Source: Mobula hypostoma (lineage: Eukaryota). Taken from it: DNA of 64,000 nucleotides. The notes below the pieces were generated by a model that saw only the letters and a list, made by a program, of their open reading frames with translations, was not told the DNA's origin and ran no database searches. The position numbers and the translations under genes were made by a program. The stretch spans positions 45,756,001 through 45,820,000 of the forward strand of contig NC_086112.1 in NCBI RefSeq assembly GCF_963921235.1. Direction: 5' to 3'. Positions 1 through 64,000 of the stretch are shown here, piece after piece. How positions within the stretch are numbered: position 1 is the first letter of the stretch; every line of letters starts with the position of its first letter.

Positions 1-1039
1 TGGAATATAAGTAGCCTTGGAGTTGAGTGTGGGCTGTGGTTTGTGTTGTCAAGATCCCCTGGGAGCAACCTGCTGGTGGAAGGCTAGAGCAGCCACTTGC
101 CATCTTTAGGCTATGTTGGGGCTCCATCCCCTTATGGAGCCTTGCTATCAGTAGTCGGAGCTGCCTTTGCGGTATGGATTTGGCTGTTTCCTGGGCCACT
201 CTGAGCTTGGTAGGGATTTGGCTGTTTCTGTAGCTAGCTGAGGTTGCTGGCCATAACTGTGACTTGGAGTGACTCTGATGCAGAGATGGTACTGTCTGTT
301 GTTCTTTGGTGTTTGTCTCTTCTTGTCCTTGCCTCTGTGGTGTAAGTCAGGCTGTTCTGCTGCCCAGTGGGGGGATCAGTCTTGTCCTTGCCTGGGTGGG
401 GTAAAATCAGGCCATTCTGCTGTTGCCCTGTGGGAGGACTTGACTTCTCTTGTCTTCTCTTTGCCTCTGTTGGGTAAGTCTGGCTGTTCTGCTGTTACCT
501 GATGGATGGTCCTGTCCCATCTTGGTGTGGAGAAGAATTTGAGTCCTGGATTGTCTAAGTATAAGTCCTGGCTCTATGTCTATGTACTGTTCTGTCTCAT
601 GTTGGTTGTTGTGTTAAAGATGAGTCCTGGCTTTTTGAAGGATAAGTCCCGGTTCTATGCTCATGTACAGTTCCCAGCCTGCCTCCAAGCTCAAGACCCA
701 AGACCCCAGCCTGCCTCCAAGCTCAAGACCCAAGACCCCAGCCACGTCCTGTAGCCATGTCATGTCCTTGCCTAGTTCTGGGGTCCGAGCCTAAGGCAAG
801 ACCCACGTTCTGGATCCTTGTCCAGTTTCTGGCTTGGAGTCCAAGCACAGGCTCCTAGGTCATGGTTCCTAGTACTGGTCCTGCTTTCCCAACCCCAGGC
901 TCCTAGTTCATAGTTCCTTGTCTGGGTTCCCTGTTTCTTTTCCATGTCTTAGCCCAGGTCCTGCATCCTAGTCCTGTCCCTAGTACTTCAGTGTCTGTGT
1001 CTTGCATTTGGGTCTGCTACCATTGTCCCCATTGTGACA
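1..1039. mobile_element. Fragment of an LTR-type element (probably a long Gypsy-type LTR), inserted into the 5' LTR of the adjacent Gypsy element
   Basis: Ends ...TGTGACA at 1039 (TGTCAC terminus on the minus strand). The sequence from 1040 resumes mid-LTR, matching the 3' LTR at ~4413. Rich in short internal repeats. Confidence 0.5.
673..742 (+). repeat. ~32-bp tandem duplication (CCCAGCCTGCCTCCAAGCTCAAGACCCAAGAC x2)
   Basis: Directly visible. Confidence 0.9.
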
Positions 1040-4000
1040 TAAGCATTCTTTGATGTTTATATAATTCATTATGGTTATATGTATATTTTGCTTAAAGTCA
1101 GACTAATCTAGACTCACATTTCAGAACCTCCATCTTTTCCTTCAATTAGTTTTATATTTTGGTGTTACAAAACCTAACAGTGGCAACGAAGCATTTTTAA
1201 AATGAATCCTACGACTACCTACCTGTTGAAATGCAGTGCGGCATCAAATAAAAAGTATGAAATGATCAAGTTAAAAAAAAAATGCAGCATGCCTTTCTTC
1301 AGAGCAGCATGTTTTCTTAGCAAAAGGAACAATGATCAAGTAAAAAAAGGCAGAAGATGGAAGAATTCACGTGCTCATAAACAGTGAGTGCTGGGTGATA
1401 TTAATAAGAAAGTAGAAATGGCTGGTTATATTGGAAAGATTTTCATATTTGATTACACAACATATGACTGGATATTGTATACTGAATGGATTGAGCAGCA
1501 TTTTGAAGCAAATGGAATAGCCAGTAGAGGTGAGTGCCAATTTTGCTGACTGCCTTCCTTGGATTTAAAAGTGTACAGTTTGCTTCAAAGTTTAGCTGCT
1601 CCAACCAAACCAGCCGAAATGATCTTTACTGTTATTCTGAAAGTAATGCAGGAACATTTAGAACTGAAACCATTGTTGGTTGCAGAACGCTTTAGGTTTC
1701 ATACACAGAATCAAGAGGAAGAAGAGTCTATTTCAGCATATCTGGCTGAATTGAAGAGACTGTATGAGCATTGGCAATTGGCTTAATGATACACTGTGAG
1801 ATCCTTTAGTTTGTTGTATCTTAAAAGAAAGCATTCAAAAACATTTTCTACCTGAAGCACAACTTGCATTTAAAAGAGCAGTTGAAATAGCCGCATCAAT
1901 GGAAATAGCAGGCAGAGATGCAATTAAGTTGCTGTCAGGAATGAGAGAGAGTGTGAATAAAATTGCAGTGTCTAAACAGAAACCAGCCTGGCCAAACAAA
2001 TTGTGTACTGTTGTGGCAGGGGCTCACACTCATTGGACAAAAGCAGAATGAAAGGCAAAACTTTCAGAAAATAAAACAAAGTAGTATGTTGGGCAGACAA
2101 AAATAAATGCACTGCACAGGATAGAGAAAAAGGTAAAATGTCAAGTTGCAGTTTCAAAACCAGCACTAAGCTGTCGATGAAAAATCTGATAATGATGAGA
2201 GTGGCACAGGATTGTGTAGCCTTGGGATTTACAATGTGAAAATTATCACTAGACAAGCAATATGGCTTGCACCAGAAGTGAACAGCAAATTAATTAAAAT
2301 GCAATTGGAATAGGTGCTGCGAGGCTGCCCAGGCACTCAGTGTTACCTGGATGACATCATTGTTACCAGTGCGGAGATCAAGGAACATCTCCAAAATCTC
2401 AAGACAGCCTTAAAAAGATCAGAAGATTAGGCGCTCAGAGCACAATGAAACAAATGTGAATTCTTTCAACCAAGCATCACTTACTGTGGTCACACCATTG
2501 ATGCATAAGCATTAAATAAGAGTGCTGAGAAATTTCAAGCAGAGGTGGATGCCCCAAGGCCAAAGGATGTGTCAGAGTTGCGGGCCTTTTTAGGATTTGT
2601 CAATTACTATAATAGTTTCGTGCCAAAGCTGGCCACTGTGCTCCATCCCTTGAACTCATTACTGCAGTTCAGAAAGAAATGGCAATGGAAAAAGCCGTGT
2701 GAGGTGGCTTTCAAAAAGGTAAAGGAAATGCTGACATCAGACACAATAATCACACATTATGATCCACACCAACTAGTGAACTTTACCCGTAACACCTCAC
2801 CTTATGATATAGGTACAGTCATGTCACATGTTATGACTGATGGAAGCAAATGTTCCATCGCCTTTGTACCATGTTTCCTTACTGCTGCAGAGAAAAATTA
2901 TACACAGATTGACAGAGAAGCTTTGAATCTGGTTTGGGGTGTAAAATGTTTACAACTAGAAAAGACCACACACTGTCTCAGTCTACCTGACCACCCAAGG
3001 TGCCTGAAATGTGCAGAAATTACAGTTCCCTCTGTTTTTTTTTTAACCAGTGCTGGAATGAGCTTGCTCTTGACAGGGGTTGCCATATGTGGGGATTGAG
3101 AGTTGTTGTACCATCCAAGCTGAGGGCTAAAGTGCTGGAGGAGCTATATGCTGGTTGTCTAGGCATGGTTAAAATGAAAGCATTGGCTCAAAGTTTTCTC
3201 TGGCGGCCTGGAATAGATTAGCAGATCGAGCAGCTTGCCATGCATTGTTTGGGGTGCCAACATATCTGATAGATGCCAAGGGCAGTGCCTCTCCATTCCT
3301 GGGAATGGCCTGCATTACCTTGGCAGAGGATGCATGTGGATTTTGCCAGACCATTCATGGGCACAAGTTTCTTGGTAGCTGTGGATTCAGCTACAAGGTG
3401 GCCTGAAATGTTCCCAATAGCCTCCACTACAGCCTCATACACTATTGATGTGTTGAGAAGCATCTTCTCAATGACTGGTGTTCAAGAAAAATTGGTCAGT
3501 GACAATGGTCTACAGTTTGTTGTGGAACAGTTTCAGTCGTTCCCGAAAATGAATGGAGTAAGACATATTACCTCTGCATCATACCACTCAGCTACAAATA
3601 GCTTGGTGGAAAGGTTTGTCCAGAGTCTGAAGGACACACTGCAAGTAATATCAGCAGCATAGACTACACTAACACTGAATCAGAAGCTCATCAAGTTCCT
3701 CCTTGCATGATGCAACACAGCACACTTCACAACTAACAGCTCATCAGCTATGCTGTTCTTGGGTCATTCCTTGAGTCCACACTTGGATATCCTCACACTC
3801 GATCTCAGAAGGAGTATTTAAGACAAACAGCTGAGACAAATTGAAAGCTCCCCAAAGAAGGCATTCAATGTTGCACTCTTTTGACAAGGGACTACAGAGT
3901 GATCAAAAGTGGGGAGTTGAAAAGATTAAGGATAGAACTGTACAGCTCTTTTACCCAGTGGAGATGTCTCCAGATGATATCAGACACCGACACATTGACC

Positions 4001-4589
4001 AGTTGAGGAGAGCAGAGTCAATTGTTAAAGAAGACATGTGCCCAATGTTGTCAGAACCACTTCCTGCAGTTCCAGAGTCAACTTTTACAACCACCATGGA
4101 GGAGGACCCAGAAGCTGAGATTGCTTCTTAGCCATAAGTCTCACCTGCCAAGCGGAGGGATCCCTCTTGTCAGGAAAGCTGTTATCCCACAAGAGAAAGA
4201 AAGCCTCTACAGTGATTAAATCTATAGGCCTGAACAGGACAATTTAAAGTTTACTATGCTGAGGGTGTCTGTATAGTCATTGTATTATATAGTATATGGT
4301 GTATATAGTTAAGGTACATTTTACATTGAGTTGGAGTTTATAGCTAAGCAGGGAGGAATGTTGTGTATTTAATATTTCAGTAATATTTTAGTAAAAATGT
4401 AAATAAATTGATTAAGCATTCTTTGTTTATATAATTCATTATGGTTATATATACAAAGTATGTGAATGGCATATGTCATCATGGTATCACATCATAGGGG
4501 TGCACCCCATTTAAAGTAAAATTCGCATTTCAAACTCTCCATATTTTCATTTAAATTAGTTTTATGATTTGGAGTTACAGCTTATAACA
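1040..4589 (+). mobile_element. Degenerate Ty3/Gypsy LTR retrotransposon (copy A), with internal deletions
   Basis: Partial 5' LTR 1040-1179 ending TAACA; PBS-like TGGCAACGAAG at 1181; gag from ATG 1418 (AERFRFH..NQ.EEESISAYLAELKRL); RT YLDD at ~2344; RT thumb/RNaseH (ELRAFLGFVNYY, AEKNYTQIDREAL); integrase (PWQRMHVDFA, VSDNG, ERFVQSLK); PPT AAGCAGGGAGGAA; 3' LTR 4359-4589 TG...CA. Many stops and frameshifts. Confidence 0.93.
4359..4589 (+). repeat. 3' LTR of Gypsy copy A
   Basis: TGTTGTGTATTTAATA...TAACA directly after the PPT; matches 1040-1179 and the other LTRs of this family in the window. Confidence 0.9.
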
Positions 4590-4689
4590 GCCATCATTTC
4601 TGACTCTGAATTTATGTGCTACTGTCAGCAATCTTTGTCTTACACTTGTTCATCACACATATGTACTTAACAGTAAGAATTATTACATA

Positions 4690-5421
4690 CCAGTAATATA
4701 ATGACAATATAATGTGTACAGGATAACAAAAACAGCATAGTAGTATCAGGATAGAATACCTGAATCAGATGTTGAACAGCAATAAACAATAGCAGAATTT
4801 TGGTCTCGACCTATGATGTAGTGTTTTGATTAGAAGATTACAGTGTCCTGTATTTGTGTTTTACTTTTTTAGGTATAAGGTAAGGTATAAAAATAATTAG
4901 CATTGTAGACTTGTTCTAGTGTTAGATTGTCATCAGTGACGATCTTTGCAAATTCAATGAATTTCTCTGCTGCTTCATGTATGACTATGATCAGCAGTCG
5001 CTTTATCTTTAAAAAATTAATGCCATACCTTTTCTTAAATTTTTGCAACCAGTCAGCTAAATATTCACAATTATTTTCAACTTTCAGTTCATCGTGATAG
5101 ATCCTTGCTTGTTTCTTGATCAGTATACCGTAAGTGGCATATATTCACTCCGACACCGACAAGTCTGCTCTTCCAATACAATATTGAGATCCTTATTTTT
5201 CATTTTATGCAGTGTTTTTATAATTTTCATTAACTTCTGTTCAATACATATGAGGTTTCTTCTCAGAAACGTATGTGGTGCACAGAGACCTGCACATTGC
5301 TTGGGTACCTTCCTAGTGCCTTGAGATATTTTCCTTATGTGACATAATTTCAGTGCTCAGAAAAGTTTTGGATTTCGGAGGCTTTTGGAGTTTGAAACTC
5401 CGGATGGGGGTACTCTACCTG
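4690..5421 (-). mobile_element. Pogo/Tigger (Tigger4/Zombi-like) DNA transposon remnant
   Basis: Terminal ...GGGGTACTCTACCTG|TA at 5421. The minus strand encodes a frameshifted CENP-B-type HTH (KTLHKMKNKDL...; the WLQKFKKR.GI.F region). Left boundary uncertain. Confidence 0.7.
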
Positions 5422-7149
5422 TAATAAGTTACTAAGATGCGGCTCCTAGATAATTTGATCTTGTTGCTCAGTTCTGCTGCTTAATGGCGCTATGCCCTCC
5501 ATAAATTTTTCCTTCAACCCATTTGTATTCCTCAATGCAAAATGGAAGTGGTTGTAATAGTTAGTCTTGAAAACAGTTGAAAAGTCAGTTGGATCTATTT
5601 GTGGATTGATAACTGTCTTATTGTATCTGATCCCAACTCCTATGCAAAAACTTTGTTTTAAGATTACAATAGCGTGCAAGAAGCAACTGGTGTGCAATAG
5701 CATTGTAAAATAATATTTATGACATTCTCAGCTGTGGCTTCTGAAATGCAGTTGAGGTACCAAAGATTCATAATTATTGAACTTAATTTCTATGCTTTTG
5801 TGTTGGCACAACTTTGCAACTCAGTATTGTGGAAAGCTGTACAAAAAGGAATCATGTCGATTTTGGATGAAAACTAATTCAGACTCAGATATTGGATATT
5901 CTTATGGCCAGACATTGGACAATGGAAGGCTTGTGCTGCTCTGTGGTGCAAAAGTCATGAAAGCACACATTTGTTAATGTGTTAGCAGTATACCCTTACT
6001 GGCTCAGCAATTCAGCTGAATTACACAATTACTTCTGCAGTTAAAAATGCAATTAAAAGCTGAGGCAATGCACATTCCTGCTGGAAAGTAGAGTACACAG
6101 TGACCACATGTACTCTGTTACAGAATCTTTTGCAATTAATTAGCAGAGACGATAACTTGGACCTTCCCCCTTACCCCAACCTTACTCTTTTCACTGACTC
6201 TTTGAATTATTAGATAAAATCTTTGAATATCATTTTTTCTCTACCATCAATATTTTGTTTTGTAGTGGCCACTAAACCATAGGGTGGAAGATGCTATTGG
6301 AATTTTCTGTGCCTTCAATAATATGGCGCAAGGAAATGATCTTTATAGACAGATGGCAAGACAGGCAATGAAGCTTCAGTAGTAAAGATGAACAGATGAT
6401 CTTTTTAGTCCAGTACCAGAACATGCCAAGAGCTTCAGATCTGACATGCCCCTACAGATTGCATACACTTCCAATTGCTGCGAGCTTCTTCTGCTTGCAC
6501 TGATTAAAGAACTATATTTAATGCTAGCCCAGCCAATAGCATGTGATTAGCCACTGCATTTTCCTAAACAAGAGAATTAAACCATCTATCCAATCCTGAG
6601 AATATGTAGGTCGTATTATATGATAGCAATCATATAACACAACTTATCATTTGCAGGAACATTTGAAGGGAATATATTACATAATGTATTGATCTATTCA
6701 GTGACTTGAACTCAAGCTGCACTGATGGAATGGACAACTTCAAATTCAAAATGAAATGGTTTCTTATTGTTAATCCTCTCTGGAAAATGCACAAATTTCT
6801 CAGAAAAGAATGTTGCCCTTTCTTATATATATATATATAATATATATATTAGCAGCCCCCCCGAATCCCTACAATATAAACAGAAAAATGCCAAAGTTCA
6901 ACAATATATATAATGAATAGAAAGTTGCATCCTCATGTCCAAATCTCACCTTCCCTTCTCATCCATGGGATGATATGGCTTCCATTCTGATATATGCAGA
7001 AGGAAATCTATGATATGGCTTGGAAACACACTTGCTTTGAGTCACAAGATTATGGGTTTAATTCAAATTATGAGATTTAAAACTTAGGTTGATATTTTGT
7101 TGCAATGCTGAGGGACGTTGCATTGTTCTGGATGCATGTTTTCAAATTC

Positions 7150-8630
7150 ATTTATTCTTTCGTTAGGGATTTGATCATTACTGAAAAGGCCTGCATTTAC
7201 TGCACATCCTTTGAGAAGATGAGGGGTACATCAATCTCCCATACTGTTTTTAGGTAAGGAGTTCCAGAATTTACACCTAGTGGTAATGAAGTCCAGTTAT
7301 GCATTTCCGAATCAGTATGGTGCGTGATTTGGAAGAGACTTGTGGGTCACTGGTGTTCTTCAGTTCCTAATGTCACTGAGGTTGTGTGACAGGTTGCATA
7401 TTTAGGAAGTGCTGTAGGAGTAGTCAAGTCAATTAAATATAGAGCATTCTGTTCATGGTATACATTACAGCCACTGTGTGTTAATTGGGAAGGGAATAAA
7501 CATTTGGGGTGTCTGTTAGGATGCTAATCAAACAAACTGCTTTCTCTTGGATGGCTTTGAGCTTCCCAAGAGTTGTCAAAATTAAGCTTATCCAAAGCAT
7601 TCGGAGAGTATTCCATCACACTGCTGACCTATACCTTGTAGATTGTGGAAAGAATTTGGGGTACGAGGAGCTGAGTCATTGGCTACGGGATACCGAGCCT
7701 CAGACTTCATGGATTTTAGCCACAGTATTTTTATGTGACTGATCCAGTTGATAGTGGGGGTTTTGGTAATGGCAATGCTATTGATCATCGGGAGGAGGTG
7801 GTTAGACTCCATCTAACTGGATATGGCTATTTCCATTTTATGTCGTAATGCTGGAAGGTTGTCTAAGTTTTGCTGCATGTAGGAATGGACTGCCTCCTTT
7901 GCCGAGGAATTGCGAGTGGAATTTGATATTGTGCAGTTACCAGTGAGCAAACCCACTCCTGGCTTCATTAATGAAGCAGCTGAAGATGTGGGGCTGAGAA
8001 CTTTGGCGTGGAGATGCTTTGAGGCTGTGATTATTACCTTCCAGCAAGTATAATGTGTTCTTTTGTGTGACACTCCAACTGTTGGAGTGTTTCCCCCCTG
8101 ATCACATGGATTTCATTTTTACCAGGCACGTTGAAGATACAAAATGCTGCAAAGGCAGTCACTCTCAGCTTACCTCTGAATTCAGCTCCTGCGTTCATGT
8201 TTGGACCTAGGCTGTGACGAAGTCCGAAGTGGAGTAATTCAAATCATGGATCAATGAACAGATAATTGGTGAGTGAGTACTGCTTCATAGCCCTGTTAGT
8301 AACACCTTCTGCCACTTTGTCTATGAATGGGAGAAGACTGATTAGCAGGGTTGGACTTGCCCTGCTAATTGTGAATAGAACATACCCAGGGCAGTTTTCC
8401 ACAATGACGGGTAGAATTCAGTATCTAGATCTGTGGAGCAGCTGGACAGCATCTGGGATGCTGTCACTGGATTGAATGCTCTCACCTTTTGATTTACATG
8501 GATTTAATCCAATAGGATGGAGAATGACTTCTGTGATGGCAACGAACTCTTGGCTTTCAGTGACATTGCCATTGTTAAACCCCTGTCTTTTAACAACGTG
8601 GAGAGTTTGTGCTGGAGCTAAACGGACCAA
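7150..8630 (-). mobile_element. Old, highly decayed CR1-clade LINE fragments
   Basis: Similar to 50440-50900; decayed RT-region motifs on the minus strand; no ORF. Confidence 0.5.
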
Positions 8631-8639
8631 TCATGAGTA

Positions 8640-8916
8640 TCAAGACAAGGGGTATAGATTTAAGGTGAGAGGAGGGGGTTTAAAAGTGGATCTGAGGGGA
8701 AAGTTATTTTTTACACAGAGCGGTTGATATCTGGAAGGTGGTGGAATCGGATGCACCACTATATTTAAGGGGCATTCAGTCAGACAATTAAATAGGCCAT
8801 GCATAGAAGGATATGATCCTAATGTGGGCAAATGTGATTAATGTAGATAGGCAGAAAGGATGGCATGGATATGGGTAGGCTGAAGGACCATTTTGTATGC
8901 TATATGATTTTATGAC
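8640..8916 (+). mobile_element. CR1 LINE 3' end fragment
   Basis: GYRFKVRGG..KVDLRGKLFFTQ C-terminal motif and typical 3' UTR. Confidence 0.75.
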
Positions 8917-9744
8917 AAAATATTGATTGGGGTGGTTCATCCTATGCTGAGAGACACGTCACCTGTTACCCCAAGGAAATGAAGGCTATCTGTAAATCAC
9001 ACACAGGTGTGATCCTGCTGTTCAGATCTTGCTTCCTTCATATAAACAAAACTGTACATTAAGTGCATATACAGTGTGCAGCCCAGCATGATAGGCCTGA
9101 TGTCAAGGTAGCATTGAGCAGGGATCAATCGCGTTGCTGGATGATTCCTTTCTGTGTGTGTAATGCACCAGATACAGACTGAGTCTATTTGGCAACTTAC
9201 ATAAGCTGCTGTAGTAATTTGCAATCAGAGCTGAACATGTGGGCACCAATTGTTGGGAAAAAAAAATCTGACTTTTTGGCCTCTTTCCTGCTCACTTCTC
9301 TTTTGTTGCTCCTGATTTGCAGCATCCTTCTTGAACAAATATCATCTACGTCAGTAGTAATAAATCTGATTCTGATTCAGCTTTTTATAAATCATAAACT
9401 TGTTGCTTTATGGCCATGAGGTATACAACTCTCAGCTGACCACAACCCAGTTAGGGCATTTTGCTTAGACTTTCCCTTTGAACAGAATGGCTGTGATTGG
9501 TGGCTCAAGGGTGTTTTAACTGGTGTTACTCTGCTTTGGGTGTTTTGTGAACTGGCACTCTTGTTTTAGTACCTTGGACTGCAGCAAGTTCATAAAATCT
9601 ATGCATCCACTTGCCTTTCCTTCTGAAGATCACATACACTGCTGCATCACCCCGGTAAAGGTTGATGTACAATTAATACATACCCAGTAATGTTAGCACT
9701 GTGACTTGTTCGGTGAGCTAAGTAACAAGATTCATCATTGTCAT

Positions 9745-10140
9745 TGTGTGCTGTGTTGTATGATGTGGTCAATCATGGTTTTACATCCGTCTTTAATCTG
9801 AGAAGTTCTAATAAACTCTTCAAAACTTTTGCCTGTCTATCCCTTGATGTAACTCATAAATGTCAAGCGCTGTCGACCGCAACTTTTTCTTCCATCAATT
9901 TTTCCCTGTCACTTCAAGATGTTTGGACTTCTCTTCACTCAGTACATGTCTCAGAAATTCCATCTGCTGATTCCTGATTGATGATATCAGCTCTCTTCTT
10001 ATTCCAGCTTTTTGTCGCACTTCCTCATTTGTTACTCTACCCTTCCATGATATTTTCATCATTCTTTTCAAAAACCATATTTTAGTAACAAGGTTAGAGT
10101 GATTAAACAAACATTCTGTATTGAAAGCATTCAATACTTA
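9745..10140 (-). mobile_element. RTE-clade LINE 3' fragment
   Basis: WFLKRMMKISWKGRVTNEEVRQKAG...QQMEFLRHV motif. Confidence 0.8.
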
Positions 10141-10699
10141 ACTAGCATAACCTCAGCAATTTGACTCCTCTGAAGATTCCCCTCCTGATGCCTTTAAGCA
10201 CATTTTCTCATGTCTTGGCTTTCTCTTTGGCTTTCCATGGATATTGGACCTTTTCCTCTCCTTTGCTGTTTGTTTAACATAGAAAGTTTTCACCTCTGAC
10301 TTTCCTCCTCTGGATCGTCTCCAATGTTTGCACTTCGTCCATAACTGATTTTAGCTTCTTTTGATGCACTTCGGCTACACTGTGTTGAACTGACATCAGT
10401 AAGTCTAGATCTTGTTTAATGTCACTCACGGGATATGCCGAAATCTTGAACTGCCTCCACACCCTTCCATACATTCCTTCCTCGTGGCATTCACCTCAGC
10501 TTGAGCTTGATTAAGCTCATTTCATAAATCCCTCAACAGCAGAGGTCTGGCATACTCAAAACTCATTTTCAGGACTTGTACAGTCTTATCCACTGCAGCA
10601 GCATCAGCTGACTTGATTAACTTGTTACAATGCTCTGCCAAATTTCTCACCTTCCATCTTATGACTAAAATAAATACAGACTCCCCTTCTAAACTGCTT

Positions 10700-11180
10700 G
10701 TAGCCGATGCATAGAGGCACAGAAACAGCCCCTTCAGCTAAACTTGTCCATGACAACCACAGCATTTCCCTGCGTGTCGCAGTTGTCCATGTCCAGCCGA
10801 TTGCTTGCGAAGCCCTTCCCTCCATGTACCTATCCCAATGCTTCTTAAATTTTGCAGTGGTACCTGCCTCAACCACTTCCTCTGGCAACTCATTCCAGGT
10901 ATGCACTGCACTCTGTCTAAAGAAGTTGTCTCTCAGGTCTCTTTTAAATCTCTCCATCTCATCTTATATCTGAACCCTCTAGATTAGGATTCTCCAAACC
11001 TGGGGAAAAAACTAAGACCCTCCATCTTATCTATACCCATCATGATTCTATATGCTTCTGTGAGGTCACCTATGACCCAAGAAATACCAGTGTGGCCAAC
11101 CTGTCCCAATAACTCAGACCATCTAGTCCACCTAGCATTGTCATAAATCCCTTCCGCACCCTCTCCAGCTTGAAACATTA
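10700..11180 (-). mobile_element. CR1 LINE 3' fragment
   Basis: FKRDLRDNFFRQSAVHTWNELPEEVVEAGT..FKKHWDRYM. Confidence 0.85.
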
Positions 11181-11184
11181 CTAC

Positions 11185-12560
11185 ACCCCAGGGTTCTGAA
11201 AGAGGTAGCTGAAGAGATTGTGGAGTTATTAGTAGTGATCTTTCAAGAATCATCAGATTCTGGAATGGTTCTGGAGGACTGGAAAATTGCAAATGTTTCT
11301 CCATTCTGTAAGAAGGGAGGCAGGCAGAAGAAAGGAAATTATTGCATGACAAATCTGTCGGAAATCCTTGACTAGGTAACAGGCAGGATAGACAAAGGAG
11401 AGTCAGTGGATGTTGATTATTTAGATTTTCAGAAGGCCTTTGATAAAGCCTGCTTAACATGATAGGAGTCCATGGTATTACAGGAAAGATAGTAGCATGG
11501 ATAGAGGATTGGCTGACTGGCAGGAGGCAGAGTGGATCTTTCTCTTCTGGTTGGCTGCCAGTCACTAGTGGTGTTCCACAGAAGTTGATGTTGGGACTGC
11601 TTTTTTCACGTTATATGTTAATGATTTGTATGAGGGAATTGATGCTTTTGTGGCCAAGTTTGTGGATGATATAAAGGTTGGTGGAGGGGTAGGTAGCATT
11701 AAGGAAGCAGGGAGTCTGCAGAAAGACTCAGGCAAATTAGGGATAAAGACAAAGAAGTGGCAGATGAAATAGTGTTGGAAAATGTAAGGTCATGCACTTT
11801 AGTGGAACGAATAATGGCATAGACTATTTTCTAAATAGGGAGAAAATTCAAAAATCAGAGGTTCTCGTGCAGGATTCCCTAAAGGTTAACTTGCAAGTTG
11901 ACTCGGTGGTAAGGAAGGCAAATGCAATGTTAGCATTCATTTTGAGAAGACTAGAATATAAAAGCAATAATGCAATGCTGAGGTTTTATAAGACATTTCC
12001 CAGGCCACACCTGGAGTGTTGTGAGCAGTTTTAGTCCTCTTATCTAAGAAAAGATGTGCTGGATTGGGCAGTGTCCAGAGGAGGTTCACAAGAATGATTC
12101 TGGGAATGAAAGGGTTAACATCTGAGGAAGACTTGATGGCTCTGGGCAAGTTATCGCTTCAACTTAGATGAATTAGAGGGTATCACATTGAAGCCTATCA
12201 AATATTGAAATACCTAAATGGAGTGAATGCGGAGTGGATGTTTGCTACAGTGGAGGAGTCTAGGAATAGAGGGCAAGGCCATGACACCTATTTAGAACAG
12301 CAAAGGAGAGGAACTTTAGCCAGATGGTGGTGAAATTGTGGAATTCATTGCCACGGGTAGCTGTAGTGGCCAAGTCATTGGGTATATTTAAAGCTGAGGT
12401 TGATAGGTTCTTGATTAGTCAGGGTATCAATGATTATGGAGAGAAGGAAAGAGCATTGGGTTGAGAAGGATAATAAATCAGCCCTTATGGAATAGCAGAG
12501 CAGGTTTGATGGGACAAATAGCCGCCTTCCGATCCTATGTGTTATTGTCTTACGGTCTTA
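11185..12560 (+). mobile_element. CR1 LINE, decayed ORF2 (RT) with 3' tail
   Basis: YLDFQKAFDK, VTSGVPQ, VRKANAMLAFI, RPHLE; tail ...TATTGTCTTACGGTCTT. Confidence 0.9.
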
Positions 12561-13329
12561 AACCAAGCTTCACCTTCCTCTTCAGATGGGTTATAAAACT
12601 TCAGTAACTGTACTGTACCTTGACCACTGCCATGACTTCCATAGAGACAGATACCTGCCTTCAACATTCTCTGCTCCCAAATAATAGCCCCTCTGACATT
12701 CCCAAACCAATGGAACTGTAGATATTTATTTCTTATTCATGATCAATCTGTTGGTGCTGAACCAAGTTTGACAGTGTCTGTGAGCTCTGCACTTTTTTTG
12801 CCTCTCTCAAGCTCACCTGTGCAGTGATAAATTTAGACTGGACCAAGTACCTCCCCTACATCCAGCTTGTCCAACACTGCGATTCACTGAAACATACAGC
12901 TCCTCTGTCTGAATACTTCAGTCTAGTCAGTACCTGCGATCACTATTATAGTCATCCAGCCTGTATCACGAGAGGAAATCTGACCTATTTTTCTCCACTT
13001 CATCCATCTATGGCCTGAAGAATGCCCCCAGTGTGGGTGCCCAGTTATTCAAATCATTGAGAAACCTCCAATAACATTCTTCGCTATAACAGATTAACAT
13101 GCAGCAGAATCAGTACTCATGGCATTCATAACTGATCAAGTTGCTGCTAATGCCCTGTCATTAGACTCTGATTAGGTATATGTTAAGTTCTATAGAATGT
13201 ACCAACTGCTGTGAATGTGCTATTCTGTGGCACTTTAAGCATCTAGCAAGGTCACTCTGAGGTTGGGTGCAGCTCCCATAATGTCCATGGTAACGCCTCC
13301 TATATTTTACATTTCAATAACTTGTAGCA

Positions 13330-13889
13330 TTCTTGGTTTGCTTTAGGAGGTTAAAGAGTTTCAGCTTGTCACAGACTACTCTAACAATCTTCTACAGACG
13401 TACCATTGAAAGTATCCTGACTGAACATGGTATCATGGTCTAGAAAAGCATTTTGGATGCACAGGAATGGAAGAAGTCGTGTACTGCCCAATACAACATG
13501 GACATACCCTGCTACGAACATTAGTATTGACAGGAGGTGCAACCGCACCTTCATAGATCCCCACCATCCGGGCCATGCCATCTTTTTGTATCTGCCATCG
13601 GACAGGTGGTACAGAAGCCAGAAGTCCAACACTGTAAATTTCCAGTACATCCACTTCCCTTCATCCATTTGATTATTGAACCAACTAACAAAACCCAAAT
13701 CACCACAGGTTAGAACAGTTATGATTGATATACTCTAAAATGATCTTTTTCATTCTGTTTGTGTTCTTTCTTGTAAAAAAAATTATGTGCAATTGATGTT
13801 TAATGTTTTTCTTACAAATGGAATTATCCGTGATGCAATGTGCCTGTGATGCTGTGACATGATTTTAATTGCACCTGTGTATACATATG
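13330..13889 (+). mobile_element. Rex1/Babar-type (CR1/L2 group) LINE 3' fragment
   Basis: LRRLKSF..L..FYRRTIESIL motif, HHPGHAIF..LPS.R.YR; the tail resumes after the CR1 at ~14405. Confidence 0.7.
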
Positions 13890-14398
13890 ACATAAGAACA
13901 TAAGAATTAGGAGCAGGATCTGGTCCATCGAGCCTGCTCTGTCATTCAATAAGATCATGGCTGATCTGGCCATGGACTCATCTCCACCTACCTGCCTTTT
14001 CCCCATAACCCTTAATTCCCCAACTATGGAAAAATCTATCCAACCTTGTCTTAAATATATATTCACTGAGGTGGCCTCCATTGCTTCATTGGACAGAGAA
14101 TTCCACAGATTCACCACTCTCCAGGAAAAGCAGTTCCTTCTCATCTCTGTCCTAAATCTACTCCCCCAAATCTTGAGGCTATGTCCCCTAGTTCTAGTCT
14201 CACCTACCACAGGAAACAACTTTCCTGCCGCTATCTTATCTATCCCTTTCATAATTTCATATTTTTCTATAAGATCTCCTCTCATTCTTCTGAATTCCAG
14301 CGAGTACAGTCCCAGACGACGCAATCTCTCCTCAGTCTAACCCCCTCATCTCCGGAATCAACCTGGTGAACTTCCTCTGCACCTCCTCCAAAGCCAGA
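13890..14398 (-). mobile_element. CR1 LINE 3' fragment (relatively young)
   Basis: RRLGLYSLEFRRMRGDLIE..TRGHSLKI..FRTEMRRNCFSWRVVNLWNSL; (CATAAGAA) tail. Confidence 0.92.
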
Positions 14399-15398
14399 AA
14401 GCCAGTGAACAATGAACTCAAACTGACTTGACTAATGTGACTCACTTTGACTCTATCAAACTCACTTGCAGTGGTCATGTGACTTAGCCACAGAGAAGAA
14501 GACAGCACCACTGCTGCACTTCTGCGGGTTTGTTTCCCATCAGTGCCATGGTGTTATGCCCCAAGGGAAAAAATATAATGTTTTCTCAGCACCTTCTCCC
14601 ACTGGCAGCGAACACTCAATTAACAACAATGGCTGATACAACAATGTTTCAGAAGTCATACCATAGCACACATAGTTTATAAAGTTATATGCACACTTAA
14701 TGTTTACTACATATAGTCAAACTGGAATTTTTCTGGACATGTTGTTTTGTCTATTAGTCCTGCATTTATTTTTAACACAGTAATTGCTGGGATCTCTCTA
14801 TAATTTTGATACTTCTCCCATCTGTTGCCTCCCAATGACAATAGTTTGAATATTCTCATAGGCGTATACTGTGCTGTAATTATTCACGGTTCAGAATCAC
14901 GAGATCATAGCAGTGTAAAAGCAATTTTGCTGATGTTAAGATGAAATGACTTGTATAGTAATTAAATAATGTAAACTTCGTTTACATTTTTGAGAACAAA
15001 AAATCACTTTAATCATGAAAGTATGCTTGACAACTATCAGTGCATTCTGGCTTTGCTTCGGCTGTGTCTGTTTATTCCTTGACATTTATACTCATAATTG
15101 CACATTGTTTAGATTGTCCAAAGACTCAGGACAGTGAGCATAAACAGTTAAACAAGCAAGAAAGGCCTACAAAAAGAGCAAATCAAGGGCAGTTGGAACA
15201 CTGTCTTCAAACTAATGTGTGTACAGACTGGTTCTTTAAAAAAAGCATTCAACCATGTGTTATTAATATTCCATTCTCCTTCATTTGCTATTGTATGAAA
15301 AGTAAAAGTAACAGAAATTTTAACACTTCAGGACATGTGATTTGTATATAACCACATTCCTTTAAACATTGCTCCAAAAACAAATAATTTCTTATGTA

Positions 15399-15529
15399 TT
15401 TATTTTTAAGCTTTGTATTTAAATAGAGGACTAAAAAAAAGTTTATTTTTAAGCTTTGTATTTAAATATAGAGGATTAAAAAAAATTTATTTTTAAGCTT
15501 TGTATTTAAATATAGAGGATTAAAAAAAA
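15399..15529 (+). repeat. ~44-bp AT-rich tandem repeat, 3 copies
   Basis: TTTATTTTTAAGCTTTGTATTTAAATA(TA)GAGGA(C/T)TAAAAAAAA repeated. Confidence 0.9.
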
Positions 15530-16704
15530 TTGTTATACAAGGCTGACCCTGAATGGATTCTCCCAAGGATGAATTGTATTGAAGGCTGAGCTAAGGCAGC
15601 AGTGCTGTAGATCTACGATGCTTGAGTTTTTGACCTCTTACTGGAATTTCCAAACATGACCCCTTTCAATGGTGTTTCTAAACCTCGTCTAATCAGAGAA
15701 AGTAACTGAGAGATAAACTAGCTCGAGATAAACATCTCTTTGATTTTGGGCTCAGATCATTCAAATAAACAGCAAAGGGCTAATGAAATGGTTTTGGCAT
15801 AAAGTGGAGTAAGAATGCAAAAGATGGAATGTGCCAGTGAAGAGTTTTGTAGGATACTAACCTGCTATCATGAAATTGTTGGTACATGATGTGTGAGATG
15901 CAAGGTGCAAGTGTAATGACTCCGAATATGGAGAGAAATAGATGAGTTGAAAGACAGTAATTGTAGGAAAGAGATGGGATAGAGAAATATTGGAAGCAGT
16001 AAGGTTGGAAGATTAGGAGGAGCATAAGAGGAGTGCACATTAGTTTGACAAACCAAGCAAAGGCACTGAACTTCTTTTGGGGGTTTGCAGCCATGTCTGG
16101 GAGTTAAGTTACTGCCCACCACAACAATCTGTCTCATGGCTACAACTCTTTCTGAAACTGATAAAGGCATAACTTCAAGAGTTTTTGACTAATGATTATC
16201 ACAGATAATACTAATATATAAGCCCATTTATGTAGCTTGCCTCAGTTCTTAAACATCTACAAGGATATTAATCAGACCACAAGAGATAAGCTAACTTATG
16301 CACATTTCTTTAGTATGATCATTAACCAGGTTACTGTATATTCCATTCATGTTTTTGAAAACTTATACTGTTAACTGATCTTACTTTTAACTATAAATAT
16401 ATATAATATACATAAAATGATTGGAATTGCAGCCAAAATTTATCATAATTATGAGGATTAAGAACCTGTTTTCTTTGAATTTTTATTTAATTATTTGAAA
16501 TCTGAGATTCTCTTCTTAATACGGTCCCCTTTATGCTTTGGTAACTAAAACTGAAAGTAATATCAAGACATGCCTTGAGCAGGGCAGAAACAGTTTTACC
16601 TGATACTTTCTATTTATATTGATCTAATGATATACCTGAGCTTTCTGTTCTTTTGTTTATTACTTTCTCACAATGATGGGTTTGCAATCACTAACAAAAC
16701 CCAA

Positions 16705-16955
16705 TTCCCCTCCTCCTTCCTTTTCTCCTAAACTCTTCTCTCCCATCAGATTCCTTCTTCTCCAGCCCATTACCTTTCCCATCCTCCTGGCTTCACCCAT
16801 CACCTTCCAGCTAGCATACTTCCCCTCCTCCCCACCTTTTTTATTCTGGTATCTTCCCCCTTCCTTTCCAGCCCTGAAGAAGAGTCTTGGCCTGAAATAT
16901 CAACTGTTTATTATTTCCTTAGACCTGCTGAGTTCCTCCAGTGTTTTGTGTGTTT
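16705..16955 (+). mobile_element. Penelope-like element pLTR fragment with decayed hammerhead motif
   Basis: Pyrimidine-rich pLTR; CCCTGAAGAAGAGTCTTGGCCTGAAA; GACCTGCTGAGTTCCTCCAG tail. Confidence 0.75.
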
Positions 16956-17111
16956 CCTTACAGTTTGTTTTACCAATCTGTCGGCTATTTTTATCTCTTA
17001 TGTTGGCTCTGCACACGCCTTTGTACTTGTTTGCAATACCTGTAATCAATTACGCCTATTTTCATTTTGAAATTTTACTCAATTCTCTTCTTAGATCATC
17101 AGCTCCTTCGT

Positions 17112-17275
17112 ACCAGGTTGATAGGTTCTTTATTGGTAAGAGTGTCAAAAGTTACAGGGAGAAGGCAGGAGAATGGGGTTGAAAGGGATAATAAATCAGC
17201 CATGATGGAATGTCAGAGTCCTCAATGGCCAAATGGCCTAATTCTGCTCCAATGTCTAATGCTCTTAAGGTCTTT
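17112..17275 (+). mobile_element. CR1 3' tail fragment
   Basis: Matches the 3' end of 11185-12560. Confidence 0.8.
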
Positions 17276-18379
17276 ACAATATGACAAACATTTGCGGTTT
17301 GGTTTCATCAGCAAATCCGACCAATTTGTTCAATCGGTTTCTGGAATCAAGTTTATTGAGAAATACGAACACTGATCATTCAATGCAACTCTTCATCTTG
17401 ACTTTACTGACCAAGCAACGGTTTACAGCTCTCATTCTCTCATTCACTTCCTTTGGTGTCACTTTGAGTTCCCACTGCTCTCAGGACCAGTAGAGCCTTC
17501 AGCAAGCAGCTTTAGTAATCTTAGCACACATCCCACCTGGTTTGTCAGACATGATTTCCCCTTTACTAGATTATTCCACACATGCAGCTTTCAAATTGGG
17601 ACTCTGGGATTGTGGCCTAATGGACGAACTAAAAGAAAACTGTGGTGCATTTGTAATTTAACAGGATGTGAATATTTTAGAGGGAGCTGTACAGTGAAGA
17701 AAATATTTTTTTAAATATTTAGAATGGCTCAACTGCCCTTTCAACTGGGTAGAAAATATTTGGTGAAGTAGGTGGGGGAAAATGTGACAGGCAAAGATTG
17801 AGTGAAGTGTATAGACACGTAGGTTTGCATTCAGCTGCTGGGCAGATCGGTGCCCGCCCAGTTCTGTGGTGACCGCCTCAGTGGAGGGATTTCATATCAG
17901 GTGGTTCTGAGGAAATAGTGTTTGGAAACAGTTTTGGTAAGGCCAGTGGTACTTTCCCTGCAGAAGGTGACTGAATTCAGACCCTGGTTTAATACTAGTT
18001 TCCCAAAGTTGTTGAAAGATGAGAAAATCTGCAGAGTTGTTATCAGGTATTGCAGTCAAAAATTTGAAATTATGGCCAATAAAGATCCATTGCCTTTGTT
18101 CTCCATAATATATTTCTTTCATATGCTACTGCTCAAGGAAGAACATTTTCCCGAGATTTAGATGCTCAAAGAATCATACAACATTATGGAGTGGTCTGAA
18201 CATTACTTCCATGCCGTCAGAACCTTTCTTGGAAAGTTTGAGACCCTAACTGCCCTACTCCATTGATCAAGACAAGGGGACTTTTACCTCTGCTGGTACC
18301 AGTGGAAACAGAACATTGGTGCTGCCTGATTTGTACTCCAAGAGGAAGAAAGCAAGAACCATGAAAGGAACATCACACA

Positions 18380-20347
18380 GGCATAGTAAAGAAGGCACAT
18401 AGATGTTAACCTTCATCAGCCAGAGCACAAAATATAAGAGCAGGGAAGCTGTAGTACAGTATTATAAAATATTGGTAAGGTTACATCTGGAATATTGTGC
18501 ACTTTTGGTCACCATAGGAGGGTGATTACTTTGGAGACAGTGTGGAAGAGATTTAGTAGGATACTACCTGGGATGCAGTGTCTCAGTCCCAAGGGAAGAC
18601 TGGATAAGTTGGGTTTGCTTTCCTTGGAGCAGAGGAGGCTGAAGGTGAACCCAAAAGAGGTGTACAGGTTTCCCCCACCATCCGAAGGTAGAGTGTTCCT
18701 ATGAAATGGTTCGTAAGCCAAAATGTCGTAAAGCGAAGAAGCAATTACCATTTATTTATATGGAAAATTTTGTGAGCATTCGTAGACCCAAAAATAACCT
18801 ACCAAATCATGCCAAATAACACACAAAACCTAAAATAACAGTAACAAATAGTAAAAGCAGGAATGAATGATAAATACACAGCCTATATAAAGTAGAAATA
18901 CTTCTCTACAACGATTGCCTGCACAGATCTCCATAGCAAAAATCTCACGCAAGCGCTCTCCGCAGAAAATCTCACGCAAGCGTTATTGGCAAAAACACTC
19001 ACTCCAGTAACTTTTAAACTATGAAGCTGCCAAATCTACCAAATAACATGTAAAAATACACAGCCTATATAAAGTAGAAATAATGTATGTACAGTGTAGT
19101 ATCACCTACCAGAATCGGGAAAACAGCTTGCCGTGCACACTGATGATGGTGTGTTAGACTGAGTCGGCGCAGGTTGGGGTGGTACAGTGGCCCCCACCCT
19201 CCAGGCCGTCGACTGAAACATTGCCGCGAAGAACGCAGCGGTAGCCGGGAGGCACACAGCACATCTTTAAGAAAAAAGCCGAAGTAAACATGCTAATTAA
19301 TTAGGTGCTGCCCGGCATGTAAATGTCGGCGCAGATCAGTGCCGATTGCATCGCCTCTCATCTGGGCCGAAATTACGTGTCGGCGGCACCTAATTAAATA
19401 GCATGTTTATTTCGGCTTTTTTCTTAAAGATGTGCTGTGTGCCTCCCGCCTACTGCTGCATTCTCCGCGAATCGGTACAGTATCTGTCCGGGGCCCGGGG
19501 GTTGGATGGTGGGACACGGGGGTGTCACCTCATCCATTGCTTCACTTTCGCTACTGCATTCGGTTTCAATGGTTATCCTTTCCTCTTCCAATTGCATCAG
19601 CTCTTCATCTATCAGTTCTTCGTCATGGGATGCCAAAAGCTCTTCAACATCATCTTCGTCAGCTTCCACAAGCCAAAATCACTTTGTCCTTGCTTCGTTC
19701 ACCATGATCAAAATGCTTAATTATGTCTAGTTTTACACTGAGTGTAACACCCTTACGAGCTCTTTCAGGCTTTTCCAACACCTTAGGACTCATCTTGCTA
19801 ACAACTGCTCAATGCAACGTGTTTAAGTAATGCCGTTCCGAATCTGGGGCAGAGCGGCTGCTCGGGGTGCGCACTGCCTTTTCTCGCGTGCTATTTTTTC
19901 ACACACTGATTTTTAATCGCGCGCTGCCTTTCTTTGTAACAGTGAAAACACCTTCTGAAAGCGAAAACAGGGTACTAATGTAGGTCTTTCGTAACAGTGA
20001 GGTTTTGTAAAGTGAATGTTTGAAAAGCGGGGGACAGCTGTATAAAATTATGAAGGGTATAGATAGTAGTAAATTTAAACTTTTTGTCATAAACTTAACC
20101 ATGGAGCAGAGGTATCCATGGCCTGAGGGTATCAGTTTAAAGTAAGAAATAAGAGGTATAGAGGAAATGGAAGGAAGTTTTTTTTTCCACACAAAGAGTG
20201 GTTGGAATTTGGAATGCACTGCCTGGGAGAATGGTGGAGGAAGAGACTATCACAACATTTAAGAACTGTCTATATGAGCACTCGAATTAACAAGGTAGAG
20301 AAGGCTATGGAACAAGTGTTGGTAAATGGGATTACATTGGCTTGAGA
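18380..20347 (+). mobile_element. CR1 LINE 3' fragment split by a Tigger insertion at TA 18663-18664
   Basis: RLDKLGLLSLEQRRLK..EVY|KIMKGID is continuous across the transposon. Confidence 0.8.
18665..20040 (-). mobile_element. Non-autonomous Tigger/pogo DNA transposon (internally deleted)
   Basis: TA|CAGGTTTCCCC ... GGGGACAGCTG|TA termini with TA TSD. Minus-strand transposase N-terminus (MSPKVLEKPERARKGVTLSVKLDIIKHFDHGE) is joined to the acidic C-terminus (DVEELLASHDEELIDEELMQLEEE). Confidence 0.88.
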
Positions 20348-20514
20348 ATCAAAAAAACCGCAGATATTTGGAAATCTGAAATAAAAAAAACTAGAAACAC
20401 TCAATAGGTCAGGTAGGAGAAACAAGGTTAATGTTTCAAATGAAGGGTTTGACATAAGGCTTCATTCCAGAGATGCTGCTCGATATATTGATGATTTCCA
20501 GTATTTTCTGTTTC
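20348..20514. mobile_element. Degenerate fold-back Penelope terminal mini-insertion
   Basis: 15-bp TSD TACATTGGCTTGAGA (20333-20347 / 20515-20529); pLTR end in both orientations. Confidence 0.65.
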
Positions 20515-20647
20515 TACATTGGCTTGAGAGTTGTTCTCAGCTAAAGGATTGCAAGTTTAAGATAATCTTTGATCTCAGTTACGTAATCCATTCAAAGGGA
20601 TTTCCTACAATACTTCTTAGTTGTTGTATTTTCCTACATTGCTCAAA

Positions 20648-22255
20648 GTTCAAAGTTCAAAATAAATATATTGGCAAAGTATATATATGTCACCATATAC
20701 AACCCTGAGATTTGTTGTTTTGTGGACATATTCAATAAATCCAAAGAATAATAACCATAATAGAGTCAATGAAAGACCGCACCAACTTTGGTGTTCAAGC
20801 AATGTCCAGAAGACAACAAAACATGCAAATAAAAAAGAGAGAAACAATAATAAATACATTAGCAACAAATATTGAGAACATGAGACAAAGAGTCTTTGAA
20901 AGTGTGGCCAGAGGTTGTGGTAACATTTCAATGGTGGGGTAAGTGAAGTTGAGTGAAGTTATCCCCTTTGGTTCAAGATGCTGATGGTCGTGGAGTAATA
21001 ACTCTTCCCGAACCTGGTGATGTGAGTCCTGATGAGCATGTTCTGGTGGTGGGGGGCCTGTGATGATGGATGCTGCTTTCCTCTTGACAATGTTTCATGC
21101 AGATGTGCTCAATGGTGGAGAGGGCATTAACTGTGACGGGCTGGGCTGTATCCTATAGTCATAGTCATACTTTATTGATCCCGGGGGAAATTGGTTTTTG
21201 TTACAGTTGCGCCATAACTAGTAAGTAGTAATAAAACCATAAATAATTAAATAGTAATATGTAAATTATGCCAGGAAATAAGTCCAGGACCAGCCTATTG
21301 GCTCAGGGTGTCTGACCCTCCAAGGGAGGAGTTGTAAAGTTTGATGGCCACAGGCAGGAATGACTTCCTATGACGCTCTGTGTTGCATCTCAGTGGAATG
21401 AGTCTCTGGCTGAATGTACTCCTGTGCCCACCCAGTACATTATGTAGTGGATGGGAGACATTGTCCAAGATAGCATGCAACTTGGACAGCATCCTCTTTT
21501 TCAGGCACCACCATCAGAGAGTCCAGTTCCATCCCTACAACATCACTGGCCTTACGAATGAGTTTGTTGTTTTTGTTGGTGTCTGCTACCCTTAGCCTGC
21601 TGCCCCAGCACACAACAGCAAACATGATAGCACTGGCCACCACAGACTCATAGAACATCCTCAGCGTCGTCCGGCTGATGTTAAAGGACCTCAGTCTCCT
21701 CAGGAAATAGAGATGGTTCTGACCCTTCTTGTAGACAGCCTCAGTGTTCTTAGACCAGTCCAGTTTATTGTCAATTCGTATCCCCAGGTATTTATAATCC
21801 TCTACCATGTCCACACTGACCCCCGGATGGAAATAGTGGTCACCGGTACCTTAGCTCTCCTCAGGTCTATGACCACCACCAAATCCACAACTGTTTGTAG
21901 GATTTTCCATTCAAGACCGTTGGTGTTTCCATACCAACTTGTGATGAAGCTAGTCAACATACTCTCCACCGCACATCTGTAGAAATGTGTCAAAGTTTAG
22001 ATGTCAAGCTGTACTTTCTTTGTAATTGCATTTATGTGCTGGACCCAGGACAGGTTCTCCAAATGAATAACATCAAGGAATTTAAAGTTGCTGACCCTCT
22101 ACACCTGTGATTCCCTGATGAGAACTGGCTCATGGACCTCTGGTTTCCTCCTCCTGAAGTCAATAATCAGCTCCTTGGTCTTGCTGACATTGAATAAGAG
22201 GTTGTTTTCATGGCACCACCTAGCCAGATTTCCAAACTATCTCCTATATGCTGAA
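20648..22255 (-). mobile_element. Rex1/Babar-type LINE fragment with a nested second Rex1-type copy (~21156-21870)
   Basis: YKYLGIRIDNKLDWSKNTEAVYKKGQNHLYFLRRLRSF; FYRCAVESMLTSFITSWYGN; microsatellite tails. Confidence 0.85.
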
Positions 22256-22949
22256 TCTATGGGTTGATTTTTACTTTGTGTGATAGTGGGTAATAGTGAT
22301 GTTGGTATATTTTATGTCTCTCCACAACAATGGGCAATCAATTCAGCCTCTGGCCTCTAGCATAGCTTTTATCTACCCCTTCTTGGAAGAATAATTTCTT
22401 GTTATGAGCCTTAAGTTACATTTTTTGAATTTTAATTAAGGCCTTCATTTGTATTCTGCCAGTTTGTTTAAATATTTTTTTAAGAACGTTAACAATCTTA
22501 TATACATTCTTTCTGGATCACTTTTCAGGCACCAGACGTGAGAGGATTTTGGCAGCTGAGTGGGTGAGGTTGGAACAACTGAGTGAATTAAGTGTGGTAA
22601 ATAATATGGCATATCAGAAACCTGAATCCATCCTGTTGACTTCCATACTAACCCTTGTTCTTCAGGTTACTTGTGACAAGTTCTCTCTAAGAAGATGGGT
22701 CGGGAGTGCCAGAATAACAACCACTCAGCAAAAATAACTTAATCCGAGTGACACAATTCCCTGAGTTTCTTGAGACTTGTTAGTGAAGCCAAAGTAGGAA
22801 CACTTTGGCACTGGATGGAAACTGAATATTTAATATTCTAACTGGGAATAAAATGCACATTTTTATCCCTAGGGAGATCGCTTTGCTTTTGGAGAGGGGA
22901 GACTGCCATTTTATCACTGGTGAGATTGCTCTGCCATGGAGAGGGAGAA

Positions 22950-23160
22950 TGCTGTCTAGGTTTTCTACCTTTTGAATGTGGATTTGGACTGGAATTTTTT
23001 TTCCAATGCTATGATTTTTTGTATTGAGTGTTTTTCGTGAGGAGGGATTTGTGTGTTGATGATCATGCTACCGTTCTCTTTTTTTCTTGGTTTTGTGGCT
23101 ATCTGGAGAAGAAGAATTTCAGAGTTGTATATTTTGATAATAAATGAACTTTTGAACCTT
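22950..23160 (+). mobile_element. LINE 3'-tail fragment (L2/Rex-like)
   Basis: ...TTTCAGAGTTGTATATTTTGATAATAAATGAACTTTTGAACC, a tail like other Rex copies. Confidence 0.5.
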
Positions 23161-23904
23161 CCAGGTGCTTCCTTGAGAGATCCCACTCAAAAGTTTTGCA
23201 CAGAAGATATATTGGGAGATTAAATAGCAAAGTTGGAAGAAGGTTTAGTTGAATTTGAGTAACTTCGTAAACATTGCTATTAACATTACAAATTATGTAG
23301 ATGTGTTTCTGTTGTTTGTACTTTGTATCACTCCATAACCACATTGGCATGACTGCTGTTTGCAATGCCAATACTCGAGACTCAGAGTATAACCACAATG
23401 ATTCTCAGGAACCACAGCAATTCATCATCCACCTGTAGCTACAGACGAGAGACCTGGGAGACCCAGTTCATAGTGAGCCATACCCACCACACTAAACTTA
23501 CATCCAAATATCAGAACACCAACATCAGAGGAGGAGAATGTCAGGTAAAGTGGTGAAAGATAATACACTCTATTGGAACAATAAAGGAATGGCCTGATGT
23601 TGTATTAGGTTCAGGTCGGTGGTGGATGGTCAGATATGGAGATGAGGGAATGTACACAATAAAAAGGATGGTTCTCCGTAGATAAATTGGTCATGGAGCA
23701 ATCATGGAGTGAGCACTTGTTGTAAATGCCCACTTGGTCACTAATCTTCTTCAATGTAGAATATTTACTATCCTTTTCTACCTCAGCTGTATGGCAAGTG
23801 ACTCCAGACCTTCAATGTAAATGGCTGTCTCACTAGTTCATGGCAACAGGAATGGATAATAAATGCTGGCTTCGCTAGTGACAAGGGAGAGAAGTGAAGA
23901 AATG

Positions 23905-24890
23905 GAAATACAGCTCCAGTGCCAGATTTAAGTTTTTTTGATGACACCACTTTTGTTGGCCGAATTAAAGGTGGTGACACATCAGCATATAAGAGGGAGA
24001 TTGAAAATTTGTTGAATGGTGATACAATAACATCTTGTTCAATTTCAGCATAAAAATAAAGAGTTGATTATTGATTACTAGAGGTCCACAAGCCAGTTCT
24101 CATCAGGAGATCAGAAGTGGAGAACTTTAAATTCCATGCCATTATCATTTCAGAGGATCTGTCTTGGATGCAGGACACAAGTACCGTCACAGAGAAGACA
24201 TGGCAGTCCCTCTACTTACTGAAGGGTTTGAGCAGATTCAGCATGTATCTAAAAGTTTGACAAACATCTATAGCTGAACATTGAAGAGTATACTGACTGG
24301 TTGCACCATGGCCTTGTATGGAAACACTAATGCCCTTGAATAGAAAAGCCTACAAAAAGTAATGGACGCAGACAAGTCCATTATGGGTAAAGCCCTCGCC
24401 ACTATTCAGTACAATTACTAAGAGTGCTTTTGCAGGAAAGCAGCAATAATCATCAAAGGAACCCCACCATCCAGGACATGCTCTCTTCTCACTGCTACCA
24501 TCAGGAAGGAGGAGGTGCAGGAGCCTTATTTCCTACACCACCAGGCTCAAGAACAGTTATTAACCCTTAACTATCAGGCTTCTGAACCAGAGGGATAACT
24601 TCACTCACCCCAACACTGAACTGATTCCACAAACTATGGACTCACTTTCAAGGACTCTATAACATGTTCTTGATATCTATTACTTATTTATTTCTTTTCT
24701 TTTCTGTTTTTCATATTTGCACAGTTTCTTGTCTTTTGAAAATTGGTTGTTTGTCTTTGTCGTGTGCAGTTTTTCATTGAATCTATAGTGTGTCTTTGAA
24801 TGTGCTGTGAATGCCCACAAGAAAATGAATCTCAGAGTAGTATATGATGGCATGTATGTACTTTGATTATAAATTTATTTCAAACTTTGA
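23905..24890 (+). mobile_element. Rex1/Babar-type LINE 3' part
   Basis: KF.DDTT.VG.IKG, KELIIDY, PHHPGHALFSLLPSGRR, standard tail. Confidence 0.85.
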
Positions 24891-25734
24891 AATGTTGGCA
24901 CTCTAAAAGTTTGTAGGAATAGAAGAAGTTACCATTACAGGGAGTGTTGGGATTCTGATTTAAGCGCAAGAGTGGGAACTGGAGGTGTTTGCCAGCACTC
25001 AGTTAAGTTGTAAGGAGAGACAGTCATTCAGGAGAGTTTGATGGATGTGGAAGAAAAGGTCTGATTGACAACTAAACTAGTTTTCATTATGGGTCAGATG
25101 GAAGCCTTTAAACCTGCAGGACATAAAAACTCGAACTGCAAGTACCTCACAGGGTCTTCACTCTAAATCACCTGGATAAATTGAGCAGTGCACCAATGTA
25201 ATTTCAGCTGGGGGAAAGCCGTCCACAGAGCATACAGACTCCATCCAGACAGCACCAGAGGTCAGGACTGAACATAGATCGCTCGAGCTGAACCGTAGCA
25301 ACAGAAACCGCTGTCCCACAGCAATATCTACAACTTGGAACATCATTAGAAGGAAGTTAATTTTTCTACCCTTTATGGCCTATATGTGACTCCAGATCCA
25401 CTTAGAAAGAGGTGGGATCGGATTTGAAATTGGAGGATCAGGAGGGAAATGGAAGCACTGGTGGTAGACCAGGAGATCCAGGGAAGATCACCATCAAGAT
25501 GGGAGTAAAAATGGCCTGTGGTTCCCTGGCTTGTTTCTGCTGTCCTGATTAAATAAAGGAATGGTCTTCTGGTACCTCAACTCTGCCTAGCAAAGTTGCT
25601 AAAATCCTACTGTTTCCCCAGCTGTCTCCTCCCTTGATTCCCATGGGTACCTGAGATAGATCTCATCTGGCCATGTGGAATTATCAACCTGAATGCATCC
25701 CATGACACCTAACACCTACCCCTTTAAGCATGTC

Positions 25735-26100
25735 TACAGAGGCAATGTCTCAGAAAGGGACCCCCGCCATTTGTAACGCGCCCTCTTCTCAATGTTGCCA
25801 TCAGGCTGGAAAAGCCTGAAGATCCACTCCTCAAGGATTAGCATCAGCTTCTTCCCCACTGCCATCAGGTTCTTGAACCAATCTGAAAAATCCTAACATC
25901 ATGTCAGACTGTATTTCTTCTTCCTTTTCTCAATTTGCACTCATGTCATAATGTTTATTTTGTCATTTAAGTTATGTATAATTTGTTAATTTAAGTTTAT
26001 ATTAACTTATGTATGTCATGTCTGTTCTGTGCTGCTGCTGCAAAAAGTTAATTTTCATGGCATTTATACCCTGTGTGTTTATGCATTAAAAAAAACTTGA
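25735..26100 (+). mobile_element. Rex1/L2-type LINE 3' fragment
   Basis: ALFSMLPSG..SFFPTAIRFLN; tail. Confidence 0.7.
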
Positions 26101-26398
26101 ATTTCTTAAGCCTGACCTGCTGCAGTCTATCAATGTACTCCTTCCTGAACTCACCATCTTCCACAGCCTTCTCCTTGGCGAATACAGTTGAGAAGCCTTC
26201 ATTTAGGACATTGCCCACGTTACTTGGCAGTAAACATCTTTTGCCCTCTTAGGGTGCTTACACTTTTCCTCCCTATTCTCTGTTATTCTTATAGAATGTC
26301 TTGATATTTTCCTTAATCTTACTTGCTATGAATATTTCATAGCTTCATTTTGCCCCTCTAATTTCTTCCTTAAATCCTCTTTGACACCCTCACCTGAA

Positions 26399-26728
26399 GG
26401 CAGCAATTCAGCACAGTGGTTAGCACAAACTTTTACAGCACCAGTAACTAGGGTTCAATTCCCAATGCTGTCTGTAAGGAGTTTGTACGTTCTCCCCACT
26501 ACTGGGTGGGTTTCTTCCGCAGGCCCTGGTTTCCTCCCACACTCCAAAGTTGTACAGTTTAGTTAAGAGTTGTAGGCATCCTACGTTGGCATCAGAAGTA
26601 TGGTGACATTTGTGAGCTGTTCCCAGTACAGTACATCCCTGTACTATTTTGGTCGTTAACACAAATGACACATTTCAATGTATGTTTCGATATTTTGATG
26701 TACCTGTGACAAGTAAAGCTAATCTTTA
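26399..26728 (+). mobile_element. tRNA-derived V-SINE (HE1-like)
   Basis: A-box-like GCACAGTGG and B-box GGTTCAATTCC; V-domain GTTTGTACGTTCTCCCC..GGGTTTC..GGTTTCCTCCCACA; LINE-like tail. Confidence 0.82.
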
Positions 26729-27139
26729 ATAGACCTTAATCTATAATATGCTTCTTTTTCTCTTGATCAGCTTTTCAATATGCTTTGTCATCCAAAGTTA
26801 TCATTCTACCCATGTCATTAGTACCAATGTGTACTGCAACCTCTGGCTGTTCTCAGTCCTCTTTCCAAAGGACCCTGGCACCAGGCAGGGAACATACCAT
26901 CTTAGAGTTTCACTTTCGGACACTGAAATCCCTTTGTCTTTTCTTCACAAGTGAATCCCCTTCCATGAATATAATTAAAAAATGCAACCTGATTTTTGTG
27001 GAATTTCACACTGATGCATTTTTATGGTGAAACACAGTAAAATGTCCTTTTTAGCAAAGCTAATGTCAGCATGCATTGTCATTAATCCAGTAGCATATTG
27101 AGTTATTTTGGATTTCCATATCTAATTCCTCTGCAATGC

Positions 27140-27416
27140 TCACTTTGTATGTAAGACCGGGGAGCTAAGTACAGCTCCAAAGCCATATTCAAATTTGCTG
27201 ACAATATTACTTTTATTGGCCGAATCAAAGGTGGCGACAAATCGTCATATACATGGGAGACTGAAAATCTGGTTGATTGGTGCCACAATAATAACCTCTC
27301 ACTCAATTTCAGCCACACCAAAGAGCTGGTTATTGACTACAGGAGGAGGAAACCGTAGTTCCATGAGCAAGTTCTCATCGGGGATCAGAGGTGGAGAGCT
27401 TTAAATTCCATGGCAT
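27140..27416 (+). mobile_element. Rex1-type LINE, 5' part (continues at 32676 after the ERV insertion)
   Basis: IFKFADNITFIGRIKGG; colinear with 32676-33930. Confidence 0.8.
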
Positions 27417-27927
27417 TGTTAGACAGTATTCTGGAGTTTTGTGAATATAACAGACATTAATTCAAATAAGAACCAGGCTTCAGTTCTTATTGTAAATGTA
27501 AATTCAGGAAACTTGCAATTAGCCTTCGGTTTTTTTCATAAATTGCAAGCAGTAAATTGAAGTTAAAAGCACAGGCTGCTCCACAGACAATGAGACTGCA
27601 TAAACAAGAGCCAAACATTAAAACAATGGAATTGTGTTATTGGCTTGCATCAAACCAGACAGTATGGCTAAGTTATTTGCAGTATTGTGACTTGAGAGCT
27701 AGCTGGTAGGCCAGATGGATGTTGTCATTTAGCACATCAAACATGGTCACAGGTATAGGCAATCAATAATTTTTGTGTACATGTCATATTTGTGCACTCA
27801 GAGACCCTGACAACATTAATTTTGGGTATCTGGCTCTCTGTTGTCAAAAGATTTTAGAATATTTGTGTTAACTAGTTTCTCTGAAAGGTGTTTGGACCTT
27901 CAGAGGTGTCGTTAATTGCAATGTGCT

Positions 27928-28160
27928 TGTGGTAAACCATATATATATGTTGTAACTGGGTTACCTGTCTGGACACGCCCCTCTGCTGACTACTCCTGTG
28001 GCTCCTCCCACAGAACCCTGAATAAAGGCGATTGCGCCATTGCTCCTCCTCTTAGTCCAGGGTAGATACTCAGCATGGTGGAGGTCACATTTTACTGCTA
28101 ATAAAAGCCTTTCAGTATTTACTCTGCTTCTAGTCTTTTGGAGTTATTGATGGTGCATCA
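27928..28160 (+). mobile_element. Solo LTR (probably Gypsy-type) nested in the ERV 5' LTR
   Basis: TGTGG...GCATCA termini; AATAAA; TSD GTGCT/GTGTT. Confidence 0.75.
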
Positions 28161-28227
28161 GTGTTTCCACTGATCAAAGGAATTATTCGTCAACCCGAAA
28201 TATTGAAGTAAACAATGTCATTGTTAC

Positions 28228-28363
28228 GCAAACAACAGGAATTCTGCAGATGCTGGAAATTCAAGCAACATACATCAAAGTTGCTGGTGAACGCAGCAGG
28301 CCAAGCAGCATCTATAGGAAGAGGCGCAGTCGACGTTTCAGGCCGAGACCCTTCGTCAGGACT
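28228..28363 (-). mobile_element. Penelope pLTR terminal fragment with hammerhead motif
   Basis: Near-identical to 59921-60057; minus strand reads AGTC-CTGACGA-AGG..CCT-GAAA-CGTC-GACT. Confidence 0.92.
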
Positions 28364-28376
28364 CCATGGTGGATAC

Positions 28377-29233
28377 TATACACGCACCTCTCTGGCATCC
28401 TTATGGTCAGTAACCACCTTTCGCAACTGGAGGCCCTGCTACTCAAAACTGTCTTATAGCTGGTCTCTTACACTAACACACATGCACCACACTTTTATAT
28501 GGCCCAGTTCAGCTTTCCACCATGTTCTTTGATACTTTGTGATCCCATGGTCATTGACCTGAACAGATCTAAGCATGGGGAGCCACTCTTAAAAATACTC
28601 ACTCCTTTAGACTGCTGAAGTCACTGGCCACACAGAGGGTCATGAATATATCCCAGACGAGTCTCCAGTGAACAAAGTCACTGGAGAGATATTGAATCTG
28701 GTGATATAGAAGTTTTTATTCAGCACAACAAGCAAGTATTCTTATGGTGACTCTCTCGGTAGAGTCCCACAAACCCAAAAATACATCACATTTTTATACC
28801 CTTAACGTCAAAGGTAACAATGATTGTATTTTTGGGTTTGTGGGACTCTACCGAGAGAGTCTCCATAAGAATACTTGCTTGTTGTGCTGAATAAAAACTT
28901 CTATATCACCAGATTCAATATCTCTCCAGTGACTTTGTTCACTGGAGACTCGTCTGGGATATATTCATGACCCTCTGTGTGGCCAGTGACTTCAGCAGTC
29001 TAAAGGAGTGAGTATTTTTAAGAGTGGCTCCCTATGCTTAGATCTGTTCAGGTCAATGACCATGGGATCACAAAGTATCAAAGAACATGGTGGAAAGCTG
29101 AACTGGGCCATATAAAAGTGTGGTGCATGTGTGTTAGTGTAAGAGACCAGCTATAAGACAGTTTTGAGTAGCAGGGCCTCCAGTTGCGAAAGGTGGTTAC
29201 TGACCATAAGGATGCCAGAGAGGTGCGTGTATA
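28377..29233. repeat. Long near-perfect inverted repeat: arms 28377-28785 and 28825-29233 (409 bp each), 39-bp spacer
   Basis: The arms are reverse complements; I saw only about 2 mismatches by eye. Confidence 0.97.
28943..28960 (+). promoter_or_regulatory. Primer-binding site, tRNA-Pro-like
   Basis: TGGAGACTCGTCTGGGAT vs canonical Pro PBS TGGGGGCTCGTCCGGGAT (15/18), directly after the LTR end. Confidence 0.75.
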
Positions 29234-29509
29234 CTCATTTGGGGGAATTGCATAATAGCATACATGTTTGTGAGTGTATTTGTGTGTTTTAGAATAAGGA
29301 ATACAACAGGCATCATGAGTTCAACAGCATATAAGCAGAAGATTGCAGAGTACTTACTCTGGTTTTAAATATCTACTGTTTAATTTTTATCCATCCTTTA
29401 TATTTTGCTTAGTATGGGAATTAGTGTGGAGATAATTTAGGGAGAGGACATACCCAGGTGGGTCTGTTGGGATGGCACCTGTAGAGGTTAGACAACATCA
29501 GATTGAGAA

Positions 29510-29650
29510 TCATAAGACCATAAGGAGCAGAATTAGGCCATTTGGCCCATCGAGTCTGCTCCGCCATTTCATCATGACTGATCTATTTCCCTTTCAGCCC
29601 CAATCTCCCATCTTCTCCCCGTACCCCTTCGTGCCCTGACTAGTCAAGAA
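29510..29650 (-). mobile_element. CR1 3' tail inserted in ERV gag
   Basis: CATAAGACCATAAG tail; similar to 56600-56760. Confidence 0.85.
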
Positions 29651-30133
29651 ATCCTGATGACCCCAAGCCAGCCCTTGACACTGATTACTACCATTCAGAA
29701 ACCCTTCACCCCCAGGGAGAAGCAAAGCATTTTGTCTGAGCTGCCCTCACTCTATTTCGCTTGTGGGAACTCAGAGTTCTGGCGTAAACTCAAAGAGATG
29801 ACTGGAATTCACCGGGTGCACCTCAAAGATATACACGTGTTGGTTAAGGTGAAATGCCCGAGGAATATGTGGGATAGTATGGCACAGGGAGTGCCGGATG
29901 GACATAGGCAATACTGGGAATGCCAGCAACAAGGAGAGATATTACTTTGGTAAAGGGGAAGTTGGGATGGCACCTGCAGAAGTTAGATAACATCAGGTTG
30001 AGAATCATAAGACCATAAGATCATAAGGAGCAGAATTAGGTCATTTGGCCCATTGAGTCTGCTCTGCCATTTCATCAGGACTGATCCATTGCCCTCTCAT
30101 CCTCAATCTCCCACCTTCTCCCCCTATCCCTTT

Positions 30134-31504
30134 AACTGATTTAATCAATGACATTTATGAGACTGGAATAATACTAGAAGAGATGAAAAAATCAGTATTT
30201 ATCACTCTTCCTAAGAAACCTGCAGCAATAGAATGTGAATTACATGGGACCATAAGTTTAATGAGTCATATCACCAAGATACTTCTAAGAATTTTGATGA
30301 CAAGAGCTAAAAGTAAGATACAAGCTGAAATAAGTAAAGAACAATGTGGTTTTGTGAAAGACAAAGGTACAAGAAACGCAATATTGATAGTAAGGATACT
30401 ATCAGAACAAGCTATTCAAGTGCAAAAAGATTTGTTTGTTTTATCGACTACACAAAAGCATTTGATAAAGTGAAGCACAATAAGTTAGTTGAAATATTAC
30501 AAAAAACTCTAGATCTAGATTCAAAAGACCTCTGCCCAATCAGAAATCTGTACTGAGAACAAGCTGCTGCTGTAAGAATAGAGAAGTGAGTCAGTTTACG
30601 AAAATCAAGGGAGGCGTTAGACAAGGGTGCATTTTCTCCCCTGATTTATTTAATGTGTACAGTGAAACAATATTACAAAAAATAAGAGACATCTTGGGAA
30701 TCAAAGTTGTCAGTGAAAACATCAATAATTTCAGATACGCAGATGACACTGTGTTAATTGCAAATATGGAGGAAGAACTACAAAACTTAATTGATATAGT
30801 TGTTGAAGAAAGTGCAAAAATGGGTTTATCTATCAATTGCAAAAAGACAGAATGTATGGTGATATCCAAAAAGAAGGAGAATCCTATCTGCAGGCTGAAA
30901 ATAAATGGGTAAGACATAAAACAAGTACAGAAATTTTGCTACTTAGGGAGCTGGGTGACATCAGATGGCAGGTGCGACATGGACATCAAAAGAAGAATAG
31001 GGATGGCAAAAGACACCTTTACGAGAACGAAGAGTATACTGACCAATAGTAAACTAGGCATGACAACCCGCCTCAGTGTACTGAAATGTTACATTTATCC
31101 AGTTATGTTATATGGCTCAGAATGTTGGACAATGTCAAGTAACATGAGGAAACGAATTGTAGCAGCATAGATGTGGTTTTTGAGGAGGATGCAAAGAATA
31201 TCATGGATGAAACTAATATCTAATGAGGATGTCATGAACAGAGCAAACACAAAAAGAGAAATAATGTATGAGATCATGAAAAGACAACGTAACTTTATTG
31301 GACATGTGATTAGGAAAGAGGAATTAGAATGCACGGTAATTATGGGAAAGATTGAAGGGAAGAAAGTAAGAGGAAGACGAAGACAAATGATGATGGAGAC
31401 AACAGCCAGAGAACTGGAAATGTATACCAATGAATTGACCCGAAACAGGAGTGTGTTGGCCATGGCAGTCAAAGCTCAAACTGGGCATGGCACCTGATGA
31501 TGAT
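30134..31504 (+). mobile_element. 5'-truncated RTE-clade LINE
   Basis: FIDYTKAFDKV, GVRQGCIFSPDLFN, YADD, YGSECWT, MWFLRRMQRISW; (TGA)n tail. Confidence 0.95.
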
Positions 31505-32675
31505 GGTGAAAGGGGAAGCGTGGCAGTGACTAGGGAACGGTAACGTCAGTGGTTCAGAGAGCTGATGAGCCAGTCATGGATTATGCAGAGCGTAAATATC
31601 AAGCGTATGAGGAGTATTCAGGGTTGGGCAATTCAGGAAGGGACAACCCAGTCTTCCTAAAAATGTTGAAGGAGGGCATGAGCTCAGCCCACCAAGAAGT
31701 TTTAGATTTGGCGACAGCAGTGGCATCAACCTACTCCACAAAAGTATCATGGGCCAGGGGGGTAGACTAGAGAAACGGGAAGAGAAGTTATTAAGTGGCA
31801 GAGTGGATGTATCTGTTGTGACATCACAGAGGACTTGCTTTGTGTGCCAACAACTAGGGCACCTAGCAAGGAATTGCCGGAATAGACATGGAAGGGGAAA
31901 GGAGCTGATTTGATATATCCGTGGCCTCTCAGGCCATGGTTGGAGGCAGGGTCCTGGTAAGGGAGGAATTTGTGAGAATCACTCACCAAAACAGGCAGAA
32001 ACCACAGCGATGCCCTTTCAGTCTGATCTGACTGCCAACCAGATCTAAGGCAGCTTCTAGGTCAGACAAATAGCTGATGGCAGCCTCCATTGCAAGTGCT
32101 GGTCTCCCACATATGTACACAAAAGGTTTGATAGGGAGCTGGCAATGCCATATTTTTTGGATACGGGGTCTTCAGTCTCAATAACTGATCTACCTGTGCC
32201 CATGGCTGGAGAGGTGACTTATATTACCAGTGCAGGGGGTGAAATGAGAGCAGAGGGAAGTGAGCCTCAGGTAGTCAGGAAGTGCAGCTTCCTGCAGATT
32301 TCTGGGTGCGGACAAACAATGAGGGTGCTACCCTGGGGATAGAATATTTGCATTGATTAATTTCTCCTAAAGCCCTTTGGAGCTTTAGAAGTGTCTTGAC
32401 ATTTACAATGGGCTTCTACTATGTATGCCAAAGGAACCATTTATCACCCCAGAGTATTGAAGGAAAACAATGCCATTGTAACTGCTGAAATTGTATTGAA
32501 TCACCTGCTGTTCCCTTTGATCTTAAAGGTGTAAAAGTGTGATGTGCCTTTGGGTTTGTGAGCCTCTGCTGAGAGGGTCCCCAGAAGGACGCCTGGTTGT
32601 TGTGCTGAATAAAAGCTTCCATATCACCAGTTTCAGTATTTCTCCGGTGACTTTGTTCACAGTCACAACAGGCAT

Positions 32676-33935
32676 GACCATTTCAGAGAATCTGTCCTGG
32701 GACCAGCGTGTAAACTCCATTATAAAGAAAGCATGGCAGCGCCTCTACTTTCTTAGAAGTTTGTGTAGATTTAGCATGTCATCTAAAACTTTGACAAACA
32801 TCTATAGATGTGTGGTGGAGAGCGTCCTGTTGGGGCATCACAACCTGATATGGAATCACCCATGTCCATGAATGGGGACACTCACAATAAGTCATGAATG
32901 CAGTGCTGTCCATCACAGGCAAAGCACTCCCCGCCATTGAGCACATCTACAGGGAGTGCCACCAGAGGAAAGCAGCATCCAGCATCAAGGAACCTATCAT
33001 GCAAGCCACGGCCTTTTTTCACTGCCACCATCGGGAACGATGTGCAGAAGCCTTAGGTCCCACACAAACAGTGCCAGAACAATTATTACAGTTAGTGGTT
33101 GAGGCAGGTTCGATGTTGTCATTTAAAGTTAAATTGGACAGCTATATGGACAGGAAAGGAATGGAGGGTTATGGGCTGAGTGCAGGTCGATGGGACTAGG
33201 TGAGAGTAAGAGTTTGGCACGGATTAGAAGGGCCGAGATGGCCTGTTTCCGTGCTGTAATTGTTATATGGTTATATTACCTGTCAACCATCAGGCTTCTG
33301 AACCAGTGTAGTTAACTTTACTTCGTTCAAGTCAACAATGGACTATTTCACAATCTATGGATGCATTTTCAAGTACTCTACAACTCATGTTCTCAATGCC
33401 AATTTTTGTAATTGCACAGTTTGTTTTCTTATGCGGATTGTCTGTCTCTGTTTGTGTGTTAATGCTGTCAATATAGCACCCAGATACCCCTACCCCAAAA
33501 AAACGGCAAAAAAAAGTTTTATGGTCATTTCTTGTACTTTCAGATACACTGAACAACATATCAAAAGTTGGACAGAAATGGAGCACGGGAAAGTAAAAAG
33601 AATCTGACATTAAAAATATGGCTGCCAATGAAAAGAATTGGACCCATACCTGTCTTATTTTGCTATATTTCACTGTTTCTAACAACGCTAGTGTCATAAT
33701 TGTGGTACAAAATGTGAATGGGAATACCCGCAGAAGATGCATACATTGCAGGATGACAACCCTGAAGTTCATCGGAAGTTCCAGTCTGGGTTCCATGTAG
33801 TTTTGCATTGATTTTATGGTGTTTCTCTGTATCTACTGTGAATGCCCACAAGAAAGGAATCTCAGGGTAGTATATTGAGGCATATACTGTAAGTACTTTG
33901 ATGATAGATTTACTTTGAACATTGATATTTGAACT
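32676..33935 (+). mobile_element. Rex1-type LINE 3' part (with CR1 tail nested at ~33091-33275)
   Basis: ISENLSWDQRVNSIIKKAWQRLYFLRSL; standard tail. Confidence 0.82.
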
Positions 33936-34407
33936 TCCTACAAATACCGCTGGATTTATGACTGAAAACAGAATGCGCCATTACCATTAACGTTATTTTG
34001 ACTGAATCTACTGACTATCATCCAGACAGAGTTTATAATCATTTGAACACAATTGATGGTTAGGAATTCTCTGCATTGCCATCAAAGTGTTTTCCTTTGT
34101 GGGAATTTTATAGAAATGTTGTATTATGAATTAGAATTTGCCAGATTTGAAATAATGTGAACACCAACTAATAATAATATTTAAAAATTGGATCACCACA
34201 GGTAGGGGTGACATTCAGTGCTACTGCTTGCATCACACACACTAAATATTTTCAAATTTCCCAAATCAGTAACTGGTAACATTTGGATGTTGCATTTTCA
34301 GTTTTATCTTTGACAGTTTAACTCAGTAGTGCTCCATAAAATGTAATGAACGAGTGCCCATTTTACTATTGATGATAAACCTGTGAAATCAGTCTGCTAA
34401 AGTTTAT

Positions 34408-35038
34408 CACCTACGCTCTGTCTGCCAGAGAAAGCAGGATCTCCCAGTGGCCACACACTTTAATTCCATGTCCCATTCCCATTCTGATATGTCTGTCCAC
34501 AGCCTCCCCTACTGTCAAGATGAAGCCACACTCAGGTTGGAGGAACAACACCTTATATTCCGTCTGGGTAGCCTCCAACCTGATGGCATGAACATCGACT
34601 TCTCAAACTTCCATTAATGCCCCACCTCCCCTTCGTACCCCATCCGTTATTTATTTATTTATTTATTATTGTTATTAATGTTTTTCCTCTCTCTCTCCTT
34701 TTTCTCCCTCTGTCCCTCTCACTATACTCCTTGCCCATCCTCTGGGCTTCCCCCCTCCCCCTTTCTTTCTCCCTAGGCCTCCCGTCCCATGATCCTCTCC
34801 CTTCTACAGCCTCATATCCATTTTGCCAAACAACTTTCCAGCTCTTGGCTCCATCCCTCCCCCTCCTGTCTTCTCCTATCATTTCGGATCTCCCCCTTCT
34901 CCTCCCACTTTCAAATCTCTTACTATCTCTTCTTTCAGTTAGTCCTGACAAAGGGTCTCAGCCTGAGACGTCGACTGTACCTCTTCCTATAGAGGCTGCC
35001 CTGCCTGCTGCATTCACCAGCATTTTTGGTGTGTATTA
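34408..35038 (+). mobile_element. 5'-truncated Penelope-like element (GIY-YIG C-terminus + pLTR)
   Basis: DLPVATHFN..EATLRLEEQHLIFRLGSLQPDGMNIDF; pLTR with hammerhead remnant at ~34941-34976; TSD-like CT(A/G)AAGTTTAT. Confidence 0.93.
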
Positions 35039-36511
35039 CTGAAGTTTATTGTAAGTTTTAAAATGGGCATACATTCATTACATGTATTATTTTAGGGTTC
35101 AGTTGCCCTACTATCTGCTGAAATAACCACTCTTTTTCCATGCTGACATTGAGGCATGCATCTGCCCACTTGATCTTTCTAAGGATTCTACTTATTTGGG
35201 GATGACTATTAGCAAATGGTACAAATTATTATTCAAATATTTGCAAATATTTAGTTAATATATTTCAACATCTTCTAAATTGCTGAATTCATAAACCTGT
35301 TTCAAAAATAAGCTTAATCTCAAACAGAATTGAAGAAGTATGTAAAATTAGAGCAAAATTTTTGTTTGACATATCGATAACCTCTGATTTATTTCTAATA
35401 TAAGCAGAAAGAAATCATTATATAATCATGCATTTATGAAAAAGAGTTGCACACTGTCTCAGAGATTTATATTTTGTTGATAATATTGTCCAAATAAAAC
35501 TTCGTGCTGGATAACTTGCCTGATTACAAAGTGTACTTTTGATGGAAAGAAATTAAAAACGAGCTCTGTTGGCTAAATATTTTGTGTATGTGTTTCAACA
35601 GCAGTATATTCAGGCAGAGGTCCATTCTGCTAGAAAGTGTCTTTGTGGGATGTGCCTACTAGACTTGAAAAGATTAGTTTGTGCTGGTCTATTAATGGGT
35701 ACAATGGCATTAGGGATGAGATGTATCCTGAGCAAGATAAATACTGTCAGCTTTGGCTTTATCTCAGCAGTGAGATTTATCCAAAGCTGAATGGTTATTG
35801 ATCAGGCTGTAGATTATCATATAATGAACTCTAAGTTCACTTAGGACTTATTTTTGGTGAAGCAAAGTTGACAAACAAACAGCTACTCAATTAATTCTTA
35901 AGTTCTCTCTTACAATTAATGGTCACTGGAAAACCAAGGTGAGTTGCTGCAAAGCTTCTTACAGATTCAATGCTTTTGCAGCTTCTGGAAGACTGGAGTA
36001 TAGCTCACCAACTTCTTACAAAACAATATTAAAAGGATGAGGAATATTGCCATAGCAGTATGTATTTCTGAATAGAATCACTATGGTCGGGTCTGTTTGG
36101 TGTAGAAGTGTTCAACTACTTCATTAAAATGATCTTGTTATGTCTTGCAGATTCAAAACATTTAACTAAAACTAAGGAAGACGTGGGGTGTCCAAAAATG
36201 GGTGTAACTTCGTCTTTGCTTTAAGCAAGATGCACAGGTATCACACGGTAGCGTAATGACGTATGCAGTTAACTTTTTTTTTTACAATATAACCCAGAAT
36301 TAGTTATTTAATCAAAAAAGAATACTTAATCAACTTATATATATACAAGATTACTCAAATATTATTGAAATATTAAACACTCAACACTCCTCCCTGCTTA
36401 GCTACAGTATAAACTCCAACTCAAGAATGAATGCATCTCAACTATATACACAGTAGACGATATGATACAACTACTATATCCAGACATCCACAGCATAGTA
36501 AGTTTTAAATT

Positions 36512-37137
36512 CCAACACTCCTGTATGCATCAGAAACCTGGACAACATACCGATGACATCTGAAGGCACTTGAAAAGTTCCATCAATGCTGTCTTCGAAA
36601 CATCTTAAATATCAGCTGGGAAGATTGAAGAACCAACGTCAGTGTGCTAAATGAAGCAAAAACAACAAGCATTGAAGCCTACGTCATCAAGAACCAACTA
36701 AGATGGAGTGATCATGTTGTTCGGATGAAAGACGAACGTCTGCCGAAACAAATCTTCTACTCCCAGTTTGAAGAAGGCAAACGTAAAAGAGGTAGACAAC
36801 AGAACAGATTCAAAGACGTCTTAAAAGCCAACATGAAGAAATGTAACATCGACATCAACAATTGGGAAACCAATGCCAAGGACAGGAAACTCTGGCAAGC
36901 CATCATCCGAGAAGGAACAGCAACTTTCGAAGCCAACAGATGTGCAGAATTAGAAGAAAATGGAAAGAGAGGCAGCACCAACCAAAGCCCGATCTGCCAT
37001 CTGGAACTACCTGTCCTGAATGTGGAAGAACTTTCAAAGCCAAGATTGGACTCATAAGCCACTTGAGAGCCCATAAGTAGATCAACAGAACGAAGACCAT
37101 CATCCTTGACCTCGAGTGATAGCCACAACCATGACGA
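36512..37137 (+). mobile_element. 5'-truncated RTE-clade LINE with ~31-bp TSD
   Basis: LLYASETW, QLRWSDHVVRMKDERLPKQIFYS, C-terminal CPECGRTFKAKIGLISHLRAH; TSD CAGACATCCACAGCATAGTAA(G/A)TTTTAAATT at 36481-36511 / 37138-37168. Confidence 0.93.
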
Positions 37138-37391
37138 CAGACATCCACAGCATAGTAAATTTTAAATTGCCCATTTAGGCTTAAAGATTTAATTGCTGTG
37201 GAGGATTTCTTACTCTCATGGGATAAGAGAGTTTCTTACTCTCTTTCCTGACAAGGGGGAGCTTTTGTTTGGCAAGTGAGACTTGTGACTGTGAAACAAT
37301 CCCAGGTTCTGGGGCTTCCTCTGTGGTGGTTTCAGGAATTGACTCTGAGACTGAAGGAAGTGGTTCTGACAGCTCTAGACACCTTTCTTCT

Positions 37392-38155
37392 CCCTTTCTC
37401 TCTCTATATCTATTTTGATCCCTTTCTTTTTCTTTCTCATGTTCCTTCTCTCTTTCACACCATTTTCCTTCACTATCTTGTACATCTTGATCCTGGGAAG
37501 GTGTATTTAGTTCAAAAAGCATCGAGTACTTTTCTGGCATACTTGATGAATAAACTCCTCTCAGGCATCAAGCGGGTACACACCAACGTTTCGATGACAA
37601 AGAAGAAGATGGCAGAGTTTGTCATCGAAACATCAGTTATAATCAGTACCTGTACTTGGCTTTAAGTCTGAGAAGAGTTTACTCATTGCATTTAGTTCAC
37701 TGAAGTATTCTCTTATTAATCCCTGTATTGCTAACTTTATGATCTGATCTTTCCCCTTAGTTCCCTCATTCACAACATCATTTAATGAAGCCTGTTTTTG
37801 TATCTCCATTGACTGCTTTCTTTTTGTCCTTCTATTCATCCAGCTGCGCTTTGGTCTTTGAATCTACTTTTACAAGCAGCTTTTTGCCTTCTACTTGAAC
37901 AACCTTAATGCATTCAATGTAGACTCTGGTTCTTTATACTCACAAAAGCTGAATACTTGCAACTTTCCTGAAGCTCCTTGAATTCTCTTCCAGCTTAAAA
38001 CCAAGCCACAGTTTGCAAGTAACTGCCTGATTAACATATCAGAAACTTTCTCAGAAATGTTGCCTACAAAAACTTCCATGTTTTCTCTGAGCAACGTCGT
38101 CCTTCCTTGGTCCAATATACTTTCCAACCAGAGCCACAGAGGCTGGTACCAATGC
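37392..38155 (-). pseudogene. RBM25: Processed (intronless), disrupted fragment of RNA-binding motif protein 25 (RRM through RE-rich region)
   Basis: ALVPASVALVGKYIGPRKD; VFVGNISEKVSDMLIRQLLANCGLVLSWKRIQGASGKLQVFSFCEYKEPESTLNALRL; KKLLVKVDSKTKAQLDE; IREYFSELN|TPSQD; EREKEHEKEKERD. All match my recollection of vertebrate RBM25. Frameshifts and deletions are present. Confidence 0.93.
37515..37686. mobile_element. Fold-back Penelope-type mini-insertion (second family) inside the RBM25 copy
   Basis: 13-bp TSD TG(T/C)ATTTAGTTCA (37502-14 / 37687-99); inverted arms; partial hammerhead core GAAGA-A-GATGGCA..TGTCATC-GAAAC. Confidence 0.7.
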
Positions 38156-39621
38156 CTGTTAGTCTTCTGTCGGGCAGTGATTCCTGGTGCTTGGCATGGT
38201 GATTGTGTTTGGCATGGCCAGTTGTGGCATCATCCAGCCCCTTTCTGAATTTGCTCTCAGTTGGCTTTGTTGCAGGAAATGTGGCATGCAAATGGTGGAT
38301 AGATCGCTGATCAAGTTGTAGTTGTCTCAGCCACTCATGTCTCCACAATGCTGGATCTTCTGTTTTTACCACATAAAGCCCAATTTAGATTGTTGGTTGT
38401 TGCATTTCACAGCCACATATGTCATTCCCACAGGAGTTAACTTTTCTCCAGTATAAGATTTTAGTTTGAAATGCCATTCAAACTCACTTTGTGGAATGAC
38501 TGAAACAGCTGAATCAGTGTCTAATTCCATTTAAACCAATTTGCCGTTCAATTCTGACATAAGCCATATTGCTTGTCTATTGTTAATTTTCACACTGTTA
38601 ATCTCAAGACTACACAATCCTGCATCACCCTCATCATTGTCAGATTTTTCATTTTCAGCATGCAGATTAGTGCTCTTTTTGAAACTGCAACTTGACATTT
38701 TAACTTCTTTTCTTCCCTGAGCAGTCCATTTATTTTTGTCTGCCTGACATGTTCTTTGTATATATCCTACTTTGTTGAATTTTCTGCAAATCTGCATTGG
38801 TCTGGTGTATGTGAGCCCCTGTCACAATAGAAAAATAGTTGGTTTGGCTAGGCAGGTTTCTGTTTAGACATTGCAATTTTGTTCACACTCACTTACGTTC
38901 CTGACTGCAACTCAATTGTGTCTCTGTCTGTGGTTTCCATTGAAACAGCGATTTCCACTGCTCATTTGAATGTAAACTGTGCTTCAGTTAGGAGCTGTTT
39001 GTGAATGTTTTCTTTTAAGATTCCACAACCTAAGCAATTTCTCCATGTATCATTAAGCTCGTTACCAATCTGACGATGCTCAGCCAATCTCTTCAATACA
39101 GCCATGTACACTGAAATGGATACACTTAAATTGACTCACTTTCCTTTTGATTCTGCTTATGAAACCTAAAGCATTCTGCAATCAACAATGGCTTTAGTTC
39201 TAAATGTTCCTCATTACCATTACAATAGCAGCAAATCTCATTTCTGATGGTTTGGTTGGAGCAGTCCAACTTCAAAGCAAACTCCATGCCTATAAACCCA
39301 ATGAACTCAGCATAATTGGCACTTGCTTCTTGTTGTTTGTTTCATTTACTTCAATATACTGTTCCAATAGCTCAGTGCCAATTACCCATTGTATAATCAA
39401 ACACATTAATCTTTCCGATGTATCCAGTCTTTTCTGATTTTTTAAATGATTATAGTCACCCAGTACTCACTCTTAATGAATCCTGAATTCTTCCATTTTT
39501 TGGGTTTTCTTAAAAAACACTCATGCTGTTCTATTTCAACATTGCTCTTGCTGTGTTTTATTTTATTTCAAACATCTCACTGCAGCAGGTCAGTAGTCAC
39601 ATGGGGCTCGTTTTAAAATTA

Positions 39622-40531
39622 CAGAGAATCTTGTTCCCAGAAATTAAGAATCTCTGGGAACAAGTTTTACAGACATCAATATCTGGGGAAACTTGGAATG
39701 AAATTTTTAAACTGGTTAATACTTCATCGCTATGTGCTCGCCATTCCCTCATACAATTTAAGGTGGTACATAAAGTCCATATGACTAAAGATAAGCTTTC
39801 TCGTTTTTATTCGGATATATCTCCCTGCTGTGACAGATGTAATAATGGAGAAGCTTCATTAATTCATATGTTTTGGACTTGTCCAAGTCTTGAAAAATAT
39901 TGGAAGGAAGTTTTTCAAAATTTTTCTTTACTTTTCAAAGTCGACTTTAAGCCTAATCCTCTGACGGCCCTATTTGGTATTGTTACAGGACAAGATATCA
40001 AGCTGAAGACATCTGATTTACATATTTTGGCCTTTAGCTCTCTTATAGCCAGGAGGGTGCTTTTGTTTAAATGGAAAGATGTTTTTCGTCCTACTCATGC
40101 TCAATGGTTTTGCAACGTTATGTCATGCTTAGATTTAGAGAAGATTCGTTGTTCAATTTCTGAATCTCATCAAGACTTTCAAACATTGTGGGGACCTTTT
40201 CTGAATTATTTTCAAAACTTACAAAATCTTCAATTTGTTGTTTAAATTCAAATGTTGGCTATTATTAATTTTTATTATACGAGAAGGTATTTTACCTTTC
40301 TATCCTTAATAAACACCTTCGGTCTTGGAAGGGGTTAGACTTTTTTTTGTAATAAATTAGTACATTTCAATATAACTATTGATTAACTTTCATGAATATG
40401 GGGTAATGAGATTGTTATTATGAATAGATATAATGTAACTGGTAATTTTTAAAGAATCCTTTTTGACCTTTTATATATACTTTCTTGTACTCTGTATTCT
40501 TCCATGAAGAAACTAATAAAATATTGGAAAG
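39622..40531 (+). mobile_element. 5'-truncated L1/Tx1-clade LINE in the Gypsy leader
   Basis: zf-RVT motif CDRC..EASLIHMFWTCPSLEKYW; AATAAA with A-rich tail; flanking AAAATTAC repeat. Confidence 0.88.
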
Positions 40532-42139
40532 AAAATTACTTCCTTGCCAATGTTATGTTTTGTAACTTCAAAACATTAAACTAATTCAAAGGAAAGACAT
40601 GAGAGTCCAGGAATGGAAGTGTAATTTGGTCATTACTTTAAGCAAAGTGCATACACATCACTTGATAACATGATGATGTATGCAATTGATGTATTTTTAC
40701 AGATAACCCATATTTAATTATTTAAACAATCAAGAATACTAATCAACCAACATATATACATTACTCAAATATTCTTGAAATATTAAATACACAACACTCG
40801 TATGTACTTGTGTGACATTCAAGACAATATGAAAATTATTTGAATACTAAATCCATTTGAAAGACAAAGATCAGCAAAGAAGTAACACATCCAGATATGG
40901 CTGGAGAATCATTGCAAAGACTTCCCTTCCTTCACTAAACCATCACTTTTTAAGTTTCTTAAGCAGCTACATTCAGCTTTGTCCTATTTTTCAGATCAAC
41001 ATTACCCCTTGGTAAAATCATCACAAAAGGTATCAACAAAATTCCACATATTGTTGTCACTTGGCTCTACCTCAGCACCATTTCCGTGAACTTGTAAGTC
41101 AATTCCACTTGTAAGCCAAACTGCATGCTGCTATTCCCTTTCTCAATGGACACATTTCTTCAGCTTTCCTCCCATTCTTTTCCCCAATTCTGACTCATCT
41201 GCTGTGCTTCCGACTATTTTAGCTGCTTTGGTTTCAGCTTAATTCTAATACCTCTTGCAGTTTGCCACAACTGACTGGAATGGAATCATCATCTTAATAA
41301 GGAGGACAAAGCTTACATTTCCTGTTCTAGAGTTTCACTTAAGAGGAAGGGAAATCTGCAGGAGTTCTTACAATTAAGCAATTGAACACACTGCCCAAAC
41401 ATTGTTTCAATAATATTAAAAAAAAGCAAACTCTGTACCAGACCAAAGATTCCAAACAGAATGACACACGACAAAGCTTAGACCTTTGTGTGGATTTCTT
41501 TCTCAACCTGAATTCTACTTAAACAATCTTTCTTATCACTTTTGAGCCCTTAATGAATTAAATTATAAGTACCTCTTGGCTATTGGTCTGCGATAATGCT
41601 AATTTCATTCCGAGTACCAAGTACGGTTTATTTTGAAATGCAACTAACTTCATTTTACACAAGTGGTATTGGAATAAAGTGCAGATATTGTTAAATCATT
41701 TGAAAAATACATATATCATTTTTCTGTAAAAATATTAATGGAATGTAATTTTTGACATTTTTACTACTCTGGTTTTTAAATAGATTTTTAACATTCATAA
41801 CATGATTACTCTCATCACATGATCTTCAAATATTTACCTTCTATTTGCCGGTAAGTACAGAAACCTTGCCACTAGAACTTTTATAGTCATACAGTATGGC
41901 AACAAGTCATTTGACTCACGTTGTCAACACAGACCAGTGACCATCCAACTGTATTAATCCCACCTTTCAGTACTTGGCCTGTAGCCTTCTACACCCGGGG
42001 TGATTCAAAAGCTCATCTAGAACCGCAGTGTATTTCAGGTTCAAGATTCAAGATTGTTTAATGTCATTTCCAGCACACAAGTGTAAAGGAGAATGAAATC
42101 ATTGGTGCTCCTGATCCAATGCAACACAAGAAATATAGC

Positions 42140-43878
42140 AAACAATAAGCCACATTGAGCTTGTATGTGGTAAAAACAGGAGGGCCAGCAGTATGGGGCC
42201 ATGAGTGGCTGAGACAATTACAACTTAATTGGGGATCCATCCACCATTTGCATGCCACATCCCTTGTAATAGTGAATTAAGAAATGTGCTGGTTGATGCT
42301 ACAGCAGTGTTCAAGGATGGCATTGGAAAGCTCAAACACATCAATGGTAAAGTAGTGTTAAATGAAAATGCTACACCCAAGTTTTTCAAAGCCCATCTGG
42401 TTCCTTATACCATCCACGATAAAGTAGCCAGTGAGCTAGATTGCATGGAGGCTGAAGGAATTCTTTCCAATGTTGAGCACATGGGCAACACCAGTGGTCC
42501 CAGTAGCCAAGAAGAATGGGTCTGTCAGGATTTGTGGTGATTTTAAGGTCACTACCAACCCAGTTCTGAAAGTAGATCAAAATCCACTGCCCAGGATAGA
42601 GGATATCTTTGCAAACCTTTCTGAAGGGGAACACTTTAGCAAAATGGACTTAGCTGAGACCTACCTACAGGTAGAGAAGCAAGAAGAGTCCAAAGTGATT
42701 TTTACCATAAATACTCACAAAGGGCTTTATTGCTATAATAGGCTTATTTTTGGCGGATTAGAAAATTATAGGCTCAGGTGTGAATTCTTCAAACCAAGCA
42801 TCACTTGCTGTGGTCACGCCATTGACACACAAGATTTACCTGAGTGTGCTGAGAAAATGCGAGCAGTTGTGAATGCTGCAAGACCAAAATATGTGTCACA
42901 TTTGCACTCCTTTTTAGGATTTGTCAATTACTGTAGCAGGCTATAAAATGTACTATGCTGTGGATGTCTATATAGTAATTGTATTATATAGTGTACGGTG
43001 TATATAGTTGAGAAGCATTCTCTGTTGAGTTGGAGTTTATAGCTAAGCAGGGAGGAGTGTTGTGTATTTAATATTACAGTAATATTTGAGTAATATTGTA
43101 AATATATAGTTTGATTAAGCATTCTGTTGCTTATATAATTTATTATGATTATATACAGTGTACGAAGTATGCGAATAGCATGCATCATCACTGTATCATG
43201 TTATATGGCTCACCAGCCAAGCTCTTTTTCAGGAAAGTGGTTATCCCACAAGAATAAAGAAATTTTCTACAGCAATTAAATCTTTAAGCCTGAATGGGAC
43301 AACTTAAAACTTAGAATGCTGTGGATGTCTATATAGTAGTTGTATTTTATAATATTCTGTATATATTATATTATAGGCATCCGTTAGTCTTGTGAGACCA
43401 TAGATTTGCGCCCTGGAAGGTTTCCAGGGCACAGGCCTGGGAAAAGTTGTATGGAAGACCAGCAGTTGCCCATGCTGCAAGTCTCCCCTCTCCACGCCAC
43501 CGATGTTGTCCAAGGGAAGGGCATTAGGACCCATACAGCTTGGTTCCGGTGCCATCGCAGAGCATTGTTAAGTGCCTTGCTCAAGGACACACACACTGCC
43601 TCAGCCAAGGCTCAAAATAGTGACCTTCAGATCACTAGACCGACGCCTTAACCACTTGGCCATGCACCAACACAACTGTATATATTATACATTCTCTTTA
43701 TTTACATAATTCATTATGGGTTATATGCAAGAAGTACATGAATGGCATATGTTAGTACATCATTACACCACCAAGTCATATATATGCACTTCACTAAAGT
43801 AAAGAGTAAGTACATATGTTTATCCTTGTGCTCCCATGTTTTTCTTTCGATTAATTTCTGGAGTTACAAAATGTAACA
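42140..43878 (+). mobile_element. Gypsy remnant (copy C): pro-RT fragments, partial LTR from 43058, duplicated 3' region and LTR end at 43878
   Basis: WATPVVPVAKKNGSVRICGDFKVT.NP, FSKMDL, SFLGFVNY; PPT + TGTTGTGTATTTAATA LTR. Confidence 0.88.
43375..43673 (-). mobile_element. tRNA-headed SINE (CORE-like body, RTE-like tail)
   Basis: Minus strand: GTGTTGGTGCATGGCCAAGTGGTTAAGGCG (A box), TGTGTCCTTGAGCAAGGCACTTAAC body, hairpin tail. Confidence 0.75.
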
Positions 43879-46682
43879 AAATCCTTGGGATGAGGTGACA
43901 TAGAATCAGAAGGAGTCGCATCCTTGTGCGTAGAGTTAAGAAACTGCCAGGATAAATAGACTCTGATGGGACTTATATACAAGCCCCCAAACAGTAGCCA
44001 GGATGTGAGATATAAATTCCATGGGAGATAGTAAAGTCATGTAATAAGAGCAATATAATAATAGTCATGGAAGAATTTCAGTATTCAGATATATTGAGCA
44101 GATCAGGTTTGTGCTGGTTTCCAAGAGTGTGAATTTGTAGAATGCCTATAAGATAGTTTTTTAGAGCAGCTTGTGGTTAAGAACACCAGGGGAAAGGCAA
44201 TTCTGGATTGTGTGTTTTGTAATGAACCCGATTTGATTAGGATGCTTAAGGTAAAGGAACCATTAGGAGACAGTGACCATAATCTTATCGAATTCATCCT
44301 GAAATTTGAGGGGAGAAGATGAAGTCAGATGTATCAGTATTAGAGTGGTGTAAAGGGAATTACAAAGGCATGAGAGAGGAACTGGCCAAAGTTGATTGGA
44401 AAGGGACGATGGCAGAACGGGAATGGCTGGAGTTTCTGGGGGCAATTGGGTGTGTACAGGGTAGATACATCCCAACGATGAAGAAGAATTCTAAAGTGAG
44501 AATGAGGCAACTGTGGCTGACAAAGGAAACCAAAGACAGAGTAAAAGCAAAAGAGAGGCATATAATACAACAAAAATTAATGGGGGATTGCCAAGCTTTT
44601 AAAAATCAACAGAAGACAACTAAATATCCATAAGGAGAGAAAAAAATGTAATATAAAGGTAAGCTAGCCGATAGTACAAAAGAGGATATCAAAAGTTTTT
44701 CAGATATACCATATAAAGAGTAAAAGAAAGGCAAAGCAGTGGAAAAGAATACAGTCGATGTTTTGGCCGAGACCCTTCATCTGGCCTGATGAATGGTCTC
44801 GGCCCAAAATGTCGATTGTACTTTTTCCATAGAAGCAGCCTTACCTGCTGATTTCTTCCAGCATTTTTTGTGTGTTGCTTGGGTTTCCAGCATCTGCAGA
44901 TTTTCTCTTGTTGTTAAGAAAGGCAGGAGTGGCTATTGGAACATTAGAAAACGATGCTAATTTCTAAAGGGGAGTACAGGGGGACAATGAAATGATGGAG
45001 CATTTTGTGCCAGTCTTCATTGTGGAAGACACCAGCAGTATCCTGGAAATTCAAGAGTGTCAGGGGAAGAAGTGAGTGAGGTTACTATTACTAAGGAGAA
45101 GGTGTTTGGAAAGCTAAAAGGTCTGAAGGTAGATAAGTCACCTTGAACAGATAGGATGCACCCCATGGTTCTAAAGGACGTAGCAAAAGAGATTGTGGAG
45201 GCATTAGTAAAGGTCTTTCAAGAATCAATAGATTCTGGAATGGTTCTGAAGAACTGGAAGGTTGCAAATGTCACTCCATTCTTTAAGAAGGGAGGGAGGC
45301 AGAAGAAAGGAAATTATACACCAGTTAGCTTGGCTTCAGTAATTGGGCAGATGTTTGAGTCCATTATTAAGGATGAGATTTCGGGGTATTTGGAGGCACA
45401 ATATAAGTAGGCCAAAGTGAGCATGATATCCTTGAAGGGGAATATTGCCTGACAAATCAATTGGAATTCTTTGAGGAAGTAACAGGCAGGACAGACAAAA
45501 GAGAGTCTGTGGATGTTGTTCACTTGGATTTTCAGAAGGCATTTGACTGGGAGCTGCACATGAGGCTGTTAACAAGGTAACACAGTATTACGGGAAAGAT
45601 ACTAGCATGGATAGAAGGTTAGTTGATAGGCAGGAAGCAAAGACTGGGAATAAAGGGGGCCTATTCTGGTTGGCTGCTGGTCACCATTGGTATTCTGCAA
45701 AGATTGATATTGGGACTGCTTCTTTTCGTGTTATATGTTAATGCTTTTGATGACAGAATTGATGGCTTTGTGGCCAAGTGTGCAGAGGATACAAAGATAG
45801 GTGGAGGGGCAGGTAGTGTTGAGGAAGCAGGAAGTCTGTAATGGCTTTAGGCAGATTGGTGGAATGGGCAAAAAAGAGGCAGATGGAATATAGTGTAGGG
45901 AAGTGTATGGTCATGCAATTTTGTAGAAGGAATAAAGGCATAGACTATTTTCTAAATGGGTAGAAAAATCAAAAATCAGAGTTGCAAAGGGATTTGGGAA
46001 TCCTTGTGGAAGTTAGCTTGCAAGTTCAGTCAGTGGTAAGGAAGGTAAATGCAATGTTAGCATTCATTTTAAGAGGACTAGGATATGATGCTGAGTCTTT
46101 ATAAGGTATTGGTCAGATTGCACTCAGAGTGTTGTGAGCAGTTTTGGGCCCCTTATCTAAGAAATAATGTGTTGGCATTGGAGAGAGTCCGGAGGAAGTT
46201 CATAAGAATGATTCAGGGAATGAAAGGTTTAATGTATGAGGAACATTTGATGACCCTGGGCCTGTACTCACTAGAGCTTAGAGGAATGGGGGAATCTCAT
46301 GGAAACCCTTTAAATATTGAAAGAATGAATGCAGGGAGGATGTTTCCTGTAGTGGTTGAGTTTAGGACCAGAGGGCACAGCCTCAGATTAGAGGGATGTT
46401 CATTTAGAACAGAGATGAGGAGGAATTTCTTTAGCCAGAGGGTGGTGAAGCCGTGGAATTCATTGTTATAGACGGCTACGTATGCCACATCACTAAGTAT
46501 ATTTAAAGTGGAGTTTGATACATTCTTGATTAGTCTGTGTGTCAAAGGTTATGGGGGGAGAAGGCAAGAGAATGGGATTGAGAGGGTAGAGATAATAAAT
46601 CAGTCATGAAGGAATGGTCTAGCAAACTCAATGGGCTGAGTATCTTCTTACTGCTGTTATGTTTGATACTCTTATGGTCTTA
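43879..46682 (+). mobile_element. Long decayed CR1 LINE ORF2 (endonuclease to RT to tail)
   Basis: EPLGDSDHNLIEF, WKVANVTPFFKKGGR, DFQKAFD, AEDTKIGG, LGLYSLE, CTTATGGTCTTAT tail. Confidence 0.92.
44733..44915. mobile_element. Fold-back Penelope mini-insertion with hammerhead motifs on both strands
   Basis: TSD AAGAAAGGCA; ..GACCCTTCATC TGG CCTGATGAATGGTCTCGGCCCAAAA.. inverted arms. Confidence 0.82.
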
Positions 46683-46689
46683 TAGATAG

Positions 46690-47000
46690 CTTATTTATAT
46701 ATATAGACACACACATCTTTTTGTGAGTATGTCCTTGGTGGTGCGTAGGCTGGTGCTGGTGATGCATTGTGCAGTTTTGACGACCGGCTGCGGAGCCTCC
46801 CTGCCCACCACAGCGCGATTTCCATACCATGCAGTGATGCTGTGTGCTGGTTGCTCTCTACTGCACGTCTGTAAAAGGCATAGCCTTCTTCTCTTCAACC
46901 TCCTCAGAAAGCAGAGCCATTGAATGGTTTACTTGATTGTGCAGGGAGTGTTGTGGGATCATGACAGGTTGTGTGAGAAGTGCAGTTTCCACCGTTCTGC
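46690..47000 (-). mobile_element. Rex1-type LINE fragment
   Basis: SITAWYGNRAV..PQPVVKTAQCIT. Confidence 0.7.
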
Positions 47001-47004
47001 CGTC

Positions 47005-47726
47005 GATTTAAGGCACTTAACAGTGTTGATGAACAGAGGGATCTTGGGGTCCAAGTTCATGGCTCCCTGAAAATGGCTACACAGGTTGATGGGGTCAATA
47101 AGTAGGCACATGGCACGCTTGCCTTTATTAGTTGAGGCTTTGAGTTCAAAAGTCAGGATGTTATGTTGCAAATTATAAAACTCTGCATCTGGAGTATTGT
47201 ATATAGTTCTGGTCATCCCATTATAGAAAGGATTTTGAGGCTTTGGAGAGGGTGCAGAAGAGGTTTAACAGGATGTTGCTTGGATTAGAGTGCGTGTGCT
47301 ATAACAAGAGGTTGGACAAACTTGGGCTGTTTTCTCTGGAATGGGAGAGGCTGAGGGGAGATCTGATAGAGGTTTATAAGATTCTGAGAGGCATAGATAG
47401 AGCAGACAGTATCTTTTTCCAAGGGTTGAAATGTCTGTTACATTTGATGTAAGAGGGGACAATTTCAGAGGAGATGTGAGGAGCAAGTTTTTTTGCACGG
47501 AGAGTGGCAGGTTCCTGGGGCATGCTGTCTGAGTGCTGGTAGGGGCAGAAACATTAGGGGCTTTTAAGAGACATTTAGACATTTGGGCATATGAATGCAC
47601 AGAAAAGTGAAGAAAAGAATGGACATTGTGTAGGCAGAAGAGATTAATTAGCCATTTGATTGCTAATTTAATTGGTTCGGCACAACATTGTGGTCTGAAA
47701 GGCCTGTCCGTGTTCTATGTTCTATA
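47005..47726 (+). mobile_element. CR1 LINE 3' part
   Basis: LERVQKRFNRML..RLDKLGLFSLE.ERLRGDLIEVYKILRGIDR; (TTCTATG) tail. Confidence 0.9.
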
Positions 47727-47985
47727 TTAGTCCTCTGTTGTCCAGATATCTCCCCGCTAGCAATTAGATAGAGAATATCTTGATACAGATTAGTGCAACT
47801 TTACATGATCAACTCCGGGGTTTTAGCCATCCTATTGAAAGGAGCACACATAGTATGCATGGCATTTAAGAAGACGTCAAGTAATTTAGTTTTTCATCCT
47901 TCTCTTGGAAGACCTAGATGGTACCAATTAGCTGATGGTCGATCTGTGTACCAGCATGAGCCATGCTGATGATAAACTTGGCATA

Positions 47986-48492
47986 CAATCAGTGGCCACT
48001 TTATTAGGTACACCCGCTCGTTAATGCAAATATCCAATCAGCCATTCATATGACAGCAGCTCAACATCAAAATGGGGAAGAAATGTGATCTAGTTGACTT
48101 TGACCGTGGAATGATTGCTGGTGCTGGATGGGGTGGTTTAAGTATGTCAGAAACTTTAGATCTCCTGGGATTTTCATGCAGAACAGTCTCTAGAGTTTAC
48201 AGAGAATGGTGCAAAAATAAAAAAAAAACGACCAGTGAGCAGTTGTTCTGTGGGTGGAAATGCCATGTTAATGAGAGAGGTCAAAAGGTAATGGCCAGAC
48301 TGGTTCAAGCTGACAGGAAGGCAACATGAACTCAAGTAACCACATATTACAACAGTGGTGTGCAGAAGAGCATCTCTGAATAACCCACACATCAACCTTG
48401 AAGTGGATGTGCTGTAGCAGCAGAAGACCGTGACCATGTTAGTGATCATGTTACTATGTACAGGAGATATCTAACAAAGAGGCCACTGAGTA
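47986..48492 (+). mobile_element. Non-autonomous Tc1-like DNA transposon
   Basis: TA-flanked TIRs CAATCAGTGGCCACTTTATTAG / CTAACAAAGAGGCCACTGAG; transposase N-terminal HTH MGKKCDLVDFDRGMI..SETLDLLGFSCRTVSRVYREW. Confidence 0.88.
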
Positions 48493-50117
48493 TATATCAC
48501 ACATTCCCTCTTGTTGTTCCAGAAGTATCCAATCCCTCAGTGGCTCTTAACGTACATGGTAGAGAAAAGTCAGGAGCTTACAGTGACATAGGTTCAGCTA
48601 CCCCCTTCCCTCATAACACGCATTTCAAAACAGACCTTCGTTGCTGTCCTTTGTCCACCATCTATTCACACTTAGTTGCAATGTGTCCATCTCCAAGTGG
48701 ATCCCAATAGAGATCTCACCTGAAAAACAGTGAGGAGTTGGGGTGGGTGTTGAGTTGTGGGTACCTTATTTGGCCTGCATGAATTTTCTTCTGGGACCTC
48801 CCACTCAATATTATACTACTGAACCTGAAGGCTCTGCAAGTGATGAAAGACCTGAAGAGGAAATTAGTGTTATGATGTTTTAAGTGATCACACCTCACCA
48901 TTTACGTCAAGTCAACACAAGTGAATGGGGACATCATATATTTAATTAGGTCATCAGCTAGCTGTGAGGCTGAAACCCTGCTAGACGAGGCCACTGATGT
49001 CCAGGCCTAATCTCCAGCGGAACCTCCTTTTCTACAGTCTCTTCTGCATGGAAAAAGGAAGACCTCTGAGTGAGGCAGAGAGTAAATGATATGTGTTGAA
49101 TGGACAGATTTGTGAGGGGGTTCATGAGGAAAAGGCATAGCATTGCGTGGAAGGTAAACACCAAAGTTCAAAGTAAAATTTATTATCAGAGTTCATGCAC
49201 GTCACCACATACAACCCTGCGATTATTTTTCTGCGGGCGTACTGGATAACGGCATGGTGGTTGGATAGAAGAGGAATATGAGGGGTGGAGGGGGATGGAA
49301 GTAACTACAGAGTAAGTTGGATTTGAACAGCAATGTGCTGCAGGAAATTTGGGAAGATGGAGGATAGAGATAATATGCTTCTCAGGTGAATGTGCCATGA
49401 TATTCAACCTTTCTGCCTTGCTTAACCTATGAAATCGCTTTTTTACCATTGAATCCATGGGTATAGTTTCATGTTTCTGTTGCTAACTTTACCAGTAACC
49501 ACCAGCTGCTATTTCCTTGCAAAAGCTTACTGTCCTTGGCATTTCAGTGAGAATGGGTGCTACTAAAATAAGGCAGAATCCTTGAAATTCCAGTTCCTTT
49601 CTGCAATTCCTCATTGTTCTTACACTACTAAAATCTGTTGTAATTGATGCTAGAGATGAAATGAAGTTCTTCTTATGCTTACTATTTCCGTTTCCTTTGG
49701 CAGTCACTTGAGATCAAAGATGACTTGCTCTCGCTTCTTTACTGAGTAGAGGTAGGTGACCTTGCATGGATAGTTTTTTATGTGGGGTGATTGTTGTATA
49801 ACAGCTACCTCAATGAATTATCAGAGTGAGACTTAGGTCCAATGAGCAGAAGGATCCCAGACAACTGGAGACCAGGTCCTACTGCAGAGACTTTGCGTTC
49901 ATATGTACACCCAGAAAGGAACACACACAAAAAAATGAACACTGACATAGTGGCATTATAATTTAGTCAGGAAAAAGCAATTTCAATTTAAACAGCATTT
50001 TGGCTCAGCAAAATGTTCCCGTGTATCACATGAGATTTTATAATTAAGAGTGGATGCTAAGGCACATGGGGATTTATTACGGCAGATGATTTAAAGAGGT
50101 TAGGCTTCAACAAGTAC

Positions 50118-50337
50118 AGGCCAGGAGGCATCTATGAAAAAGAGCAAACAGTCGATGTTCTGGGCTGAGACCCTTCATCAGGACTCCTGGTGAGTACTCC
50201 AGTCCTGATGAAGTATCTCAGACCGAAACGTTGACCGTTTGCTTTTTTCTATAGATGCTGCCTGGCCTGCCGAGTTCCTCCAGCATTTTGTGTGTGTTGC
50301 TTTGAATTTTCAGCATCTGCAGATTTTCTTGTGTTTG
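50118..50337. mobile_element. Fold-back Penelope mini-insertion with hammerhead motifs on both strands
   Basis: TSD T(T)A(G/A)GCTTCAACAAGT; CTTCATCAGGACT..AGTCCTGATGAAG inverted cores. Confidence 0.85.
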
Positions 50338-50439
50338 TTAAGCTTCAACAAGTGCCTGAATGTACCGAAAGATGATGGAGAAGTGGAAAGACAATGGGTT
50401 AAGAAATAAGTTCCACAGCTTAGAGTTCTGGGAACCAAC

Positions 50440-50900
50440 ATTGGGAAAATGCATTCTGCAGAAGGTACATATTGTAGCCTCTATACACTGCTGCAGAGGG
50501 GATATGTTCAAGGTGAAATGGGCTGCCTTGTCCTGTATGTTCTTAAGAGTCATTGGAGCAAGTGGTGTGTTTCATCCCATTCCAGAATTGTGCCGTGTAG
50601 ATAGACAGAAAGACTTTGGGGGTCAGAGGGTGAGTCAGTTGTCGTGTAATACCTAGCTTCTGACCTACACTTGTCGCATTTTTGTGGCTGGTCCGGATGA
50701 ATTTCGAGTCAGTGGTGATCTACGAAATGTTGATTATGTGGGCTTGGTGATGACAATGTAATTGAGTGAGTGGTGGGAGTCCAACACTCTGTTGGAGATG
50801 GTCACTGCTTGGAACTTTGTCATGCAAATATTACTTATCATTTACCAGCTCATGCCCGAAACTTGTTTCGGTCTTGCTGTAAGCATATTTCAACATGGCT
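50440..50900 (-). mobile_element. Old decayed CR1-clade LINE fragment
   Basis: Homologous to 7450-7880. Confidence 0.5.
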
Positions 50901-51815
50901 GTGACTTATCATTGTACCTTTGGTACTCTTTTTAAAGATAGAAAATGTTAACAATAAACTTGTTATAGAAGGAATGAAATTCTAGTACCAATGATTTTCC
51001 TTCACTGTGGGTTTCTGCATACCTCTCACAGGTGGTTGAGACATAGATCTTCAACGTCTAGGTCTGAGGTATACACAAATATTTATTTTGCATAGGAACA
51101 TAGAACTTCAGAAGACCACAGGAATGTAGGAAATATTTTGTAGCTCTTGGAAAAATGTTTCCTCAAACAATATTTAGATGAATAATCCCCCAATTAAATG
51201 AAGATGGTGATCTCTTAAACTCATCACTAATTTAAAATTATTCCTTCACATTTAATCCTGACAATATTGTTTTTTCTTAATTTTATTTTGTTGTTTCTGA
51301 TTTCTGAATTGATAGCAATGCAAATTTGACTTCCTTCAGAAAATTTTAAACACAGGTGTCTGGCTTTTGAAACTGCAGTAATTAATATTTAGTGTTCACA
51401 ATAGTATCAGTATTGCTTAAACAGTCCTTTCCTGCTGTCCGCCACAATTTTGTTTAAGCTCAAGTGGTGCGTTGTTTAATATTTGCCAGCTCACACAGAA
51501 GAATGTTAATGCACCAAAAAAAAAAGCCATTGACAGTGTTTGAGAAAATGAAAATTGCTTTGAATGGGTGAAATCTGTGTAAATTAGTTCCTCAAAAGCT
51601 GCCAAGTAACATTCCAACTACCTGGAAAGGATGGACCAAAGTAATTGGCTGCAGTGCAAGTTTACTTAACCTTTTAACTCAAAAGTCACAAGGGGGATAA
51701 TTTCATGGGGCTATAGTTATCAACTTCCTAATATGCTGAAGATGGCAAAAAATATTTGATGGCTACTTCTCTGTTTCAAAAACTAGATTACTTTTAGATT
51801 TCTAAGGCTAATCAG

Positions 51816-52330
51816 ATAGACATAGACATAGACATAGACATACTTTATTGATCTCGAGGGAAATTGGGTTTCGTTACAGCTGCACCAACCAAGAATAGAG
51901 CATAAATATAGAAATACAAAACCACAAGCAATCAAACAACAATATGTAAACTATGCCAGATGGAAATAAGTCCAGGACCAGCCCATTGCCTCAGGGTGTC
52001 TGACCCTCCATGGCAGGAGCTGCAAAGTTCGATGGCCACAGGCAGGAACGACCTCCCATGACGCCCAGTGTTGCATCTCGGTGGAATATGGCCGGAGTCC
52101 AACAGCAAATCGTTCAATATCTGGGCTATAAATACGTTCCTTTATCGTAATATGACCAGGATTGCACCATTTGTTGTTAACCAAAACAGCAAGCCCCCCT
52201 CCTTTATGCTCAATGCACTTGCGGTCAGCCCAAACGGTCTAGAAGCCCTCCATGGAAACGTTTTGGTCGGGTATGTCCACGTGCAGCCACGTTTCAGTAA
52301 AACACATAACATTGCCGATTTGGCACATTA
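51816..52330 (-). mobile_element. Internally deleted Rex1-type LINE (endonuclease fused to 3' end)
   Basis: CFTETWL..GGGLAVLVNNKWC..RPY joined to PRCNTGRHGRSFLPVAIEL; (CTATGT)n tail. Confidence 0.8.
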
Positions 52331-52344
52331 TGGAGAAGCCTCAT

Positions 52345-54005
52345 CTGATTAGGGACAGTACGTTTGAGGATGAGTAGGTTGTGTTTCACAAGCCATGCTG
52401 AATTATTCATGGAGGCGATGAAACAAATTGATGAAGTTAGAGAAGTCAATGTGATCTATATGGATTTTAGTAAGGCGTTAGACAAGGTTCCCCATGGTAA
52501 GCTCATTCATGAAGCCAGGAGACATGGGGTCCTGGGAAACTAAGCTGCATGGATTTGGAATTAGCTTGCCCATAGAAGCAGGGGCTGGTCGTAAATGGAG
52601 TGTATTCTGCCTGGAGGCCAGTGTTCTGCAGGGATCCACTCTGAGACCCCTGCTCTTTGTGATTTTTATAAATAATTTAGAAGAGGAAGAAAAGAGTGGG
52701 TTAAAAACGTAAACATGAGGAATTCTGCAGATGCTGGAAATTCAAGCAAAACACATCAAAGTTGCTGGTGAACGCAGCAGGCCAGGCAGGATCTCTAGGA
52801 AGAGGTACAGTCGACGTTTCAGGCTGAGACCCTTCGTCAGGACTAACTGAAGGAAGAGTTAGTAAAAGATTTGAAAGTGGGAGGAGGAGGGGGAGATCCA
52901 AAATGATAGGAGAAGACAGGAGGGGGAGGGATGGAGCCAAGAGCTGGACAGGTGATGGCAAAGGGGATATGAGAAGATCATGGGACCCCTTCCATCCCTC
53001 CCCCTCCTGTCTCCTCCTATCATTTTGGATCTCCCCCTCCTCCTCCCACTTTCAAATCTCTTACTAGCTCTTCCTTCAGTTAGTCCTGACGAAGGGTCTC
53101 GGCCGGAAACGTCGACTATACCTCTTCCTAGAGATGCTGCCTGGCCTGCTGCGTTCACCAGCAACCTTGATGTATGTTGTTCAAAGAGTGGGTTAGTAAG
53201 TTTCCAAATGACAGGAAAGTTGTTGGTGTTGTGGATAGCTGTCGTAGGTTATAATCAGACACTAATCGGATGTGGAGCAGAGAAGAGGCAGATGGAGTTC
53301 AATTCAGAAAATTGTGAAGTGATACACTTTTGAAAGATGAATTTTAAAGCAGAGTGCAGTGTTAATGGCTGGATTCTTAGCAGTGCGGAGGAACAGAGGG
53401 ATCTTGGGGTCCACGTCCGTAGATCCTCAAAGTTGCTGCGTGTTAAGAAGGTGCATGGTGTGTTTGTCTTTGTTTAGTCATGGGATTGATTTCAAGAGCT
53501 ATGAGGTAATGTAGCAACTCTATAAAACTCTGGATATACCACACTCTGATTATTGTGGTCACTTCATTATAGGAAGGATGTGGAAGTTTTAGAAAGGCTG
53601 CAGAGGAGATTTACCAGGATGCTGCCTCATGAGGAGAGGTTGAGTGAGCTAAAGGTTTACTCTTTGGAGCAAAGGAGAGTGAGAGGTGATTCAAAGGAGG
53701 GTAAGAGGCATAGGTAGAATGGATAGCCAACATCTATTTCCCAGGGCAGCAATGGGGAATACGAGAGGGCATAATTTTAAGGTGATTGGAGGAAAGTATA
53801 GGGGGTTGTCAGAGGTAGGACTTTACACAGAGAGGTGTAGGTGCATGGAACATGCTGCCAGGAGTGCTGGTAGAGGCAGATACATTAAGGACATATAAGA
53901 AACTCTTATATTGGCACATGGATAAAAAAAAAATGGAGGGCAATGTGGGAGAAACGAGTTAGATTGACCTGGAAGCAGGATAATAGTTCAGCAAAACATT
54001 GTGAG
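52345..54005 (+). mobile_element. Decayed CR1 LINE interrupted by a Penelope fold-back
   Basis: YMDFSKALDKVPH, QGSTLRPLLFVIFINNL, MEFNSENCEVIHF, TRGHNFKVIGG. Confidence 0.85.
52704..53182. mobile_element. Fold-back Penelope pLTR pair
   Basis: 13-bp TSD AAAGAGTGGGTTA; ~190-bp inverted arms, each with a CTGACGA..GAAAC hammerhead core. Confidence 0.92.
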
Positions 54006-54014
54006 TCAAAAATA

Positions 54015-55985
54015 CTGGTGCCGAAGAAGAATGTGGTAAATGCCTCAATGACTACAGTCCAGTAGCACTTATGTCCACTTCAATGCAGTGCTTTGAGAGG
54101 CTGGTGATGAAACATATCAACTCCTCCCTGAGAAGTGACTTGGATCTGACCCAATTTGCCTACAGGCACAGCTGGTCCTCAGCAGATGCCATCTCATCGG
54201 CTCTTCACTCAGCCCTGGAACATCTGGACAACAAAGATGCATTCATCAGATACTTCTTATCAACTAAAGCTTGGCATTCAACACTACCTAAAAACAAATC
54301 AATAGGGCTCACAACCTTGGTCTCCATACTTTCTTGTGCAATTGGATCCTTGACTTCCTCAGTTCAGATTGGCAACAACATCTCCTCCACTATCTCCATT
54401 AGCGCAGGTGCACCACAAGGCTCTGTGCTTATCCCCCTGCTCTACTCACTTTATGCTTACAACGGTGAGGCCAAGCAGAGCTCCAATATTTTAAAACAAA
54501 AGAAAATCTGCAGATGCTGTAAATCCAAGTATCCAAGTAACACACTCAAAATGCTGGAGGAACTCATTCAAGCCAGGCAGAATCTATAGAAAAGGGTATA
54601 ATTGATGTTTCGGGCTGAGACCCTTCATTAGGATTGAAGAAAAAAAAGATGAGGATTCAGAGTTAGAAGGTGGGGGGAGGGGAGGAAGAAACACAAGGTG
54701 AAAGGTGAAACCGGGAGTGGGGGGAGGGGTGAAGTAAAGAGCGGGGAAGTTGATTGGTGAAAGAGATATAGGGCTGGAGAAGGAGGAAACTAATAGGAGA
54801 GCACAGAAGGCCATGGATGAAAGAAAAGTGGGGGGGGGCGGGGGGAGGAGCACCAGAGGGAGGTGATAGGCAGATAAGGAGATAAGTTGAGAGGGAATGG
54901 AAATGGTGAATGGTGAAGGAGGGGCACAAACGGGAGTTAGAGAAATCGATTTTCGTGCCACCAGGGTGGAGACTGCTGAGTGTGGCCTCATTGCAACAAT
55001 AGATACTTAAGTTTGCCATGTTTAAGTTTGCGGACTGTTGTTGGCTGAATCAAAAGTGGTGATGAATCAGTATACAGGAGGGAGATTGAAAATCTAACTG
55101 AGTGATGCTGCAACAACACAGTTTCACTCAATGTCAGCAAGACCAAGGGGCTGATGATTGACTTCAGGAGGAGGAAATTAGAGGTCTTTTTTGAGGAATC
55201 AGAGGTGGAGAGGGTCAGTGGGTTTAAATTCCTCAGTGTTATAATTTCAGAGAATCTGTTCTGGGCCCAGCACGTAAGTGCAATTATGAAGAAAGCATGG
55301 GGGTGCCTCTAATTCCTTAGAAATTTACGAAGGTTGGGCATATCATCTAAAACTTTGAGAAACATCTATAGCTGTGTGGTGGAGAGTATATTGTCTGGCT
55401 GCATCACGGCCTGGTATGGAAACACCAATGCCCTTGAACGGAAAATCCTACAGAAAGGTAGTGGATATAGTCCAGTCCAACACAGGTAAAGCACTCCCCT
55501 GCATTGAGCACATCTATACGGAGCGTTGTCACAGGAAACTAACATAAATTATCAAGGACCAACACTACACAGGCTATGCTCTCTTCTCACTGCTGCCATC
55601 AAGAAGAAGGTACAGGATCCTCAAGACCACCAGGTTCAGGAACAATTATTACCTCTCAATCATCAAGTGAAGTTATCCCCTCTTGAACCAGAGGGGATAA
55701 CTTCACTTGCCCCATCACTGAAATGTTCCCACAACTTATGGACTCACTTTCAAGGACTCTTAATCTCCTGTTCTTGATATATATTGTTTATATAATTATT
55801 ACTATTATTTTTCTCTTTCATATTTGCACAGTTCGTTGTCCTTTTCACATTGATTGCTTGTTTGTCCTGTTGGATGTGGTCTTTCAATGATTCCATTGTG
55901 TTTTTAGGATTTACTGTGCATGCCCACAGGAAAAATGTCAGAGTTCTATATGGCGACATATATGTACATTGATAATAAATTTCTT
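54015..55985 (+). mobile_element. Rex1/Babar-type LINE (RT to tail), interrupted by a Penelope fragment
   Basis: CLNDYSPVAL, MQCFERLVMKHI, QFAYR, GAPQGSVL.PLLYSLY, standard tail. Confidence 0.88.
54495..55002 (-). mobile_element. Penelope-like element fragment (ORF end + pLTR)
   Basis: LSIYCCNEATL..LHPGGTKIDFSN; purine-rich pLTR; CCTAATGAAGGGTCTCAGCCCGAAAC. Confidence 0.85.
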
Positions 55986-56599
55986 TGTAACAGTACTGTG
56001 CTGTACTGTTCTTTGATTGATGTTCTATGGTGGAGCAGATAAAAGTAACTTTAGCTTAGTCATTGGGTAGTTTGTTTGTCTGGAGATAAAAATGGGTCTG
56101 TGAACATGCAATTTTAGAGAAAAAACTATAGGTAAGTATTCGTCTGCAATCTCAGCTGAACTTGCATTGCAATGGAACAACACAGAAATTTGGACGTTGA
56201 GGAGGACTAGTTCCTCACAATTCAGGTAAAATTGATGTTGGTTTTGAAGTGGTAATGGGTCCAAGAATGCAACTGCAATGATCCTGGTTTTCCTGATTGG
56301 AGGGCTGGCAAAATATTTTCCTCTAATCCAGCCTAGTTTATATTGTAGGCTTATTATTAACCCTTCCAGGATATGAAACTGCTAGTCTTTTGCATTTTAG
56401 AGTGCGTGTGATTTTCCTTGCGCAGTTGCCTCTTTACTGGTGATCCTTCCGCAGTACTGCTGAAGCTTTACTGACTGTGGAGAATCCCCTGCTGGTGGAG
56501 TGGTAGAACTGACATCAGAAATGGTAATGTCTGTGAGTTGAGTGGAAAACGTGCCACACCAGAACAATCTACTTGGAGGATAAACCCTGCCATAATGAT

Positions 56600-58100
56600 A
56601 AGATCATAAAACCATAAGATATAGGAGCAGAAGTAAGCCATTCAGCCCATCGAGTCTGCTCCGCCATTCAATCATGGGCTGATCCAATTCTTCCAGTCAT
56701 CCCCACTCCCCTGCCTTCACCCCATACCCTTTGATACCCTGGCTAATCAAGAACTTATCTATCCCTGCCTTAAATACACTCAATGACTTGGCCTCCACAG
56801 CCACTTGTGGCAACAAATTCCACAGATTTACCACCCTCTGACTAAAGTAATTTCTCCACATTTCAGTTCTAAATGGACATCCTTCAATCCTGAAGTTGTG
56901 CCCTCTTGTCCTAGAATCCCCTACCATGGGAAATAACTTTGTCATATTTAATCTGTTCAGGCCTTTTAACATTCAGAATGTCATTATGAGATCCCCCCCT
57001 CATTCTCCTGAACTCCAGGGAATACAGCCCAAGAGCTTCCAGACTTTCTTCATATGGTAACCCTTTCATTCCTGGAAGCATTTTTGTGAATCTTCTCTGA
57101 ACCCTTTCCAATGTCAGTATATCCTTTCTAAAATAAGGAGCCCAAAACTGCACACAATACTCCAAGTGTGATCTCACCAGTGCCTTATAGAGCCTCAACA
57201 TCACATCCCTGCTCTTATATTCTATACCTCTAGAAATGCCAATGAATGCCAACATTGCATTCGCCTTCTTCACAACCGACTCAACCTGGAGGTTAACCTT
57301 TAGGGTATCCTGCACAAGGACCCCCAAGTCCCTTTGCATCTCTGCATTTTAAATTCTCTCCCCATCTGAATAATAGTCTGCCTGTTTATTTCTTCCACCA
57401 AAGTGCATGACCATACACTTTCCAACACGGTATTTCATTTGCCACTTCTTTGCCCATTCCCTTAAACTATCTAAGTCTCTCTGTGGGCTCTCTGTTTCTT
57501 CAACACTACCTGCTCTTCCACCAATCTTTGTATCATCAGCAAATTTAGCCACAAATCCATTAATACCGTAGTCCAAATCATTGATATACATCGTAAAAAG
57601 CAGCAGTCCCAACACGAACCCCTGTGGAACTCCACTGGTAACCGGCAGCCAGCCAGGATAGAATCCGTTTATTCCCACTTTCTGTTTTCTGCCAATCAGC
57701 CAATGCTCCACCCATGCTAGTAACTTCCCTGTAATTCCATGGGCTCCTATCTTGCTAAGCAGCCTCATGTGTGACACCTTGTCAAAGGCCTCTGAAAATC
57801 CAAGTACACCACATCTACTGCATCTCCTTTGTCTACTAGTATTCAAATATAACACTTTCAATCCAGTATTTGTTGCTTTCTGTTTTAACTGCACCACACC
57901 TCTATTGCCCTGTAACTCATGCCACTGGCTGTGATTATGCCTCATCTCCTGCCTGTCCTTTCTGTCATCTCTGTTGCACACTATCTTTGATTTATTTCTG
58001 TTTTCCCCTTCCTCAATCCCATCACTCCGGTTCCCATCCCCCTGCCAAATTAGTTTAAACCCTCCCTAACAGCCCTATTAAATGTGCCCGCTAGGATATT
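56600..58100 (-). mobile_element. CR1 LINE, internally deleted (ORF2 start fused to RT and tail)
   Basis: GLKVLYLN (EN start) joined to FSEAFDKVSH, VTSGVPQG, KFADDTKIGG, LGLYSLEFRRMRG. Confidence 0.92.
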
Positions 58101-58404
58101 AGACTCTTATGCTATTTAAAACAAGAAAGACTGTGCATACAACTATTCAAATATGCTGAATATTATTGTGGAGTAATTCCCAATTTGCTGCTTTCATTGA
58201 GAGAGGAACAAGTCCAAATCTGTCTCTCAATATTTCTGGCTTCCCTGAGTTCTCTGACCTTGCATCAAACTTTCCCATTTCTTCAATTCATTCAAAAGGT
58301 CAAGAACAAATATTCTTCTTGGTTATATCAGGCTATCCAGTTCACTCTGGAAGCAATTCTTCCGGGCTTCTCTGTAAGCAGCATAATCTGTACTTCATCT
58401 AGAG

Positions 58405-58484
58405 CAGGTGTTCCTGAGCTTTTCATATGCCATGAACCCCAACCAATAACCAAGGCTTCGTGGACCCTTGGTTGGGAGCCCTTG
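58405..58484. mobile_element. hAT (Charlie-like) MITE
   Basis: CAGGTGTTCC...GGGAGCCCTTG termini; 8-bp TSD ATCTAGAG/ATCGAGAG. Confidence 0.72.
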
Positions 58485-60181
58485 ATCGAGAGTAATTGGA
58501 AGAAATTTGAGTGCACTTCACGTTGAGTTTTAATTTTGCAAAAAATCAGTACAGAGCTAAATAAATTCCTGTTTATTTTTTAATCTTTCTTTTCCGACAA
58601 CATCAAAGACAGAGAAAGTTCCTGCTTGGTGTGATCAGAAGCTAAATCTAAGCAGAAGGTTTAGACCAGTTTTTCCTCTGTATTTTCTGAATACTACTTG
58701 GAGGAAGAGGAAACTTAGCCTAATTGTCTGTAAGGTGGATCTCTAGCCCCATTCCTTCTATTCCCTGATATTTCAAATTTTGTGAATGCATCCTTTTAAT
58801 GTTATGTAACTCCAATCCTTTAATATCTGGAAAATTCATTCATGTACCCAATCAAAGAGCTTAATTAATTTTCAAAAATCCACAAAAATATTACCAAACT
58901 ATACCTCCTTTCTATTTCTCCAATTCCTCTCCACCACTCTAGTAACTTCAACCCCAGCTTCATATTTTGCCAGCATTAAGGATTGGACCTTTGCCCACAG
59001 TAGTTTGGGGACAAACTAATTTATCTGGAGATCCATATAAAATAAATGAAAGGAAGCCTGAGGACTTTAATGCTCCCTTCATAGTGTTTCAGCATTGTTC
59101 TGGTGGTGCAGTGGTTTTCATGATTCCAAAATTAAATACTGATACCATTTTCATTAACTGGAAAACGTGGTCCCTAAGTTAATGCAGTGATGACTGCATT
59201 GTTAACAAGTTAAAACTAGAGGAAGTCAACTGGCTAAAAGTTCTTTAAACATTCCAAAATGTTTGATTTGTTGAAACAAATGGCCAACAAAACATGTCAT
59301 GATTACTTACAGAGAGATACACATTGAAACAGTTTCTTCATCTCACAGTCTTACCAAATGCCTATTTATACTAATCCTACCCTAACCCATGTTATTCTCC
59401 CTACATTACTATCATCTAAAAAGAATGCAATGAGAATACACCAATTTCTTATTCACAGCTTAGAATTCTATAGTATTCACTCAAAATGGAAAGTTTCAGT
59501 GTCAATAACAGATACAAATCTGTAGACACCCATCTTCTAGGTGCGTAAGGCAAACAGAGTGAGAGGAAGGAAGGAAAAGCTGCAAATCACAAAAGTAATT
59601 AAAGAATTAAAAAAGAGGAACCAGCATTAATATATGGGAAAATTTTAACTGCATTGAATGACAACTGGCATTCATGATGGGGATGCAATGAGAAGTCTAA
59701 TCTATTTTAATAGCTCGGCTTCATCATCAAGTTATTCATTTAATTAAGACCTCCTTGACACTTTTGAACAAATATTTAATCACAACAACTTGCATATATA
59801 AAATAAATGCCCCAATATGCTTTACAGGATTACACTCATAGGAACAACTAACATTGATTCACATAAATGAGATGAAAGAATAGGTGACCAAAAGCCTAAC
59901 CAAACAAGACTTTTCAAGGACGCAAACAACAGGAATTCTGCAGATGCTGGAAATTCAAGCAACACACATAAAAGTTGCTGGTGAACGCAGCAGGCCAGGC
60001 AGCTTCTCTAGGAAGAGGTGCAGTCGATGTTTCAGGCCGAGACCCTTCGTCAGGACTAACTGAAGGAAGAGTGAGTAAGGGGTTTGAAAGTTGGAGGGGG
60101 AGGAAGTGGGAGGAGCCAAAGGAGAAATTATTAAGAGTAAGGACTAATTCCGCTAGACGGAGCAGAGTGGTGGTAGAGGGG

Positions 60182-61471
60182 AATTCCAGACCTAATCAGT
60201 TCCCCTCTACCACCACTCTGCTCCGTCTAGCGGAATTAGTCCTTACTCTTAATAATTTCTCCTTTGGCTCCTCCCACTTCCTCCAAACTAAAGGTGTAGC
60301 TATGGGCACCCGTATGGGTCCTAGCTATGCCTGCCTTTTTGTTGGCTTTGTGGAACAATCTATGTTCCGTGCCTATTCTGGTATCTGTCCCCCACTTTTC
60401 CTTCGCTACATCGACGACTGCATTGGCGCTGCTTCCTGCACGCAAGCAGAGCTCGTTGACTTTATTAACTTTGCCTCCAACTTTCACCCTGCCCTCAAGT
60501 TTACCTGGTCCATTTCCGACACCTCCCTCCCCTTTCTAGATCTTTCTGTCTCTGTCTCTGGAGACAGCTTATCCACTGATGTCTACTATAAGCCTATGGA
60601 CTCTCATAGCTATCTGGACTATTCCTCTTCTCACCCTGTCTCTTGCAAAAACGCCATCCCCTTCTTGCAATTCTTCCATCTCTGCCGCATCTGCTCTCAG
60701 GATGAGGCTTTTCATTCTAGGACGAGGGAGATGTCTTCCTTTTTTAAAGAAAGGGGCTTCCCTTCCTCCACTATCAACACTACTCTTAAACGCATCTCCC
60801 CCATTTCACGTACATCTGCTCTCACTCCATCCTCCCGCCACCCCGCTAGGAATAGGGTTCCCCTGGTCCTCACCTACCACCCCACCAGCCTCCGGGTCCA
60901 AAATATTATTCTCCGTAACTTCCGCCACCTCCAACGGGATCCCACCACTAAGCACATCTTTCCCTCCGCCCCCCCCGCATTCCACAGGGATCACTCCCTA
61001 CGCAACTCCCTTGTCCATTTGTCCCCCCCATCCCTCCCCACTGATCTCCCTCCTGTCACTTATCCGTGTAAGCGGAACAAGTGCTACACATGCCCTTACA
61101 CTTCCTCCCTTACCACCATTCAGGGCCCCAAACAGTCCTTCCAGGTGAGGCAACACTTCACCTGTGAGTCGGCTGGGGTGATATACTGCGTCCGGTGCTC
61201 CCGATGTGGCCTTTTATATATTGGCGAGACCCGACGCAGATTGGGAGACCGCTTTGCTGAACACCTACGCTCTGTCCGCCAGAGAAAGCAGGATCTCCCA
61301 GTGGCCACACATTTTAATTCCACCTCCCATTCCCATTCTGACATGTCTATCCACGGCCTCCTCTACTGTAAAGATGAAGCCACACTCAGGTTGGAGGAAC
61401 AACACCTTATATTCCGTCTGGGTAGCCTCCAACCTGATGGCATGAACATCGACTTCTCTAATTTCCGCTAA
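60182..61471 (+). CDS. Uninterrupted 3' part of the Penelope RT + GIY-YIG endonuclease ORF (5'-truncated)
   Basis: About 430 stop-free codons with RT core and GIY-YIG motifs; the N-terminal ~70 aa of the predicted 498-aa ORF are antisense junk. Confidence 0.8.
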   Translation, partial: NSRPNQFPSTTTLLRLAELVLTLNNFSFGSSHFLQTKGVAMGTRMGPSYACLFVGFVEQSMFRAYSGICPPLFLRYIDDCIGAASCTQAELVDFINFASNFHPALKFTWSISDTSLPFLDLSVSVSGDSLSTDVYYKPMDSHSYLDYSSSHPVSCKNAIPFLQFFHLCRICSQDEAFHSRTREMSSFFKERGFPSSTINTTLKRISPISRTSALTPSSRHPARNRVPLVLTYHPTSLRVQNIILRNFRHLQRDPTTKHIFPSAPPAFHRDHSLRNSLVHLSPPSLPTDLPPVTYPCKRNKCYTCPYTSSLTTIQGPKQSFQVRQHFTCESAGVIYCVRCSRCGLLYIGETRRRLGDRFAEHLRSVRQRKQDLPVATHFNSTSHSHSDMSIHGLLYCKDEATLRLEEQHLIFRLGSLQPDGMNIDFSNFR

Positions 61472-61764
61472 TGCCCCACCTCCCCCTCGTACCCCATCTT
61501 TTACTTATTTTTATACACACATTCTTTCTCTCACTCTCCTTTTTCTCCCTCTGTCCCTCTGACTATACCCCTTGCCCATCCTCTGGGTCCTCCCCCACTT
61601 GTCTTTCTTCCCGGACCTCCTGTCCCATGATCCTCTCATATCCCCTTTTGCCTATCACCTGTCCAGCTCTTGGCTCCATCCCTCCCCCTCCTGTCTTCTT
61701 CTATCATTTTGCATCTCCCCCTCCCCCTCCAGCTTTCAAATCCCTTACTCACTCTTCCTTCGTT

Positions 61765-61800
61765 AGTCCTGACGAAGGGTCTCGGCCTGAAACGTCGACT
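61765..61800 (+). ncRNA. Minimal type I hammerhead ribozyme in the Penelope pLTR
   Basis: AGTC-CTGACGA-AGG(GTCTCGG)CCT-GAAA-CGTC^GACT: stem I AGTC/GACT, stem II AGG/CCT, palindromic ACGT stem III. Confidence 0.85.
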
Positions 61801-62045
61801 GTACCTCTTCCTAGAGATGCTGCCTGGCCTGCTGCATTAACCAGCAACTTTTACGTGTGTTGCAAGAGTTTTCAAGGAGCACCTTAAAGAAAGCAAGCGA
61901 TGCAGAGAGATTTAGTCTGGGAACTTCAGAATTTGCTGCTTAGGAGCTGAAAGCAAAGCCATCAGGAAGAGGGATGTAGGAGATCAGGATTGAACAATGG
62001 AGCTTAATTGTAGGAACTTGACAATTCTCAGAGAGATGGAGAAAA

Positions 62046-62616
62046 TTATGTTATATTGTTCATCCATCGCTGACGTCGATGAGGACCTCGACACCATTAT
62101 GATGGTGTCGAGACTAGCGCTTGATTTGGATTTAAGTGAGGGAGAGTTGCGCAGCGTCAGCCTCACTCTCTCTTCCTGATTCCCATCTGGATCCAGTGGC
62201 AAGACAGAGTCTAGACGGCTGGAGATGGGACTAGGTGCAGTGGATGACCAGGACGTCTTCTGTGTCTTGTCCTGCTCTACATGTTCCACGACGCTTGCAG
62301 AGACCGCCTTCTTGACCGTTGGACCTTCCGTAGGTCTCGTCCGCTCAATCCGCCGGAGTCTGTCTTCACATGCTGGGATAGACAACTCCCTATCACACCG
62401 AGGGTTTGAGACCCGTCGGCTACCCTCACCTGGTTTAGCCGGCTTGTTGAAGCCGTTGCCCGGGGTGTGGCCGCTGTCGCATGCAAACAGCTACGGGGAG
62501 CCACAGGTGAGAGCTGAGTGCCAGGTGGTGACCAAAGGTGGACTAACCGCCCTGAAAAGGACGTGACATGTTCCCCCACCAGAGGTGCTACCCCTCCCTG
62601 ACACCCCAGACACCCC
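62046..62616 (-). mobile_element. Short non-coding retro-element: HDV-like ribozyme head + RTE-like hairpin tail
   Basis: GC- and CpG-rich island in an AT-rich context; 5' end is a ribozyme P1; 3' hairpins CTCGACACCATCATAATGGTGTCGAG and CATCG..CGATG, then an A-rich microsatellite-like end. Confidence 0.72.
62425..62607 (-). ncRNA. HDV-like self-cleaving ribozyme (predicted)
   Basis: P1 GGGGTGT/ACACCCC; P2 CTCACCTG/CAGGTGAG; P3 GGC/GCC; L3 begins TCCCCG; P1.1 CC/GG; GGGCAAC; P4 CGGCTT/AAGCCG; J4/2 GCTAA with the catalytic C at 62438. Confidence 0.85.
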
Positions 62617-64000
62617 AAGGTGGGAATTTAGTGAGACCAGAGCTTAAATACAAGGAGGAAAACTTGAAGCATTTGGCAAAGCTTCAGGTAAGTCATAAGG
62701 GGAGAGGTCTAGTTAGGAGAATTTCACAGGTAGGAGAGAAGATGCCTGATTGACAACCAAACAAGTTTTCATTGTGGGATCTGAAAGAACGCCTTTATCT
62801 TACAGAACATATGAAGTTGTCTTAGATTTAGCTCATAGGGTCTCCAGTATAAATTGTCAAGTTTTATTGAGCAGGGCCTTGCTTCATTTAGCAAGCAGTT
62901 AAAACAGCATTAGTTAAGTGATAGGCCCCTGGTTTATATAGATTTAAGAAGCTCTGCCTGAATCCGACAGGTGTTCAGTTGATCAAGAATACAAGATTAA
63001 AACAGCCATGTGGTAGGAATTGGCAGATTCAAACATACAGTATTTTTTTTTGGATTTTAATTCTTATTCTGTTGTTTTTGCCAAGCTAGAGGAATAAAAC
63101 GCCCTCTTTTTGTTTTGCAAACATGGATGCAATTATTCACCAGGCAGATCAAGAAGGTGGAATTGAAAGTAAAAGTTGATATAATTTACAGTGAGATTTA
63201 TCCAAAAGTAAAATATTTTAACCCTGGTGGTTGAAGAAACAATGCTGTATTGCATGGCTACAGATGTAGCAGAGAACTTAAGTCATGATAGCTTCCCACC
63301 GAGAAGAGATATCTCCCTCTCCAAGCCGGAACAGAATAGAATTGCATCACTCCCCAGATGTTATTGGAGCCTTGTGCAAATTGCTAGCTATAAAATGTGT
63401 CTTTTGAGTTGCTGCCATTTTTAATATTGTATCATTTATTTTAATTGGGGTTCTGGTGAACACATGTAGACATTTGTCTCTAGTCGTCATTTCATTGATC
63501 AACTGGTTACGAGCAGCCTCAACCCTATTATCCCTCACTCTCAGACCAAGGCACTGACATCAAATTGCCTGCTCATCTTCTGAATGAAGGTTTGGTATGC
63601 AGCATGGGTGAGCCAAAAGCGAGATGAGAAAAAAGGTGGCATTGTGAAGAATGAATCTATAAAAGTGAATTTAATGTTTTAATCTAGAACAATAGGAAGA
63701 AAATAGGAAGAAAACTTTCAATATCATAAATGCACATAATTTGATGGTCAAGGATTTCACTTTTTTTTGGAATATTGCAGTGCCAATGAAAGATGCTCAT
63801 AGTGGTAATTTTAATTGTCAGGGGAAAAGATTTCTGTCTTTCTCACCAGCTCCTATGGTGACTGGAATATTTAGATTAAGCATTTCTATTTTGTGCACAT
63901 TTACTTAGTCTCACAATGATACTTCATCCTCAGTGGACATATGCAAGTTGTCAGTGCAAGAAATCGTTTCATTAGATTAAATAACAATGGGCATTCAGTT

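Follow-up and report, generated by a model that had tools for sequence, protein, structure and literature searches.

Architecture of the locus

The stretch of DNA analysed here, which we call the window, comprises 64,000 nucleotides of Mobula hypostoma contig NC_086112.1. Comparison of the window with itself revealed a palindrome of 857 bp in total, in which two 409-nt arms flank a 39-nt spacer (Table 1). The arms are complementary at 407 of 409 positions (99.5%), the mismatched pairs being 28577/29033 and 28748/28862, and their outer ends are sharp: complementarity stops at both. A chance origin of an arm pair of this length and identity is far out of reach. On the plus strand, the order of features is the upstream LTR of a host element, the target 10-mer (X), a pLTR piece from a Penelope-like element (PLE), the filler, the inverted arm, an inverted segment of the spacer (part B), the inverted second copy of the 10-mer, one base, and the forward arm. 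The two copies of the 10-mer match at all ten positions, and then the match ends; the last 2 nt of the first copy (28218-28227) are compatible with the Penelope element end too. Part B starts with TCA (28786-28788), the complement of the TGA at 28821-28823.

Table 1. Features of the palindrome locus and of the LTR element in which it lies (positions in the window)
Feature	Position	Strand	Remark
Upstream LTR, left part (left end not fixed)	27855..27927	+	43/56 identical to 32340-32395
Older solo LTR of another family, inside upstream LTR	27928..28160	.	TG...CA ends
Upstream LTR, U3-like, before target site	28161..28217	+	28175-28227 vs downstream LTR 42/54
Target 10-mer X, left copy of target-site duplication (TSD), putative cDNA primer end	28218..28227	+	Reverse complement of 28814-28823; single copy in organism B
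136-nt 3' end of Penelope-like pLTR, truncated at hammerhead stem I start	28228..28363	-	92-95% to two pLTR ends
Filler joining cDNA and inverted arm	28364..28376	.	Missing from other pLTR copies
Left arm: inverted LTR R/U5-like part, PBS-like site, leader	28377..28785	-	407/409 complementary to right arm
Spacer part B: 28 single-copy nt with TATA-like word, inverted	28786..28813	-	
Inverted second copy of X (TSD), TGA at end	28814..28823	-	
Single extra base, fold junction	28824	+	Mismatches base preceding X
Right arm: forward LTR remainder, PBS-like site (~28943-28960), leader, on into element	28825..29233	+	
Downstream LTR copy of host element	32340..32660	+	77-84% identical; ~32 extra nt between X-like and B-like parts

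Much of this anatomy had been described in the earlier note, which was made from the sequence alone, and our measurements agree with it: a near-perfect 857-bp palindrome with arms about 99% identical; an inverted copy that runs back to the reverse complement of the sequence at the insertion point (the exact 10-mer); a forward copy that lacks about 30 bp including the TATA box, these being kept in the spacer (28 nt as measured, and inverted); a minus-strand Penelope pLTR end; a filler of about 13 bp (exactly 13 nt); and two LTR copies far more diverged than the arms (125/152 identical, or 82%, over the best-aligned piece). Two of its statements on the host element need qualification. The LTRs that it assigned to an ERV are indeed paired, but we could not confirm the ERV class, a gag-like zinc knuckle (zf-CCHC, E 4.4e-05) alone having scored; and the upstream LTR extends further left than had been stated, with homology from about 27855, and is interrupted by the solo LTR at about 27928-28160.

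Searches of Pfam, PDB and Atlas between the LTRs returned the zinc knuckle only, and no RT, integrase or env of the element's own. Its PBS-like site is presumably a primer-binding site, as judged from tRNA ends that we take to be its counterparts; a tRNA scan of the window gave 0 genes. The boundaries of the solo LTR are apparent in the contig comparison from loose ends of paralogues at 27928 and from several near-private differences, and by lying inside the upstream LTR it allows the locus to be identified in organism B, a related organism (see below). About 32 nt of the downstream LTR (32483-32514, between two similar hexamers) are missing from the upstream LTR both in the window and in organism B, so that this loss is older than the palindrome event. 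Inside the host element there is also a tandem duplication that includes a repeat fragment (29466-30132), and an RVT_1 match (E 5.9e-18; RT hit at 30142-31509) belongs to an inserted LINE-like piece at about 30140-31510. The outer arm end coincides with a 12-nt alternating purine-pyrimidine run (29223-29234); in cartilaginous fishes, structural-variant breakpoints are reported to be enriched in alternating purine-pyrimidine 5-mers (PMC13320814).

The Penelope fragment and the filler

The inserted piece is PLE pLTR sequence without poly-A, and it is 95% identical to 59920-60057 and 92% identical to 52707-52844, two other pLTR ends in the window. It contains a minimal hammerhead motif (28328-28363), the minus strand of which reads AGTC-CTGACGA-stem II-GAAA-CG-TC-GACT; as read from the sequence, this motif fits the minimal hammerhead described in PMC4209133, a ribozyme type of low activity for which a dimer is required. 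Rfam gave 0 matches in the window at gathering score, hammerhead included. A related PLE copy at 60200-61411 has one open frame, in which a GIY-YIG domain is matched with E 0.00032 and a score of 21.4 bits, short of the 22.6-bit cut-off; the profile search gave no RT family for this copy, and the frame contains motifs that we take to be those of an RT.

The filler has two 9-nt local matches, at 28074-28082 and 29086-29094, but scores this good were reached by 204 of 2000 and by 30 of 600 random fillers, so that templating from them is not significant. We considered whether the cDNA could have produced the filler by snapping back on the stem of its hammerhead, and rejected this source, since it does not reproduce the filler sequence; the fold of 28320-28370 is no better than that of shuffles (z +1.12). 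The filler also resembles 50186-50200, the spacer of an older head-to-head pLTR pair, a likeness that is likely to be chance.

PLE insertions elsewhere in the window

Four other PLE insertions in the window were tested, of which three are two-armed with direct TSDs of 16, 13 and 17 bp; the fourth has a 10-bp match only, away from the edge. In view of the 13-17-bp direct TSDs at three of these four, the 10-bp inverted duplication at the main locus is best read as the target-site duplication of the insertion there. Inverted pLTRs with TSDs of 8-10 bp are standard for PLEs (PMC3846280, PMC8557442), and a purified PLE protein is able, in vitro, to cut both strands and to extend them (PMC11167929). 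The palindrome locus has no second pLTR; its inverted partner is host DNA, and on the best reading a fold-back took the place of the second PLE arm. Seven close inverted repeats occur in the window: four consist of PLE sequence, two are unrelated, and one, the palindrome described here, is host DNA beside a pLTR.

A second PLE-linked snap-back was found in the window, this time on the element's own ORF, with perfect 85-bp arms (60099-60284). It lies within a two-armed PLE insertion (59920-61874, 16-bp TSD) in which a truncated ORF folds back before the inverted pLTR. The frame is open through the spacer of this snap-back, as a simple snap-back predicts, in contrast to the main locus. Head-to-head pLTR pairs are located at 52707-53179 (13-bp direct TSD) and 50117-50337 (17-bp). 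Two older, imperfect palindromes, 19225-19469 (86%) and 15398-15530 (72%), are 2272 and 1340 bp, respectively, from the nearest pLTR piece. Separately, a minus-strand frame at 37891-38226 contains an RRM domain (E 1.6e-07) and looks like a processed copy of a gene for an RNA-binding protein, which we take to be RBM25-like.

The empty site and contig support

Contigs from 4 of 23 runs were compared over 27600-28830, a span that takes in one palindrome arm; two runs derive from organism A (one sample) and two, X5 and X7, from organism B (again one sample). Sample S1 is a possible source of the window sequence itself. A 309-nt contig of organism B (X7 record 31) follows the plus strand over 28127-28217 and then passes directly to the minus strand, 28823 to 28606 (91 + 218 = 309). 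It thus reads through the 10-mer, then part B, then the arm, with neither the PLE piece nor the inversion, and because it crosses the solo-LTR junction it is locus-specific, not a free paralogue. X5 record 24 carries the corresponding piece (minus strand, 28823 to 28598), the first 83 letters of that contig being outside the pieces listed. Organism B therefore has an uninverted site free of the Penelope fragment and the duplication, and both arose after the split between A and B.

In organism A, the left junction is spanned by two contigs (X1 record 7 and X2 record 14) over 28136-28249 with 0 differences, just 22 letters of which are on the PLE side, below the 31-letter rule. At the arm difference 28577, organism A has G (X1 record 8) and A (X2 record 15); at 28748 it has T (X2 record 16) and A (X1 and X2), whereas organism B has A only. 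A joint between 28224 and 28805, present in all four runs, was considered as an empty allele in organism A and set aside; paralogous LTRs with extra letters fit it better.

Could the palindrome be an assembly or fold-back chimera artefact, the PLE insertion alone being real? Neither of the inner junctions, at the fold (28823/28825) and at the filler, is among the joints and pieces listed in the contig comparison. In addition, arm depth in organism A (11.1 and 10.2 in the bin 28440-28481, against 9-17 in flank contigs) is not clearly doubled, although such depth is no copy number, and each arm difference could reflect a pair of alleles. On the other hand, all four arm states occur in contigs with depths of about 9-18, like the flank contigs; an exact inverted 10-mer that matches the insertion point, together with a 13-nt filler, is unexpected from a chimera; and the window is free of any N. 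We consider an artefact very improbable, and the palindrome to be, with high probability, a real structure.

Evidence for a single, recent event

The arms differ at 2 of 409 positions, whereas the window and organism B differ at 9 of 309 (Fisher p 0.012). Within the pLTR fragment, the window allele at 28271 makes up 19-20% of depth in the two A runs and that at 28325 makes up 34%; the corresponding shares in the B runs are 3-4% and 2-4%; three more sites in the fragment shift weakly toward A-common alleles, and no change approaching a private one was found among the sites listed. Taken together, the arm divergence, the A-enriched alleles and the lack of a near-private site suggest that the fragment and the duplication are of one age and arose after A and B had split. 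Homogenisation of the arms could make them seem younger than their true age. In organism A the alleles of this pLTR fragment are frequent and in organism B they are rare, which suggests that the subfamily expanded after the two diverged.

These data also bear upon whether there was one event or two, namely, an ordinary break-repair fold-back with an independent PLE insertion beside it. The window is crowded with pLTR pieces (9 in 64 kb), and the target site (28208-28227) is a small quasi-palindrome, a 20-nt imperfect palindrome present also in the downstream LTR, which could be fragile; its fold, however, is no better than that of shuffles (z -1.36). Furthermore, just 0.4% of the window is within 13 nt outside a pLTR end, the pLTR fragment has no TSD of its own apart from the shared 10-mer, which is the only duplication, and both features are absent in organism B and equally young in appearance. 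We attach scarcely any probability to two independent events. The proposal in the earlier note of a single, recent event tied to a Penelope insertion is thus borne out by the empty site in B, by the 10-mer exactly at the insertion point, by the A-common alleles, and by the difference between 2/409 and 9/309.

A probable fold-back of the unprimed end

We propose that the locus probably records a single botched germline insertion by an endonuclease-bearing PLE, in which the unprimed cut end folded back and duplicated its own flank. The duplicated 10-mer suggests that the endonuclease would have cut the two strands about 10 nt apart around this sequence, leaving two 3' overhangs. The junction indicates that the left overhang, the 10-mer itself, served as primer for 136 nt of pLTR cDNA. 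In ordinary insertions of this PLE family, the right overhang would carry a second, head-to-head pLTR. Here, the right overhang, the complement of the 10-mer, ends in TGA and may instead have paired with the TCA that lies 28 nt inward on its own strand, exactly at the arm start. Such a TGA:TCA fold-back would loop out about 32 nt and gain one base before extension along the flank; the folded end, by then 409 bp deep, may have been end-joined to the cDNA through the 13 filler bases. The second snap-back in the window, at 60099-60284, speaks for this reading. Among its weak points are the 3-nt inverted match, which is common by chance, and the count of host-DNA palindromes, with one for nine pLTR pieces in the window.

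By our deduction, a simple snap-back would give a forward spacer and a direct TSD; at this locus both are reversed, which calls for an extra step beyond the published snap-back. We envisage three routes within the fold-back reading. The spacer was probably flipped at a later time, by recombination or template switching between the arms. Less likely, but still a fair contender among the three, a sealed hairpin may have been opened on the opposite strand, 409 bp from its tip, either through a nick or through replication followed by breakage. The third route, in which the palindrome is real and its centre was reversed during sequencing or assembly, seems improbable. The second route can be generalised: PLE integration might regularly seal the unprimed end as a hairpin, and a nick in the opposite strand, for which the element's GIY-YIG endonuclease is a candidate, would then let it unroll. 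Nick-and-unroll processing of a hairpin resembles parvoviral terminal resolution. We judge a regular process of this type to be doubtful.

The earlier note had preferred another mechanism, a template switch by Penelope RT or repair synthesis to flanking DNA. Spelled out, the cDNA 3' end (extended by the RT or a repair polymerase) would have moved to an intact copy of the locus (the sister chromatid, the homologue or a read-through RNA), copied 447 nt backwards through the cut site, and been rejoined to the right end with the loss of 28 nt. Such a switch would give the observed spacer orientation in one pass, the filler has its two 9-nt local matches, and a strand switch of L1 RT to a nearby pre-mRNA has been reported once (PMC10191854). 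Yet those filler matches are not significant, the cDNA joins the arm without homology, and copying across the cut site would be needed, which is no longer intact in the broken molecule; moreover, nothing explains why copying should end after a further 10 nt, a length in the TSD range of the PLE family. We do not retain the template switch as the best mechanism, and regard it as unlikely. The fold-back is favoured over it because the fold-back directly explains both the 10 nt and the 3-nt inverted match.

Comparison with known systems

The closest counterparts of the fold-back that we propose are L1 insertions. Two L1 cases have been described with inverted duplication of the reciprocal end, a retained TSD and 2-bp homology (bioRxiv 10.1101/2024.12.14.628481), and L1 fold-back is reported in four colon cases of 52-220 bp (PMC10191854). 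As in L1 inverted duplications, the primed break end carries the insertion and its partner carries inverted target DNA, with a TSD-like overlap and a 2-3-bp match at the fold, and the duplication spans no more than a few hundred bp. At our locus, the cDNA on the primed end and the inverted copy of the flank are both absent from the empty site; the overlap is 10 bp, and the fold shows a 3-bp match plus one extra base. In contrast to the L1 cases, the element is a GIY-YIG PLE, the event is inherited rather than somatic or experimental, and the arm measures 409 bp; and unlike the outcome that we deduce from the text for the L1 snap-back-and-ligate model, the spacer and the TSD copy are reversed. 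On this analysis, the palindrome appears to work like L1-associated inverted duplications without being a strict member of that group.

The locus also resembles head-to-head PLE insertions (PMC3846280, PMC8557442) in its pLTR end with tail, minimal hammerhead, 5' truncation and TSD of about 10 bp. The palindromes at inverted PLE junctions are interpreted as self-priming in those two sources. However, the inverted partner is element sequence in their cases and flanking host DNA in ours, where a second pLTR is lacking. We found no PLE with an inverted duplication of its own flank in the literature searched, to which subscription papers, supplements and figures could add a case; the available portions of PMC12910113 and PMC13320814 hold no PLE flank-duplication case. 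Nor did we find, in the literature searched, a description of an inverted TSD that marks host-DNA palindromes.

Fold-backs outside retroelements offer further parallels. Yeast fold-back at double-strand breaks, in one example with a 41-nt loop (PMC11724301), and human constitutional inverted duplications (PMC3907307) share with our locus the folding of a resected end on a short inverted match, a single-copy spacer that corresponds to the loop, and capture by end joining. They differ in that the break here was made by a retroelement and carries cDNA. Most arms in yeast are shorter than our 409 bp (5-34 bp, with some above 150), whereas the human ones greatly exceed it (PMC11724301, PMC3907307). 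Opening of a hairpin by replication and breakage has been put forward for human fold-back duplications (PMC3907307), and template switching from arm to arm reverses spacers, reversibly, in yeast (PMC8604942); the yeast repeats in the latter have arms of 10-16 bp and spacers of 2-5 bp, unlike the 409-bp arms and 39-nt spacer described here.

Implications for PLE biology

The palindrome is a neutral scar, with no function indicated. Extrusion of a cruciform is doubtful with a 39-nt spacer. The TATA-like word points into one arm only, so that a transcript started there would form no long hairpin; a hairpin RNA is conceivable solely under read-through transcription from outside. The predicted RNA fold of the whole palindrome, -824 kcal/mol, says nothing on transcription, and the spacer fold of -4.5 kcal/mol was equalled by 18 of 200 shuffles.

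The completion of PLE insertion and the origin of the inverted structures are stated to be unresolved in PMC8557442 and PMC11167929. What is new in our observations is a PLE case in an inherited genome, with a reversed centre; the L1-type inverted duplication of the reciprocal end was already known. With an empty site in a relative, this case indicates that the unprimed end of a PLE cut can be released and then undergo the kind of remodelling seen at L1 breaks, and the locus supports a staggered double-strand PLE cut in vivo. It also supplies a signature that can be counted: a pLTR end, a filler, an inverted flank, a TSD-sized overlap and the orientation of the spacer. So far this is a single scar, located in a defunct LTR element, and L1 offers a close precedent; if the regular sealing of hairpins were to prove true, PLEs would be a steady source of new host-DNA palindromes, each marked by an inverted TSD, in a genome rich in pLTRs.

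Follow-up and report, generated by a model that had tools for sequence, protein, structure and literature searches.

A decayed Gypsy family of Mobula hypostoma with spliced RBM25 exons in place of pol

A chimeric element on the minus strand

The window, a stretch of 64,000 nucleotides of the Mobula hypostoma genome (GCF_963921235.1, contig NC_086112.1, positions 45,756,001 to 45,820,000), carries on its minus strand an element in which an LTR, a PBS, gag and protease are followed by an intron-free piece of the host gene RBM25, the tail of pol, a polypurine tract (PPT) and a second LTR. This Gypsy layout, proposed in the initial annotation from the letters of the window, is recovered by blastn and tblastn, and the match of gag and protease to a teleost Gypsy polyprotein spans positions 39425 to 38226. 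RT, RNase H and integrase are missing from the window copy, as the annotation had stated, and all three are present in pol-type relatives. The cis signals, which were said to be kept, comprise an intact PPT and paired LTRs, together with a PBS that is present though degenerate. In the order of the element, the features are the following:

40551..40796, minus strand: 5′ LTR (TG...CA)
40539..40549, minus strand: PBS, degenerate, starting with TGG, directly past the 5′ LTR; better kept in sister copies, e.g., L120
39520..40530, plus strand: LINE 3′ fragment, antisense to the element, boundaries approximate, behind the PBS; a gap against sister copies
38620..39434, minus strand: gag with stops and frameshifts, boundaries approximate (tblastn, teleost Gypsy protein P0197, E 4.5e-75)
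38230..38619, minus strand: protease (LDT-SAVSVI motif near 38530) and the protease-RT linker up to the 5′ junction
38223..38229, minus strand: 5′ junction, 7-nt microhomology TGCCACA between pol and RBM25 exon 3, with the same reading frame on either side
38156..38219, minus strand: 48-nt cassette exon of RBM25 with a private 16-nt duplication (parent C1:99832633-99832586, AG/GT ends)
37687..38155, minus strand: RBM25 exons 4, 5 and 6 and the start of exon 7, joined exon to exon, containing the RRM
37515..37686, no strand assigned: hairpin-shaped dispersed repeat of 172 bp with a 13-nt duplication, inside RBM25 exon 7
37393..37514, minus strand: remainder of exon 7, what is left of exon 9 and the first part of exon 10, with internal deletions (medium class; exon 9|10 join read by eye)
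37384..37392, minus strand: 3′ junction, 9-nt microhomology GAGAAGAAA between RBM25 exon 10 and the pol tail, where the pol frame is not kept
37138..37383, minus strand: 3′ tail of pol and beginning of the 3′ untranslated region
36512..37137, plus strand: LINE(-like) 3′ fragment with a 31-nt target duplication, just before the PPT; absent from sister copies
36387..36398, minus strand: PPT, intact
36136..36386, minus strand: 3′ LTR

The two LTRs are 77% identical (blastn; K2P 0.224), and the copy is interrupted throughout by stops and frameshifts. Its flanks agree at one of five letters at 5 bp, which leaves no recognisable TSD, as is also the case for several sister copies. The RBM25 piece contains an RRM (PF00076, E 1.7e-7) and is 88% identical to vertebrate RBM25 across it. 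The annotation had placed this segment at 38155-37392, and its identification as RBM25 with an RRM holds, but the true start lies at 38229; the approximately 65 bp that had been left unassigned consist of the end of exon 3 and the 48-nt cassette exon with its 16-nt local duplication.

The parent gene and the captured span

The parent RBM25 gene lies on the minus strand of contig C1, near 99.79-99.84 Mb, and thus on a different contig from the window. Its exons 2-10 (in our numbering) have GT-AG ends and give an open frame once spliced, and its protein differs from the RBM25 of Heptranchias perlo at 7 of 195 residues. It was located by a direct protein query; three loci returned by a Pfam PWI (PF01480) search for the parent are not RBM25.

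Across 87 copies, the captured piece begins 10 nt before the end of exon 3 and ends at nt 28 of exon 10, so that eight splice junctions are crossed and 29.2 kb of gene are condensed to 1.07 kb, with no intron sequence. All eight junctions are found in long copies and six remain in the window copy, which has lost exon 8 and a large part of exon 9 by deletion. The parent has an intron at every junction within the span, and the expectation that alignment to it would reveal crossed exon-exon junctions is confirmed. The piece had been described as running uninterrupted and without introns; the absence of introns stands, but its continuity is broken by the hairpin repeat in exon 7 and by the extensive loss of exons 8 and 9. 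RBM25 exon 2, the exon 10-11 sequence beyond the junction and the 3′ PWI exons each occur once in the genome, at the parent only.

Between exons 3 and 4, the parent holds an in-frame cassette exon of 48 nt, the peptide of which matches the start of two Heptranchias isoforms. The exon is conserved; it occurs in proteins P0003, P0346 and P0347 and is joined to exon 3 in one unnamed, contig-derived protein. A simple motif test over 60 scanned proteins detected it in none of the remaining RBM25 proteins.

Junctions between pol and RBM25

The Gypsy state at the two junctions was read from twenty pol-type loci for the 5′ site and twenty for the 3′ site. The junctions fall in the protease-RT linker (5′) and in the pol tail (3′), and pol is replaced, not interrupted, by the RBM25 insert.

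At the 5′ side, one junction is common to the copies. Two diagnostic sites past the 7-nt microhomology distinguish host from Gypsy: in a sample of 46 copies not chosen by junction motif, nine were too changed or deleted to score, and among the 37 scorable copies both host letters are found in 23 and both Gypsy letters in none. Host letters past TGCCACA place the 5′ switch inside exon 3, not at a splice site, on RNA that was already spliced. Splicing of a Gypsy donor onto the acceptor of the cassette exon was also weighed; it is rejected, as the copies have host exon-3 letters before that acceptor. The 5′ fusion leaves RBM25 in frame with gag-protease.

The 3′ junction, anticipated to be compatible with both partners, is an exact 9-nt microhomology. 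The chance of such matches per random pairing of a natural pol copy with the mRNA is p=6e-4 for 7 nt and p=5e-5 for 9 nt; for the 9-nt match within purine-rich parts only, it is p=9e-5. The annotation had postulated two RT template switches, and both junctions lie in exact microhomologies, as these putative switches predict. Poly(A) and TSD around the RBM25 piece, or an intronless parent span, had been named as outcomes that would speak against this origin; they were looked for, and none was found.

A dispersed, non-autonomous family

The genome of 3.48 Gb was searched with junction 18-mers, allowing up to one mismatch, which gave 769 chimeric junction sites (control 1) and 1,657 pol-type junction sites (control 0), so that chimeras make up about one third of junction-bearing copies. 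A motif across the exon 6|7 join is found at 569 sites (control 6) and is present in 7 of 40 copies picked by their junction, from which a recapture estimate of about 3,200 chimeric copies is obtained (95% range about 1,700-7,700). Judged by detection rates in copies picked by similarity, there are 1,450-5,200 chimeric copies, and first-look candidate counts for the family are 4,370 and 5,555; all copy numbers above 769 are estimates.

In each of the 19 other loci fetched, the RBM25 piece has Gypsy sequence upstream and the pol tail downstream, while RBM25 is found in none of 40 pol-type loci. The family leaves 5-bp TSDs: of 16 copies tried, 13 were well anchored, and their 5-bp flanks agree at 34 of 65 letters, compared with 19.4 in the shuffled null (p=0.0003); the match at 6 bp is not significant. 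Many dispersed copies with one structure and different flanks, accompanied by a helper of the same age (see below), constitute a non-autonomous LTR family.

The helper family has the domain order PR-RT-RH-IN between its LTRs, with no env seen, in tblastn comparisons of L167 and of positions 1331-4473 of the window. Its pol-type members match the Pfam domains RVT_1, RT_RNaseH and rve, two of them below the cut-off, and the nearest named proteins are Gypsy/K02A2.6-like. Its LTRs (TG...CA), PBS and PPT are recognisable, as are 5-bp TSDs in sister copies.

The 40 chimeric loci fall into 19 short, 10 medium and 5 long copies (the latter retaining exon 8), together with 6 truncated ones. The medium and short classes have one deletion in common, which begins in exon 7 and ends at the start of exon 9. 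All three length classes retain the RRM part; it is the RE-rich part that has been lost. Selection for frame-keeping deletions was examined and rejected, the deletion shared by medium and short copies measuring 119 nt in most alignments.

In a gag-protease tree of 61 of 146 rows, selected for length, 28 of 35 chimeras lie on one side together with one pol-type copy, and 7 of 35 lie among pol-type copies. The chimera label changes 5 times on this tree, against 19.9 when shuffled. The sequences give only modest support to the view that the chimeras form one gag lineage, since the tree is star-like and weakly supported and relatedness by itself is enough to bring such counts down.

No chimeric protein was found in the public collections searched, a result that is expected for dead copies and uninformative on other species. 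Run contigs from two organisms contain the whole element at 80% likeness with both junctions bridged; the RNA status of these runs is a guess, and one of them is probably DNA, so the contigs are no firm sign of a second host species or of co-transcription of insert and element, a further trait of LTR-mediated retrocopies.

Age of the family and selection on its parts

The K2P distance between paired LTRs has a median of 0.246 (range 0.149-0.306) in 18 chimeric pairs (17 of 40 whole loci, and the window) and a median of 0.233 in 7 pol-type pairs (the 7 of 40 loci with both LTRs); chimeric and pol-bearing copies are of equal age. The median pairwise distance between copies is 0.186. The best-scoring copies are about 80-85% identical to the RBM25 protein, and nearly all of the best 150 contain stops. 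Two copies on one contig, L087 and L088, are only 1.4% apart, which looks like segmental duplication, not recent activity. Substitution rates in elasmobranchs are slow, and together with the observed divergence these rates, uncalibrated here, point to an age of tens of millions of years or more. The suggestion of an amplifying chimeric family is borne out as far as the family is concerned, with its 769 junction sites, but not as regards present amplification: no young copy was found among the copies compared, and by its divergence and stops the family is old and dead.

In the RBM25 part of 87 copies, the synonymous share of changes is 0.266 compared with a neutral expectation of 0.257, and 175 stops are found in 16,260 codons. 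Alleles specific to a deletion class, 16 in number, are synonymous in four cases, which is neutral (p=0.62), in a test that is blind to selection on RNA. No copy among the 87 stands out convincingly by its synonymous share (lowest p=0.01, uncorrected), and these tests detected no purifying selection on the captured RBM25 codons. Differences from the parent that are common to all classes are synonymous in 20 of 21 cases, which fits purifying selection on the parent. The RBM25 part has changed neutrally, and the cargo is most likely a passenger. The analogy with oncogene transduction, drawn in the initial annotation, holds for the mechanism of capture but does not extend to a function of the captured protein.

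With gag-protease forming a single open phase of 420 codons as far as the junction, the founder would have been able to make a Gag-protease-RBM25 fusion. Over these codons, there is no stop common to the chimeras, and gag alleles enriched in chimeras comprise 11 non-synonymous and 7 synonymous changes; Gag may have worked in cis in the chimeras.

Origin of the chimera

We consider it highly probable that the element in the window is a decayed member of a non-autonomous Gypsy family that has spliced RBM25 exons 3-10 where RT, RNase H and integrase would otherwise stand. On this view, the exchange was likely brought about by two template switches, guided by microhomology, onto an mRNA packaged alongside, and pol-bearing relatives then likely copied the hybrid in trans, with RBM25 as a neutral passenger. 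This reading builds on the anatomy, the crossed splice junctions, the microhomologies, the single 5′ junction, the 5-bp TSDs, the copy number, the equal ages and the neutral change of the RBM25 part. RBM25 mRNA would have been packaged together with Gypsy RNA, and during minus-strand synthesis RT would have jumped to it within exon 10 and returned to the Gypsy RNA from exon 3. The chimeric product, with LTRs, PBS, PPT and gag retained, would then have integrated and been mobilised in trans by helper enzymes, a step suggested by the lack of RT and integrase and by the LTRs shared with the helper. The hybrid likely arose a single time, after which it reached no fewer than 769 sites and probably a few thousand. 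Shorter masters, derived from deletions in the GA-rich region, would have become the majority, the order probably being from long to medium and short, and all classes would have died out along with the helper.

The same end product could be reached if a Gypsy copy had stood upstream in an RBM25 allele and a DNA deletion had joined pol to exon 3, the read-through RNA then being spliced and packaged, so that only the 3′ junction would be an RT switch. DNA deletions use microhomology too, and solo LTRs of the family lie 36 and 66 kb upstream of exon 2; however, these LTRs are oriented opposite to RBM25 and lack internal sequence, and the 5′ junction falls within a 50-nt exon instead of at a splice acceptor, which leaves read-through transduction with only a slight chance. 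A processed RBM25 pseudogene made by a LINE, inserted into a Gypsy and trimmed by later deletions, would be in keeping with LINEs active nearby, two fragments of which lie in the window copy. It has next to no chance of being correct, since the insert is without poly(A), and the 3′ PWI exons and the exon 10-11 stretch beyond the captured part are single-copy, present at the parent only; TSD around the insert are likewise absent, pol is replaced rather than interrupted, and both ends are microhomologies.

A further question is whether the captured piece aided the element, in that an in-frame Gag-protease-RBM25(RRM) fusion or a host-like RNA boosted copying or gave shelter from silencing. The in-frame 5′ fusion, the open phase of 420 codons, the share of chimeras among junction-bearing copies (about a third) and the retention of the RRM part in all three length classes, with loss of the RE-rich part, are compatible with useful cargo. 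Yet a fusion is in frame by chance in one case out of three, the deletions are located in a GA-rich repeat where slips are expected, the subfamily alleles are neutral and the 87 copies include no convincing synonymous outlier; moreover, non-autonomous elements are often more numerous than their helpers even without cargo, as Tan et al. (2016; PMC5131818) state with reference to other work. On this evidence, such aid is very unlikely. Put most broadly, the RBM25 piece would be the very reason for success, through a Gag-protease-RRM fusion or through a host-like RNA, an attack on which by small-RNA defences would also hit an essential splicing factor, and a pol-less Gypsy would thereby have gained a third of the family insertions in a cartilaginous-fish germ line; we regard this as unlikely.

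Relation to known systems

Among plant LTR elements, TR-GAG elements are non-autonomous, keep gag and protease and are devoid of RT, RNase H and integrase. The chimera resembles them in retaining gag and protease and losing the pol enzymes, but TR-GAG elements belong to plants and are defined by pol loss, with no host mRNA in its place. Acutely transforming retroviruses have a defective genome in which a host mRNA is fused in frame to gag-side sequence, and they depend on a helper. These three traits are shared by the RBM25 chimera, which differs in being a germ-line transposon without env and in showing no sign of selection on the captured protein.

The closest counterparts are the LTR-mediated retrocopies of animals, for which further copying as non-autonomous elements has been proposed (Tan et al., 2016; PMC5131818). 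As in the family described here, a spliced mRNA truncated at its 5′ and 3′ ends replaces part of the internal ORFs while both LTRs are kept, microsimilarity marks both points of switching (a median of 6 bp in those retrocopies, 7 and 9 in the present family), and the retrocopy is not surrounded by poly(A) or TSD, the 3′ end of the mRNA being missing in our case. The cases in the main text of that paper are few, and they are young: five in zebrafish, four in chicken, eight in mouse and three in human, with two fly retrocopies at more than one site. Here, by contrast, one capture has given rise to a family with deletion subfamilies, now long dead, of no fewer than 769 copies and probably about 3,000. 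Maize Bs1, HERV-K/FAM8A1 and yeast Ty chimeras, cited there as single cases, also have spliced pieces of host genes in an LTR element in place of pol, in other hosts and other elements. In gymnosperms, Gypsy and Copia elements with host exons are described in large numbers (PMC13477047), with thousands of donor genes and a mean of about 39 elements for each; the present family, by comparison, comprises thousands of copies of one gene from one event in a vertebrate.

The mechanism is already known (Tan et al., 2016; PMC5131818), while its scale in a vertebrate is unusual and was not found in print: no report of an RBM25 chimera family was met in the literature searched, Repbase, Dfam and most subscription journals lying outside that scope. 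The family indicates that one LTR-mediated capture of a host mRNA can grow into a vertebrate repeat family of thousands. It is also a fossil of an old RBM25 splice isoform with the cassette exon, and it displays the shrinkage of a non-autonomous element by nested deletions. In practical terms, the RBM25-like pieces, thousands in number, will be a source of error for gene annotation and for the mapping of reads, and they provide a test case for whether transposon silencing spills over onto a copied host gene.

Later insertions in the window copy

Three later insertions break up the window element. The LINE fragment behind the PBS contains an ORF at 39514-40245 with a zf-RVT domain (PF13966) above the cut-off, and the fragment just before the PPT is one that we take to be RTE-like. 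The hairpin-shaped repeat in exon 7 is not in the 19 sister copies compared and has 1,574 first-look candidates genome-wide.

Further copies of the Gypsy family

Two further members of the Gypsy family lie in the window besides the chimeric element. One is a copy of the helper type that bears pol and keeps both LTRs; the other is a rearranged fragment that carries an inserted short repeat. Two solo LTRs of the family are found near the parent RBM25 gene, on contig C1 of the M. hypostoma genome (G000).

Window 1040-4589, plus strand: gag and parts of RNase H and integrase present; protease and most of RT deleted
Window 42130-43878, plus strand: linker and RT start, partial LTR, tail, LTR
G000:C1:99876648-99876890, antisense to RBM25: solo LTR upstream of RBM25 exon 2
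G000:C1:99906403-99906635, antisense to RBM25: solo LTR upstream of RBM25 exon 2

Among the chimeric copies elsewhere in the genome, L087 and L088 (C96, 22.42 and 23.60 Mb) diverge by only 1.4% and are mutually inverted, and the pair is probably a segmental duplication. In another chimeric copy, a stop-free frame of 281 codons spans the protease linker and RBM25 (L108:1216-2058), a length inside the range that neutral decay could leave among thousands of copies.

In the chimeric element of the window, the RBM25 piece contains a dispersed, hairpin-shaped repeat (window 37515-37686). Its ends are inverted and a further inverted repeat lies inside it; a first look across the genome gave 1,574 candidates, frequently as inverted pairs.

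RBM25 isoforms and other PWI-domain loci

The parent gene includes an in-frame, 48-nt cassette exon (G000:C1:99832586-99832633, locus L030), whose peptide is identical in Heptranchias isoforms, and which may be shark-specific or else unannotated in other groups. For exon 4, an acceptor lying further upstream is also used in some isoforms (protein entries P0003 and P0347). Further PWI-domain loci, distinct from RBM25, are L021-L023 (C76:29.41 Mb; C2:244.68 Mb, candidate match).

What the first reader, a model, noticed from the sequence alone, without database searches (positions are those of the whole stretch)
62046..62616. Non-autonomous retro-element headed by a complete HDV-like self-cleaving ribozyme (a 'ribozyme SINE')
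Seen on the minus strand: P1 GGGGTGT (62607-62601); 89-nt structured J1/2; P2 CTCACCTG (62511-62504); P3 GGC; L3; GCC; P1' ACACCCC (62468-62462); GGGCAAC; P4 CGGCTT-caac-AAGCCG; J4/2 GCTAAAC; P2' CAGGTGAG (62432-62425). This is the full nested double-pseudoknot order, and the GC-rich element begins essentially at P1 (GGGGTGTC is tandemly duplicated there, 62616 and 62607). About 380 nt with no recognisable protein domain follow, ending in a hairpin tail resembling RTE 3' ends. There is no tRNA head or Pol III box. Established: HDV-like ribozymes process the 5' ends of R2, RTE and ingi/L1Tc retrotransposons, and R2-derived SIDEs exist in Drosophila. Inference: this is a promoter-less SINE-like family that cuts itself out of host read-through transcripts and is mobilised by an RTE-type RT in trans. 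Retained CpGs suggest it is young. I cannot tell whether it has already been described.
Basis: partly seen in the sequence, partly recalled or inferred. Interest (0 to 1): 0.88.

Follow-up and report, generated by a model that had tools for sequence, protein, structure and literature searches.

The report
Ribozyme-headed non-coding RTE retroposon copy
This 571-base insert is one copy of a very abundant non-coding jumping element made of the head and tail of an RTE-type LINE. Its head folds as an HDV-like self-cutting RNA, a known arrangement, here with an unusual extra hairpin inside the ribozyme core.

Summary
On the minus strand, 62616-62425 contains every part of an HDV-like double pseudoknot in the right order, and 62046-62616 is a sharply bounded repeat present at very high copy in at least six coded organisms.

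Two corrections:
- The conserved P1, and the usual 5' end of copies, is the upstream GGGGTGT (62616-62610), not 62607-62601.
- L3 is 28 nt long and carries a conserved hairpin.

The first ~515 nt are 77% identical to the 5' UTR of ~4.1-kb autonomous LINEs found in other assemblies. These LINEs have a single endonuclease + reverse-transcriptase ORF and a 39-nt 3' UTR. The last ~60 nt resemble those LINEs' 3' ends. The element is therefore a "bipartite nonautonomous RTE".

Across 12 lineages, whose ORFs are only 38-67% identical, the ribozyme core stays 83% identical. P1, P2, P4 and the L3 hairpin show compensatory changes, the L3 UCC is invariant, and the catalytic C is kept in 11 of 12.

Self-cleavage is untested. 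The kind is already published: RTE 5' ribozymes (Ruminski 2011) and bipartite RTEs linked to them (Kojima 2018). Only the L3 hairpin seems unreported.

First readers of this scan noted the same family repeatedly elsewhere in this genome.

The parts
62046..62616 (-). Whole element: one copy of a bipartite nonautonomous RTE-type retroposon (3' end uncertain within 62046-62050)
   Evidence: Depth of Logan contigs is 10^5-10^6 inside and about 20-50 outside. Contigs diverge into unrelated flanks at 62617.
62610..62616 (-). P1 5' strand GGGGUGU. The predicted cleavage site is immediately 5' of G62616.
   Evidence: Conserved in 9 of 11 loci that reach the 5' end. Upstream flanks are unrelated. Compensatory changes with P1' in L031 and L036.
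62601..62607 (-).
   Evidence: Degenerate in L002, L003, L008, L011 and L031. Pairs with GGCACUC 62522-62516 in RNAalifold. LINE copy L005 starts at a single repeat.
62512..62609 (-). J1/2: a 98-nt insert folding as a long irregular hairpin
   Evidence: RNAalifold on 6 lineages predicts 29 pairs, 9 of them with changes on both sides. Mean pairwise identity is only 62%.
62504..62511 (-). P2 5' strand CUCACCUG
   Evidence: Pairs with 62432-62425. U-A to A-U compensatory change at 62505/62431 in L004 and L012.
62500..62502 (-). P3 5' strand GGC
   Evidence: Invariant. Pairs with GCC 62471-62469, with one G-C to G.U change in L007.
62472..62499 (-). L3, 28 nt: UCC (62499-62497), two hypervariable bases, G62494, then a hairpin GCUGU/ACAGC (62491-62487 with 62477-62473)
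   Evidence: UCC invariant in 12 of 12 and the G kept in 11 of 12. Positions 62496/62495 vary C/A/U within the family and between lineages. The hairpin is kept in all, with G-C to A-U in L003.
62469..62471 (-). P3 3' strand GCC
62462..62468 (-). P1 3' strand ACACCCC
   Evidence: ACACCCU (a G.U closing wobble) occurs in L012 and in a sister subfamily of the host genome.
62456..62461 (-). GG (62461-62460), the P1.1 partners of C62497 and C62498, then GCAA. Together with C62455 this reads GGGCAAC.
   Evidence: P1.1 pairs are standard in 23 of 24 cells. GGCAAC matches the Rfam HDV-like consensus.
62440..62455 (-). P4 hairpin CGGCUU-CAAC-AAGCCG
   Evidence: G-C to C-G flip at 62454/62441 in L078, L089 and a sister subfamily in the host genome.
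62433..62439 (-). J4/2 GCUAAAC, with the presumed catalytic C at 62438
   Evidence: The C is kept in 11 of 12 loci; L008, otherwise decayed, has U. GGCUAA matches the Rfam consensus.
62425..62432 (-). P2 3' strand CAGGUGAG
62103..62424 (-). Body derived from the LINE 5' UTR, with no coding capacity
   Evidence: 77% identical to L004:4734-5054 and its equivalents. No Pfam hit. No tblastn match to the LINE ORF.
62046..62112 (-). Tail region, overlapping the end of the 5'-UTR-derived body at 62103-62112: an 11-bp hairpin (62112-62102 with 62097-62087), whose 5' arm belongs to the head homology, then a 5-bp hairpin (62081-62077 with 62069-62065), then GGAUGAACAAUAUAAC
   Evidence: Fold z-score -3.35. 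Alignment to the 3' ends of L004, L031, L078 and L003.

Best explanation
The insert is one copy of a 'bipartite nonautonomous RTE'. This is a non-coding retroposon that keeps only the first ~515 nt (the 5' UTR) and the last ~60 nt of an RTE-type LINE, and is copied by that LINE's endonuclease/reverse transcriptase in trans.

Its first 192 nt fold as an HDV-like double-pseudoknot ribozyme:
- P1 62616-62610 with 62468-62462
- a 98-nt hairpin in J1/2
- P2, P3 and P1.1
- a hairpin inserted in L3
- P4
- the catalytic C at 62438

**Inferred mechanism.** A master copy is transcribed as part of a longer host or upstream transcript. The ribozyme cuts immediately 5' of G62616, which defines the element's 5' end. 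The 3' hairpins recruit the LINE protein for target-primed reverse transcription, so full-length daughters begin exactly at P1.

**Shown here:** the anatomy, the homology to autonomous LINEs, high copy number with sharp ends, and conservation and covariation of the fold.

**Inferred:** catalysis, read-through transcription and trans-mobilisation.
For: **Family and boundaries.** Depth is about 3-9x10^5 inside 62036-62621 against about 20 outside, in several organisms. Contigs run into unrelated flanks at 62617.

**Head and tail match autonomous LINEs.**
- 62618-62103 is 77% identical to the 5' UTR of LINEs L001, L002, L004 and L005.
- Those LINE copies are 99.4-99.7% identical to each other. 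Each is 4.09 kb with a 1069-aa ORF carrying Exo_endo_phos + RVT_1.
- The tail resembles the LINEs' 3' ends.

**The fold is conserved well beyond its surroundings.**
- The same ribozyme head sits at the exact 5' end of LINEs whose ORFs are only 38-67% identical to each other.
- The core from P2 to P2' is 83% identical, against 62% for J1/2.

**Compensatory changes:**
- P1: G-C to U-A in L031; U-A to G-C in L036
- P2: U-A to A-U in L004 and L012
- P4: G-C to C-G in L078, L089 and a sister subfamily in the host genome
- L3 hairpin: G-C to A-U in L003

**Core residues.** UCC and the P1.1 GG are invariant, and the catalytic C is kept in 11 of 12. GGGCAAC...GGCUAA matches an Rfam HDV-like consensus.

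**Literature.** RTE 5' HDV-like ribozymes, and bipartite RTEs that retain the LINE 5' end, are both published (PMC6765202, PMC5786205, PMC3774820).
Against: - No cleavage assay and no 5'-OH RNA ends were available.
- Rfam scores are far below gathering.
- L3 is 28 nt with a hairpin, which is unlike characterised HDV-like ribozymes.
- The P1 closing pair is G-C here, not the canonical G.U.
- Covariation is modest: 3 nested pairs plus 2 in P1 among 12 sequences, and 20 of 500 shuffles reach the count of compensatory pairs.
- The autonomous partner of this exact family was not recovered from the window's own genome.
- The LINEs come from unlabelled assemblies, and their membership of the RTE clade rests on architecture, not a tree.
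- No clear target-site duplication.
Confidence: 0.85

Rival explanations
1. The conserved 5' structure is not a self-cleaving ribozyme. It would instead be another 5' UTR element with an HDV-like shape, such as a binding site for the LINE protein, an IRES-like platform or an exonuclease-resistant cap substitute. The 5' end would then be set by an internal Pol II promoter.
For: - No biochemical test has been done.
- L3 is four times the usual length.
- The P1 closing pair is G-C rather than G.U.
- Rfam models do not reach threshold.
- L1Tc combines an internal promoter with its ribozyme in the same 77 nt (PMC3383444).
- HDV-like folds also promote translation and protect 5' ends (PMC6765202, PMC13708176).
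Against: - The residues that matter for catalysis, not just the helices, are the most conserved: UCC-NN-G in L3, GG of P1.1, GGGCAAC, and GGC-N-AA with the C.
- The element starts exactly at P1 position 1 in lineages with unrelated flanks.
- The non-coding derivative needs no IRES, yet it keeps the whole fold.
Confidence: 0.1
2. The insert is an accidental internally deleted or 5'/3'-recombined fragment of a single LINE copy, not a member of a self-propagating non-autonomous family.
For: It is a single copy in the 64-kb window. The head/tail junction near 62103 was mapped only by comparison with 77%-identical LINEs.
Against: - Depth stays within a few-fold across 62078-62610, including the head-tail junction, at about 10^4 times the flank depth.
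- Contigs from several organisms cover both halves.
- First-reader notes record the same short element at other places in this genome (unverified).
Confidence: 0.03
3. The pairing is a chance arrangement in a GC-rich repeat, with no structured RNA at all.
For: The MFE fold of 62620-62420 is not better than that of shuffles (z -1.28). That calculation cannot see pseudoknots.
Against: - 96.7% of pair cells are kept across 12 diverged lineages, against 29-54% for slid partners.
- The covariation score is reached by 0 of 500 shuffles.
- There are compensatory changes in four helices.
Confidence: 0.02

Closest known systems
Bipartite nonautonomous RTE elements (RTESINE1/2, WALLSI3, MAR4_MD, RTE-N2_Lch; Kojima 2018, PMC5786205)
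   Same: Non-coding. Made only of the 5' UTR part (including the true 5' end) and the ~40-70-nt 3' end of an RTE LINE. High copy number. The paper already suggests that the 5' self-cleaving ribozyme explains why the LINE 5' end is retained.
   Different: I could not compare sequences directly, because no consensus library or supplement was available. From memory only, the body and tail resemble marsupial RTESINE2/WALLSI-type repeats. That paper does not show a ribozyme structure for these elements.
HDV-like ribozymes at the 5' ends of RTE, R2, R4, Baggins and L1Tc LINEs (Ruminski 2011; Eickbush 2010 and 2013; Sanchez-Luque 2011)
   Same: A double pseudoknot at the exact 5' terminus of a promoter-poor LINE. 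Cleavage defines the 5' end. A long J1/2 is known: 216-498 nt in silkmoth R2 (PMC3774820).
   Different: L3 here carries a conserved 5-bp hairpin, giving 28 nt instead of ~7-8. No paper I could search reports this. The P1 strand is tandemly duplicated. Ruminski 2011 itself could not be read.
R2 SIDEs and trypanosome NARTc (PMC3414825, PMC3185411)
   Same: Non-autonomous internal-deletion derivatives that keep the parent LINE's 5' ribozyme and 3' recognition end.
   Different: SIDEs are rDNA-specific with a restriction-like endonuclease partner. NARTc belongs to the ingi clade and carries the Pr77 promoter. Here the partner is an APE+RT single-ORF LINE dispersed through the genome.
Genomic HDV ribozyme and CPEB3 ribozyme
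   Same: Identical core motifs, by established knowledge of the HDV ribozyme: L3 U20-C21-C22-N-N-G25, G38-C44 GGGCAAC, and J4/2 G-C75-N-A-A. The helix order is the same.
   Different: Large insertions in J1/2 and L3. G-C instead of G1.U37 in this copy. The context is a retroposon, not a viral or intronic single-copy sequence.

Membership tests
HDV-like self-cleaving ribozyme | Nested double-pseudoknot strand order P1-P2-P3-L3-P3'-P1'-P1.1-P4-J4/2-P2' | tested here: met
   All strands are present and complementary in the window copy: P1 7/7, P2 8/8, P3 3/3, P1.1 2/2, P4 6/6.
HDV-like self-cleaving ribozyme | Catalytic C in J4/2 followed by N-A-A, and two L3 cytosines pairing with GG after P1' (P1.1) | tested here: met
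   C62438 in GGCUAAAC is kept in 11 of 12 lineages. UCC 62499-62497 and GG 62461-62460 are invariant or nearly so. It matches the Rfam consensus GGCAAC...GGCUAA.
HDV-like self-cleaving ribozyme | G at +1 forming a G.U wobble that closes P1 | tested here: inconclusive
   G at +1 is present. Its partner is C in this copy and most lineages, and U in L012 and in a sister subfamily of the host genome.
HDV-like self-cleaving ribozyme | Compact L3 of about 7-8 nt, as in characterised members | tested here: not met
   L3 is 28 nt with a conserved internal hairpin.
HDV-like self-cleaving ribozyme | Match to an Rfam HDV-type covariance model at gathering score | tested here: not met
   The best match is RF02682 at 14.1 bits against a gathering score of 44, and it is partial. 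Nothing appears in the 4-kb scan. This is expected, given the two large insertions.
HDV-like self-cleaving ribozyme | Helices supported by covariation among homologues | tested here: met
   Compensatory changes in P1 (2 pairs), P2, P4 and the L3 hairpin. 96.7% of cells are paired against 29-54% when slid, and the covariation score is reached by 0 of 500 shuffles. The sample is small at 12 sequences.
HDV-like self-cleaving ribozyme | Site-specific, divalent-ion-dependent self-cleavage that is lost on mutating the catalytic C | not testable with these tools
   Needs an in vitro transcription and cleavage assay.
Bipartite nonautonomous RTE (Kojima 2018) | 5' part homologous to the 5' end and 5' UTR of an autonomous LINE, starting at its first base | tested here: met
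   62618-62103 aligns to L004:4540-5054 at 77% over 524 columns, and likewise to L001, L002, L005, L031 and others.
Bipartite nonautonomous RTE (Kojima 2018) | 3' part homologous to the LINE 3' end; no ORF | tested here: met
   The tail alignment shares the motif UCAUCG..CGA.GGA(C/U)GAACA and a hairpin. There is no Pfam domain and no tblastn hit to the LINE ORF in 62046-62616. The similarity is short, so this is weaker than the head match.
Bipartite nonautonomous RTE (Kojima 2018) | The partner LINE belongs to the RTE clade | tested here: inconclusive
   The architecture fits: about 4.1 kb, a single 1069-aa APE+RT ORF, a 39-nt 3' UTR and no poly(A). The nearest Atlas clusters are chordate APE+RT LINEs. 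No RT phylogeny with reference clades was possible.
Bipartite nonautonomous RTE (Kojima 2018) | An autonomous partner with the same head and tail in the same genome | not tested
   Only unverified first-reader notes mention full-length RTE LINEs with an HDV-like head in this genome. The RTE-like ORF fragment at 36509-37077 has a different tail.
Classical SINE (Pol III head) | Head derived from tRNA, 7SL or 5S with an internal Pol III promoter | tested here: not met
   ARAGORN finds no tRNA. Rfam finds no small-RNA family in 62400-62640.

The most novel reading that the evidence does not exclude
The ribozyme may be an undescribed structural subclass of HDV-like ribozymes. It carries a conserved hairpin grafted into the 3' half of L3 and a duplicated P1 strand. 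It is ancestral to a deep clade of chordate RTE-type LINEs and invisible to Rfam and to fixed-L3 motif descriptors. If so, the genome holds on the order of 10^4 copies of it, and intact copies lying in sense orientation in introns could cut host pre-mRNAs.
Probability: 0.45. Interest if true: 0.55.

Novelty: new member of a known kind. Interest (0 to 1): 0.4.

Why it matters
**What it documents.** It gives sequence-level evidence for an idea that Kojima (2018) only proposed: bipartite nonautonomous RTEs keep the LINE's 5' end because that end is a self-cleaving ribozyme.

**What it shows about the ribozyme.** The ribozyme is the best-conserved part of a LINE clade whose proteins have diverged to about 40% identity.

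**A possible blind spot.** If the L3-hairpin form is active, it widens what the HDV fold is known to tolerate. It would also mean that standard searches (Rfam, fixed-loop descriptors) miss a very large population of vertebrate ribozymes.

**A practical product.** The covariance model built here (R1) could be used to count these ribozymes genome-wide.

Tried and rejected
- **Rfam.** E-value scans of 60000-64000 and 62400-62640 gave no HDV family near threshold, only a partial 14-bit match.
- **MFE folding** of 62620-62420 gave z -1.28. This is uninformative because pseudoknots are not modelled.
- **Other copies in the window.** Repeat search, blastn and the covariance model found none.
- **Metagenome scan** with a 17-mer from P2/P3. 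115 of 120 returned loci were chance matches. Only L031, L036, L078, L089 and L126 were real.
- **Target-site duplication.** The best candidate matches 9 of 13 positions across the two flanks, which is not convincing.
Rejected as the main P1, because that repeat is degenerate in several lineages and does not follow the P1' changes in L031 and L036. It may still serve as an alternative P1, since LINE copy L005 begins with a single repeat and some family contigs stop matching near 62606-62608.
- **The RTE-like ORF fragment at 36509-37077 as the partner LINE.** Rejected, because its tail differs.
- **Papers.** Ruminski 2011, Webb 2009 and Webb & Luptak 2011 are not held. The supplements of Kojima 2018 are not held, so I could make no direct comparison with named Repbase families.
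- **Look-alikes in the scan's notes by sequence:** blank.

Full report
**Observation**

The GC-rich block is a sharply bounded repeat. Logan contigs of four runs give summed word depths of about 3-9x10^5 from about 62040 to 62621. The flanks give about 20-50. The tool warns that these depths are not copy numbers; the ratio only suggests an order of 10^4.

At least six coded organisms hold 44-82% of the element's 31-mers. Organism B carries the same insertion, in flanks that are about 3% diverged (pieces 25 and 32).

The element occurs once in the window. It has no tRNA-like head and no Pfam domain in any ORF.

**What it is derived from**

A spurious 113-aa ORF across the head found 11 database proteins. 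Their contigs show that the head is the 5' end of autonomous LINEs.

- In sample ERZ26859072, four copies are 99.4-99.7% identical over 4.09 kb (L004:4537-8627).
- Each has about 840 nt of 5' UTR.
- Each has one 1069-aa ORF with Exo_endo_phos and RVT_1 domains.
- Each has a 39-nt 3' UTR with no poly(A).

Window positions 62618-62103 align to the first ~515 nt of this LINE at 77% identity. After 62103 the window element no longer follows the LINE's 5' UTR. It ends in two hairpins plus GGAUGAACAAUAUAAC. This ending aligns with the 3' ends of L004, L031, L078 and L003 through a shared UCAUCG..CGA.GGA(C/U)GAACA motif.

The element is therefore head plus tail with no coding region.

A metagenome scan added five more lineages. 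By tblastn, the ORFs downstream of these heads are only 38-67% identical to the L004 ORF. The head therefore belongs to a deep LINE clade. The nearest Atlas clusters are chordate APE+RT LINEs.

**The ribozyme**

I aligned 12 lineages and scored the double pseudoknot in two ways.

My own script, for all helices including the pseudoknots:
- 92% of pair cells are standard pairs, even with two 5'-decayed copies included.
- The figure is 26-53% when the 3' partners are slid.

The official counter, for the nested helices only:
- 96.7% of cells are paired, against 29-54% when slid.
- The covariation score is reached by 0 of 500 shuffles.
- Three pairs have compensatory changes, a count reached by 20 of 500 shuffles.

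RNAalifold on the core independently predicts P2, P3, the L3 hairpin and P4.

Compensatory changes:

| Helix | Pair (window coordinates) | Change | Where seen |
|---|---|---|---|
| P1 | 62615/62463 | G-C to U-A | L031 |
| P1 | 62612/62466 | U-A to G-C | L036, L126 |
| P2 | 62505/62431 | U-A to A-U | L004 lineage, L012 |
| P4 | 62454/62441 | G-C to C-G | L078, L089 |
| L3 hairpin | 62491/62473 | G-C to A-U | L003 |

The P4 flip also occurs in a sister subfamily within the host genome. There the segment after P1' reads GG-UACA-CCGCUU-CGAC-AGGCGG-GCUAAAC (loose ends, reverse-complemented).

The unpaired core is the most conserved part:
- L3 begins UCC in 12 of 12 lineages. Two hypervariable bases follow, then a G in 11 of 12.
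- GG follows P1' and pairs with the two L3 cytosines (P1.1).
- GGGCAAC and GGC-N-AA are kept.
- The presumed catalytic C62438 is lost only in L008, which is otherwise decayed (a broken P4 and a 3-nt insertion).

By established knowledge of the genomic HDV ribozyme, these correspond to U20-C21-C22...G25, G38-C44 and G74-C75-N-A77-A78. Rfam's F. prausnitzii HDV-like model aligns the same GGCAAC-P4-GGCUAA segment, but at only 14 bits.

Mean pairwise identity is 83% for P2 to P2', 62% for J1/2 and 71% just downstream.

1. *P1.* In every lineage that reaches the 5' end, the unrelated flank stops at the first GGGGUGU (62616-62610). That repeat tracks the changes in P1'. The second repeat (62607-62601) is degenerate in L002, L003, L008, L011 and L031. 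In the family, 63 contigs of run X6 diverge into unrelated sequence at 62617.
   - P1 is therefore 62616-62610, the predicted cleavage site is 5' of G62616, and J1/2 is 98 nt.
   - J1/2 folds as a long irregular hairpin whose base is formed by the second repeat paired with 62522-62516.
   - The second repeat may still act as an alternative P1. LINE copy L005 starts with a single repeat, and some family contigs stop matching at 62606-62608.
2. *L3.* It is 28 nt. The extra part is a conserved hairpin placed between the catalytic half of L3 and the 3' strand of P3.

**Mechanism: what is shown and what is inferred**

Shown:
- the fold, its conservation and its terminal position
- the head-plus-tail anatomy
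- the very high copy number

Inferred, from established work on R2, RTE and L1Tc (PMC6765202, PMC3774820, PMC3185411):
- Master copies are transcribed within longer transcripts.
- The ribozyme releases an RNA that starts at G62616.
- The stable fold may protect the 5'-OH end.
- The 3' hairpins are recognised by the LINE protein for target-primed reverse transcription.

The window copy has every helix and core residue intact. However, it is just one of many copies, and nothing shows that it is itself a source copy.

**Age**

CpG o/e is 0.67, against 0.19-0.33 in the flanks. The copy differs from the family majority at 11 or more of 571 sites. It also predates the split of organisms A and B. It is moderately young, not recent.

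**Comparison with what is known**

- HDV-like ribozymes at the 5' ends of RTE, Baggins, R2, R4 and L1Tc elements are established (PMC6765202, PMC3774820).
- Non-autonomous derivatives that keep them are known for R2 (SIDEs, PMC3414825) and L1Tc (NARTc, PMC3185411).
- Kojima 2018 (PMC5786205) names 'bipartite nonautonomous LINEs', lists RTE-derived families (RTESINE1/2, WALLSI3, MAR4_MD, RTE-N2_Lch), and suggests that the 5' ribozyme explains why they keep the LINE's 5' end.
- Long J1/2 inserts of 216-498 nt occur in silkmoth R2 (PMC3774820).

The kind is therefore known. I found no report of a hairpin inside L3. The primary RTE ribozyme paper could not be read, so this remains open.

First readers of this scan noted the same ribozyme-headed RTE element at several other places in this genome. 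I did not check those notes.

**Verdict**

The element is a new member of a known kind, with a possibly new ribozyme variant. Catalysis is untested.

Noticed in passing
window 60099-60284: A perfect 85-nt inverted repeat with a 16-nt spacer. It draws sub-threshold hits to many unrelated miRNA families (best MIR1858, 107.7 bits against a gathering score of 137). It lies next to copies of a repeat also found at 28226-28409, 52707-52890 and 59920-60103. It is probably a repeat-derived long hairpin, not a miRNA gene.
   Followed up: no
window 61762-61867: An extremely abundant short repeat just 3' of the element. Summed contig depth reaches 3x10^7, about 50 times that of the RTE element. Other copies in the window lie at 28254-28363, 52735-52847 and 59948-60060.
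   Followed up: no
window 36509-37077 (+): A fragment of a different RTE-like LINE ORF. It covers the C-terminal ~190 aa, at 45-68% identity to the L004 ORF, and ends in a C2H2-like CxxC...HxxxH motif. Its 3' tail is unlike that of the element studied. It lies inside the stretch another note calls a Gypsy element with captured RBM25.
   Followed up: partly
window 30132-31425 (+): A distant RT-like match (25-30% aa identity to the L004 ORF), presumably a LINE of another clade.
   Followed up: no
window 28377-29233: A 409-nt perfect palindrome with a 39-nt spacer (repeat search I1). Another first-reader note already flags it.
   Followed up: no
L005:4551 compared with L004:4542: Among 99.4-99.7% identical LINE copies, one begins with a single GGGGTGTC instead of two. 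This suggests either alternative cleavage at the second repeat or slippage at the 5' end.
   Followed up: partly
L031, L036, L089, L126 (P2 3' strand): Four lineages carry one extra, variable base (U, A or C) at the same place inside the 3' strand of P2. This gives CAGGU-N-GAG, a conserved bulge position.
   Followed up: no
All LINE ORF C-termini (L004:8495-8560, L031:4055-4120, window 37010-37075): The ORFs of these RTE-like LINEs end in a single C2H2-type zinc-finger-like motif just before the stop codon. The very short 3' UTR follows.
   Followed up: no
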